Numbered from the stretch's first letter, positions 1 to 45,947 are shown. The stretch: 45,947 bases of DNA from an uncultured Bacteroidales bacterium (GCA_964472385.1 CAYYLT010000001.1:1-45947), one strand, 5' to 3'. A program made the numbers and translations. The notes: generated by a model not told the origin, from the letters alone.

Positions 1-30
1 GACTCATTATAAATTTTTTATCCTAGGTTT

Positions 31-2139
31 CTATACTAGTTCGATTTTACCCTTGGCTTTTTCAATGATGTCTTTTGCTATTTCTTTGGGTACCGGGGCA
101 AAATGCGAAAATTCCATGGTAGAGGTTGCCCGCCCCGATGTAATAGTTCTCAGAACTGTAACATAACCAAATTTTTCAGATAAAGGCACAGTAGCTTTGA
201 TGACCTTGGCGCTGCCTTTATTTTCCATACCTTCAACATTTCCCCGTCTTTTATTGAAATCGTCTATTACGTCACCCATATATTCTTCAGGTGTCACGAC
301 TTCAGCTTTCATGATGGGCTCCAGTAATATGGGTTTAGCTTTGACCAGCGCATTTCTGAATGCAATTTTTGCCACTGTTTCGAAAGATAGCTGATCGGAG
401 TCTACTTCGTGATAAGAGCCATCATAAAGGACAACTTTCAAATTGTCCATGGGATATCCTGCCAGAATACCGTTTAGCATGGCATTTTTAAATCCTTTTT
501 CAACGGATGGTATATATTCTTTAGGGATATTACCCCCTTTAACCTTATTTTCAAATTGAAGGCCTTTAATATCATCGTCTGTAGGACCAATCTTGATATA
601 GATTTCGGCAAATTTCCCCCTGCCGCCGGTTTGCTTTTTAAATACTTCGTTATGATCGACCTCCTGGGTAATGGCTTCTTTGTAGTTAACCTGAGGAGCG
701 CCCTGGTTACAATCAATTTTAAATTCCCGTTTAAGTCTGTCCATGATAACTTCGAGGTGCAATTCTCCCATTCCGTTGATTACCGTTTGTCCGGAGTCAT
801 CGTCGGTATGTACGGTAAAAGTTGGGTCTTCTTCCGCGAGTTTAGCAAGAGCCACGGAGAGTTTATCATATTCTTTCTGTGTTTTGGGTTCTACTGCTAT
901 CCCGATTACGGGTTCAGGAAATTCAATGGATTCAAGAAGAATGGTTTTGTTGGAATCACACAGGGTGTCTCCTGTTCTAAGATCTTTAAAGCCAACAGCA
1001 GCACAAATGTCGCCGGCTTCAATTCTTTCTTTGGGATGCTGTTTGTTGGCATGCATCTGATATAACCGGTTCACCCTTTCCTTTTTTCCTGTCCTGGGGT
1101 TGTAAAGGGTTGATTTGGCTGTCAACACACCTGAATAAACCCTCATAAAAGCAAGTCTCCCAACATAAGGGTCGGTAGCAATCTTAAACACCAGCGCAGC
1201 GATCGGCTCTTCGGTATCGGGTTTACGGTAAAGTTTTTCGCTGGTATTGGGATGCATGCCTTCAATTGCACTAATGTCAAGTGGACTGGGCAGGAAAGAA
1301 ATGATTGCATCCAGTAGTTTTTGAATGCCTTTGTTTTTAAAGGCTGAACCACAGAGTACCGGTACAATACTCATGTCAATAGATGCTCTTCGTATGGCAT
1401 CCACCATATTTTCCCTGGATATGGAAGCGGGATCTTCAAAGAATTTTTCCAGCAGCGCATCATCGTATTCGGCAACCGCTTCAATCAGCTGATTTCTGTA
1501 TTTTTCAGCTTCCTCTTTTAATTCATCGGGAATATCCTGATATTCATAATTGGTTCCCAGGGTTTCATCATCAATCCAAATAACAGCTTTATTTTCAATA
1601 AGATCTATTACTCCTTTAAAAGTATCTCTGGAACCAATCGGTATTTGAAGCGGAATAGGATTGGCTTTGAGTTTATCCTTGATCTGGCTGACCACAGAAT
1701 AAAAATCCGCACCCTGTCGATCCATTTTGTTAACAAAAGCAATCTTGGGTACGCCATATTTATCGGCTTGATGCCAAACGGTTTCGGATTGGGGTTCAAC
1801 ACCACCGACGCCACAAAAGACAGCGATCGCTCCATCCAATACCCGAAGCGATCGTTCTACCTCCACTGTAAAATCAACGTGACCAGGAGTGTCAATGATG
1901 TTGATTTTATAATCTTGCTCTTCCCATTTCCAGAAACAGGTTGTAGCGGCAGATGTGATGGTAATACCCCGTTCTTGTTCCTGTACCATCCAATCCATCG
2001 TGGCATCTCCGTCATGCACTTCGCCAATCTTATGGGTGATACCGGCATAATAAAGCATCCGCTCGGTAGCGGTTGTCTTACCGGCATCTATATGTGCCAT
2101 TATTCCTATATTCCTTGTATATTTTAATGCTGTACTCAT
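31..2139 (-). CDS. fusA: translation elongation factor G
   Basis: 702-aa ORF with GTPase motifs [17 protein letters not shown] and NKMD; full EF-G length; lies downstream of rpsL-rpsG as in the str operon. Confidence 0.97.
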
Positions 2140-2184
2140 TGCGAACTCTGCTTTCCCGTTTTCTTATAGCCCATAATTAAATAA

Positions 2185-2661
2185 TTAAAACCTGAAATGC
2201 GCAAATGCCTTGTTGGCCTCAGCCATTCTGTGTATTTCTTCTTTTCTTTTGAATGCTCCTCCTTCTTCATTGTAAGCAGCCATAATTTCTGCAGCCAGTT
2301 TTTCTTCCATGCTTCTTCCGCTTCGTTGCCTGGCATATTTAATCAAATTTTTTATGCTTATGGAGGTCTTGCGTTCAGGATTTCCCTCCTGGGGTACCTG
2401 AAAAGTGGCACCGCCGATCCTTCGGCTTTTAACCTCAACCAAAGGAGCAACATTCTCCAGCGCTTTTTTCCATATATCTAAAGGACTATTGTCATCCTTC
2501 TTCATCCTTTCTCCAATAATATCCAGCGTATTATAGAATACGCTAAAAGCCAATGATTTTTTTCCGTCATACATCAGATCGTTCACGAATCGGGTGACCA
2601 GCATATCATTAAACTGAGGATCCGGTAAACGATCTTGTTGATTATTTTTAAATTTTCTCAT
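2185..2661 (-). CDS. rpsG: 30S ribosomal protein S7
   Basis: 158-aa ORF of typical S7 length and sequence, between rpsL and fusA. Confidence 0.96.
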
Positions 2662-2682
2662 TTTCTGACGCTACTTTTTGGA

Positions 2683-3057
2683 TTATTTTTTTGGTCTTTT
2701 AGTGCCATACTTGGATCTCCCCTGTAAACGGCCTTCAACACCCGAGCTGTCAAGTGTTCCTCTTACCAAATGGTATCGGACGCCCGGCAAATCTTTCACT
2801 CGGCCACCCCTTATCAATACCACAGAGTGTTCCTGTAGATTATGTCCCTCACCGGGTATATACGCATTGATCTCTTTTCCGTTTGTTAGCCTTACCCTTG
2901 CAATCTTTCGCATCGCTGAATTAGGTTTTTTGGGTGTGGTAGTATACACCCTGGTACAAACCCCCCGTTTCTGTGGACATGAATCCAAAGCCGGAGCTTT
3001 TTTCTTTTTCTCTGTTTGCTTTCGCCCTTTTCTAATTAACTGCTGAATTGTTGGCAT
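2683..3057 (-). CDS. rpsL: 30S ribosomal protein S12
   Basis: 124-aa ORF starting [12 protein letters not shown], with the conserved [11 protein letters not shown] segment. Confidence 0.97.
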
Positions 3058-3101
3058 ATAATCAGTTTATTTTACTATATATCCTTTCCAAAATCGGTTC
3101 G

Positions 3102-3109
3102 CAAAGGTA
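3102..3109 (-). promoter_or_regulatory. candidate sigma-A -7 box (TACCTTTG) for rpsL-rpsG-fusA
   Basis: Exact match to the Bacteroidota TAnnTTTG consensus on the minus strand, about 45 nt upstream of the rpsL ATG. Confidence 0.4.
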
Positions 3110-3152
3110 TTTTTTTTTTAATAAATACCCAATTAATTTAAGATGAATTTAA

Positions 3153-3319
3153 CTCGAATTATTTACGAATAATTCTAACACGCTTTAAAAATCTGGTTTT
3201 TTGCGAAATGTAATGAAGCAAAAAGCCAGATTTTTGTAATGCGGGGTTACCTGGATCCTTCCCAAAAACCAATACATAATCATAAATTTTGCTCTCCTCG
3301 TTTATGAATAATCCAGGTT
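3153..3319 (+). repeat. intergenic repeat, variant family (copy H1)
   Basis: Ends in ATGAATAATCCAGGTT, like the right TIR of the main family. Contains a 16-bp A/T-rich stem-loop (3187-3235) and the module ATGCGGGGTTACCTGGATCCTTCCCAAAA (3239-3268), both also present at 8343-8467. Confidence 0.55.
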
Positions 3320-3621
3320 CAAATTTCTTCCTGTTTAATATCCCCTAAGGCAGATGACCTTTTATAAATATCGTAGAACTAAAGTATTAATTCGTGTGTG
3401 TCTATAAAGCCCGACTTCTTGGTTGTTGCTCAAAATCTAAATCTTCAAATAGACAAGTTATTATGCGGTTTAGATTTTGAACACGCCTTGAACTTTACAG
3501 AACAAACAATAGCGTCTATAGACAGACTCTATAATTAGAGAGGCGGCAAAAGTATAATGATTTTTTATATTTTCATAATTTTTGGATTACAAATCCCCAA
3601 TCGGGCTTATATTTTTCACAT

Positions 3622-3754
3622 AAAAGTTAGAGACAAAAAGTTAGGGCCAGACGAAAAAGTTAGAAGAAAAGCTAGGGACAGACGCATAAAAAGTTAGGGA
3701 CAGACGCATGAAAAGTTTGAATGTTAAAGTTAATGAAAGTTAGGGACAGACGTG
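3622..3754. repeat. degenerate tandem array, 8 units of AAAAGTTAGGGACAGACG
   Basis: Four full units (3635, 3667, 3688, 3736) alternate with four short units carrying only the AAAGTTA core. Core spacing is 10-22 bp. The array ends 11 nt from the purS stop codon. Confidence 0.8.
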
Positions 3755-3765
3755 AAATAGATATG

Positions 3766-4038
3766 CTATTCCTGGTCATATTCCTGGTCAGCTTCAATAG
3801 TATAGGAATAACCTTCCATTACGGGATTGGCCAGTATCTTTTCACATGCTTCATTTACTTGCTTCCTTGCATGAGCTTCATTTTCAGCTTCCAGGGAGAG
3901 GGTGATATGTTTTCCTATTCTTACGGAGGAAACTTCGGTAAAACCAAGTTTTTGCATGGTATGAAACACAGCTTTCCCCTGGGGATCTAAGAGATCTTTT
4001 AGCGGCATGATGTTGATATGGGCTAGATATTTTTCCAT
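3766..4038 (-). CDS. purS: phosphoribosylformylglycinamidine synthase subunit PurS
   Basis: 90-aa ORF with the PurS-typical LKDLLDPQGKAV motif and size. Confidence 0.88.
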   Translation of the reverse strand: MEKYLAHINIMPLKDLLDPQGKAVFHTMQKLGFTEVSSVRIGKHITLSLEAENEAHARKQVNEACEKILANPVMEGYSYTIEADQEYDQE

Positions 4039-4170
4039 TGGTATAAAGAGTTATTAAAGTTTTCTATTTCAGTATAATACGTATGACAAAATCGATACTC
4101 GTGCCTTACTCCCCATGGAACCTGCATGCTTTATTCATCTCCTTTTTATGAAGGTTCCTATATGAGGGTT

Positions 4171-4929
4171 TCATAGAATTCGCATTTTTAAAAGAGCTGA
4201 TACATGGTAAAAAAATGATAATAAAATGTATACCACAATGATGATGGGAATACTTATTTCTTGCAATAATACCAATAAAATGACAGAAATGATAATAAAC
4301 AGGTATTGAAATTTATTATCGTACCAGCTAAGATTGCGAAATTTGATGGCGAACATTTTCAATTCAGAGATCATGAGCAGTGAGAAAACCAGCATTAGGA
4401 TTATCCAAAAAAGAGGAGCATTCAAAAATTCAATACACCTAACCCAGGGGGTATATCGGAAAACATAAACTGATGATGCAAAAAAGAGGGCCATAGCTGG
4501 TGTGGGCAAACCCAAAAAAAAATCATGCTGCCGGGTATCTATGTTAAATTTGGCCAGCCGGAGTGCAGCCGCAACAGTTAATGTAAAAGGCAAGTAAATG
4601 ATCATTGTATTTGCGAAGCTCAGTAGGATTTGATCCTGCGCATCAAAATTTCCTGCATAGAGCCCATAAACATTTTTGTAGAGCAAAAAAGCAGGTGCAA
4701 TTCCAAAACTTACCATATCGGCCATGGAGTCGAGCTGGGCACCTACAGAAGAACAGGCATTTAAAAGCCGTGCAGCAAAACCATCCAGAAAATCCAATAT
4801 AGTAGCCAGGATAATCCATAAAACAGCAACATCCCAAAACTCAAGTGATGCCGATGCAATAGAAAGACAACCTGCCAGTATATTTAAAATGGTTAGCGTG
4901 TTGGGTATATGGATTATCATGCTTCTCAT
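4171..4929 (-). CDS. pssA: CDP-diacylglycerol--serine O-phosphatidyltransferase
   Basis: 252-aa polytopic membrane ORF with the CDP-alcohol phosphatidyltransferase motif DGFAARLLNACSSVGAQLDSMAD. Confidence 0.88.
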   Translation of the reverse strand: MRSMIIHIPNTLTILNILAGCLSIASASLEFWDVAVLWIILATILDFLDGFAARLLNACSSVGAQLDSMADMVSFGIAPAFLLYKNVYGLYAGNFDAQDQILLSFANTMIIYLPFTLTVAAALRLAKFNIDTRQHDFFLGLPTPAMALFFASSVYVFRYTPWVRCIEFLNAPLFWIILMLVFSLLMISELKMFAIKFRNLSWYDNKFQYLFIIISVILLVLLQEISIPIIIVVYILLSFFYHVSALLKMRIL

Positions 4930-5105
4930 ACCCTGAAAAATTTGGCAATAAATATCGCAAAAATAAGTTAATTTTGTAAAGTCTGTCTATAATATCCGCT
5001 GGCTGTATTATGTTTGTTTTGAATACCAGTTGTTTATATTTAGTACATTCCTGGTATTCAAAATGCGCTGGATTTGCCATCGAATCTATCACAAGAAACT
5101 TTTTT

Positions 5106-5320
5106 CCTGTATGATGCATAAAAAATGAATAAGACCTTGTAAGCCGAAGAATATTAGCGTTTTGCTTATTTTTTTAAAAAAATGTTTTTGTGTAATGTTT
5201 TGCGCGTGCGTCAACTTTTAGGCATCTGCTACGTTGCGAAAGCACCGAAGTAGACAACTATGTTGTCGGCTTTCGACGCCTTGCACCTACTCAAAACTTG
5301 ACGCATGAATAATACAGGCT
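5106..5320 (+). repeat. intergenic repeat superfamily, type I (copy A)
   Basis: TIR CCTGTATGATGCA...TGAATAATACAGGCT; head module AAAAAATGAATAAGACCTTGTAA; A/T-rich module; hairpin 5207-5305. Alignable with the copies at 6453, 12481, 26932 and 45150. Confidence 0.85.
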
Positions 5321-5339
5321 AAATAAATATTATCTAAGT

Positions 5340-6428
5340 ATGCACAAACCCTGGATCACCCTGCTTCTTATCCTACTGTTACCGTTATCGGGTTATACCC
5401 AGACTGCTAAATATAGCAATGCATTTCTTTCTATTGGCATTGGTGCTAAATCATTTGGGATGGCCAATGCAACCGTGGCCCATATCGATGATGTAACTTC
5501 CGGGTACTGGAATCCTGCAGGGTTATCCCAATTGGATAAACAATTTGAATTGGGTATCATGCACGCTGAATATTTTACCGGGATTGCCAAATATGATTAC
5601 CTTGGGGGAGCTATGAAAATTGATTCTTCCCAACATATTGGAGCTTCAATGATTCGTTTCGGTGTGGATAATATTCCCAATACAACGGAACTAATTGATA
5701 AACAAGGAAATATAGATTATAACAGAATTAGTTATTTTTCTGCTGTAGATTATGCTTTCTTTTTTTCATATGCCCGAAAGTCGTCGGTTCAAAATTTAAC
5801 CTATGGTGGGAATGCCAAAATAATTCACCGCACAATCGGTTCTTTTGCCAAGGCATGGGGTTTTGGATTGGATGTGGGTTTACATTACAGCATGAACCAA
5901 TGGCAATTTGGAGCTATGGCCAGAGATATAACCACTACTTTTAATGCATGGAATTACAATGAGGAAAGCCTTGCCATAGAGGTAAGGGACTCTGCATTCA
6001 ACCTTGCACCGGATAACAATATCGAATTAACCCTGCCTGAATTAACGCTTGGTGCTGCCTATCAGGTATCTTTGCCCAACAAGTTTGATGGATTGATGGA
6101 AATAAATTTGAACATGCTGACAGGAGGTAAGTATCATACTTTATTGTCCTCGGGAGTGCTTAGCATGGAACCCTGCTGGGGAATGGAAATCAGTTATGAC
6201 CAAATCCTGTTTCTTAGATTTGGTATTGGTAATTTCCAGCGTGTGCCTGGTATGGACGGGAATGAAAACCTCTCTTATCAACCCAATATAGGACTGGGTA
6301 TACAATACAAAGGTATTGCACTGGATTATGCCCTGACAGACCTGGGTGATCAATCTGCAGCGTTGTATTCCAATATTTTTACTTTACGCTATGCCTTTGA
6401 TGGGGATCATACGAAAAATCATCGATAA
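5340..6428 (+). CDS. PorV/PorQ-family T9SS-associated outer-membrane beta-barrel protein
   Basis: 362-aa ORF with a signal peptide. The N-terminal FLSIGIGAKSFGMANATVA...GYWNPAGL segment is typical of the PorV/PorQ family, and the C-terminus is aromatic-rich as in beta-barrels. Confidence 0.75.
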   Translation: MHKPWITLLLILLLPLSGYTQTAKYSNAFLSIGIGAKSFGMANATVAHIDDVTSGYWNPAGLSQLDKQFELGIMHAEYFTGIAKYDYLGGAMKIDSSQHIGASMIRFGVDNIPNTTELIDKQGNIDYNRISYFSAVDYAFFFSYARKSSVQNLTYGGNAKIIHRTIGSFAKAWGFGLDVGLHYSMNQWQFGAMARDITTTFNAWNYNEESLAIEVRDSAFNLAPDNNIELTLPELTLGAAYQVSLPNKFDGLMEINLNMLTGGKYHTLLSSGVLSMEPCWGMEISYDQILFLRFGIGNFQRVPGMDGNENLSYQPNIGLGIQYKGIALDYALTDLGDQSAALYSNIFTLRYAFDGDHTKNHR

Positions 6429-6452
6429 CCTTACCTTGATATCTTTTTTGTT

Positions 6453-6670
6453 AACCTGTATTGTTCACAAAAAATGAATAAGCTTTTGTAAACCATAGAA
6501 TGATAGTATTTTGCTCATTTTATTTAAAAATTTTATTTTTATGCATTGTTTGCGCATGGGTCAATTTTCAGGCACCTGCTGCGTTGCGAAAGCCTCGTAC
6601 TAGGCGTCTAAGGCGTCGGCTTTCGGCACCTTGCATCTGCCAAAAAGATGACGCATGAATAATACTGGTT
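6453..6670 (+). repeat. intergenic repeat superfamily, type I (copy B)
   Basis: TIR AACCTGTATTGTTCA...TGAATAATACTGGTT; same module order as copy A; hairpin 6557-6655. Confidence 0.85.
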
Positions 6671-6679
6671 AAGATATTG

Positions 6680-6687
6680 TATCTTTG
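6680..6687 (+). promoter_or_regulatory. candidate -7 box (TATCTTTG) for the HAD-like gene
   Basis: Exact TAnnTTTG match 18 nt upstream of the ATG at 6706 and just past the end of repeat copy B. Confidence 0.4.
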
Positions 6688-6705
6688 CATAAAGAACTTA
6701 TTTGT

Positions 6706-7119
6706 ATGAAAATTGCAGTAGACTTTGATGGAACCATCGTAGAGAACAGGTACCCTGATATTGGAAAGCCAAAGCTCTTTGCGTTTGAAACGCTTAAAGA
6801 ACTTCAGAAAAAAAAGTATCTATTAATCCTGTGGACATACAGGGCAGGTAAAGCGCTTGATGAAGCTGTTGAATTCTGTAAGGAAAATGGGGTGGAGTTT
6901 TATGCTGTCAATAAAAATTTTCCTGAAGAGCAGTATGACAATACGATTAGTCGAAAGATTGCTGCAGACATTTATATTGATGACAGAAATCTTGGTGGAT
7001 TCCCCGGATGGAGTGAAGTCTGGAAAATGATGAATCCGGATATCTATGAAAATGATGCTAATGATCAGGTTTTCCAAAAGTCCAGAAGATCCTTCATAAA
7101 AAAATTATTTGGCGGATAA
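6706..7119 (+). CDS. small HAD-superfamily hydrolase-like protein
   Basis: The ORF track starts at a TTG (6685) that lies inside the -7 box. The ATG at 6706 gives MKIAVDFDGTI, the HAD motif I DxDGT, and a later IDD motif. Confidence 0.7.
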   Translation: MKIAVDFDGTIVENRYPDIGKPKLFAFETLKELQKKKYLLILWTYRAGKALDEAVEFCKENGVEFYAVNKNFPEEQYDNTISRKIAADIYIDDRNLGGFPGWSEVWKMMNPDIYENDANDQVFQKSRRSFIKKLFGG

Positions 7120-7166
7120 ACCCAATTTCACCTGAACAATACGGTTCAATCAATTATGATACAAAC

Positions 7167-8267
7167 ATGAGACATTTGATCTTGTTCCTATCGTTAGCAT
7201 TTGTATTTTCTTGTTCCAAACAAAGGCCAAACACAACAGATAAGGAACAACACGCTATTTCTGAACAAAAAACAGCAACAGATCAGCCCCGGCTAACCCG
7301 TATTCATCTCAAGAATGAAAAGGATGATCTTACCGTGGGGGATTTTGTGCATTTAAGCTTATCTTATTCTGATTCGCTTAAGATAGATTCTGTAAGATCT
7401 TATAAAAATTCGAGACATCATCAAACGATGACTCAGGGAGTCAGAGAAATAAGGCTGTCAACCTCTGAGCTGCCTGTAGGCAATAATACCTTTAAGCTGG
7501 AAATTTTTCTTCATAACCATAGCAAGGAGACCCATTATAAAACTGTCAAATTGCTTTCGGATATTCAACCCCGGAAACTTACTGTAAAAAGAGAAAAGAC
7601 TTATCCGCATGATCCTAATGCCTATACCCAGGGATTGTTCTATTACAATGGATATTTATACGAAGGAACCGGTAAAAGGGGGAGGTCTTCGCTCCGGAAA
7701 ACAGAGCTTTCAAGCGGTGAACTGATCAGCAGCCATACATTACCTGACCGTTATTTCGGAGAAGGCATTGCCATGATCAATGAGAAAATCATTCAACTTA
7801 CCTGGACCTCAAGGACAGGTTTTGTATACGACTTAAATAGCTTCAAACTGGTCAATAAGGTTAAATATCCTACCCAGGGCTGGGGGCTTACATCTGATGG
7901 TAAGAGGCTTATAATGAGTGATGGAACCTCTACCATCTATTTTCTCGACCCGGCATATTTTAATGAGATCAGGCGGATCAAGGTATATGATGACCAGGGA
8001 CCGGTAAAAAATCTGAATGAACTGGAATATATCGATGGTAAAGTATATGCCAATGTATGGCAGGAATCCAATATCATTACTTTCAATCCTGACAATGGTA
8101 AGGTTTTGGAAAAGATTGACTGCAGCAACATTGTGCCTGATGCGTATAAAAACCATAAAGATAATGTTTTGAATGGAATTGCTTATGACAGAGAAAAACA
8201 ACGGATTTTTCTTACGGGTAAGCGTTGGAGTAAGCTTTTTCAGGTAAAAATATTGGAACCGCAATAA
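7167..8267 (+). CDS. glutaminyl-peptide cyclotransferase (plant-type beta-propeller QC), lipoprotein with N-terminal extra domain
   Basis: 366 aa. Lipobox LAFVFSC. C-terminal ~260 aa carry QC-family motifs (YPHDPNAYTQGL, YEGTGKRGRSSL, FGEGI, EGWGLT-like, LNGIAYD). Confidence 0.85.
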   Translation: MRHLILFLSLAFVFSCSKQRPNTTDKEQHAISEQKTATDQPRLTRIHLKNEKDDLTVGDFVHLSLSYSDSLKIDSVRSYKNSRHHQTMTQGVREIRLSTSELPVGNNTFKLEIFLHNHSKETHYKTVKLLSDIQPRKLTVKREKTYPHDPNAYTQGLFYYNGYLYEGTGKRGRSSLRKTELSSGELISSHTLPDRYFGEGIAMINEKIIQLTWTSRTGFVYDLNSFKLVNKVKYPTQGWGLTSDGKRLIMSDGTSTIYFLDPAYFNEIRRIKVYDDQGPVKNLNELEYIDGKVYANVWQESNIITFNPDNGKVLEKIDCSNIVPDAYKNHKDNVLNGIAYDREKQRIFLTGKRWSKLFQVKILEPQ

Positions 8268-8342
8268 ACTAGTATGCTGCATGTTTGGTTAAAATTGCCA
8301 TATTTTTGCCTGCATTTTTCGTAAATAAACGATGTGAAGTAT

Positions 8343-8467
8343 ATGAATGCGGGATGTTTTGGGAGGTGGATGCAGGCAACCCCGCATAAGAAAAACCTGC
8401 TTTTGCGAAAATTAATGAAGTAAAAAACCGGGTTTTTCAATAGCAACCTATTTCTGGATAATTCGGG
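8343..8467. repeat. intergenic repeat, variant family (copy H2)
   Basis: Shares the stem-loop (8391-8437) and the GGGGTTRCCTGSATCC module (8357-8387, inverted) with 3153-3319. Confidence 0.55.
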
Positions 8468-8471
8468 ATAG

Positions 8472-8868
8472 CGGATCAAAAAGCCCAGGATAAAATTATC
8501 CGTCCCAGCAAGGCTACTTTTTGCTTCACCTTTTGGTATATTCGGCCTGAACTATTTTTTGACGGTATATGTTTATACCGGTATGCGTACTTCTTTTATT
8601 CCAGGTACCAGGTTTACAGTATTGCTACCCGCTCTTTTCCTGATTGCAGCAAGCATTGCCATTATACTAAAAAACTGATGGCCGGATCGTCTGTTATTTG
8701 CTAGCCTTGATGCTGTTGGTTTTTATTTTGGCCATTTATGTTCCCGGCCACTTTGATCCGGTTACTACTAATACCTCCCTCATGCAGCTACTGAAAGATA
8801 CCGCTTTGATGGCTGGCGTTTTGTTGATTGCCGCATCCGGTGATGAGCCGCATCCCAAATCAATCTGA
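8472..8868 (+). pseudogene. disrupted small membrane protein (possibly DoxX-like)
   Basis: Two adjoining hydrophobic reading frames: 8472-8678, and 8671-8868 in the +1 frame. They join at an A-run at 8670-8674. No ATG precedes 8583. The C-terminal part reads LLVFILAIYVPGHF...LLKDTALMAGVLLIAAS. Confidence 0.4.
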
Positions 8869-9004
8869 CTATAAGCCACACGCGTATCGTCAAATGCCGT
8901 GTTGTTTTGTTCTCAGGCATTAAAATTTACAATACACACCGGTTCGTCCATCCCCTGGTATTAAGGTAGGCGATTATTAGCCAAAGGGTGGAGTATGCGT
9001 ATTT

Positions 9005-9601
9005 TTAATTCAATTTTTTGGAAATCAACTGTATAACCTCCGCTTCACCCTTATGATATGATCCTTCATAAAGTTTTCGCAGTTTCTCTTTATAGTGCAT
9101 CAGTTTGAGTGATCTTAGGTCTTCAATTAATTCCTGGCCATTGTATAACAGGGTCATGTTTTTGGGACCACCTGTATTAAGGTGAAACTGTTTTCTGGAA
9201 AAGGATTCCATGATGTAATATCCGCCTGGTTTGAGAAAGTTAATAAGTTTCCGGTGCATATTTTGTCTTGTGTGCGGCGGCAGGTGTAAGAAAATTAATG
9301 CTACTGCATCAAACTTTTTTGAAGTCTCAAAATCTTCGATAGGGGAAATATGGTAATCGATATGCACCTGGTATTCATAAGCGAGTTGCATGGCTTTTTT
9401 TCTGGCTTCTATACTGAAGTCGAATGCGGTTACTTCCCATCCTTTTAATGCGGCATATATGGCGTTTCTGCCTTCACCCTCTGCCGGCAGAAGAATTGAC
9501 CCTTTGGGTGTTTTGTCAATGAATTCTTTAAACAAGTCATTGGGGTGCTTTCCATAGACAAATTCTTTCGTATCATATCTTTCATCCCAGAATTCTACCA
9601 T
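9005..9601 (-). CDS. class I SAM-dependent methyltransferase
   Basis: 198-aa ORF with SAM-binding motif I (ILLPAEGEGRNAIYAALKG) and a post-I acidic residue (AFDFS). Confidence 0.8.
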   Translation of the reverse strand: MVEFWDERYDTKEFVYGKHPNDLFKEFIDKTPKGSILLPAEGEGRNAIYAALKGWEVTAFDFSIEARKKAMQLAYEYQVHIDYHISPIEDFETSKKFDAVALIFLHLPPHTRQNMHRKLINFLKPGGYYIMESFSRKQFHLNTGGPKNMTLLYNGQELIEDLRSLKLMHYKEKLRKLYEGSYHKGEAEVIQLISKKLN

Positions 9602-9777
9602 AATAGGATAATGTTTTTAAATTTTGTTTTTTAACAGGTTGTGGATGTTAAATGTTCAATAATCCTGCGCATATTCATGCTTTTTGTTATAAAAAAAAAC
9701 GTTTTTATAATTATAATAATTATGCTTGCACACTGAATCCTGCAGGGTAGATTAACTATTGCTTCATCATTTTCCTG

Positions 9778-11007
9778 CTACAGATATTCGAGCGCTTCGG
9801 TTTTCTGTTTAACAAAAGGGGCAATAGCCCGTTGATATATACCCTGAACAAAAGCAATGGCCATACCATAATTGGTTACCGGTACACCGGCATCTATCGC
9901 AGGTTTTATTCTGTTTGTCAGTTGTTTGTGCGTTATCATGCATCCACCGCACTGAATAACCAGGGCATATTCGTGGATATTTTTGGGCAGGTCATTCAAC
10001 CCGGCTATAACTTCATAGGTTAGTTTTTTCCCTGTAAAGTTGGATATCCATCGGGGAATTTTCACTCTGCCGATATCATCACAAGAGACATGATGGGAGC
10101 ATGATTCCAGGAGTAGTATGCGATCACCGTTCTGTAATTCAGCTATTTTGGGAGTACCTTTCAAATAGTTTTCAAAATCTCCTTTGAAGCGGGCCAGCAC
10201 AATGCTAAAGCTGGTAAGGGGAATATCGGAAGGGATTGAAGCATCAGCTTTGGTGAACATCTGGCTGTCTGTGATGGCCAATTTGGGTTTCATAGCGGTT
10301 TGTTTTAAAAAAGCATCTACTTCTCGTTCTTTCAGGATAATGCTTACTGCATCGTGATCCAAAATATCGCGGATCGTTTGAACTTGTGGTAGGATCAACC
10401 TTCCTGCCGGTGCTTCTATGTCAATGGGTGTTATTAAGAGGACGATATCGCCGTAGGTAAGCAGGTCTCCAACCAAAGCCGGCGTTTTATAAGCCGACGC
10501 TGGAATGGTTTGCTTGATATGATTTATGATGGTTTCCGTGTCGCTCCGGTCGATCAGGCTATAATCCATTACTTTGCATTGGTGGCGTTCTTCGAGATGC
10601 TTTTTCATTTCCGGTTTCAGGGGTTCGATATCAGCTTTATTATGAATGATAACAAAGGGTGTATTATTTTTCTGGAATGTGCTGATAAGGTTTTCTTCAA
10701 AATCTCCGAAGGTATTGTGGGTAATGAGTAGGATGCCCAGGTCGATGGTTTTAATGGAAGATCGGGTTTTAGATATTCTTTTTTCTCCCAGCTCCCCGGA
10801 ATCATCTATACCTGCAGTATCAACCAAAACAACCGGTCCGAATCCGGTAATCTCGAATGATTTTTTTACAGGATCGGTTGTTGTCCCTGGATGATCAGAA
10901 ACAATAGCAATATCCTGATCTGCCAAACGGTTGATCAATGAGCTTTTGCCATTGTTTCGTCTTCCGTATATCCCCAGATGGGGTTTTGATTCTTTGCCTC
11001 TATTCAT
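9778..11007 (-). CDS. hydF: [FeFe]-hydrogenase H-cluster maturation GTPase HydF
   Basis: 409 aa. GTPase motifs G1 GRRNNGKS, G3 DTAG, G4 NKAD. C-terminal cluster domain with CSHH...DDIGRVKIPRW...CGGCM, typical of HydF. Confidence 0.88.
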   Translation of the reverse strand: MNRGKESKPHLGIYGRRNNGKSSLINRLADQDIAIVSDHPGTTTDPVKKSFEITGFGPVVLVDTAGIDDSGELGEKRISKTRSSIKTIDLGILLITHNTFGDFEENLISTFQKNNTPFVIIHNKADIEPLKPEMKKHLEERHQCKVMDYSLIDRSDTETIINHIKQTIPASAYKTPALVGDLLTYGDIVLLITPIDIEAPAGRLILPQVQTIRDILDHDAVSIILKEREVDAFLKQTAMKPKLAITDSQMFTKADASIPSDIPLTSFSIVLARFKGDFENYLKGTPKIAELQNGDRILLLESCSHHVSCDDIGRVKIPRWISNFTGKKLTYEVIAGLNDLPKNIHEYALVIQCGGCMITHKQLTNRIKPAIDAGVPVTNYGMAIAFVQGIYQRAIAPFVKQKTEALEYL

Positions 11008-11017
11008 AAAGGTTGAA

Positions 11018-12463
11018 TTATAAATTCAGAAGGTCATTTATTCGAAATCCCATCTTCAGAAGGTTATCCGCTGAAAGCAGTAACAGAAGTGTTTGATGCG
11101 TTACATATTGAAAATGGCTGTTTGCTTCAAATATGTCAATATTCCTTTCCTTCATATATTTTGCCAAATCAGCGGCTTTATTGTAGCCGATATAATGTAT
11201 TAAAGCTGTTGTAACTGCAGGACTTCGGTATAGCCTTTTCAAAGCTGTTTGAGAATAAACGGACAGGCCTTTAATCATATTATCTGTGAGTGTGCGATTG
11301 ATACCGGCCAACAAATTCACACTTTCAATCATTGTAAAGCCAATGACCGGCAGATAAGCATTAAGCTCAAGGTTGCCCTGGCCTGAAAGGGAAGAGACCA
11401 GCACATCATTGGAGAAGATTTTGTGCACTGCACTGATGACATACTCTGGTATGACAGGATTAATTTTTCCAGGCATGATAGAACTTCCCAGTTGTTTTTG
11501 TGGAATAGCTATTTCATCCTGCCCGAAGAGGTCGGAGGAGAGGAGCCGCAAGTCAGAAACCATTTTTTCCAGGTTTACAGCATGGGCCTTAAGGGTAGCA
11601 TGCACTTCCACAAAAGCATCCAGGTTATTGGTTGCGTCGGGCATATTTTCACTTCTGGATATGGGAAGTCCAGTTAGCTGTCGCAGTATAGGAACCACTT
11701 CCATGATATAAAAAGTTGGAATGGTAATACCAGTTCCAATGGCGCTACCACCCAGATTAACCATTTTGATACGTTCAGCACATTTAGAGACACGCCACCA
11801 GTCTCTGGAGAGGGCTTCGTTATAGGTACTGAACAATTTGCCGTAAGAAGAAGGGACAGCCTCCTGCATTTGGGTGTAGCCAATACGCAAGTCATTCCTG
11901 TGTTTATTCTCGAGTTGTTCTATTGGGCCTCTTAGATCATTGATGGTCTGTTCCAGGTCTTCAAGAAGGCGCATCAGGGTTACAGTGAGCGCCGTAGGCA
12001 CCACATCATTGGTCGACTGATAAATGTTTGCATCTTCGATGGGATCAATATGCTTATATTCACCGGGTTGCCTTCCCATTTTCTGCAGCGACCGGTTGGT
12101 GATGATCTCATTGATATTCATGTTGATGCTTGTGCCGGCGCCCCCTTGGATGGCGGGTACAATAAAATGCTTGAAATGTTCGCCCCTGGCCATTTCTTGT
12201 GCACTGCTGATTAAAGCTTCCAATATGCTACTTTTGATAAAGCGCAATGGCAGCGCTGTATGAGGATATTTGTGATTCACGGCTTTCGCGAATTTTTGAT
12301 AAGTCTGGTAGCAGGCAAGTTTTGTGATGGCCAGGGATCGATACCATGGCTCAGGAAAAGTTGTCCGGTCAGGAAAATTATCACGGGCCCTGAGACTATA
12401 TATCCCGTATAATGCATCTTCAGGTATATTTTTTTCTCCGAGAAAGTCTTTTTCTATGCGCAT
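11018..12463 (-). CDS. aspartate ammonia-lyase-like class II fumarase/aspartase family lyase
   Basis: 481 aa. Signature GSSIMPGKINPVIPE (aspartase-like PVxPE), plus QSTND and GGAGTS motifs. Only 10 nt upstream of hydF, so probably co-transcribed. Confidence 0.85.
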   Translation of the reverse strand: MRIEKDFLGEKNIPEDALYGIYSLRARDNFPDRTTFPEPWYRSLAITKLACYQTYQKFAKAVNHKYPHTALPLRFIKSSILEALISSAQEMARGEHFKHFIVPAIQGGAGTSINMNINEIITNRSLQKMGRQPGEYKHIDPIEDANIYQSTNDVVPTALTVTLMRLLEDLEQTINDLRGPIEQLENKHRNDLRIGYTQMQEAVPSSYGKLFSTYNEALSRDWWRVSKCAERIKMVNLGGSAIGTGITIPTFYIMEVVPILRQLTGLPISRSENMPDATNNLDAFVEVHATLKAHAVNLEKMVSDLRLLSSDLFGQDEIAIPQKQLGSSIMPGKINPVIPEYVISAVHKIFSNDVLVSSLSGQGNLELNAYLPVIGFTMIESVNLLAGINRTLTDNMIKGLSVYSQTALKRLYRSPAVTTALIHYIGYNKAADLAKYMKERNIDIFEANSHFQYVTHQTLLLLLSADNLLKMGFRINDLLNL

Positions 12464-12480
12464 GTTTATCTATATTTCTT

Positions 12481-12700
12481 AGCCTGTATTGTTCATAAAA
12501 AATAAAAAAAAACATCTATAAACAAAAGAATATTAGTGCTTTACTTATCATGCTCAAAAAATTTTATTTTTATATATTTTTTCCGGGTGCGTCAATTTTG
12601 GGCATCTGCTACGTTGCGAAAGCCTTAATATAGTCGGCCAGGTCTTCGTCTTTCGGCGTTTTGCATCTGCTTAAAACCTGATGCATGAATAATATGGGTT
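12481..12700 (+). repeat. intergenic repeat superfamily, type I (copy C)
   Basis: TIR AGCCTGTATTGTTCA...TGAATAATATGGGTT; hairpin 12588-12685. Confidence 0.85.
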
Positions 12701-12862
12701 ATCAGGTTTATTGCCTTTCCATGCACAAAAATAATATTTATTGTATGAATTCTATACAAAGCTCAATCCACATTCACGTATTCAGGACAGGATATATAAG
12801 TCTCATATTTAATGCGTACCTGGAATTAAATGAAAGGGTCAGGGCAGTAATATATTTTGTAT

Positions 12863-12870
12863 TATTTTTG
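12863..12870 (+). promoter_or_regulatory. candidate -7 box (TATTTTTG) for ruvA
   Basis: Exact TAnnTTTG match 17 nt upstream of the ATG at 12887. Confidence 0.35.
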
Positions 12871-12886
12871 TCAGCAAACAGGATAT

Positions 12887-13468
12887 ATGCTTGAATACAT
12901 TAAAGGCCAAGTCAGTGAAATAACCCCGGCATTTGTTGTCCTTGAGAATATGCATATGGGTTACTTTGTGAACATCTCCTTGCACACCTATTCCAGCATT
13001 TCGCAGAAGCAGGAATGTCATTTGTTTATTCATGAAATCCTTCGGGAAGACGCTTATTTGCTTTATGGTTTTGCCGATAAAGCGGAGAGGGAAATTTTCA
13101 GAAATCTGCTTTCTGTGTCTGGTGTAGGTGCCAATACTGCCTGCATGATGTTATCCTCTTTATCCCCTGATGAGTTAAAACGTGCTATTGTGCAGGAGCA
13201 GGTCAAAACGCTTCAATCCATTAAAGGTATAGGTGCTAAATCTGCACAGCGAATCATTGTGGATCTTAAAGATAAACTGGAAAAAGAAGGTTTGGAGGAA
13301 CAAATTGTCAAAAGACAGGACAATACGATCAGGGAAGAAGCGTTATCTGCTTTAGTAACTTTAGGTTTTCAAAAAAGAAATGTGGAAAAGGTCATTGAAA
13401 AGCTTATCCATGAGGAATCTGACCTGACCGTAGAGAAATTGGTGAAAAGTGCATTAAAAAAACTTTAG
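12887..13468 (+). CDS. ruvA: Holliday junction branch migration complex subunit RuvA
   Basis: The ORF track starts at 12857, but MLEYIKGQV at 12887 matches the usual RuvA N-terminus. HhH motifs (LLSVSGVGANTA, IKGIGAKSAQRI). Confidence 0.9.
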   Translation: MLEYIKGQVSEITPAFVVLENMHMGYFVNISLHTYSSISQKQECHLFIHEILREDAYLLYGFADKAEREIFRNLLSVSGVGANTACMMLSSLSPDELKRAIVQEQVKTLQSIKGIGAKSAQRIIVDLKDKLEKEGLEEQIVKRQDNTIREEALSALVTLGFQKRNVEKVIEKLIHEESDLTVEKLVKSALKKL

Positions 13469-13486
13469 TAATCCTAACCATCGTCA

Positions 13487-16400
13487 TTGCATCTCAATTG
13501 TCATAAAATAAACAAACTGGTTGCCTTAGTGTTATTGTGGGCTTGTGGATTAACATCAGAAGCCCACAATAATTTTTTATTTCAGGAACCTCAGTCACCC
13601 GGTACTCCATCTCCTCAGGATTCCATCCGCCTACCCTACGAATTTGAGGATATGGATGAATATCCCTTCGAGGATCAATCATCCCAATCCCCGTTATTTT
13701 TGAAGGATCCGGAAAATATCGAGTCATCTTATGAGTATGATCCGGAAAGCGATGAATACATTTTGAAAAAGAGAATTGGTGAATTTGATTATCGCGAGCC
13801 GGTTAATTTAGAGCGCGAGCAATACTGGGATTTAAAGTTTAATGAGATGCTTCAGGATTTTTGGCGGCAAAAAGCGAGTGGAATGGAAACCGGTGGCGAT
13901 GAGGGTTTGATTCCTAATCTTAAGTTGGGAGGAGAGGCCTTTAACCGGATATTTGGCAGCAATACCATCAATATTGTTCCTCAGGGATCGGCAGAATTGA
14001 TATTTGGTGTGAATATCAATAATGTTGAGGATCCGAAACTTTCTGAAAAGCTTCGGCGAAATACCACTTTTGATTTTGAAGAAAAGATTCAGATGAATGT
14101 TTCCGGCACGATTGGTGATAAAATCAAACTGGGTATCAATTATGATACTGAGGCTACTTTTGATTTTGAAAACCAAACCAAATTGGGATATTCCGGGGGA
14201 GAAGATGAGATCATCCAGGATATTGAAGCCGGGAATATATCCATGCCTTTACCCGGTTCATTGATAACGGGAAGTCAGAGTCTTTTTGGCCTGAAAACAA
14301 AATTGCGCTTTGGTAACCTGGAAGTTACCAGTGTATTTTCGCAACAGAAAGGCCAGAGTAAAATGATACAGGTTAAAGGGGGTGCACAGACACAGGAATT
14401 TGATATCCAGGCCGATGAGTATGACCAAAACCGGCATTTCTTTCTTTCCCATTATTTCAGGAAAAACTATAACAGGGCATTGAGTCGATTACCCGTTATA
14501 CAATCCAACATTGAAATAACCAAGGTGGAAATATGGGTTACCAATAAGACAAGCAATTTTGAAAATTCCCGGAATATCATCGCCCTGATGGATTTGGGTG
14601 AAGGAGAGATCAAAGGCAGTACCGATCACATTTATGCTTCAGAACAGATAGTGGGTAGCAATCTTCAGGGTCCCTATCCGGATAACAAGGCCAACGAGAT
14701 GTATAATTCCATCAATGGAATGGGAGGAGTAAGGGATATCAGCCAGTCGACCAATGTTATTTCTCAACGGTGGGCACAGTATGGTTTTCGTCCCGGCCAG
14801 GATTATGTTAAGCTTGAAAATGCCCGTAAATTGGAGACCAATGAATACAGGGTCAATAGAAAGTTGGGATACATTTCATTGAATGCTCAGTTGCGCAATG
14901 ATGAAGTATTGGCCGTGGCGTTTGAATATATGGTCAATGGCGAGACTCATAAGGTGGGTGAGTTCTCCAATGAGGGCATTACAGCCCCCAAGTCACTTAT
15001 GGTCAAGCTTTTAAAGGGCACTACTTTTAGTCCCAAATACCCTGCCTGGAAACTTATGATGAAGAATATCTATTCGATTGATGCGTATCAGGTTAATAGG
15101 CAGGGATTTATGCTTAATGTGCTTTACCGGGATGATAAAACGGGCAATGATATCAATTACATACCTGAAGGATCAGTTAGTGATGAAATGTTATTAAGGT
15201 TGCTGAATCTGGATAATGTTAATTCCCAGAATGATGCCCAGCCTGACGGCCGGTTCGACTTTTTGCCGGGAATTACGATTAATCAGTCGAACGGACAGAT
15301 AATATTTCCTGTAGTTCAGCCATTTGGAGATTATTTGAAAGATCAGGGGGTATCAGATCAATATACCTTTGAAGAGTTATATGATTCAACATTAACCATT
15401 GCCAGGCAAACTGCAGAAAAGAACAAATTTAAGATACAGGGTGAATACCAGAGCTCCTCAAGCTCTGAAATTCCTTTGAATGCCATGAATATACCTGAAG
15501 GTTCAGTGGTTATCACGGCTGGAGGGAGGAAACTGGTTGAGAATGTTGACTATAATGTGGATTATAACCTGGGGCGGGTAAAAATTTTGAACCAGGGTTT
15601 GCTTGAATCGGGCACACCCATCCAGATTTCATTGGAGAGCCAGTCGACCTATAGTATGCAAAAAAAGACCCTGGTGGGTTCGCATTTTAACTATCATTTT
15701 TCGGAAGATTTCAATTTGGGTGCTACGGTGATGAACCTAACAGAGCGGCCTTTAACTCGCAAGGTTGGTATTGGTAGTGAACCGATATCCAATACCATTT
15801 GGGGATTAAATGGTTCTTACCGAACCGAATCTCCATTTGTTACCCGCATGGTAGATCGTATACCTTTACTTGATACAGAAGAGCCTTCCAGTATCAGGAT
15901 AGATGGTGAATTTGCAAATTTGATCCCGGGTCATTCCAAGGCCATTAAAAAGAAGGGTGTCGCTTACATAGATGATTTTGAAGGGAGTGAAACAGCCATC
16001 GACCTGAAGAATCCCGCTGCATGGGTTTTAGCCAGTACACCTCAGGGGCAGTCGGCTCTTTTCCCGGAGGCCAGCCTAATTGATTCTTTGCCATACAATT
16101 ACAACCGGGCCAAGCTGGCATGGTACCACATTGATCCTTTATTCCTGCGGGAAAACAGCCCAAATATGCCCCAGCATTTAAAGCGTAATCCTGATCAACG
16201 TGCCAGTCATTTTGTCAGGGAGATCTATGAAAAAGAGCTTTTCCCCAATCGCGATAATCCGAATGACATACCTGCCAGCATTCAGGTGCTTAATCTGGCT
16301 TACTTCCCAAATGAAAAGGGTCCTTACAACTTTGAGCATGAGCCTGCTGGTGCTGGGGTATTATCTGCCGGTATCGATAGTGATGGAGCCCTTAAGGATC

Positions 16401-19400
16401 CGGAGTCACGATGGGGAGGAATTATGCGGGAGATATCCACTACGGATTTTGAAGAATCCAATGTGGAATATATTGAATTCTGGCTGATGGATCCTTTTGT
16501 TTATGATACCCTAAACCAGAATGAGGGTAACTTATATTTTAACCTGGGTAATGTTTCGGAAGATATACTGAGAGATTCCAGGAAAAGTTTTGAAAACGGG
16601 TTACCTGCTTCACAGCAGGATGGTATGGTAGATTCCACCAGTTGGGGACGTATCCCGCTGTCTCAATCCCTGGTCAATGCTTTTGATAATGACCCGAAAG
16701 CGCGCAGATATCAGGATGTGGGTTTGGATGGTATAGATAATGAGGATGAGCAGTCTTATTTCGATGATTATCTTAATGCCCTGGAAGAAATACTTTCTCC
16801 CGAAGCTTACCAGAAATATGCAGAAGATCCTTCTCAGGATGATTACCATTATTACCGGGGTAAGGATTATGATAGAGAAAAGCGGGGTATCATAGAGCGA
16901 TACAAGAAATACAACGGAATGGAGGGCAACTCGCCCACTTCTGAACAGTCACCCGAACCCTATCCAACATCCGGAAAAACCCTTCCCGACGTGGAAGATA
17001 TCAACCAGGACAACACCCTGGAGGAAAATGAGAGTTATTATCAGTATCAGGTTGAGCTGGCTCCCCGTAAGATGAAGGTGGGGGAGAATTTTATCGCCGA
17101 TAAGGTTACCAGAAAAGTAGAGTTAGCCAATGGTAAAAAGTCTGAAGTCGACTGGTACCAGTTTAAGATACCTGTCAGAAAACCCGACAAGCGGGTAGGG
17201 GGGATCCGTGATTTTAAATCCATCCGGTTTATGCGTATGTTTCTCAGAGGATTTGAAGACTCTACCATTCTGAGATTTGCTAAATTAAATCTGGTTCGCG
17301 GTGAATGGCGAAAATATACGCAATCGTTGTATGAAGGGGGTGAAAATCTTTCAGCCCCGGAGTACAGTAGTGGTTCCATGAGCATATCAGCAGTGAATAT
17401 TGAGGAGAATGCCAATAAAACACCGGTGAATTATGTATTACCCCCGGGCATAGACCGGGTTATAGATCCAACCAATCCTCAATTGCGGCAGCTTAACGAA
17501 CAGGCTATTGTTTTCAAGGTAGAGAATCTTGAGGATGGGGATGCCCGGGCTGCTTTCAAGAAAGTAGGTATGGATATCCGTCAATATAAAAAGCTGCGCA
17601 TGTTTGTTCATACGGAAGCATTGGAGAACAAAATTCTGAATGACGGTGATCTGCGTGTTTTTGTTCGCCTTGGAACCGATTACCGGGATAATTATTATGA
17701 ATACGAGATACCACTAGATGTCACCCCTCCTGGTTTCTACAACAATAATAACGGCAGTGAGCGCAGGCAGGTATGGAAGAATGAGATGGTCATTAATCTG
17801 GATGATTTGCCTGCATTGAAATTGCAGCGGAATCAGGCCATGAGAGGGAGCAATTCCAATATTACCATGAATACCATTTACAGGATTATCAGGGATCAGG
17901 TGGAACTTAGTGTAAGGGGAAACCCGAATTTGAGCGATATAAGGACCATTATGATGGGTGTAAAAAATCCTGATCAGCAGGATAATACCCTTTCCCGTGA
18001 TGATGGTATGCCTAAATCCGGAGAAATTTGGCTTAATGAGCTCCGGCTTGCCGATTTTAGGGAAAAAGGGGGTTGGGCTGCCAGGGGAAGGGTTTCGACC
18101 CAGCTGGCCGATCTGGGAAGGATCAATCTTTCTGGTAATATCAGTACTCCCGGCTTTGGCAGTATTGATAAAAAAGTTAATCAGCGAAACAAAGAAGAAA
18201 CGGCACAATACGATCTGTCTACCAATCTTGACCTGGGGCAGTTTTTCCCTGAACAAACAGGGGTAAAAATCCCTTTATATCTGGGTTATTCCGAGAGGTT
18301 TATCACTCCTCAGTATAATCCGCTTAATCCGGATATTAAGTTAGATAACGCCCTTGATGCTGCTCAAAATAGCCGTGCACGCGATTCGCTGAAGAACATA
18401 ACCCAGGATTATGTGCGCAGAAGAAGCCTCAATTTCAACAATATCTCCATTTCTCCCCAGCAACAAAGTGCTCCCCCATTTTATGATATTTCCAATTTTG
18501 CCCTGAACTATTCCTACAATGAGTTTTTTGCCAGGAACATCAACACAAAATATAATATTTCCAAAGAATACAGTGGTGGGCTGGTATACAATTTCAGCAC
18601 CCAGCCAGAACCCATAACTCCATTTCAGAATGCCGGAGGTATTTTGGATTCAGAATTGTTCCGCATTATTAAAGATTTTAACTTCAATTACTATCCTTCC
18701 TCCATAACCTTCAGATCAAACTTGCGACGCTCATACAACGCCATGCAGCACCGTAATATCTCTACACCAGGTATAAGATATCCGGCCAGCTACGATAAAA
18801 ATTTCCTTTGGAACCGGAATTATAATGTACAGTTCGACCTCACCCGTTCCCTCAAGCTTGATTTCAATGCTACCAACCGTGCCCGTATTGATGAACCGCA
18901 AGGTCAGGTTAATAAGCAAAAAGCTCCGGCATTATATGATGAATGGCGAAAAACCGTGATATCTAACATCAAAGATTTAGGGCGGAATACCGATTACCGC
19001 CATGCCTGGAATGCCAGATACAGGGTGCCCGTGAATAAGTTGCCCTTGCTCGACTGGGTGAATGTTTCTTCAAGTTATCAAGGTAACTATAACTGGAATG
19101 CAGGACCGATATTGGCTGAAGAAGACAGTACCGAGCTGGGCAACACCATCCGTAATTCCAATACCATTCAACTAAACAGCCAGTTAAATTTCAATAACCT
19201 TTATAATAAAGTAGGTTTTCTGAAGCGAATCAATCAAAAATCACAGGGGAGAGAGCAGAAGACGCAATATGAAACGGTAAATTACAGTGAGGAGGAGGTG
19301 GCATTTGAAGCCGATGAGCCCAGGCGCATCGCACATAACCTGATGACGGAGAATGTACAGGTTGAAGTTTACGACAATCAGGGCAGAACCATTGACGGTA

Positions 19401-20962
19401 CGATGGAAGTGGTGAACCAAAGAGTTATTCGTTACATGACGGATACCGATTACCCGAGTGCTACAGTGGAGATCGAAGGGAGAATTGAGGGTAAAGATAA
19501 TCCGCTGATTATCATTGCGGAAAATGTAGGACGCATTCTTATGGGCATCAAAAATATCTCTGCAAATTATACCCGGACAAAAGGTAGCGAATTGCCGGGT
19601 TTTTTACAGCATCATAAATTTATGGGACTTGACCCGGATCCTTCCGAAGAGCTTAAGCAATTTGATGTATCCGGTTATTCCCCGGGTAAATTTGCTCCCA
19701 CCATACCCTTTATTTTGGGATGGCAGAATGAAAATTTTGCAGAGCTGGCAAAAAATAGAGGATGGATAACACCTGATCCAAATCTGAGCAACCCTTTCAG
19801 GTTTACCCATAATGAAAATCTACAACTCAGGGCATCCATAGAACCTTTTCAGGGTATCCGGATCGATTTGGATGGTTCACGCAGCAAAGGACGAACTTCC
19901 ACGGAATATTACACCTATTTAGAGGATAAGGATGGCATGGGAGGGGCTATTCAGGCATATGGGCTTCAGGAGCAGGGTAATTTTTCGATGAGCTTTTTGG
20001 CTATAAGTACTGCTTTTGATAAGATCACCCAGGAGAATAATTACCGTTCAAAGGCATTTGAACAACTCAAGTCGAACCGGATCCTTATGTCTAAGAGGCT
20101 GGCGGAACGCCGGAGGAAAGCATCTGATAATTACGATCCGCCTGCTTCCGGCCCCGGAGGTTACTGGGAAGGATACGGTCAAACCAGCCAACAGGTACTT
20201 ATACCCTCATTTTTGGCAGCTTATGGAAATTATGAAACCGGATCTGTACCCCTTAATAAATTCCCGAAGATTCCTTTCCCCAATTGGCGGGTAAGTTTTA
20301 GCCGGTTAACCGATATCGGCTTTATCAAGAAAGTTGCTGACAATGTCAATATAGGTCATGCCTACCGCTCTACCTACTCTATAGGAAATTTTCTTTTGAA
20401 TCCGGAGTTTACTGAGAATAAGGACAGCCTGAACCTGAACAACAATTTCATACCTCAGCATGAGATCAACAGCATATCCATCAATGAGCAATTCAGTCCA
20501 CTGATCAATCTGGATGTGACCTGGAAAAACAATATGACCACCCGGTTTCAGATCTCCAAATCAAGAAGGGTCTCTTTAAGTTTTGCCAACAACCAGATAA
20601 CCGAGACTTTAAGCGAAGAGTATTCATTCAGTATGGGATATCGCTTTGATGATTTCAACCTGATTGTAGATTTTGGAGGTGGTGATAGCGAGGCCATTGA
20701 AAATGACCTGAATGTGAAAGGCAATGTGAAAATTCGGGATAATTTGACTATCCTGAGAAAGCTGGATGAGGAAGTAGACGATATGCCCACCGCCGGACAA
20801 AGAAATGTGGTTATCGGGTTTTCTGCTGATTACTCCTTAAGTAACCGGTTCAATGTACGCTTGTTCTTTGACAGAAATGTCAATGAACCGAAAATATCCC
20901 GTTCTTATCCAACCTCCAATACGAATTTTGGATTTAGTTTTACATTTACCCTTGCGGAATAG
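13487..20962 (+). CDS. sprA: T9SS translocon / cell-surface gliding protein SprA (Sov)
   Basis: 2491-aa ORF with signal-peptide-like KLVALVLLWACGLTSEA and SprA-typical size and beta-rich C-terminus. The ruvA-sprA-gcvH neighbourhood is common in Bacteroidota. The start at 13487 is a TTG, with no in-frame ATG before the signal peptide. Confidence 0.9.
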   Translation: MHLNCHKINKLVALVLLWACGLTSEAHNNFLFQEPQSPGTPSPQDSIRLPYEFEDMDEYPFEDQSSQSPLFLKDPENIESSYEYDPESDEYILKKRIGEFDYREPVNLEREQYWDLKFNEMLQDFWRQKASGMETGGDEGLIPNLKLGGEAFNRIFGSNTINIVPQGSAELIFGVNINNVEDPKLSEKLRRNTTFDFEEKIQMNVSGTIGDKIKLGINYDTEATFDFENQTKLGYSGGEDEIIQDIEAGNISMPLPGSLITGSQSLFGLKTKLRFGNLEVTSVFSQQKGQSKMIQVKGGAQTQEFDIQADEYDQNRHFFLSHYFRKNYNRALSRLPVIQSNIEITKVEIWVTNKTSNFENSRNIIALMDLGEGEIKGSTDHIYASEQIVGSNLQGPYPDNKANEMYNSINGMGGVRDISQSTNVISQRWAQYGFRPGQDYVKLENARKLETNEYRVNRKLGYISLNAQLRNDEVLAVAFEYMVNGETHKVGEFSNEGITAPKSLMVKLLKGTTFSPKYPAWKLMMKNIYSIDAYQVNRQGFMLNVLYRDDKTGNDINYIPEGSVSDEMLLRLLNLDNVNSQNDAQPDGRFDFLPGITINQSNGQIIFPVVQPFGDYLKDQGVSDQYTFEELYDSTLTIARQTAEKNKFKIQGEYQSSSSSEIPLNAMNIPEGSVVITAGGRKLVENVDYNVDYNLGRVKILNQGLLESGTPIQISLESQSTYSMQKKTLVGSHFNYHFSEDFNLGATVMNLTERPLTRKVGIGSEPISNTIWGLNGSYRTESPFVTRMVDRIPLLDTEEPSSIRIDGEFANLIPGHSKAIKKKGVAYIDDFEGSETAIDLKNPAAWVLASTPQGQSALFPEASLIDSLPYNYNRAKLAWYHIDPLFLRENSPNMPQHLKRNPDQRASHFVREIYEKELFPNRDNPNDIPASIQVLNLAYFPNEKGPYNFEHEPAGAGVLSAGIDSDGALKDPESRWGGIMREISTTDFEESNVEYIEFWLMDPFVYDTLNQNEGNLYFNLGNVSEDILRDSRKSFENGLPASQQDGMVDSTSWGRIPLSQSLVNAFDNDPKARRYQDVGLDGIDNEDEQSYFDDYLNALEEILSPEAYQKYAEDPSQDDYHYYRGKDYDREKRGIIERYKKYNGMEGNSPTSEQSPEPYPTSGKTLPDVEDINQDNTLEENESYYQYQVELAPRKMKVGENFIADKVTRKVELANGKKSEVDWYQFKIPVRKPDKRVGGIRDFKSIRFMRMFLRGFEDSTILRFAKLNLVRGEWRKYTQSLYEGGENLSAPEYSSGSMSISAVNIEENANKTPVNYVLPPGIDRVIDPTNPQLRQLNEQAIVFKVENLEDGDARAAFKKVGMDIRQYKKLRMFVHTEALENKILNDGDLRVFVRLGTDYRDNYYEYEIPLDVTPPGFYNNNNGSERRQVWKNEMVINLDDLPALKLQRNQAMRGSNSNITMNTIYRIIRDQVELSVRGNPNLSDIRTIMMGVKNPDQQDNTLSRDDGMPKSGEIWLNELRLADFREKGGWAARGRVSTQLADLGRINLSGNISTPGFGSIDKKVNQRNKEETAQYDLSTNLDLGQFFPEQTGVKIPLYLGYSERFITPQYNPLNPDIKLDNALDAAQNSRARDSLKNITQDYVRRRSLNFNNISISPQQQSAPPFYDISNFALNYSYNEFFARNINTKYNISKEYSGGLVYNFSTQPEPITPFQNAGGILDSELFRIIKDFNFNYYPSSITFRSNLRRSYNAMQHRNISTPGIRYPASYDKNFLWNRNYNVQFDLTRSLKLDFNATNRARIDEPQGQVNKQKAPALYDEWRKTVISNIKDLGRNTDYRHAWNARYRVPVNKLPLLDWVNVSSSYQGNYNWNAGPILAEEDSTELGNTIRNSNTIQLNSQLNFNNLYNKVGFLKRINQKSQGREQKTQYETVNYSEEEVAFEADEPRRIAHNLMTENVQVEVYDNQGRTIDGTMEVVNQRVIRYMTDTDYPSATVEIEGRIEGKDNPLIIIAENVGRILMGIKNISANYTRTKGSELPGFLQHHKFMGLDPDPSEELKQFDVSGYSPGKFAPTIPFILGWQNENFAELAKNRGWITPDPNLSNPFRFTHNENLQLRASIEPFQGIRIDLDGSRSKGRTSTEYYTYLEDKDGMGGAIQAYGLQEQGNFSMSFLAISTAFDKITQENNYRSKAFEQLKSNRILMSKRLAERRRKASDNYDPPASGPGGYWEGYGQTSQQVLIPSFLAAYGNYETGSVPLNKFPKIPFPNWRVSFSRLTDIGFIKKVADNVNIGHAYRSTYSIGNFLLNPEFTENKDSLNLNNNFIPQHEINSISINEQFSPLINLDVTWKNNMTTRFQISKSRRVSLSFANNQITETLSEEYSFSMGYRFDDFNLIVDFGGGDSEAIENDLNVKGNVKIRDNLTILRKLDEEVDDMPTAGQRNVVIGFSADYSLSNRFNVRLFFDRNVNEPKISRSYPTSNTNFGFSFTFTLAE

Positions 20963-20963
20963 T

Positions 20964-20993
20964 TTTGTTATAGAAAAAAAAATTGTATTTTTG
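20964..20993 (+). promoter_or_regulatory. candidate gcvH promoter (-33 TTTG, -7 TATTTTTG)
   Basis: TTTG at 20964-20967 and an exact TAnnTTTG at 20986-20993 with an 18-nt spacer, 30 nt upstream of the gcvH ATG. Confidence 0.45.
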
Positions 20994-21023
20994 ATTATTC
21001 TATAATAATAAAAACATATTGCT

Positions 21024-21404
21024 ATGAACATCCCTGAAAATCTAAAGTATACCAAAGATCACGAATGGGTTAAAATCGAAGGTGATGAAGCTTACTTGGG
21101 TATAACCGATTATGCTCAGAATGAATTGGGTGATATCGTCTTTGTGGAAATTGAAACTGAAGGCGAAGAACTTGATAAAGAAGAAGTATTTGGAACAGTA
21201 GAAGCTGTTAAGACCGTTTCGGATATCTTTATGCCTGTTTCAGGTGAAGTTTTGGAAGTTAATTCAAAGCTTGAGGATTCTCCTGAGGTCATCAATAAGG
21301 ATCCTTATGGAGAAGGTTGGCTGATAAAACTCAAGATTACCAATAAAGAAGAGTTGGATGATCTGCTGGATTCTTCTGGATATAAGGCATTGTTGGAATC
21401 TTAA
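21024..21404 (+). CDS. gcvH: glycine cleavage system H protein
   Basis: 126 aa with the lipoyl-lysine motif VEAVKTVSD. Confidence 0.95.
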   Translation: MNIPENLKYTKDHEWVKIEGDEAYLGITDYAQNELGDIVFVEIETEGEELDKEEVFGTVEAVKTVSDIFMPVSGEVLEVNSKLEDSPEVINKDPYGEGWLIKLKITNKEELDDLLDSSGYKALLES

Positions 21405-21477
21405 GCTAAAACAGGAGGCTTACGACCTTTTCTTTTAATGTAAGGTTTGTTGGAAGTTTTCCTGATGCCCCGACATA

Positions 21478-21688
21478 GGGTTTTTTGAAAAAGTCTGTAG
21501 CACATCAGCTATTAGGTGGCAAAGCAAAGCCCCGAAAGCCGGCGACGTAGTCGCCGGCTTTCGGGGCTTTGTATATGCATGAAATTTGATGCACGCGTAA
21601 AAAATGTATAAAAACAACATGTTTTGAATAAAACATGCAAAATTCTGATATTTTTCCGGTTACAAAAGCTTATTCATTTTTTGTGAAT
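21478..21688 (-). repeat. intergenic repeat superfamily, chimeric copy D
   Basis: On the minus strand it reads: type-I head (ATTCACAAAAAATGAATAAGCTTTTGTAA), A/T module, start of the type-I left arm (GCGTGCATCAAATTTCATGC), a perfect palindrome, then a type-II tail (GCTTTGCCACCTAATAGCTGATGTGCTACAGACTTTTTCA). Confidence 0.75.
21526..21570. terminator. bidirectional intrinsic terminator candidate between convergent gcvH and infB
   Basis: Perfect 21-bp stem AAAGCCCCGAAAGCCGGCGAC / GTCGCCGGCTTTCGGGGCTTT with a 3-nt loop, followed by T-containing tracts on both strands. Confidence 0.7.
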
Positions 21689-21802
21689 CTCTCCTTAAAG
21701 GCCAGGCTTTTTTTCATTAATCCCCTACACCATGTCAGTATAAGTATTTGACTTTAAAGAACTTATTTTATTGTGTAAAAGGGAGGCTAATATATCCGAA
21801 GG

Positions 21803-24800
21803 TTATGCTTTTTGGGATGTATCCAATGTTTTTTTAACTTCCACTTCTTTGAATCCTTCTATATAATCGCCAACTTCAATGTCATTGTAATTTTTGACAC
21901 TCAGTCCACATTCATATCCTTCTCTTACTTCTTTGACATCATCTTTAAAACGTTTCACCGATTCGAGTTCCCCGGTATATATGACTATTCCGTCGCGAAT
22001 AACCCGGGCTTTTGAATTTCTTTCCAGTTTACCGTCTCTGACAATGCATCCGGCAATGGTTCCGACTTTTTTCATTTTAAATATTTCTTTCACCTCTGCC
22101 GAACCTGTAATTTCCTCTTTAATTTCGGGAGAAAGCATACCTTCGAGGGCATCTCTCATATCATTGATGGCATCGTATATAACCGAGTACAACCGGATAT
22201 CAATTTGTTCTTTTTCAGCAAGTTTTCTGGCATTTGCAGAAGGCCGGACCTGGAATCCGATGATGATGGCGTTGGAAGCTGCTGCCAAAAGAATATCTGA
22301 TTCTGTGATCTGTCCGATACCTTTGTGGATAATATTAACCTGCAATTCCTGTGTGCTTAACTTCGAGAAAGCATCGGAAAGGGCTTCTATAGAACCATCC
22401 ACATCGCCTTTAACGACCAGGTTCACTTCTTTAAAGTTGCCGATTGCAATTCTTCTTCCAATCTCGTCGAGGGTAATATGTTTTTGGGTTCTCATACTTT
22501 GTTCACGTTCGAGTTGGCCGCGTTTATTGGCAATTTCTTTGGCTTCTTTTTCACTTTCCATGACATTAAACTTATCCCCGGCCTGGGGTGCTCCATTCAA
22601 TCCGAGCAATTGAATGGGCTGCGACGGACCGGCTTCATCAACCCGCTGACCAAATTCATTGAACATAGCCTTTATACGGCCCATATGGCTACCTGCCAGG
22701 ATGATATCGCTTATTTTTAATGTACCGGATTGAACCAGGAGGTTGGCGATATAACCCCGTCCGCGATCGAGCCAGGATTCCAAGACAGTACCTTTTCCAG
22801 ATTTTTCAGGATTGGCTTTAAGTTCCAATATTTCTGCCTCCAGCAATACTTTTTCCAGGAGTTCCTCTATATTGATGCCATTTTTGGCAGAAATGTCCTG
22901 TGACTGGTATTTGCCACCCCATTCTTCTACCAGGTAATTCATATTGGCCAGCTCTTCCTTAATTCTTTCAGTGTTGGCTCCCGGTTTATCAATCTTGTTA
23001 ATGGCAAAGACAATGGGAACGCCTGCTGCCGAAGCATGGTTAATGGCTTCAATAGTCTGCGGCATTACATTGTCATCCGCACCAACTACAATGATGGCAA
23101 TATCTGTTACCTGTGCGCCTCTGGCACGCATAGCGGTAAATGCTTCATGGCCGGGGGTGTCGAGAAAAGTGATGTTGCGATCATCCTCTACTTCAACCCG
23201 GTAAGCTCCAATATGTTGAGTAATGCCGCCTGCCTCACCACCAATTACATTTTCTTTCCGGATGTAATCGAGCAATGAAGTTTTTCCATGATCCACATGG
23301 CCCATAACGGTTACAATCGGATCACGGGGCTCGAGTAAGATATCCTCATCTTCCTCTTCTTTTATGGCTTCATGTACCTCAGCGCTTACGAACTCAACTT
23401 TATAGTCGTATTCATCGGCCACCAGTGCCATGGTCTCAGCATCCAAGCGCTGGTTAATCGAAACCAGTAAGCCAAGGTTCATACAGGTTTGAATGACATC
23501 ATTGGCAGGTACATCCATCATCGAGGAAAGCTCGTTGACAGAGACAAATTCGGTAACTTTTACCACATTCTTTTCCTGTTCCTGCTTTTCCTCTTCTTCT
23601 TTTTGTTTTTGAGTGACGGCTTGCCGTTTTTCTCTTCTATATTTGGAAGCTTTGGATTTACCTTTACTTTCCAGCCTTGAAAGGGTTTCTTTGATCTGTT
23701 TTTGGACATCCTCCTCGTTAACCTCTTGACGAACAGGTCTTTTTTTCTTTTTCTTCTTTTGTGGTGTTTTCTTATCTTCGGCAACCGATTTCTTTTCGTT
23801 TATCTGAACCCGTTCTTTATCTTTATGTATTCGTTTTCTTCTTTTCCTTTTTGGTTTTGCTTCCTCTTTATCTGAAGCCTGACTTTCCTTGTCGGTGGTT
23901 GATTCAGCAGATGCTGACTTTTCCTGTATTTTGTCTTTGTAAGTTTTATCCTGTTTTTGTTTTACTACCTCTTTTTGTTTTCTTTCAATTTCTTTTTGTT
24001 TCCGGGTTTTTTTATCAGGCCGTGTTTTTTGGTTCAATGAAGCCAAATCAATTTTTCCTACGACCTTGATTTTTTCCGCTTCCTCATCCGTTTTGGGTTC
24101 TTCTTTTTGTTTTTCGGTATCCATTGTTTCAGTTTCTTCATGCTCCTCGGCCTTTTCCTCTTCTACAGACTCCTCATGTTTCGGAGAGGTTGTTTCTTCT
24201 GAGGTGACCTCCTGTTCTTGCTCTGTATGCGTTTCCTGGGGAGTTATTTCCTCGCTTGCTGGTTCTGTCTCTTGTTTTGTTGGTGTTTCTTTTTCAGTTT
24301 TGGAAATATCTTCCTGCTGTTCTTTAGCCTTTTCGGTTTTTTCTTCAGGCTCCTGTGTTTCCTGTTTCTTTTTCTGTTTCGAGGGTTCTTGCTGTTTCGA
24401 GGGTTCTTGCTTTGTTTTTTTGCTTTTTTTGAAGGAATCCAGGTCGATACGACCAATTACCTTTGGTTCCTTAGATTCTTGTTGCTTGGGTTCTTCTTCC
24501 ACGGATTGTTGTTCTTCTTTCTGTTGTTTTTCTTTTTGGGTTGTTTCTTCAGAATCTGAGGTTTTACCACTCACATCTTTGATAAGCAGTTCATCTTCAT
24601 TTTCTTCTTTATTGGTTGTGTCTTCCTTTTCTTCTTCTGTTTCTTCTACATCGCTTGTGGATCCGGAATTTTCCATATCAGCGTAGCTCTGGCCAATCTT
24701 TCTGGACAATCTTTTCACGTCGATTTCTGAACTGTATTCTTTCAACAGTAATTCATATTGTTCAGGTGTAACTTTGGCATTTGGATTTGTGTCAACATGA

Positions 24801-24898
24801 TACCCCTTCTTGTTGAGAAAATCCACAAGGGTAGATATCCCAACATTAAATTCCTTGGCCACTTTGCTTAGTCGTTTAACTTTCTTGTCTGTTGCCAT
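21803..24898 (-). CDS. infB: translation initiation factor IF-2
   Basis: 1031 aa. Long E/K/Q/T-rich N-terminal region, then the GTPase domain ([24 protein letters not shown]) and C-terminal IF-2 domains. Confidence 0.97.
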
Positions 24899-24973
24899 AA
24901 TCCTCCCACTAATTGTTTTTTCTAAATGCTATTATTGCCAATATTGCTGCTAAAATATAATTTATATGTTGAT

Positions 24974-26218
24974 TTATTCAAATTCTGATTTAAAAATTTG
25001 TGTGATTTCATCAATGGTTTCCCGCTCAAGATCCGTCCTTCTTTCTAACTCATCCGTGCTAAGTTCTAATACGCTTTTTGCCGTATCAAGTCCCACCGAT
25101 TTGAGCACATCCAGTATCCACTGTTCAATTTCATCGGAGAATTCTTCTATACTGACATCCTCTTCATCTTCATCGGTTTCTCGGTAAACATCGATGTTGA
25201 ATCCGGTTAACTGGCTGGCGAGCTTGATGTTCAATCCACCTTTTCCAATGGCAAGAGATACTTCTTCCGGATCAAGATAAACTTCTGCGCTTTTTTCCGC
25301 TTCATTAATTTTGATGGAATTGACTTTCGCCGGACTCAACGCCCTTTGAATGAACAACTGGGTATTGTTGGTAAAATTGATCACATCGATGTTTTCGTTT
25401 CTTAGCTCCCTTACGATGCCATGAATCCTCGATCCTTTCATTCCCACGCAGGAACCTACCGGATCGATCCGGTCGTCATAAGATTCTACGGCTACCTTGG
25501 CTTTTTCACCCGGAGCTCTGACAATTTTTTTAATGGTAATGAGTCCGTCATAGATTTCCGGCACTTCAAATTCAAACAGGCGTTCTAAGAATATAGGAGA
25601 GGTCCGGGAAATAATGATTAACGGCGTATTGTTTTTCATATCCGTTCGGATGATGACAGCCCGCAATAAATCTCCTTTTCTGAAATGATCAGAAGGAATT
25701 TGTTCTTCCCGGGGTAATATCAATTCATTCCCCTCGTCATCAAGAATCAGTATTTCTTTTTTCCAAACCTGATATACTTCTCCACTAACGATTTGTCCTA
25801 TTTTCTTTTTGTATTTGGCAAAAACATTGTTGCGTTCAATTTCTAGAATTTTTGATGTCAGATGCTGCCGCAAGGAGAGGATAGATCGTCTTCCAAAATC
25901 TTCCAGCTTAACCTCGTCGGTTACTTCTTCGCCTACTTCATAATCTTCATCAATCTTTTTGGCTTGTGACAAAGGAATCTGAAGGTTTTCATCTTCAATT
26001 TCATCATCATCAACAACTTCCCTGTTTCTCCAAATTTCTAAATCCCCTTTGTCAATGTTTATGATGATATCAAAATTTTCGTCCGTGCCAAAATGCTTGA
26101 TAAGCGATTTGCGAAAAACCTCCTCAAGCACATTCATCATCGTTTCCCTGTCGATACTCTTCAGCTCCTTAAATTCAGAAAAAGTATCAAATAAATTGGC
26201 CGTGTCCATTTGATTCAT
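24974..26218 (-). CDS. nusA: transcription termination/antitermination factor NusA
   Basis: 414 aa with an S1 domain and two KH domains, located between rimP and infB. Confidence 0.96.
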   Translation of the reverse strand: MNQMDTANLFDTFSEFKELKSIDRETMMNVLEEVFRKSLIKHFGTDENFDIIINIDKGDLEIWRNREVVDDDEIEDENLQIPLSQAKKIDEDYEVGEEVTDEVKLEDFGRRSILSLRQHLTSKILEIERNNVFAKYKKKIGQIVSGEVYQVWKKEILILDDEGNELILPREEQIPSDHFRKGDLLRAVIIRTDMKNNTPLIIISRTSPIFLERLFEFEVPEIYDGLITIKKIVRAPGEKAKVAVESYDDRIDPVGSCVGMKGSRIHGIVRELRNENIDVINFTNNTQLFIQRALSPAKVNSIKINEAEKSAEVYLDPEEVSLAIGKGGLNIKLASQLTGFNIDVYRETDEDEEDVSIEEFSDEIEQWILDVLKSVGLDTAKSVLELSTDELERRTDLERETIDEITQIFKSEFE

Positions 26219-26222
26219 AGTT

Positions 26223-26681
26223 TTAAAAAGAAATTACTGGTTTTGTATATTCAATGTCTTCAAAGTTAATACGATGTTCCTCATGGATTGTTGTTTTTTT
26301 ATTCTTTTCGGTCTTTATCCTTTTTTTCTCTTCCAATAATATACCTTCAGCGTCTGCATGCCGTAACCTGCCTTCCAACTTGACACCTGATTTCAGTAAA
26401 ACCGCTACCTTCTGGTCCCGGTATTTTTCATATTGCTCAAAAACTTTGAAAGGTGCATTTAAACCCGGCGAAGTTACCTCCAGTTCATATTCATCAATTT
26501 TTCCAGGCAACATTTCCCTCAATCCCTTGTTTATTGAAATACAATCATCCAGTTTTATTCCTTTATGGCTATCAATAGAAACCTTGATCTTTTCTTTTTT
26601 ATTTTCTATATCCACCACAAAAATACTTTGATCCTTGATCAGAACATGGAGTGCTTTTTCTATGTCTTTCTTGCTCAGCAT
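26223..26681 (-). CDS. rimP: ribosome maturation factor RimP
   Basis: 152-aa ORF directly upstream of nusA, with RimP-like size and sequence. Confidence 0.85.
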   Translation of the reverse strand: MLSKKDIEKALHVLIKDQSIFVVDIENKKEKIKVSIDSHKGIKLDDCISINKGLREMLPGKIDEYELEVTSPGLNAPFKVFEQYEKYRDQKVAVLLKSGVKLEGRLRHADAEGILLEEKKRIKTEKNKKTTIHEEHRINFEDIEYTKPVISF

Positions 26682-26713
26682 TTTAATATTTAAAAAGCTG
26701 TATTAATCATACG

Positions 26714-26740
26714 AAAAAAGGGGACAGACAGTCCCCTTTT
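26714..26740 (-). terminator. intrinsic terminator-like hairpin in the rimP-nusA-infB leader
   Basis: On the minus strand: AAAAGGGGAC-TGTCT-GTCCCC followed by TTTTTT. 10-bp stem with a 6-bp GC core, 33 nt upstream of the rimP ATG. Confidence 0.6.
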
Positions 26741-26765
26741 CTAATAATGCTCATTATAAACGATA

Positions 26766-26773
26766 CAAAAATA
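26766..26773 (-). promoter_or_regulatory. candidate -7 box (TATTTTTG) for rimP-nusA-infB
   Basis: Exact TAnnTTTG on the minus strand, about 25 nt upstream of the leader hairpin. Confidence 0.4.
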
Positions 26774-26931
26774 GAAATAATTCAATTAATGAGCAAATTT
26801 TATTCATTTTCTTTAATATCAATTATAAAAGGAGGTTTTTTCAAATCATTCTGGCTTTATGGACAAAAAACGCTAATGAGAACCTTCCCAGCCGTTGAAC
26901 GATTTTTTATTACATTTGGGCTGCTTATCTT

Positions 26932-27147
26932 CCCTGTGTTATGAACAAAAAAGGAATAAAGGTTATAAGCTATAGAATATGAGCGGTTTGTGTATTTTAT
27001 TCGAAAAATATTATTTTTATACATTTTTTGAAAGTGCGTTATTTTTTGGCCTCTGCTGCATTGTAAAAGCCTCGAAGTGGGCGGCTACTTCATCGGTTTT
27101 CGGCGCCTTGCATCTACCCAAAACTTAACGCATGAATAATACAGGCT
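26932..27147 (+). repeat. intergenic repeat superfamily, type I (copy E)
   Basis: TIR CCCTGTGTTATGAAC...TGAATAATACAGGCT; hairpin 27035-27132; ends 15 nt before the ATG at 27163. Confidence 0.8.
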
Positions 27148-27162
27148 AAAAAGCATATAATT

Positions 27163-28383
27163 ATGAACAAGAAAAAAATCATTAATGATCCCATATACGG
27201 ATTTATCAATATATGTGATGATATCCTCTATGATTTGATTGAACATCCATTTTTTCAACGTTTACGGCATGTCAAACAACTGGGATTAACACATCTGGTA
27301 TACCCGGGAGCCACCCATAACCGGTTTCAGCATTCCCTGGGTTCTCTTTATTTGATGGAGTCGGCGATAAACGTCATCCGTTCCAAAGGGCATATGATCA
27401 GTGAGGAAGAAGCTCAGGCAGTGAAGATAGCTATTTTACTGCATGATATAGGACACGGTCCGCTGTCTCATTCTCTTGAATCATTTTGGATGGAAGGGCA
27501 TAACCATGAAACGCTATCTATGAGGATCATGAATTTTATCAACCAGGAGTATCATCATAAACTGGATCTGGCGATATCGATTTATAAGAATGATTACAAC
27601 AAAAAGTTTCTGCATCAGTTGGTATCCAGTCAGCTGGATATGGACCGGCTGGATTATCTGAGGCGCGACAGTTTTTATACAGGGGTTTCGGAGGGGGTTG
27701 TAGGATCCGACCGGATCATTAAGATGCTTAATGTATATGAAGATCAGCTGGTCATTGAAGCTAAAGGTATTCATTCGATCGAAAAATTTCTTATTGCCCG
27801 GTGGATCATGTATTGGCAGGTATATTTTCATAAGACGGTAATATCGGCCGAACAACTGCTCCTTCGCATCATGAGGAGAAGCATGGAACTGATCAACCAG
27901 GGTGTGCATATTATAGCTTCAGAACCCCTTACCTACTTTCTATATAAAAAATACCAGGACGATTCCCATGAAAACATACTCCGAATGTACTCCAGGCTCG
28001 ATGATACTGATATTCTGGTAGCATTTAAGCGTTGGGCACAAAGCAGTGACCGGTTATTATCCTGGCTTTGCCGGAATATGATGGAACGAAAATTGTATAA
28101 GATAGAATTGCAGGATGAACCTTTTGATAAAGGTAAGGTGGATGCCAAAAAAAAGAAAATCCAGGGCGCGTTGGATATTTCCTATGAAGATACGGATTAT
28201 TTTGTTATCACAAATAGTGTCATCAATAAAGCATATAGCACGGCAAATGATCATATACAAATATTATTCAAGAATCAGGAGGTAAAGGATGTTGCAGATG
28301 CTTCTGATATGTTGAGTTTGCCTGTTTTGTCCAAGATTGTAAAAAAATATTTTTTATGTTATCCCAAGGAAAATATCACATAA
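27163..28383 (+). CDS. HD-domain phosphohydrolase (dNTP triphosphohydrolase-like)
   Basis: 406 aa with motifs RFQHSLG, LLHDIGHGPLSH and DMDRLDYLRRDS. Confidence 0.85.
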   Translation: MNKKKIINDPIYGFINICDDILYDLIEHPFFQRLRHVKQLGLTHLVYPGATHNRFQHSLGSLYLMESAINVIRSKGHMISEEEAQAVKIAILLHDIGHGPLSHSLESFWMEGHNHETLSMRIMNFINQEYHHKLDLAISIYKNDYNKKFLHQLVSSQLDMDRLDYLRRDSFYTGVSEGVVGSDRIIKMLNVYEDQLVIEAKGIHSIEKFLIARWIMYWQVYFHKTVISAEQLLLRIMRRSMELINQGVHIIASEPLTYFLYKKYQDDSHENILRMYSRLDDTDILVAFKRWAQSSDRLLSWLCRNMMERKLYKIELQDEPFDKGKVDAKKKKIQGALDISYEDTDYFVITNSVINKAYSTANDHIQILFKNQEVKDVADASDMLSLPVLSKIVKKYFLCYPKENIT

Positions 28384-28397
28384 TTCACAAGAATCAT

Positions 28398-28405
28398 TAA
28401 TTTTG
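28398..28405 (+). promoter_or_regulatory. candidate -7 box (TAATTTTG) for the lpxD cluster
   Basis: Exact TAnnTTTG match 22 nt upstream of the ATG at 28428. Confidence 0.35.
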
Positions 28406-28427
28406 CGAAAATCTAATAGTGAACAAC

Positions 28428-29477
28428 ATGGCCTATACTGCGCATCAAATAGCTGGAATTTTGAACGGAGAGATAGAAGGAGATCCTGATATTCAAATTG
28501 AAGGTTTCTCTAAGATAGAAGAAGGCAAAGCCGGTACCTTATCATTCATCTCCAATCCAAAATATTCCAAATATATTTATTCGACAAATGCTTCGATTGT
28601 ATTGGTTAGCCGAAATTTTCAAACGGATAATGGCATTACGACCACATTAATCAGGGTGGATGATGCTTATCAGGCATTTGCAAAGCTTTTGATGCTCCAG
28701 GACAGTTCTGAGATCAAAAGAAACGGAATCAGTTCAAAAGCAACAGTAGAAAAGGGTGCTCAAATCGGGCAGGATGTATTGATTGATGACTTTGTATATG
28801 TAGGAGAAAATGCTGTCATCGAAGATCATGTAAAGATTCTGCCCCATACTTTCATAGGGGATCATGTTCATATCGGAAAGGAGACCATGCTGCATCCGGG
28901 TATAAGAATTTATAACAATTGTGTAGTCGGGCAGAAATGCGTGATACACGCCGGAGTGGTCATAGGAAGTGATGGTTTCGGCTTTGCTCCGCAAGGTGAC
29001 AGTATTTATCAAAAGGTACCCCAGATAGGGAATGTGGTTATTGAGGACAATGTAGAGATAGGCTCAAATACCTGTATCGATCGGGCGACCATTGGATCTA
29101 CCATAATCCGGAAAGGGGTTAAGCTTGATAATTTGATCCAGGTTGCCCATAACTGTGAGATAGGAGAGAATACGGTTATCGCAGCCCAGGCTGGAATCGC
29201 CGGTTCCACCAAGATTGGAAAAGATTGTATGATCGGGGGTCAGGCGGGTTTTATTGGACATCTTGAGATTGCCGATCGGGTTAAAGTAGCAGCTCAATCA
29301 GGTATAACTTCCAGCATCAAAAAGCCGGGTCAAATTATTCAGGGAGCACCTGCATTTGATTTCAACAGGTATCAAAAATCTTATGTGATGTTTAGAAAAC
29401 TTCCGGAGCTCTATGATAAAATCAATCAATTGGAAAAACGGTTAGCGCACTTCCATTCAGAAAACAATAACGATTAA
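28428..29477 (+). CDS. lpxD: UDP-3-O-acylglucosamine N-acyltransferase
   Basis: The ORF track starts at a GTG (28419); the ATG at 28428 is preferred. Hexapeptide-repeat LbH domain and the typical LpxD N-terminus (IAGILNGEIEGD). Confidence 0.92.
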   Translation: MAYTAHQIAGILNGEIEGDPDIQIEGFSKIEEGKAGTLSFISNPKYSKYIYSTNASIVLVSRNFQTDNGITTTLIRVDDAYQAFAKLLMLQDSSEIKRNGISSKATVEKGAQIGQDVLIDDFVYVGENAVIEDHVKILPHTFIGDHVHIGKETMLHPGIRIYNNCVVGQKCVIHAGVVIGSDGFGFAPQGDSIYQKVPQIGNVVIEDNVEIGSNTCIDRATIGSTIIRKGVKLDNLIQVAHNCEIGENTVIAAQAGIAGSTKIGKDCMIGGQAGFIGHLEIADRVKVAAQSGITSSIKKPGQIIQGAPAFDFNRYQKSYVMFRKLPELYDKINQLEKRLAHFHSENNND

Positions 29478-29487
29478 TAAGCATTTT

Positions 29488-30888
29488 ATGTCTGAAAAAC
29501 AAAAAAGTATTGTTAATCCTGTCAGTCTGGAAGGTCGGGGATTGCATACAGGTTATGAAGTAGAATTAAAGTTTAAGCCCGCACCACCTCATCATGGAAT
29601 AAAATTCAAAAGAACTGATCTCAAAGAAAATCCCATTATTAAGGCCAATGTAAAAAATGTGGTAGATACCTCCAGGGGTACAACCCTCGAGGAAAACGGT
29701 GTAAGAGTGCATACCGTGGAGCATGTCCTTGCCGCAGTGCAAGGTATGGAGATTGATAACCTGTTGATTGAAATTAATGGCCCGGAAACTCCTATCCTCG
29801 ATGGCAGTTCAAGAAAATATGCCGAAGCTTTGGAAAATGCTGAGATTGACGCACAGGATGAAGATAAAAACTATTACTATATCAAAGAAAAGATAGCATA
29901 CAAAGATGAGGATAATCAAATTGAGTTGATCATCTACCCTGACGAAGAATTGTCTGTCAATGTGCTGATTGATTATAATTCCAAAGTTCTGGGACATCAA
30001 TATGCGCTATATAACCGCGATTTAAATTTTATTGAGGAACTGGCGCCTTCCAGGACCTTTGTGTTTTTTCATGAGCTGGAATTTCTTTTAAAGAATAATC
30101 TTATTAAGGGGGGTGACCTGGAGAATGCTATTGTTATCATGGAAGATCCTGTACCCCAGGAGGAACTCGACAGGATTGCAGATCTTTTTAATAAACCTCA
30201 TGTACAGGTGAAACCCGAAGGGGTGTTGAACAACGTGGATCTTCATTACTCCAATGAACCAGCGCGTCATAAATTGCTCGACATACTGGGTGATCTTACA
30301 TTGATTGGCCGACCCATCAAAGGGAGGATCATTGCCAAAAAACCCGGCCATCATGCCAATACGCAATTTGCCAAGCAAATCCTTGCAGCTATAAATAAAG
30401 AATCTTCTCAGGCTCATATACCTAAAGTTGATATAAATCAAAAGCCTTTTTTTAATATCAACCAAATCAAAGAATACCTGCCCCACAGGCCTCCTTTTTT
30501 ACTGGTTGATAAGGTTTTACAGATGGATCATTCTTCTATTATAGGGCTAAAGAATGTAACCATAAATGAAGGATTTTTTTCAGGTCATTTTCCTAACGAA
30601 CCTTTGATGCCCGGTGTTCTTCAGGTTGAAGCAATGGCCCAGGTAGGAGGGATTTTGGTATTGAATACGGTGCCGGATCCCCAAAATTATCTCACCTATT
30701 TTCTGAAGATCGATAAAGTGCGATTTAAACGTAAGGTAACTCCCGGTGATACAATTATATTCAACTTAAACCTCAGTTCTCCTATAAGAAGGGGAATTGT
30801 AACCATGTACGGACAAGCCTTTGTTGGAGAGGATGTTGTAATGGAAGGAGAATTAACTGCTCAAATTGCCAAAAACAAAGAAGAATAA
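29488..30888 (+). CDS. lpxC/fabZ: bifunctional UDP-3-O-acyl-GlcNAc deacetylase / 3-hydroxyacyl-ACP dehydratase
   Basis: 466 aa. N-terminal LpxC (GLHTG, HTVEH) fused to C-terminal FabZ (LPHRPPFLLVD, FFSGHFP). The fusion is typical of Bacteroidota. Confidence 0.95.
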   Translation: MSEKQKSIVNPVSLEGRGLHTGYEVELKFKPAPPHHGIKFKRTDLKENPIIKANVKNVVDTSRGTTLEENGVRVHTVEHVLAAVQGMEIDNLLIEINGPETPILDGSSRKYAEALENAEIDAQDEDKNYYYIKEKIAYKDEDNQIELIIYPDEELSVNVLIDYNSKVLGHQYALYNRDLNFIEELAPSRTFVFFHELEFLLKNNLIKGGDLENAIVIMEDPVPQEELDRIADLFNKPHVQVKPEGVLNNVDLHYSNEPARHKLLDILGDLTLIGRPIKGRIIAKKPGHHANTQFAKQILAAINKESSQAHIPKVDINQKPFFNINQIKEYLPHRPPFLLVDKVLQMDHSSIIGLKNVTINEGFFSGHFPNEPLMPGVLQVEAMAQVGGILVLNTVPDPQNYLTYFLKIDKVRFKRKVTPGDTIIFNLNLSSPIRRGIVTMYGQAFVGEDVVMEGELTAQIAKNKEE

Positions 30889-31673
30889 TGAGTCAGCCGT
30901 TGTATTATGTACACCCCGATGCCAAAGTAGCAGAAGATGTTGCGATCGAGCCATTTGTCTCTATTGCAAAAGATGTTGAAATAGATGCTGGTACCTGGAT
31001 AGGGCCCAATGCTTCCATTATGGAAGGTGCCAGAATAGGGAAGAATTGTAAGATATTTCCCGGAGCAGTCATATCAGCAATACCACAGGATTTGAAATTC
31101 AAAGGAGAGTACACGACCGTTGAGATAGGTGATAATACAACTATCAGGGAATGTGTGACTGTCAACCGGGGAACCCGGTCGAAAGGCAAGACAGTGGTAG
31201 GAGATAATTGTCTGGTCATGGCTTATGTGCATGTTGCCCATGATTGCTGCATTGGTAATAATGTGATACTTGGAAATGTTTCTACCCTGGCAGGTGAGAT
31301 TATTGTAGATGATTACGCAATACTCAGTGGTTTGGTAGCAGTGCATCAATTCGTGCACATTGGGGCACACGTGATGATTTCAGGAGGGGCCCTTGTACGG
31401 AAGGATGTACCCCCTTTCATTAAAGCTGCGAGGGAGCCCCTTTCCTATGTTGGTATCAATTCAATAGGTTTGAAAAGAAGAAACTATTCGAATGCTCAGA
31501 TTAAACAAATACAGGATATATACCGGGAAATCTATCAAAAAGGAAACAATAACAGCCAGGCGGTTGAGAGAATAAAACAAACCATCCCTCCCTCCGAAGA
31601 GCGTGATGAAATTATACGCTTCATCGACGGTTCCGACCGTGGAATCATTAAGGGCTATTTTTCCGAAGAGTAG
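30888..31673 (+). CDS. lpxA: acyl-ACP--UDP-GlcNAc O-acyltransferase
   Basis: 261-aa hexapeptide-repeat protein; the start overlaps the lpxC/fabZ stop. Confidence 0.95.
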   Translation: MSQPLYYVHPDAKVAEDVAIEPFVSIAKDVEIDAGTWIGPNASIMEGARIGKNCKIFPGAVISAIPQDLKFKGEYTTVEIGDNTTIRECVTVNRGTRSKGKTVVGDNCLVMAYVHVAHDCCIGNNVILGNVSTLAGEIIVDDYAILSGLVAVHQFVHIGAHVMISGGALVRKDVPPFIKAAREPLSYVGINSIGLKRRNYSNAQIKQIQDIYREIYQKGNNNSQAVERIKQTIPPSEERDEIIRFIDGSDRGIIKGYFSEE

Positions 31674-31678
31674 ACTGT

Positions 31679-32731
31679 TTATTCTGTCTGTGCATTTGTA
31701 TCCCGCCAGCCTTGTGCTTTTAGTTCAATTCCATGATCGCTTGTGGAGATCATATAACATCCAAATTCAGGGCTGGTCATATGACCTATAGGATGAATAT
31801 CCTTCATTTGCTTGATTTTCTCGTAATCCTTCGTGGAAATGGTACACAACAATTCGTGGTCATCACCGCCGTTTAAAGCTGCTGTAATGGATTCTATATT
31901 AAATTCAGAGGCCATTTGCTCTGTCTGTTGCTCTATGGGAATTTTTTCCTGGTATATTTTACAACCCAAATTCGATTGATGGCAAATGTGCAGGAGATCT
32001 GAAGCCAAACCATCCGATACATCTATCATGGCGGTTGGTAATACTTCATTTTCCTTCAATAATTTGATGATATCCTTGCGGGCTTCAGGTTTGAGCTGCC
32101 GTTCAAGAATATAGCCATAGCCTTTCAGATCAGGCTGAACACCTGGCTTTGATTTAAATACCTCCTTTTCTCTTTCCAGTAATTGCAGTCCCATATAAGC
32201 CGCCCCCAGGTCTCCGGTAATACATATGATGTCATGGATATGAGCACCGTTTCGGTATATAATTTTTTTCGCATCAACTGTGCCTAAAGCCGTGATACTG
32301 ATGGTCATGCCTGTTAGTGATGAAGTTGTATCACCTCCTACAAGGTCAACCTTATATTTTTTACATGCCAGTTTGATCCCTTCGTAAAGCTGATCAATAT
32401 GTTCAAGGCCAAATTTTTTTGAAAGCCCTATCGAAACAATGATTTGCGTTGGAAGTCCATTCATGGCAAGTATATCCGAGATGTTTACGACAACTGCTTT
32501 GTATCCCAGATGTTTTAATGGGGTATACATCAGGTTAAAATGAATGCCTTCCAGTAAAAGGTCATTGGTGGCAAGGGTTTGCCCCGATGAATAATCCATT
32601 ACGGCCGAATCATCTCCTATGCCCTTTACCGAACTTTTATGGTATAAGGCGATGTTTTTGGTTAAATGGCTTATAAGACCAAATTCTCCAATATCTCCAA
32701 TCGTATTATTTTTATTGTTGGATGGTGGCAT
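31679..32731 (-). CDS. thiL: thiamine-monophosphate kinase
   Basis: 350-aa PurM/AIR-synthase-related fold with GDDSAV and LVGGDT motifs. Confidence 0.9.
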   Translation of the reverse strand: MPPSNNKNNTIGDIGEFGLISHLTKNIALYHKSSVKGIGDDSAVMDYSSGQTLATNDLLLEGIHFNLMYTPLKHLGYKAVVVNISDILAMNGLPTQIIVSIGLSKKFGLEHIDQLYEGIKLACKKYKVDLVGGDTTSSLTGMTISITALGTVDAKKIIYRNGAHIHDIICITGDLGAAYMGLQLLEREKEVFKSKPGVQPDLKGYGYILERQLKPEARKDIIKLLKENEVLPTAMIDVSDGLASDLLHICHQSNLGCKIYQEKIPIEQQTEQMASEFNIESITAALNGGDDHELLCTISTKDYEKIKQMKDIHPIGHMTSPEFGCYMISTSDHGIELKAQGWRDTNAQTE

Positions 32732-32816
32732 AGCGTCGTATTTTTATGAACGTTCTATAAACAATGTGGTCACCTTTCTTGTTATCAAAACAGGGAAATT
32801 TTAGCCGGAATTGTTA

Positions 32817-32824
32817 TATATTTG
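32817..32824 (+). promoter_or_regulatory. candidate -7 box (TATATTTG) for the suf operon
   Basis: Exact TAnnTTTG match 74 nt upstream of the sufB ATG. Confidence 0.35.
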
Positions 32825-32898
32825 CAGCAATTTAGAATTAATCTATATAATATTCGTTATTTCCTGAACGGTTGTTTGCATGCTAAATAAATTGCTTT

Positions 32899-34347
32899 AT
32901 GGAAAAAGATCAGGATAAAATACTCGAACAATATACCAAGAATGAATATAAATATGGATGGGTAACAGATATTGAGAGTGATACCCTCCCCAAAGGCTTG
33001 AATGAGGATATCATACGGATGATATCTGAGAAAAAGGGTGAACCGCAATTTATGTTGGATTTCAGGCTAAAGGCATATCGGTATTGGAAGAATATGAAGG
33101 TCCCGCGGTGGGCCCATCTGGGCGTACCTGAAATTGATTATCAGGATATTATTTACTATTCTGCCCCAAAAAGGAAAGCCGGACTTGACAGTATGGAAGA
33201 CGTTGATCCGGAATTGAAAAAAACATTTGACCGATTAGGCATTCCGATCGACGAGCAGAAGCGTTTATCCGGGGTAGCTGTGGATGCTGTAATGGACAGC
33301 AGTTCAGTTAAAACGACATTTAAAGAGCAACTTGCAGAACAGGGTATTATCTTTTGTTCATTCAGTGAAGCAGTACAGCATCATCCCGATCTGATCAAAG
33401 AATATCTGGGAACAGTAGTACCCTATACCGATAATTATTTTGCTGCGCTCAATTCCTCAGTATTCAGCGACGGATCTTTTTGTTATATACCTAAAGGGGT
33501 AAAAACTCCCATGGAGTTGTCTACCTACTTTCGTATCAATGCAGCAAATACGGGACAGTTTGAGCGAACTTTGATCATTGCAGAGGATGACAGTTATGTT
33601 AGTTATCTGGAAGGTTGTACAGCACCCATCAGGGATACTAATCAATTGCATGCGGCTATTGTAGAGATTATTGCAAAAGACAATGCCCATGTTAAATATT
33701 CGACCATACAAAATTGGTACCCCGGTGATAAAGAAGGTAAAGGCGGAATATACAATTTTGTTACCAAACGGGGCATGGCAAAAGGAAGAAACTCCAAAAT
33801 TTCCTGGACACAAGTTGAGACGGGTTCGGCCATAACCTGGAAATATCCCAGTGTTATCTTACTGGGCGACAATTCGGTGGGAGAATTTTATTCGGTTGCG
33901 ATAACCAATAACCACCAGCAAGCAGATACCGGCTCAAAAATGACGCACATTGGAAAAAATACCAGAAGTACCATTATATCCAAGGGAATTTCGGCAGGAT
34001 ACAGCAGTAACAGTTATCGCGGACTGGTAAAGATCACCAAGAATGCGGATAATGCAAGAAACTTTTCTCAGTGCGACTCCATGCTTATGAGCGATACATG
34101 TGGTGCCCATACCTTCCCTTATATTGAAACCGCAAACAAAAGTTCGATTGTAGAGCATGAAGCTACCACATCAAAGATTGGTGAAGATCAAATATTTTAT
34201 TGCAACCAGCGTGGAATCAATGAAGAGGATGCTATAGGGTTGATTGTAAACGGCTATGCTAAAGAGGTGATCAATAAACTACCCATGGAATTTGCTGTTG
34301 AAGCACAAACACTTTTACAAATCAGTCTTGAAGGAAGTGTGGGATAA
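32899..34347 (+). CDS. sufB: Fe-S cluster assembly scaffold SufB
   Basis: 482-aa SufB-family sequence, first gene of the suf cluster. Confidence 0.96.
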
Positions 34348-34385
34348 ACTTTTCCCAAAGCCATGGTTTTACGAAATTTAAATTA

Positions 34386-35147
34386 ATGGATATGCTAAAA
34401 ATAAAAAATTTACATGTATCTATAGAAGATACCGGGATATTAAAAGGGATAGATTTGGAGGTTCAAAAAGGTGAGATCCATGCCATCATGGGACCCAATG
34501 GATCAGGTAAAAGCACCTTGGCTTCGGTGCTGGCCGGACGTGACCTTTTTGATGTTACACAAGGAGAAATTCTCTTTCAAGGTAAGGATTTACTGGATAT
34601 GGCGACTGAAGAACGTGCCAGAGAAGGAGTGTTTCTGGGTTTTCAGTATCCGGTGGAAATTCCGGGAGTCAGTATGATGAACTTTTTAAAAACCGCTGTC
34701 AATGAACAACGGAAATATCAGGGTCAGGAGCCCATTAAACCTTCGGATTTCTTAAAAATGGTCAGGGAGAAAAAAGATTTGGTACAAATCAACTCCAATC
34801 TCACCAATCGTTCTGTAAATGAAGGTTTTTCAGGTGGGGAGAAGAAGCGTAACGAGATCTTCCAAATGGCTATGTTGAATCCAACACTATCCATCCTGGA
34901 TGAAACAGATTCCGGATTGGATATTGATGCCTTGAAGATTGTAGCACATGGCGTAAATACCCTTAGAACCAGTGAAAATGCTACCATCGTAATCACCCAT
35001 TATCAAAGGCTTCTGAATTATATCATCCCCGATAAGGTCCACGTATTGTATGACGGGCAAATTATCAGATCAGGAGATAAAAATCTTGCCCTTGAACTCG
35101 AGGATAAAGGATATGAGTGGCTGAGCAAAGCATTTTCGACACAATAA
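34386..35147 (+). CDS. sufC: Fe-S cluster assembly ATPase SufC
   Basis: 253 aa with Walker A GPNGSGKST, the ABC signature FSGGEKKR and Walker B ILDETDSGLD. Confidence 0.96.
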   Translation: MDMLKIKNLHVSIEDTGILKGIDLEVQKGEIHAIMGPNGSGKSTLASVLAGRDLFDVTQGEILFQGKDLLDMATEERAREGVFLGFQYPVEIPGVSMMNFLKTAVNEQRKYQGQEPIKPSDFLKMVREKKDLVQINSNLTNRSVNEGFSGGEKKRNEIFQMAMLNPTLSILDETDSGLDIDALKIVAHGVNTLRTSENATIVITHYQRLLNYIIPDKVHVLYDGQIIRSGDKNLALELEDKGYEWLSKAFSTQ

Positions 35148-35155
35148 AACGATGG

Positions 35156-36556
35156 ATGATAAAATTACGAATTATGCGTACCGAAACCAAAACCATTGAT
35201 ATAAAAGACCGATTTTCTGATTATTTTTATAAAAACCTGGAGTATTTGAATAACGGGTTACCTGATTATATCAATAATGAGAGGGAAGCGGCCATTCAAA
35301 ATTTTCAAGCATTGGGTATACCCCATAAAAATGTTGAAGCATACAAATATATAGATTTGAATCCTGCTTTTAAGAGGGAATACCGGACATATATACAGCC
35401 CAAGCCCATTGATTTTAATCCGGACGATATTTTCAGGTGTGATGTTCCTGAGCTTGACACACATGTGGTATTACTGTTAAATGGTTGGTTTTATGAAACA
35501 AAAACACCCCAAAAGGCTTTACCCAATGGGGTAATCATTTCAAGTTTAAGGGAAGCAGCCCAAAAATATCCGGAATGGGTGCGGAAACATTACAACCAAT
35601 ATGCTGATTCTCAGCATGAGGGTCTTACTGCCCTGAATACCGCTTTTGTCCAGGATGGCGTATTTCTCTATGTGCCCAAAGGACAAATCATGGATAAGCC
35701 CGTACAGATCATTAACTTATTAATGGATGAAGAAGATGGGATGGTGCAGCACCGAAATCTATTTGTTATTGAAGATTCGAGTGAGGCCGGGGTGATTATT
35801 TGCGACCATACACTATCCGGTAAAAGCTTCCTTACCAATTCGGTTTCCGAGGTGTATGTGGGTAAAAATGCCAATCTTCATTCGGTTCGGGTACAAAATG
35901 AGCATAATGGTTCCACTCAAATTTCAAGTGTTTACCTGAACCAGGAGAGGGACAGCGAAGCCTTGCAAGATACGATTACTTTACACGGGGGGTTGGTCAG
36001 AAACAATTACTTTAATAAACTAAATGGTGAAAATTGTAATAATCAGAATTTTGGACTTTATTTGAGTGATCAGGGTCAGCATATCGACAGTTACGTTCAT
36101 ATGGATCATGCCTATCCCCATTGTAGTAGCAATCAGTTATTTAAAGGTGTTTTGGATGAATATTCAACGGCGGCCTTCAATGGCAGGATTTTGGTAAGAA
36201 GGGATGCACAAAAAACGGTTGCTTATCAGGCAAACAACAATATATTGCTTACGGATGATGCCAAAATGTATTCCAAACCCCAGTTGGAAATCTATGCTGA
36301 TGATGTAAAATGCAGTCATGGAGGGACTTCAGGTCAGCTTGACAAAGATGCCATGTTCTATCTCCGCAGCAGGGGTATACCTTATAAAGAAGCGCAATTA
36401 TTGCTTATGTATGCCTTTGCACATGAAGTAATAGGCCAGATCCGCATCAAGCCATTGCAGGAAAGAATTCATGAACTTGTCGAAAAACGGCTCAGGGGCG
36501 AACTTTCCCGTTGCAATTATTGCGAGATGCATTGTGGCGAAGCGGGAGCAAACTGA
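35156..36556 (+). CDS. sufD: Fe-S cluster assembly protein SufD
   Basis: SufB/SufD-family C-terminal region. The track start (35117) overlaps sufC by 31 nt; the ATG at 35156 or 35174 is more plausible. Confidence 0.88.
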   Translation: MIKLRIMRTETKTIDIKDRFSDYFYKNLEYLNNGLPDYINNEREAAIQNFQALGIPHKNVEAYKYIDLNPAFKREYRTYIQPKPIDFNPDDIFRCDVPELDTHVVLLLNGWFYETKTPQKALPNGVIISSLREAAQKYPEWVRKHYNQYADSQHEGLTALNTAFVQDGVFLYVPKGQIMDKPVQIINLLMDEEDGMVQHRNLFVIEDSSEAGVIICDHTLSGKSFLTNSVSEVYVGKNANLHSVRVQNEHNGSTQISSVYLNQERDSEALQDTITLHGGLVRNNYFNKLNGENCNNQNFGLYLSDQGQHIDSYVHMDHAYPHCSSNQLFKGVLDEYSTAAFNGRILVRRDAQKTVAYQANNNILLTDDAKMYSKPQLEIYADDVKCSHGGTSGQLDKDAMFYLRSRGIPYKEAQLLLMYAFAHEVIGQIRIKPLQERIHELVEKRLRGELSRCNYCEMHCGEAGAN

Positions 36557-36664
36557 TCGACATGATCCTTCTTCCGGGTGCTACGGATGAAGCTTCAGAT
36601 GTATGCATGCTTATGCATATTTTGCAATGGGGTAGGATTATCCCCAAAATAATTTTATTGGAAT

Positions 36665-37897
36665 ATGAATCAAGTGAATACTTATGATGTAGATTTTATT
36701 CGGAAAGACTTTCCCATTCTGCATCAGCATATACATCAGAAACCGCTGGTTTATTTTGATAATGCAGCTACTACCCAAAAGCCGCGGGTGGTGCTTGACA
36801 AGCTAAATGAGATATATGCCTTAAAGAACAGCAATATACACCGGGGTGTGCATTTTCTGAGTACGCAGTTGACAGAGGAATTTGAAAATGCCCGTGAGCA
36901 GGTCAGGTCTTTTATCCATGCTAAAAACGCTCATGAAGTCATCTTTACCAATGGAGCCACCCATTCAATCAATGCAATAGCTTATGCTTTCGGAGAACGC
37001 TATATAGAAGAAGGCGACGAAGTGATCATCGGAGCGCTCGAACATCATGCCAATATTGTGCCCTGGCAGGTTTTGTGCGAAAGAAAAAATGCCCGGCTCC
37101 GTGTGATACCCATTAATGAAAAGGGTGAACTGCTGATGGAAGAATTTCCAAAGATGATCACGGGAAATACTAAAATTTTGGCGATCAATCATATATCCAA
37201 TTCACTGGGTACCATAACTGATATCCGGCGGATCATTGATATGGCACATCAGCATAATATACCGGTTTTGGTGGATGGTGCCCAAAGTATTCAGCACCAA
37301 AAGATAGATGTGCAGGCATTGGATTGCGATTTTTTTGTGTTCTCCGGACATAAAGTATATGGGCCTAATGGAATAGGTATACTTTACGGAAAAGAAAAGT
37401 GGCTGGAAGAATTGCCGCCTTACCAGACAGGAGGCGAGATGATCAAAAATGTAACGTTTGAAAAAACTACTTATAACAAGCTACCATTTAAATTTGAAGC
37501 CGGGACCCCCAATTATGTCGGTGCAATTGGTTTGGCAGAAGCGCTTAAATACCTGCAAAAGATCGGATTGGATGAAATAAGTGCCCATGAGCAGCATCTC
37601 CTTAATTATGCTACTTCAAAACTTAAGGATATACCCGAACTAAGGATATTCGGAACTGCTGAACATAAAATCAGTGTTATATCCTTTCTTATGAGTAACA
37701 TCCATCACTTTGATACCGGAATGGTTCTCGATAAAATGGGTATTGCCGTACGTACAGGGCATCATTGCAATGAACCGCTGATGAGATATTTCAATATCAG
37801 CGGAACGGTACGAACCTCTTTCGCCCTGTATAATAAAAGCGATGAAATAGACCAACTATACCATGCGTTATTGAAAGTAAAAGAAATGTTGGGTTAA
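36665..37897 (+). CDS. sufS: cysteine desulfurase, SufS type
   Basis: 410-aa class V aminotransferase with the PLP-lysine context FSGHKVYGP and active-site RTGHHC. Confidence 0.95.
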   Translation: MNQVNTYDVDFIRKDFPILHQHIHQKPLVYFDNAATTQKPRVVLDKLNEIYALKNSNIHRGVHFLSTQLTEEFENAREQVRSFIHAKNAHEVIFTNGATHSINAIAYAFGERYIEEGDEVIIGALEHHANIVPWQVLCERKNARLRVIPINEKGELLMEEFPKMITGNTKILAINHISNSLGTITDIRRIIDMAHQHNIPVLVDGAQSIQHQKIDVQALDCDFFVFSGHKVYGPNGIGILYGKEKWLEELPPYQTGGEMIKNVTFEKTTYNKLPFKFEAGTPNYVGAIGLAEALKYLQKIGLDEISAHEQHLLNYATSKLKDIPELRIFGTAEHKISVISFLMSNIHHFDTGMVLDKMGIAVRTGHHCNEPLMRYFNISGTVRTSFALYNKSDEIDQLYHALLKVKEMLG

Positions 37898-37909
37898 AAA
37901 TATGGTTTT

Positions 37910-38335
37910 ATGACGATCAATGAGAAACAACAGGAAATAATTGAGGAGTTTGCTTTATTTGATGACTGGATGGATAAATACAATTATTTGATTGAACTGA
38001 GTAAAGATTTACCGGAGATGGATCCGAACGAAAAAACAGAAGCTAACCTGATTGATGGATGCCAGTCAAAGGTATGGCTCAGTGCAAAGATGGAAGGCAA
38101 TACATTATATTTTTCTGCCGATACTGATGCAGTTATTACCAAAGGGTTGGTTGCATTGCTTATCGGAGTGTTATCCGGTAGTACACCAGGGAAGATCAAA
38201 GATGCAGAATTGTATTTTATTGATAAGATTGGGTTGAAAGAAAATCTTTCTCCAACGCGATCGAACGGTTTGTTGGCCATGATTAATAAAATTAAGGCCT
38301 ATGCTATGGCTTATGAATTAAAGCAGGATCAATGA
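37910..38335 (+). CDS. sufE: cysteine desulfuration protein SufE
   Basis: 141 aa with the conserved GCQSKVWL cysteine motif. Confidence 0.92.
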   Translation: MTINEKQQEIIEEFALFDDWMDKYNYLIELSKDLPEMDPNEKTEANLIDGCQSKVWLSAKMEGNTLYFSADTDAVITKGLVALLIGVLSGSTPGKIKDAELYFIDKIGLKENLSPTRSNGLLAMINKIKAYAMAYELKQDQ

Positions 38336-38387
38336 TCTTATTTAAGGATGAATGGATATAATGGGATAAACCAATAAAGTTAGCGCT

Positions 38388-38711
38388 ATGCATGATCAGC
38401 AGGAATATCTTTCGTTGGAATCAGCAATCGTTCAGGTGTTAAAAGGCATATACGATCCTGAAATACCGGTGAATATATATGATTTGGGTTTAATATATGA
38501 TATTCAGGTAGATGATGAAAACGCAGTGGAGATCACCATGACACTGACCGCTCCGAACTGTCCGATAGCGGATAGTTTAATTCAGGAAGTTGAACAGCAG
38601 ATCAGGAATATTGAAGGTGTGAAATCTGCACAGGTCCATTTGGTATTTGATCCACCCTGGGATAAAGATATGATGTCGGATGAAGCAAAATTAGAATTGG
38701 GCTTGCTTTAA
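38388..38711 (+). CDS. sufT: DUF59/SufT-family Fe-S assembly protein
   Basis: 107 aa with a DUF59-type sequence (DPEIPVNIYDLGLIY...TLTAPNCP). Confidence 0.85.
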   Translation: MHDQQEYLSLESAIVQVLKGIYDPEIPVNIYDLGLIYDIQVDDENAVEITMTLTAPNCPIADSLIQEVEQQIRNIEGVKSAQVHLVFDPPWDKDMMSDEAKLELGLL

Positions 38712-38712
38712 G

Positions 38713-39657
38713 ATGGATGCTAAAACACGATACAGTAAACTTATAAAATCCAGGGCATACCGCCTTGGATTTTTGGATTGTGGTATTGCGAAAGCGTCAT
38801 TTCTTGAGCGAGAAGCCGATCAGCTCAGGCAATGGCTATCAGAATACAGGCATGGAAGGATGCAATACATGGAGCATTATGTTGAAAAAAGAACGGATCC
38901 TGCACAGCTTGTACCACAGGCCAGATCAGTCATATCAGTCCTTTTGAATTACTACCCGCGGCAATTACAGCGACTTGACAGCTATAATATCTCCAAGTAT
39001 GCTTATGGCAGGGATTATCACATGGTTATGAAATCTATGCTAAAAGCGTTAATGAGTGATATTCGAAATGATTTCACTGATGTCAACGGAAGGGTTTTTG
39101 TTGATACTGCTCCGGTAATGGATAAGGTATGGGCACAAAGAGCAGGATTGGGTTGGATTGGGAAGAATACCAATCTGGTTTCCAGTAGATATGGCTCATT
39201 TTTTTTTATCGGGGAGCTTATTATTGATCAAGAACTGGCATATGATGAGCCGGCAAAGGACTATTGCGGGAACTGCAGAAAATGTATCGATGCCTGTCCG
39301 ACGGGAGCCCTTACCGGGCCATATCAAATCGATGCTTCCCGTTGCATATCCTACCTGACAATAGAAAATAAAGACAAAATTCCGGCCACTTTCAAAGGTC
39401 AATACGATAACTGGATTTTCGGATGTGATATTTGCCAGGATGTTTGTCCCTGGAATGCTAAGGCCCAACCCACATCCCATGAGGTATTTCTTCCTCCCTC
39501 GGAGCTGCTTTCTTTCAGCAGGACAGATTGGGCGCATCTTACTCGAGAGCAATACCAAAGCATGTTTCAGCATTCAGCAGTTAAAAGAGCCAAATATGAA
39601 GGGTTGATGAGAAATATACGTTTTCTCAAAGATCAGAAGCATTATGATGGAGCGTGA
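38713..39657 (+). CDS. queG: epoxyqueuosine reductase
   Basis: 314 aa with two 4Fe-4S motifs (CGNCRKCIDACP, CDICQDVCPWN) and a QueG-like N-terminal domain. Confidence 0.92.
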   Translation: MDAKTRYSKLIKSRAYRLGFLDCGIAKASFLEREADQLRQWLSEYRHGRMQYMEHYVEKRTDPAQLVPQARSVISVLLNYYPRQLQRLDSYNISKYAYGRDYHMVMKSMLKALMSDIRNDFTDVNGRVFVDTAPVMDKVWAQRAGLGWIGKNTNLVSSRYGSFFFIGELIIDQELAYDEPAKDYCGNCRKCIDACPTGALTGPYQIDASRCISYLTIENKDKIPATFKGQYDNWIFGCDICQDVCPWNAKAQPTSHEVFLPPSELLSFSRTDWAHLTREQYQSMFQHSAVKRAKYEGLMRNIRFLKDQKHYDGA

Positions 39658-39668
39658 CCTGTTCAATA

Positions 39669-39901
39669 GGGTTTGCTGAAAAACACAAAAAAGCTTTAAA
39701 ATCAACAGGATATACATTTATATTGTTTCTGAAATGCAAGGATTTTAGTAAATATACCTAAAAAACCTTGCATTTTTCAAGTGAATATTTTTTGTTAGCC
39801 TTTAGCACATCATCTACTTCGTTGGCTTCAGCTCGCAGTATTCATATACAGCTTCGCTTTGCCGCCTCGTAGCTGATGCACTAAAGACTTTTTCAGCAAA
39901 C
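39669..39901 (+). repeat. intergenic repeat superfamily, type II (copy F)
   Basis: 13-bp TIR GTTTGCTGAAAAA...TTTTTCAGCAAAC; head related to the type-I head; hairpins 39731-39776 and 39800-39886; tail about 80 percent alike by eye to the copy D tail. Confidence 0.75.
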
Positions 39902-39902
39902 G

Positions 39903-40964
39903 CTAAATATCCGTTTTATCGTATGATTCCAGTTTGTTTGACGTCAGGTCTTTATATTCTTTTCGGTTTTTGTATATATCCAGTGCATAAAACAAGGCAT
40001 TTCGGAATGAATCCGGGGAAGCCTCATTTTTCCCTGCTAGTTCATAGGCTGTACCATGATCGGGGGAAGTCCTGATAACATTTAATCCGGCCGTAAAATT
40101 GATCCCTTCATCAAAAGAGAGTGCTTTAAAGGGAGTCAGGCCCTGATCGTGGTACATGGCCAGGATTGCATCGAATTTCTTCATGTTTCTGGTACCAAAA
40201 AAACCATCTGCAGCATAAGGTCCGAATGCCATTATGTCTTGTTCTTTAGCACGTTGAATGGCAGGAATGATAATATCGTTTTCTTCATTTCCCAGTATGC
40301 CACCATCACTGGAATGGGGATTAAGTCCAAATACCGCTATCTTGGGTTTTCTGATCTTAAAATCTTTCAGCAGGGCGTGATTCATTACATTGAGTTTTCT
40401 CAGGATCAGATCCTGCGTCAATATTTCGGGAACCTGCTTCAAGGGTACATGAGCCGTAACCAGTCCGACTTTCATGATATCACTGACCATCAGCATCAAT
40501 GCATCTTTTCCATCGAAATGTTCCATAAGAAATTCCGTATGGCCAGGGAAAGTAAAATTTTCAGATTGGATATTTTCTTTATTGATGGGGGCAGTAACCA
40601 GTACATCGATCATACCTTTTTTGAGATCCTCTGTAGCCTTTTCTAATGCTTGAAGGGAAGCTTTACCTGCATCGCGGGTACATTTACCGAGTTCTACCCT
40701 GATGCTATCGTCCAGGCAATTAATGACATTAGACTTTGTCATATTAATTTTTTCGGCATCCCTCGCAATGTTGAGATTGAAATTCTGGATACCCAGGGCT
40801 TTTTTATGATATGCAGCAACTTTGGCAGAGCCATAGACAATGGGCACGCATAATTCATTTATACGAGGATCTATCAGGGTTTTAATGATGATTTCGTAGC
40901 TTATGCCATTGATATCGCCGTGGGTGATTCCCACTTTAATTTTTTCTTGATTATCCATATACAT
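39903..40964 (-). CDS. pdxA: 4-hydroxythreonine-4-phosphate dehydrogenase
   Basis: 353-aa PdxA family (GITHGDINGI, FPGHTEF, TSPDHGTA). Confidence 0.93.
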   Translation of the reverse strand: MYMDNQEKIKVGITHGDINGISYEIIIKTLIDPRINELCVPIVYGSAKVAAYHKKALGIQNFNLNIARDAEKINMTKSNVINCLDDSIRVELGKCTRDAGKASLQALEKATEDLKKGMIDVLVTAPINKENIQSENFTFPGHTEFLMEHFDGKDALMLMVSDIMKVGLVTAHVPLKQVPEILTQDLILRKLNVMNHALLKDFKIRKPKIAVFGLNPHSSDGGILGNEENDIIIPAIQRAKEQDIMAFGPYAADGFFGTRNMKKFDAILAMYHDQGLTPFKALSFDEGINFTAGLNVIRTSPDHGTAYELAGKNEASPDSFRNALFYALDIYKNRKEYKDLTSNKLESYDKTDI

Positions 40965-40995
40965 TTCCCTTTACCTAATTCAAAATTGGCAACCA

Positions 40996-42435
40996 TCATT
41001 TGAATGGATATTGCCTGAGAAAGTCAAACATCAGCCTAACACCGACACCTGTACCACCTTTATGTCTGTATGCTTCTTTTTTTTCAAGGTAGGCCATTGG
41101 TGCAATGTCAAAATGGACCCATGGGTAGGATACGAAATGTTCCAGGAATTTTCCGGCAACAATTGCACCCGCTTCTCGCCCACCTACATTTTTTATATCT
41201 GCAACGTCGGATGTGATCTGTTCGTTATACTCTTCCCATAGAGGTAGTTGGACAACACGTTCATAGGTATTCTCACCGCTTTTCGTCAATCGGTCAAATA
41301 TGGATTGATCGGCATGGCCCATTGCGATAATACCCTGGGTACCGAGGGTCATGGCAGCGGAACCCGTTAATGTGGCGAAGTCGAGCACCAATTCCGGGTC
41401 ATATTGTGTGGCAAAGCTCAGTGCATCGGCAAGAACCATTCTGCCTTCTGCATCGGTATTGATTACCTCTACGGTTTTATTATTGTGCATATGAATGACA
41501 TCACCCGGAGCATATGCATTACCATCAGGGCGGTTGTCCGTAGCCGGCACCATAGCGATCAAGTGCACCGGTAATTGCAATTTCGCCATGGCATACATAA
41601 TACCTGCCACTGTAGCCCCGCCAGCCATATCCGATTTCATGTCAAGCATATGGGAGGTTGGCTTTAGACTAATACCCCCTGTATCATAAACAATACCTTT
41701 TCCTATTAGAATAACGGGTTTTGTGTTTCTTGGTTGATCTGGCTTCCATTCCATTACTGAAAATGACGGAGGATCAACACTACCCCTGTTTACTGCCAAT
41801 AATCCGTTTAATTTTAAACTTTCAATTTTTTTCTTATTGAATACCTCGATAGAGAAACCCGATTTGGCAGCCAGCTTCTGAAATTGTTTCCCCAGTTGTA
41901 AGGCACTCTGATGAGAATAAGGTTCATTAACGAGATCTCTGGTATAATAAACGGCAGTACAAAGCACTTCAAGCATCCTCAGGTCATCCTCCGATATACC
42001 ATGGCTCAGGACCTGAATATGTCGCAGTGTATTTTTTTGGTCAGGATCCGGGTGTTTGTATTTTAAGAACTGGTAATGGTTGAGCATCAGTCCTTCCAGA
42101 AAGGCTTCGACCAGCTTTCCACGATTTGAAACATCCACCAGCAGTATTGTTTCGTGCCCGTTGTGTTTCAGGGTGTCATAGAGTTCGGAAGCCTGCTTTC
42201 GCATCTTCTCCATGACTGCGTATTCAGGATCTTCTACCTGAATGATGCGTATATACGACCACTTGAAATACGAATTGATGTCAATGGCATTTTTACCCGC
42301 CTGCTTTTGATTGTTAATATATTCCAGTTCTGTGGTGGTAAAAGAATAATCTGAAAAATCAGCCTCTTTTTCTGCGATATATACCACAGGAATTTCCAGT
42401 GATCTTTCCTTTACTTTGTGCGTTGTAAGATCCAT
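40996..42435 (-). CDS. pepA: leucyl aminopeptidase (M17)
   Basis: 479 aa with the M17 signature NTDAEGRMVLADAL and the metal-binding region VYDTGG. Confidence 0.92.
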   Translation of the reverse strand: MDLTTHKVKERSLEIPVVYIAEKEADFSDYSFTTTELEYINNQKQAGKNAIDINSYFKWSYIRIIQVEDPEYAVMEKMRKQASELYDTLKHNGHETILLVDVSNRGKLVEAFLEGLMLNHYQFLKYKHPDPDQKNTLRHIQVLSHGISEDDLRMLEVLCTAVYYTRDLVNEPYSHQSALQLGKQFQKLAAKSGFSIEVFNKKKIESLKLNGLLAVNRGSVDPPSFSVMEWKPDQPRNTKPVILIGKGIVYDTGGISLKPTSHMLDMKSDMAGGATVAGIMYAMAKLQLPVHLIAMVPATDNRPDGNAYAPGDVIHMHNNKTVEVINTDAEGRMVLADALSFATQYDPELVLDFATLTGSAAMTLGTQGIIAMGHADQSIFDRLTKSGENTYERVVQLPLWEEYNEQITSDVADIKNVGGREAGAIVAGKFLEHFVSYPWVHFDIAPMAYLEKKEAYRHKGGTGVGVRLMFDFLRQYPFK

Positions 42436-42647
42436 TGTGTTTTCTTTGAAGAAGATTTAAACGCATAAAATTAATAAATCCGGGCAGGAAAACATGAGGA
42501 AATGCAATCAATATTCTTACCAAATATTGCATATATTGTTCTCATGTAAATATTGGCTCGTGCAGTTAGTGTTTGTCCATCAAATATCAAATGCCCGACT
42601 TTTCTTTTGATCTTATCTGATTGCCTGTGAAAATGGATAGGTAAGGG

Positions 42648-43655
42648 TTATCTGGCAAGCTTCAGGGTTTGTAAAATGGCCTCTATTTGTCTTACATAGT
42701 CTCTTTTCTCAAATCTCGGAGCATATACAAAACCGTCTACATTGATAACATTTCCGGTATTTTCATCAAAGATAGAATAACAAATGAACGGGCCTCCCAT
42801 AAAATCATTTTTAACCTTCCATAATCCCCTCATCACATATACGGTATGGTTGTTTAGGGTTTTTGTCGTAAAAAAAGGTTTAACCATTGATTCTGTGATC
42901 ATAAATGAATTTGGAAAAGAGCCGGGAACAAATCTTTTTGTGAAGCGGTTGCGCATTTGAATTTGATATCCGAGCGTAAAGGTACGTTCACCGGAATAAG
43001 GATATTTATAGATCAGGATTCCCTGGGAGTATCTTGGTGCCTCCCTGGAAAGCCAGGTAAAGTTTGTGGTATCCTTATCCACCTTATATCCTTTTGGTAC
43101 GATGAGTGAAATACCGAATTTTTCCCTCAAATGCTGTTTGGCTCCACGATTCTGCATTCCTTTATAGAGCTTGATGTAACGATTCCATTCTGATTCTATG
43201 AATCTTTGGGCTACATCGTCACCCCTGTTTTGGAAGAGATTTGTCAGGGCAGCATCGTTGGGTGCCTGAGCTTCAATTAAGATTTGTGGTTTGGAGAATA
43301 CATTTTTTCTGATCAAGAACCGCGATTCTGTGTACTTTGTACCTACATTAATCCGCAATATATTTCTATGGGTTTGAAATCCCCTGTTAAATGCTTTATG
43401 GGGAACATTGATCAGGTTAAAAATGGGTTCCGGCTGAGGAAGGCCTTTGAATACACCACTTAGCTTCTTTCTGATGGGTAAGCCTACATTGCTGTTAAAT
43501 TTGCTGGTGTCCATCACAACGATCAGTTCACCGGACTTGCCGGTCACACTGGGCATTACACCTTGCTGCTGTTGCTTGCTCTGATCGGGCTTGCAAGCTG
43601 TGATGAGCAGAAACCCCAGAGCAACATATGAAAGGAGAAAGACTGGATTATTCAT
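42648..43655 (-). CDS. DUF4837-like lipoprotein
   Basis: 335 aa with lipobox LLITAC. Resembles the Bacteroidota DUF4837 family from memory; no catalytic motifs seen. Confidence 0.6.
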   Translation of the reverse strand: MNNPVFLLSYVALGFLLITACKPDQSKQQQQGVMPSVTGKSGELIVVMDTSKFNSNVGLPIRKKLSGVFKGLPQPEPIFNLINVPHKAFNRGFQTHRNILRINVGTKYTESRFLIRKNVFSKPQILIEAQAPNDAALTNLFQNRGDDVAQRFIESEWNRYIKLYKGMQNRGAKQHLREKFGISLIVPKGYKVDKDTTNFTWLSREAPRYSQGILIYKYPYSGERTFTLGYQIQMRNRFTKRFVPGSFPNSFMITESMVKPFFTTKTLNNHTVYVMRGLWKVKNDFMGGPFICYSIFDENTGNVINVDGFVYAPRFEKRDYVRQIEAILQTLKLAR

Positions 43656-43664
43656 ATAAAAAGG

Positions 43665-45029
43665 TTAATGATTGAGATATATCTTAATCTTTTTTCCGGG
43701 TTTAATGTCGGTTTCATCTTGAATTTCATTGGCTTCAAGCAGTTGAGCGATTGATTCACAATTGAATTTGTCGGCAATGCTCCAGATGGTATCACCTTTC
43801 TGAATCGTATAAAAAACTACGCGTTTATTGGTATCGACCTGATATCTGTTTTTATCGGCGATCTTCTCTTGATTTAGTTTTTCAATATAACTGGGATCCA
43901 CCCATATATTCAATTTCTGGCCTGCATGCAGCTTATCATTGGCTAAATCGTTCCATTTCCTGATCTCTTCAATGGTACAATGGTATTTCATAGCGATTTT
44001 ATGAAAATACTCCCCCTTTTCTACGACATGGGTAAGCATTTTTTTCTTGATCCTCCGCTCAGCGGAAGAACCGATATGTATATTTTGCGTGCCGGGTATT
44101 TGTTTTGCGCTGTATAGCTTGTGCTCATTTTGGAGGAAGGATGCAACTTTTTTTTTGGGGAGTACCAGCGACGTTTTTTTGGTCATATTGGGGATATAAT
44201 CTTTGCGATATATAGGATTCAGGATTTTAAGGGTGTCTGCGGGGACTCCAGTATGCTCAGTGATATTTTCAAAGGAAAGGGCATAATGCATGTGCAATGT
44301 ATCGGTTTCTGCGTAGGGATAAGGATTTGGTTTCGCTATGATATGATGTTTATCGAGGTGATTCATGGCATAATTCACAGCAATAAATGCAGGGACGTAG
44401 CTCTTGGTTTGAGCTGGGAGATATGGATAGAGCTCCCAAAAAGATTTTTTTCCCCCGGATCTGGCTATGGCTTTTCTGATGACACCGGGTCCCCCATTAT
44501 ATGCTGCAAGTGCAAGCTGCCAGTCGTTGTATAAGCGATAGAGATATTTGAGATATTTACAGGCAGCTTCTGTAGAAAGATAAGGATCCCTTCTTTCATC
44601 TATATAGGAGTTAACGGTTAGGTCAAACATCCGGCTGGTATTAAGTTTAAACTGCCACAAGCCCATAGCACCTGATTTTGAAACGGCAAAAGGATCCAGA
44701 GCAGATTCCACGATAGCCAGATATTTTAGTTCAAGGGGCAGATTGTATTTATCCAGTTCTTCTTCGATGATCGGGAAGTATCTTTTTGATCTGCCTGCAA
44801 TATCAGCCATGTGCTCTCTTTGTTCTACAGTATATACATCAATAAAACGCCTCACATGATCATTATACTCCAGCTCAATGGGTGTAAGGTGGTTTAATGC
44901 TGTAATTCTGTATTCGTAAACCAGATCGGGAAAAACAGGGATGGAATCGGAGCGGGAACCCACTATTGTGACTGGATTAATCTGTAGGGTGATTAATAAT
45001 AATGGGATCAGTAATCTTCTTTTGCGCAT
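43665..45029 (-). CDS. lytic murein transglycosylase with C-terminal LysM domains (MltD-like)
   Basis: 454 aa with an SLT motif (VESALDPFAVSKSGAMGLWQF) and two LysM repeats (HVVEKGEYFHKIAMKY..., YTIQKGDTIWSIADKF...). Confidence 0.88.
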   Translation of the reverse strand: MRKRRLLIPLLLITLQINPVTIVGSRSDSIPVFPDLVYEYRITALNHLTPIELEYNDHVRRFIDVYTVEQREHMADIAGRSKRYFPIIEEELDKYNLPLELKYLAIVESALDPFAVSKSGAMGLWQFKLNTSRMFDLTVNSYIDERRDPYLSTEAACKYLKYLYRLYNDWQLALAAYNGGPGVIRKAIARSGGKKSFWELYPYLPAQTKSYVPAFIAVNYAMNHLDKHHIIAKPNPYPYAETDTLHMHYALSFENITEHTGVPADTLKILNPIYRKDYIPNMTKKTSLVLPKKKVASFLQNEHKLYSAKQIPGTQNIHIGSSAERRIKKKMLTHVVEKGEYFHKIAMKYHCTIEEIRKWNDLANDKLHAGQKLNIWVDPSYIEKLNQEKIADKNRYQVDTNKRVVFYTIQKGDTIWSIADKFNCESIAQLLEANEIQDETDIKPGKKIKIYLNH

Positions 45030-45149
45030 GACAGATTGATGTTAATAACCCATTTTACCATGGGTGAATTCGTTCGCTGTTTGCTGAATTTGCCCACATG
45101 TATACAAAAATATTCTAAAAATCTCAAAAAGCAAACGACAACAAGATCT

Positions 45150-45341
45150 AGCCTGTATTATTCACAAAAAATGAATAAACCTTTGTAAATATAAGGATAT
45201 AAGCACTTTACTTGTTTTTTTAAAATAATTTTTATTATAGGCATTTTTTGTGTTTTTCAGTAGTCCCGAAGTAGGCGATTACATCGTTTGCTTTCGACGC
45301 CTTGCATCTACCCAGAACTTGACGCATGAATAAGACAGGCT
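45150..45341 (+). repeat. intergenic repeat superfamily, type I, truncated (copy G)
   Basis: Best-preserved TIR AGCCTGTATTATTCA...TGAATAAGACAGGCT. Head, apex and right arm are present, but the left hairpin arm is missing. Confidence 0.8.
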
Positions 45342-45557
45342 ATATTTATGATCTTCAAAGGTAGCCGGGCCATAAAGCAATCGAACACCAATGAGCCTGT
45401 AGCCGGAGAAAAAAATATTCACACACTAAAACAGTCCAGTCATTATTGGAAATGCATAGGAGATCACTGATAAAAGAAGATCAGGGCTCATTTTGGAAAG
45501 TTAAAATATGATGGAATGAAAAAATATTCGAACCAACCCTTTCTCTGAAAAGTGTCT

Positions 45558-45770
45558 TTATTCGTCTTTTTCTTTATTCTCCTCAAGCTTCTTATTTTCT
45601 TCTTCACCTTTCCCTTTGCTGGACGTTGCATCCTTAAACTCCTTGATACCTTTTCCAAAACCTTTCATAATTTCCGGAATCTTCCTTCCACCAAAAAGCA
45701 GCAGCAATGCCAGCACGATGAGAATAATTTCCCATGGGCCGGTTATTCCAATTATCACAAAATCAATCAT
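45558..45770 (-). CDS. tatA: twin-arginine translocase subunit TatA/E
   Basis: 70 aa: an N-terminal TM helix, then the FGGRKIPEIMKGFGKGIKEFK amphipathic helix and an acidic tail. Confidence 0.9.
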   Translation of the reverse strand: MIDFVIIGITGPWEIILIVLALLLLFGGRKIPEIMKGFGKGIKEFKDATSSKGKGEEENKKLEENKEKDE

Positions 45771-45947
45771 TTTCTAATATGTTTTTTAGAATTTTAGTGT
45801 ACTAAATTAATATTTTTTCAGGAAATTTGAAAACCTATCAGGTATAATCAATTATTTTAGGCATTTATAAACTTTAGGACAAATATAACAGTATACTCGT
45901 AGACGCTAACTTGTATCCGGCTTAATGGACAAACATTAATTATTCAG

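Follow-up and report, generated by a model that had tools for sequence, protein, structure and literature searches.

What are the repeats that take up most of the long intergenic gaps in this stretch of DNA, and how did they come to be there? The stretch, which we call the window throughout, comprises 45,947 nt from an uncultured Bacteroidales bacterium. Its sequence is that of the JGI metagenome contig Ga0153774_1000213 and is present in microbial-mat assemblies too. The genes around the repeats are ordinary chromosomal genes of Bacteroidota, among them rpsL/rpsG/fusA, a PorV-like gene, a glutaminyl cyclase gene and a gene for an aspartase-type lyase; ruvA, sprA, gcvH, infB-nusA-rimP, a gene for an HD-domain protein, lpxD, lpxC-fabZ, lpxA and suf genes are found in the window as well. 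An initial annotation, made from the sequence alone, had described the repeats as a MITE-like, mobile intergenic repeat superfamily with terminal inverted repeats (TIRs), occupying 9 of the intergenic gaps longer than 150 bp. Counting from the ORF map, we likewise find 9 of 12-13 such gaps occupied, corresponding to about 4% of the window, and the analysis presented here supports the proposed superfamily more strongly than the annotation itself could show. In our assessment the repeats are very probably a family of non-autonomous DNA transposons (MITEs) of about 215 bp that belongs to uncultured Bacteroidales.

A direct-repeat search and an nhmmer profile built from the four full window copies both recovered the repeat in the window as four full copies and a truncated one, with nhmmer E values of 1e-64 to 1e-68 for the full copies and 6e-34 for the truncated copy at 45152-45339. 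These are the five plus-strand copies that had been claimed before; with the limits drawn from the left-end CCTG to the right-end CAGG, they deviate by at most 2 nt from the earlier coordinates (Table 1), and the proposed module order of TIR, head, A/T module, hairpin and TIR is seen in the alignments. The identity between full copies had been estimated by eye at 75-85%, and the computed pairwise value is 70-75%. The copies measure 188-217 bp, within the range of about 50-800 bp expected of a MITE; their longest stop-free stretches, of 38-58 codons, show no conservation, and the repeat is non-coding. Two further stretches had been listed as variant copies. The one at 21478-21688 on the minus strand does carry the family interior (model positions 14-205, E 7e-31), but its right end is that of another repeat, and the one at 39669-39901 turned out to be a member of this separate repeat family, which has copies of its own (L073, L016/L029, L091 and L027; loci outside the window are referred to by L numbers). 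Two elements had been regarded as related to the family: 3153-3319 indeed has a degenerate form of the same TIR, but 8343-8467 shares only a hairpin of about 49 nt with 3153-3319.

Table 1. Parts of the focal copy and other elements of the family in the window (positions counted from the first nucleotide of the window).
Feature	Position	Strand	Remarks
Target-site duplication on the left of the focal copy, TTTT, decayed (CTAA on the right)	5102..5105	+	Duplication rule set on fresher copies
Left TIR CCTGTATGATGCA, consensus CCTG[C/A/T]ATTATTCA; 5' arm of closing stem P1	5106..5118	+	
Former "head module" TAAAAAATGAATAAG, 5' arm of stem P2	5119..5133	+	Covaries with the 3' arm between subfamilies
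A/T-rich loop of P2, lowest conservation of the element	5134..5184	+	From per-column conservation
End of the former "promoter-like A/T module", TTTTTGTGTAATGTTTTG, degenerate 3' arm of P2	5185..5202	+	
Long imperfect hairpin P3, about 100 nt; GCATCTGC invariant in both arms, apex variable	5206..5305	+	
Right TIR TGAATAATACAGG, 3' arm of P1	5306..5318	+	
Right target-site duplication CTAA	5319..5322	+	
Full copy 6455-6668 with duplication	6451..6672	+	TTAA/TTAA, intact; in the gap from the PorV-like gene to the next; a conserved TATCTTTG box lies just downstream of the copy
Full copy 12483-12698 with flanks	12479..12702	+	TTAG/TTAT; the divergent aspartase-like gene has its start codon 14-19 nt from the left end
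Full copy 26933-27145 with flanks	26929..27149	+	CTTC/CTAA; inserted upstream of the HD-domain gene, with a TACATTTG box on one side and the ATG on the other; orthologous copy in L021
Truncated copy 45152-45339 with flanks	45148..45343	+	CTAG/CTAT; left arm of P3 deleted; between two minus-strand genes (SLT/LysM, TatA-like)
Chimera: family interior (P2 and part of P3) without family TIRs, fused to a right end of the 39669 type	21478..21688	-	
Decayed element, TIRs of the same type (CCTGGATTATTCA) around another interior; other member of the TIR superfamily	3153..3319	-	

The ends of the element provide the first argument for mobility. Alignment of all copies that have both ends defines TIRs of 13 bp, where a MITE should have at least 10-15 bp; they read CCTG(C/A/T)ATTATTCA on the left and TGAATAAT(G/T/A)CAGG on the right, and in most copies outside the window the two differ by no more than one mismatch. 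Directly outside the TIRs lies a 4-bp direct repeat, which is perfect in about 25 of the 30 fresher copies with both ends on other contigs. It reads TTAA, TTAG or CTAA (seven times each), or else GTAA, TTAT, TTTA or ATAG, giving the consensus YTAR, with the first three sequences making up about 21 of the 26 informative duplications. Since the repeat varies between copies and yet matches on both sides of each, it represents a true target-site duplication and not a fixed flanking motif. The initial annotation had seen no clear duplication, because those of the window copies are mostly eroded, that of 6455-6668 being the only intact one (Table 1); the window alone, where the duplications are mostly imperfect, would not prove transposition. 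Models with a duplication of TA or of 3 bp were tried as well, and the 4-bp model fits best. A TA duplication of the Correia/RUP type (IS630-mobilised) was rejected in particular because flank positions 1 and 4 are duplicated too, as in GTAA/GTAA, TTAT/TTAT and CTAA/CTAA. The same TIR also encloses other interiors, including that of 3153-3319 in the window; elements with this TIR thus form a TIR superfamily.

A mobile element should also leave occupied and unoccupied sites in related genomes. In the first MAG loci no orthologues of the window genes were found, and syntenic contigs were reached by way of proteins homologous to RuvA and to the HD-domain protein. Two relatives with about 75% protein identity (L022/L025 and L024/L026) show the same gene order and lack every copy examined, their gaps being shorter by approximately the length of the element: the gap from rimP to the HD-domain gene measures 253 and 245 nt in these two empty relatives versus 481 nt in the window, and the gap from the PorV-like gene to the next gene 54 and 61 nt versus 277 nt. 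In a relative with 92% DNA identity (L027/L028) the copies at 5106, 6455 and 12483 are missing, and 37, 12 and 42 nt, respectively, stand in their place. At two of these three sites fragments of the TIRs are still recognisable, namely TTAA-CCTTTATCAATATAGAAG-TTTAA at the 6455 site and TGTATTATTGAATCATAAGGCATGATAATGTG, a left TIR joined to a right TIR, at the 12483 site. These remnants imply that at least three of the window copies are older than the split from this relative and that their palindromic interiors were later deleted there. A similar remnant is seen at L018:122-146, where TTAA-CCTGAATTATTCAGG-TTAA contains a 15-bp perfect palindrome (CCTGAATTATTCAGG) and appears to be what is left, TIR to TIR, of an element that was almost wholly deleted. 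In a further contig with 89-93% DNA identity (L021) the orthologous copy upstream of the HD-domain gene has been kept, with a different apex. The window copies are thus old and decaying, being 70-75% identical to each other with mostly eroded duplications. They differ by 25-30%, while the host and L027 differ by 8%, and this requires either old insertions or several diverged source copies. Both filled and empty orthologous sites and copies at non-homologous sites were found, which is the pattern by which a MITE is recognised.

The family is not restricted to the window, an outcome that by the initial annotation's own terms would have refuted its reading, but comprises more than 60 copies across several Bacteroidales MAGs and metagenomes, some of them 93-97% identical. 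Species-representative genomes were scanned with a pattern taken from the right hairpin arm; among the matches listed, at least nine contigs of the MAG CAZBJH01 ("uncultured Bacteroidales") and contigs of two other Bacteroidales/Bacteroidota MAGs carry the element. In metagenomes, a second and independent pattern, taken from the left arm, matched 76 stretches, in which nhmmer detected 31 full-length and about 25 partial copies. Many of these stretches lie at contig ends, as expected of repeats that break assemblies. Copies at unrelated sites of CAZBJH01 are 93-97% identical, which points to recent activity. Two short contigs with this Bacteroidales element have been binned with other phyla, L010 (JAWLEA010000209.1) with Polyangia and L019 (WJLJ01000009.1) with Dependentiae. 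Mis-binning probably explains these two cases better than horizontal spread. For metagenomics the family is therefore of practical interest in two ways, as a cause of broken assemblies and as a flag for contigs that are probably mis-binned; it is also a marker for one lineage of uncultured Bacteroidales sampled from mats and sediments.

In agreement with the initial annotation, which did not recognise the repeat as any named family, no Rfam family or named repeat was matched. Rfam searches over the window at the gathering score gave no match, and at permissive thresholds the window and the intact copies gave chance-level matches alone (E above 0.2). A BLAST search of a plasmid collection and a scan of viral contigs yielded nothing relevant, and a search of the literature for the TIR strings returned no paper containing them. 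As far as such a string search reaches, this is a genuine and previously uncharacterised MITE family.

How might such an element move? The element inserts at 4-bp YTAR sites (TTAA, TTAG, CTAA), and the target is duplicated, in keeping with a staggered cut; this cut would be made by a DDE-type transposase supplied in trans, the element itself encoding nothing. Double-strand cut-and-paste transposases need TIRs only. Besides IS5, other IS families such as IS1380 also make 4-bp duplications and could be the source. The duplications of IS5 are 4 bp long and follow 5'-YTAR-3' (PMC5009759), a property that the present family shares, and on the basis of this target motif an IS5-like partner may be assumed. 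On the other hand, the ends of our element are CC...GG, unlike those of IS5, and the loci examined contained no IS5-family transposase, no IS5-type DDE ORF and no IS with these TIRs.

The search for a partner gave the following picture. No transposase is encoded within the window, just as the initial annotation had stated. Long-range TIR pairs, solo TIRs near ORFs and DDE_Tnp_1 proteins were examined in about 0.78 Mb of loci, and none of them revealed an autonomous element with the same TIRs; regular-expression and profile scans of all loci for other DDE transposases were negative as well. The long-range TIR pairs in L012, L017 and L018 enclose unrelated or housekeeping DNA. One candidate, the only transposase found beside a copy, seemed promising at first sight: in L043 and L105 the end of a DDE_Tnp_1 transposase is followed, 80 nt further on, by a hairpin and right TIR of the family. 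It was rejected as a partner, because it has 17-bp TIRs of its own (TACTACTGATGCGTTAA) and is nested in a copy. It is an IS of the IS4 family (L043:94-1077 and L105:172-1480) with a transposase of 388 aa (DUF4372 and DDE_Tnp_1), which sits in the A/T loop of a MITE copy with an apparent duplication of about 8-9 bp of AATTTAAAT. This transposase has many close relatives (at least 75% identity) across Bacteroidota and in other metagenomes.

A long imperfect palindrome with a strand-asymmetric fold (see below) could also recall a different class of elements, namely REP/REPIN palindromes moved by a RAYT or palindromic elements derived from IS200/IS605 and moved as single-stranded DNA. These systems make no target-site duplication, have no TIRs and are associated with a Y1 transposase. 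An ORF fragment of 72 aa (…NITNRCHQKGHLLKF…SNYIHLL…) is found at L017:1882-2100, 165 nt from a copy, and might be taken for part of a Y1 transposase of the IS200/RAYT type; however, it gave no significant Pfam match, and we dismissed it as a RAYT fragment. Moreover, no such gene is present in the window or recurs beside copies, and the TIRs and the variable 4-bp duplication, both clear here, are foreign to those systems. We consider a REP-like or IS200/IS605-like origin extremely unlikely, and a MITE that is moved by a transposase acting on its TIRs remains our preferred reading.

The element has, in addition, a structure that goes beyond its termini. Whole-element folding shows that a single strand folds into a three-way junction: P1 is formed by the two TIRs, P2 by the head together with the end of the A/T module, closing an A/T loop of about 50 nt, and P3 is the imperfect hairpin of about 100 nt that had been noticed initially and is confirmed at 5206..5305. 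What had been taken for a promoter-like A/T module needs to be reinterpreted, since the stretch ending in TTTTTATACATTTTTTG forms one side of a stem, the 3' arm; its partner is the "head module" AAAAAATGAATAA, with which it covaries between subfamilies. In an alignment of 34 unique full-length copies the two arms of P2 change together: two subfamilies combine AAAAATGAATGA with TCATTCATTTTT, and a third combines AAAAAGCAAACA with TGTTTGCTTTTT; this amounts to four compensatory pairs (TGAATGA/TCATTCA versus GCAAACA/TGTTTGC). P2 is weak in the copies of the window, which have decayed. A fresh copy reaches an RNA folding energy of -79.3 kcal/mol (z -8.5) for the bottom strand and -67.8 (z -7.4) for the top strand, or -43.4 and -37.7, respectively, with DNA parameters. 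For P1 and P3 together, 97.1% of the pair cells are standard when read on the bottom strand, and 12 of the 45 pairs have changed on both sides. Their covariation score of 0.249 compares with 0.145 in shuffles, none of 500 reaching the observed value, and with at most 0.066 when the partners are slid. At the base of P3 the pairing sequences switch from GCGCCAA/TTGACGC to GCTTTTA/TAAAAGC between subfamilies, and at TIR position 5 only C/G, A/T, T/A or the bottom-strand wobble combination is seen. All three helices covary, the TIR stem included. The highest conservation falls in the internal-loop region, where GCATCTGC is present on both arms and gives tandem G·A pairs on the bottom strand; GCATCTGC is conserved in whichever arm supplied no search pattern.

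The reinterpretation of the A/T module bears directly on the question whether the repeat serves the host, as a regulatory cassette upstream of genes that would be either a mobile promoter with a 5'-UTR hairpin or a shared cis-regulatory leader. The window alone would be compatible with such a role: all four full copies point to a downstream plus-strand gene, three of them stop 21-37 nt short of its ATG, and copy 12483-12698 ends about 190 nt before the downstream ATG. The promoter consensus of Bacteroidetes is TAnnTTTG, and judging from it, copy 26933-27145, which lies between a TACATTTG box of this type and the ATG, is probably transcribed within the 5' UTR; its flanks total 27 nt, versus 26 nt in the empty relatives. 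Copy 6455-6668, in turn, adjoins the conserved TATCTTTG box. This arrangement does not hold for the larger set. Of 32 independently found copies for which both neighbouring genes could be called, 12 lie in divergent, eight in tandem co-oriented, five in tandem anti-oriented and seven in convergent contexts, and nine copies (in L098, L050, L075, L030, L103, L051, L087, L096 and L044) run over the stop codon of an adjacent ORF, with an overlap of 3-9 nt. As neither orientation nor position with respect to genes follows a consistent pattern, a promoter role finds no support as a family property, and neither it nor a leader role is one. Furthermore, the "promoter" segment is a stem arm whose sequence changes between subfamilies while the pairing is kept, the same housekeeping genes are expressed in relatives that lack the element, and Rfam gave no match. 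We therefore judge a regulatory cassette to be very unlikely. A terminator was considered and rejected too, as no U-run follows the hairpin on either strand in the sequence. The effects of the MITE copies on genes are incidental and differ by copy, one being in a 5' UTR, one at a promoter box and many elsewhere on stop codons. YTAR contains TAA and TAG, and where a copy sits exactly on a stop codon, the duplication regenerates it. The family illustrates how insertions come to lie in 5' UTRs, at promoter boxes and on stop codons with the genes left intact.

More difficult to accommodate is the observation that pairing is not kept equally well on the two strands. Across the pairs of P1 and P3, G·U occurs on the bottom strand in 172 pair cells and A·C, the state that would be a wobble on the top strand, in 21, although the copies are related by descent and such cell counts overstate the number of independent wobble events. 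At 12 pair positions a bottom-strand G·U recurs in three copies or more, whereas no position shows A·C that often; changes seen in a single copy are nearly symmetric (25 versus 18 positions). Of 53 unique hairpins, 49 are more stable as the bottom strand, the mean energies being -40.7 kcal/mol for the bottom and -30.2 kcal/mol for the top strand, and the asymmetry is also obtained with DNA folding parameters. The switches from C-G to U-A go via bottom-strand U·G intermediates (pairs 5/218, 51/77 and 17/111), and the invariant GCAGAUGC motif of P3 can form its tandem G·A pairs on the bottom strand, the top strand having U·C mismatches instead. The recently active copies of CAZBJH01 have a hybrid TIR (left C, right A) that corresponds to the bottom-strand wobble form of TIR position 5. 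Changes that define lineages therefore respect the pairing of one strand, while decay after insertion does not. This suggests a strand-specific single-stranded stage, of ssDNA or RNA, in the propagation of the element.

Taken further, the asymmetry could mean that the mobile element spreads via its folded bottom strand, as an ssDNA or RNA copy in the form of the three-way junction, with the TIRs acting as one paired stem instead of as two separate binding sites in double-stranded DNA. Covariation of P2 and P3 and the one-strand wobbles are left unexplained by double-strand cut-and-paste, and in this respect they count against a plain MITE. However, a variable 4-bp duplication together with TIRs is the signature of ordinary double-stranded DDE transposition, and a mutational bias in a few source copies might produce a similar asymmetry. 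The genomic context gives no hint either: orientation relative to GC skew (18 versus 12, p 0.36) reveals no significant replication-strand bias, and relative to flanking transcription the copies divide 8 versus 5 where the genes are in tandem and 5 versus 4 where a copy sits at a stop codon, so that neither replication nor transcription context accounts for the strand asymmetry. Propagation via a folded strand is thus, in our opinion, a rather unlikely alternative to the conventional MITE. MITEs as such are an ordinary and known kind of element; what goes beyond the ordinary here is that all helices covary and that the wobbles are confined to one strand. If this one-strand covariation reflects mobilisation, an element with TIRs and a target-site duplication would pass through a single-stranded step in which its structure is read. 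To our knowledge, a structure-dependent and strand-specific step combined with a DDE-like 4-bp duplication has not been described.

How does the family compare with known systems? Correia elements of Neisseria, ERIC of enterobacteria and RUP of pneumococci are small MITEs bounded by TIRs. With these the present family has in common a size of 100-250 bp, the lack of coding capacity, the TIRs, the dense intergenic distribution and a strong hairpin fold of the whole element; copies in transcribed regions near genes, with effects on neighbours that are specific to each copy; and decay along with presence/absence differences between close strains. It differs from them by the absence of sequence similarity, by a duplication of 4-bp YTAR rather than TA, by the three-way junction with a second covarying stem and one-strand wobbles across subfamilies, and by its uncultured Bacteroidales host. 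A purely functional analogy can also be drawn to the attC sites of integrons and to other recombination sites that are used as folded single strands, which are imperfect palindromes with one strand apparently under constraint, as seems to be the case here. Our element is not a member of that class, though, as there is no integrase and no R/L box consensus, and TIRs and a duplication are present. Bacterial MITEs have been reviewed (PMC10969869; see also PMC3184786), and MITEs are known from the same phylum in Porphyromonas gingivalis (PMC4596501, PMC2575886). A bulk catalogue of prokaryotic MITEs is available, and Bacteroidota genomes have been reported to be rich in MITEs (PMC11602168). The main use of the family is in annotation, where it accounts for most of the long intergenic gaps of this genome.

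Several other repeats and loci were noted along the way. The gap between rpsL and purS contains a short tandem array at 3622-3717, in which AAAAGTTAGGGACAGACGCATA is repeated about 2.3 times and preceded by less exact copies. Another family of MITE-like elements, the second, has ends of the type GTGTCTGT...ACAGACAC and is represented at 3380-3536 in the window, at L027:2531-2688 and at about L017:2235-2375; the copy in L027 (82% identical) lies downstream of the 6455 site, at a position that is empty in the window. L027 also carries a 170-bp insertion at 3112-3281, between the gene for a 137-aa protein and that for the glutaminyl cyclase, which the window lacks at the corresponding positions 7124-7146. 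The hairpin of about 49 nt mentioned above (AAAAAYCTGG...TTGCGAAA...CCRGRTTTTT) is common to 3185-3240 and 8388-8440 in the window, the two being about 80% identical. Finally, members of the third repeat family, to which 39669-39901 belongs, are 79-89% identical and were found at L073:6195-6437, L016:107-332, L091:9-132 and L027:8535-8620 and 17300-17398. It is the right end of this family (...GCCGCCTCGTAGCTGATGCACTAAAGACTTTTTCA) that is fused to the chimera at 21478-21688, and in the window both of these elements lie in gaps between convergent genes.
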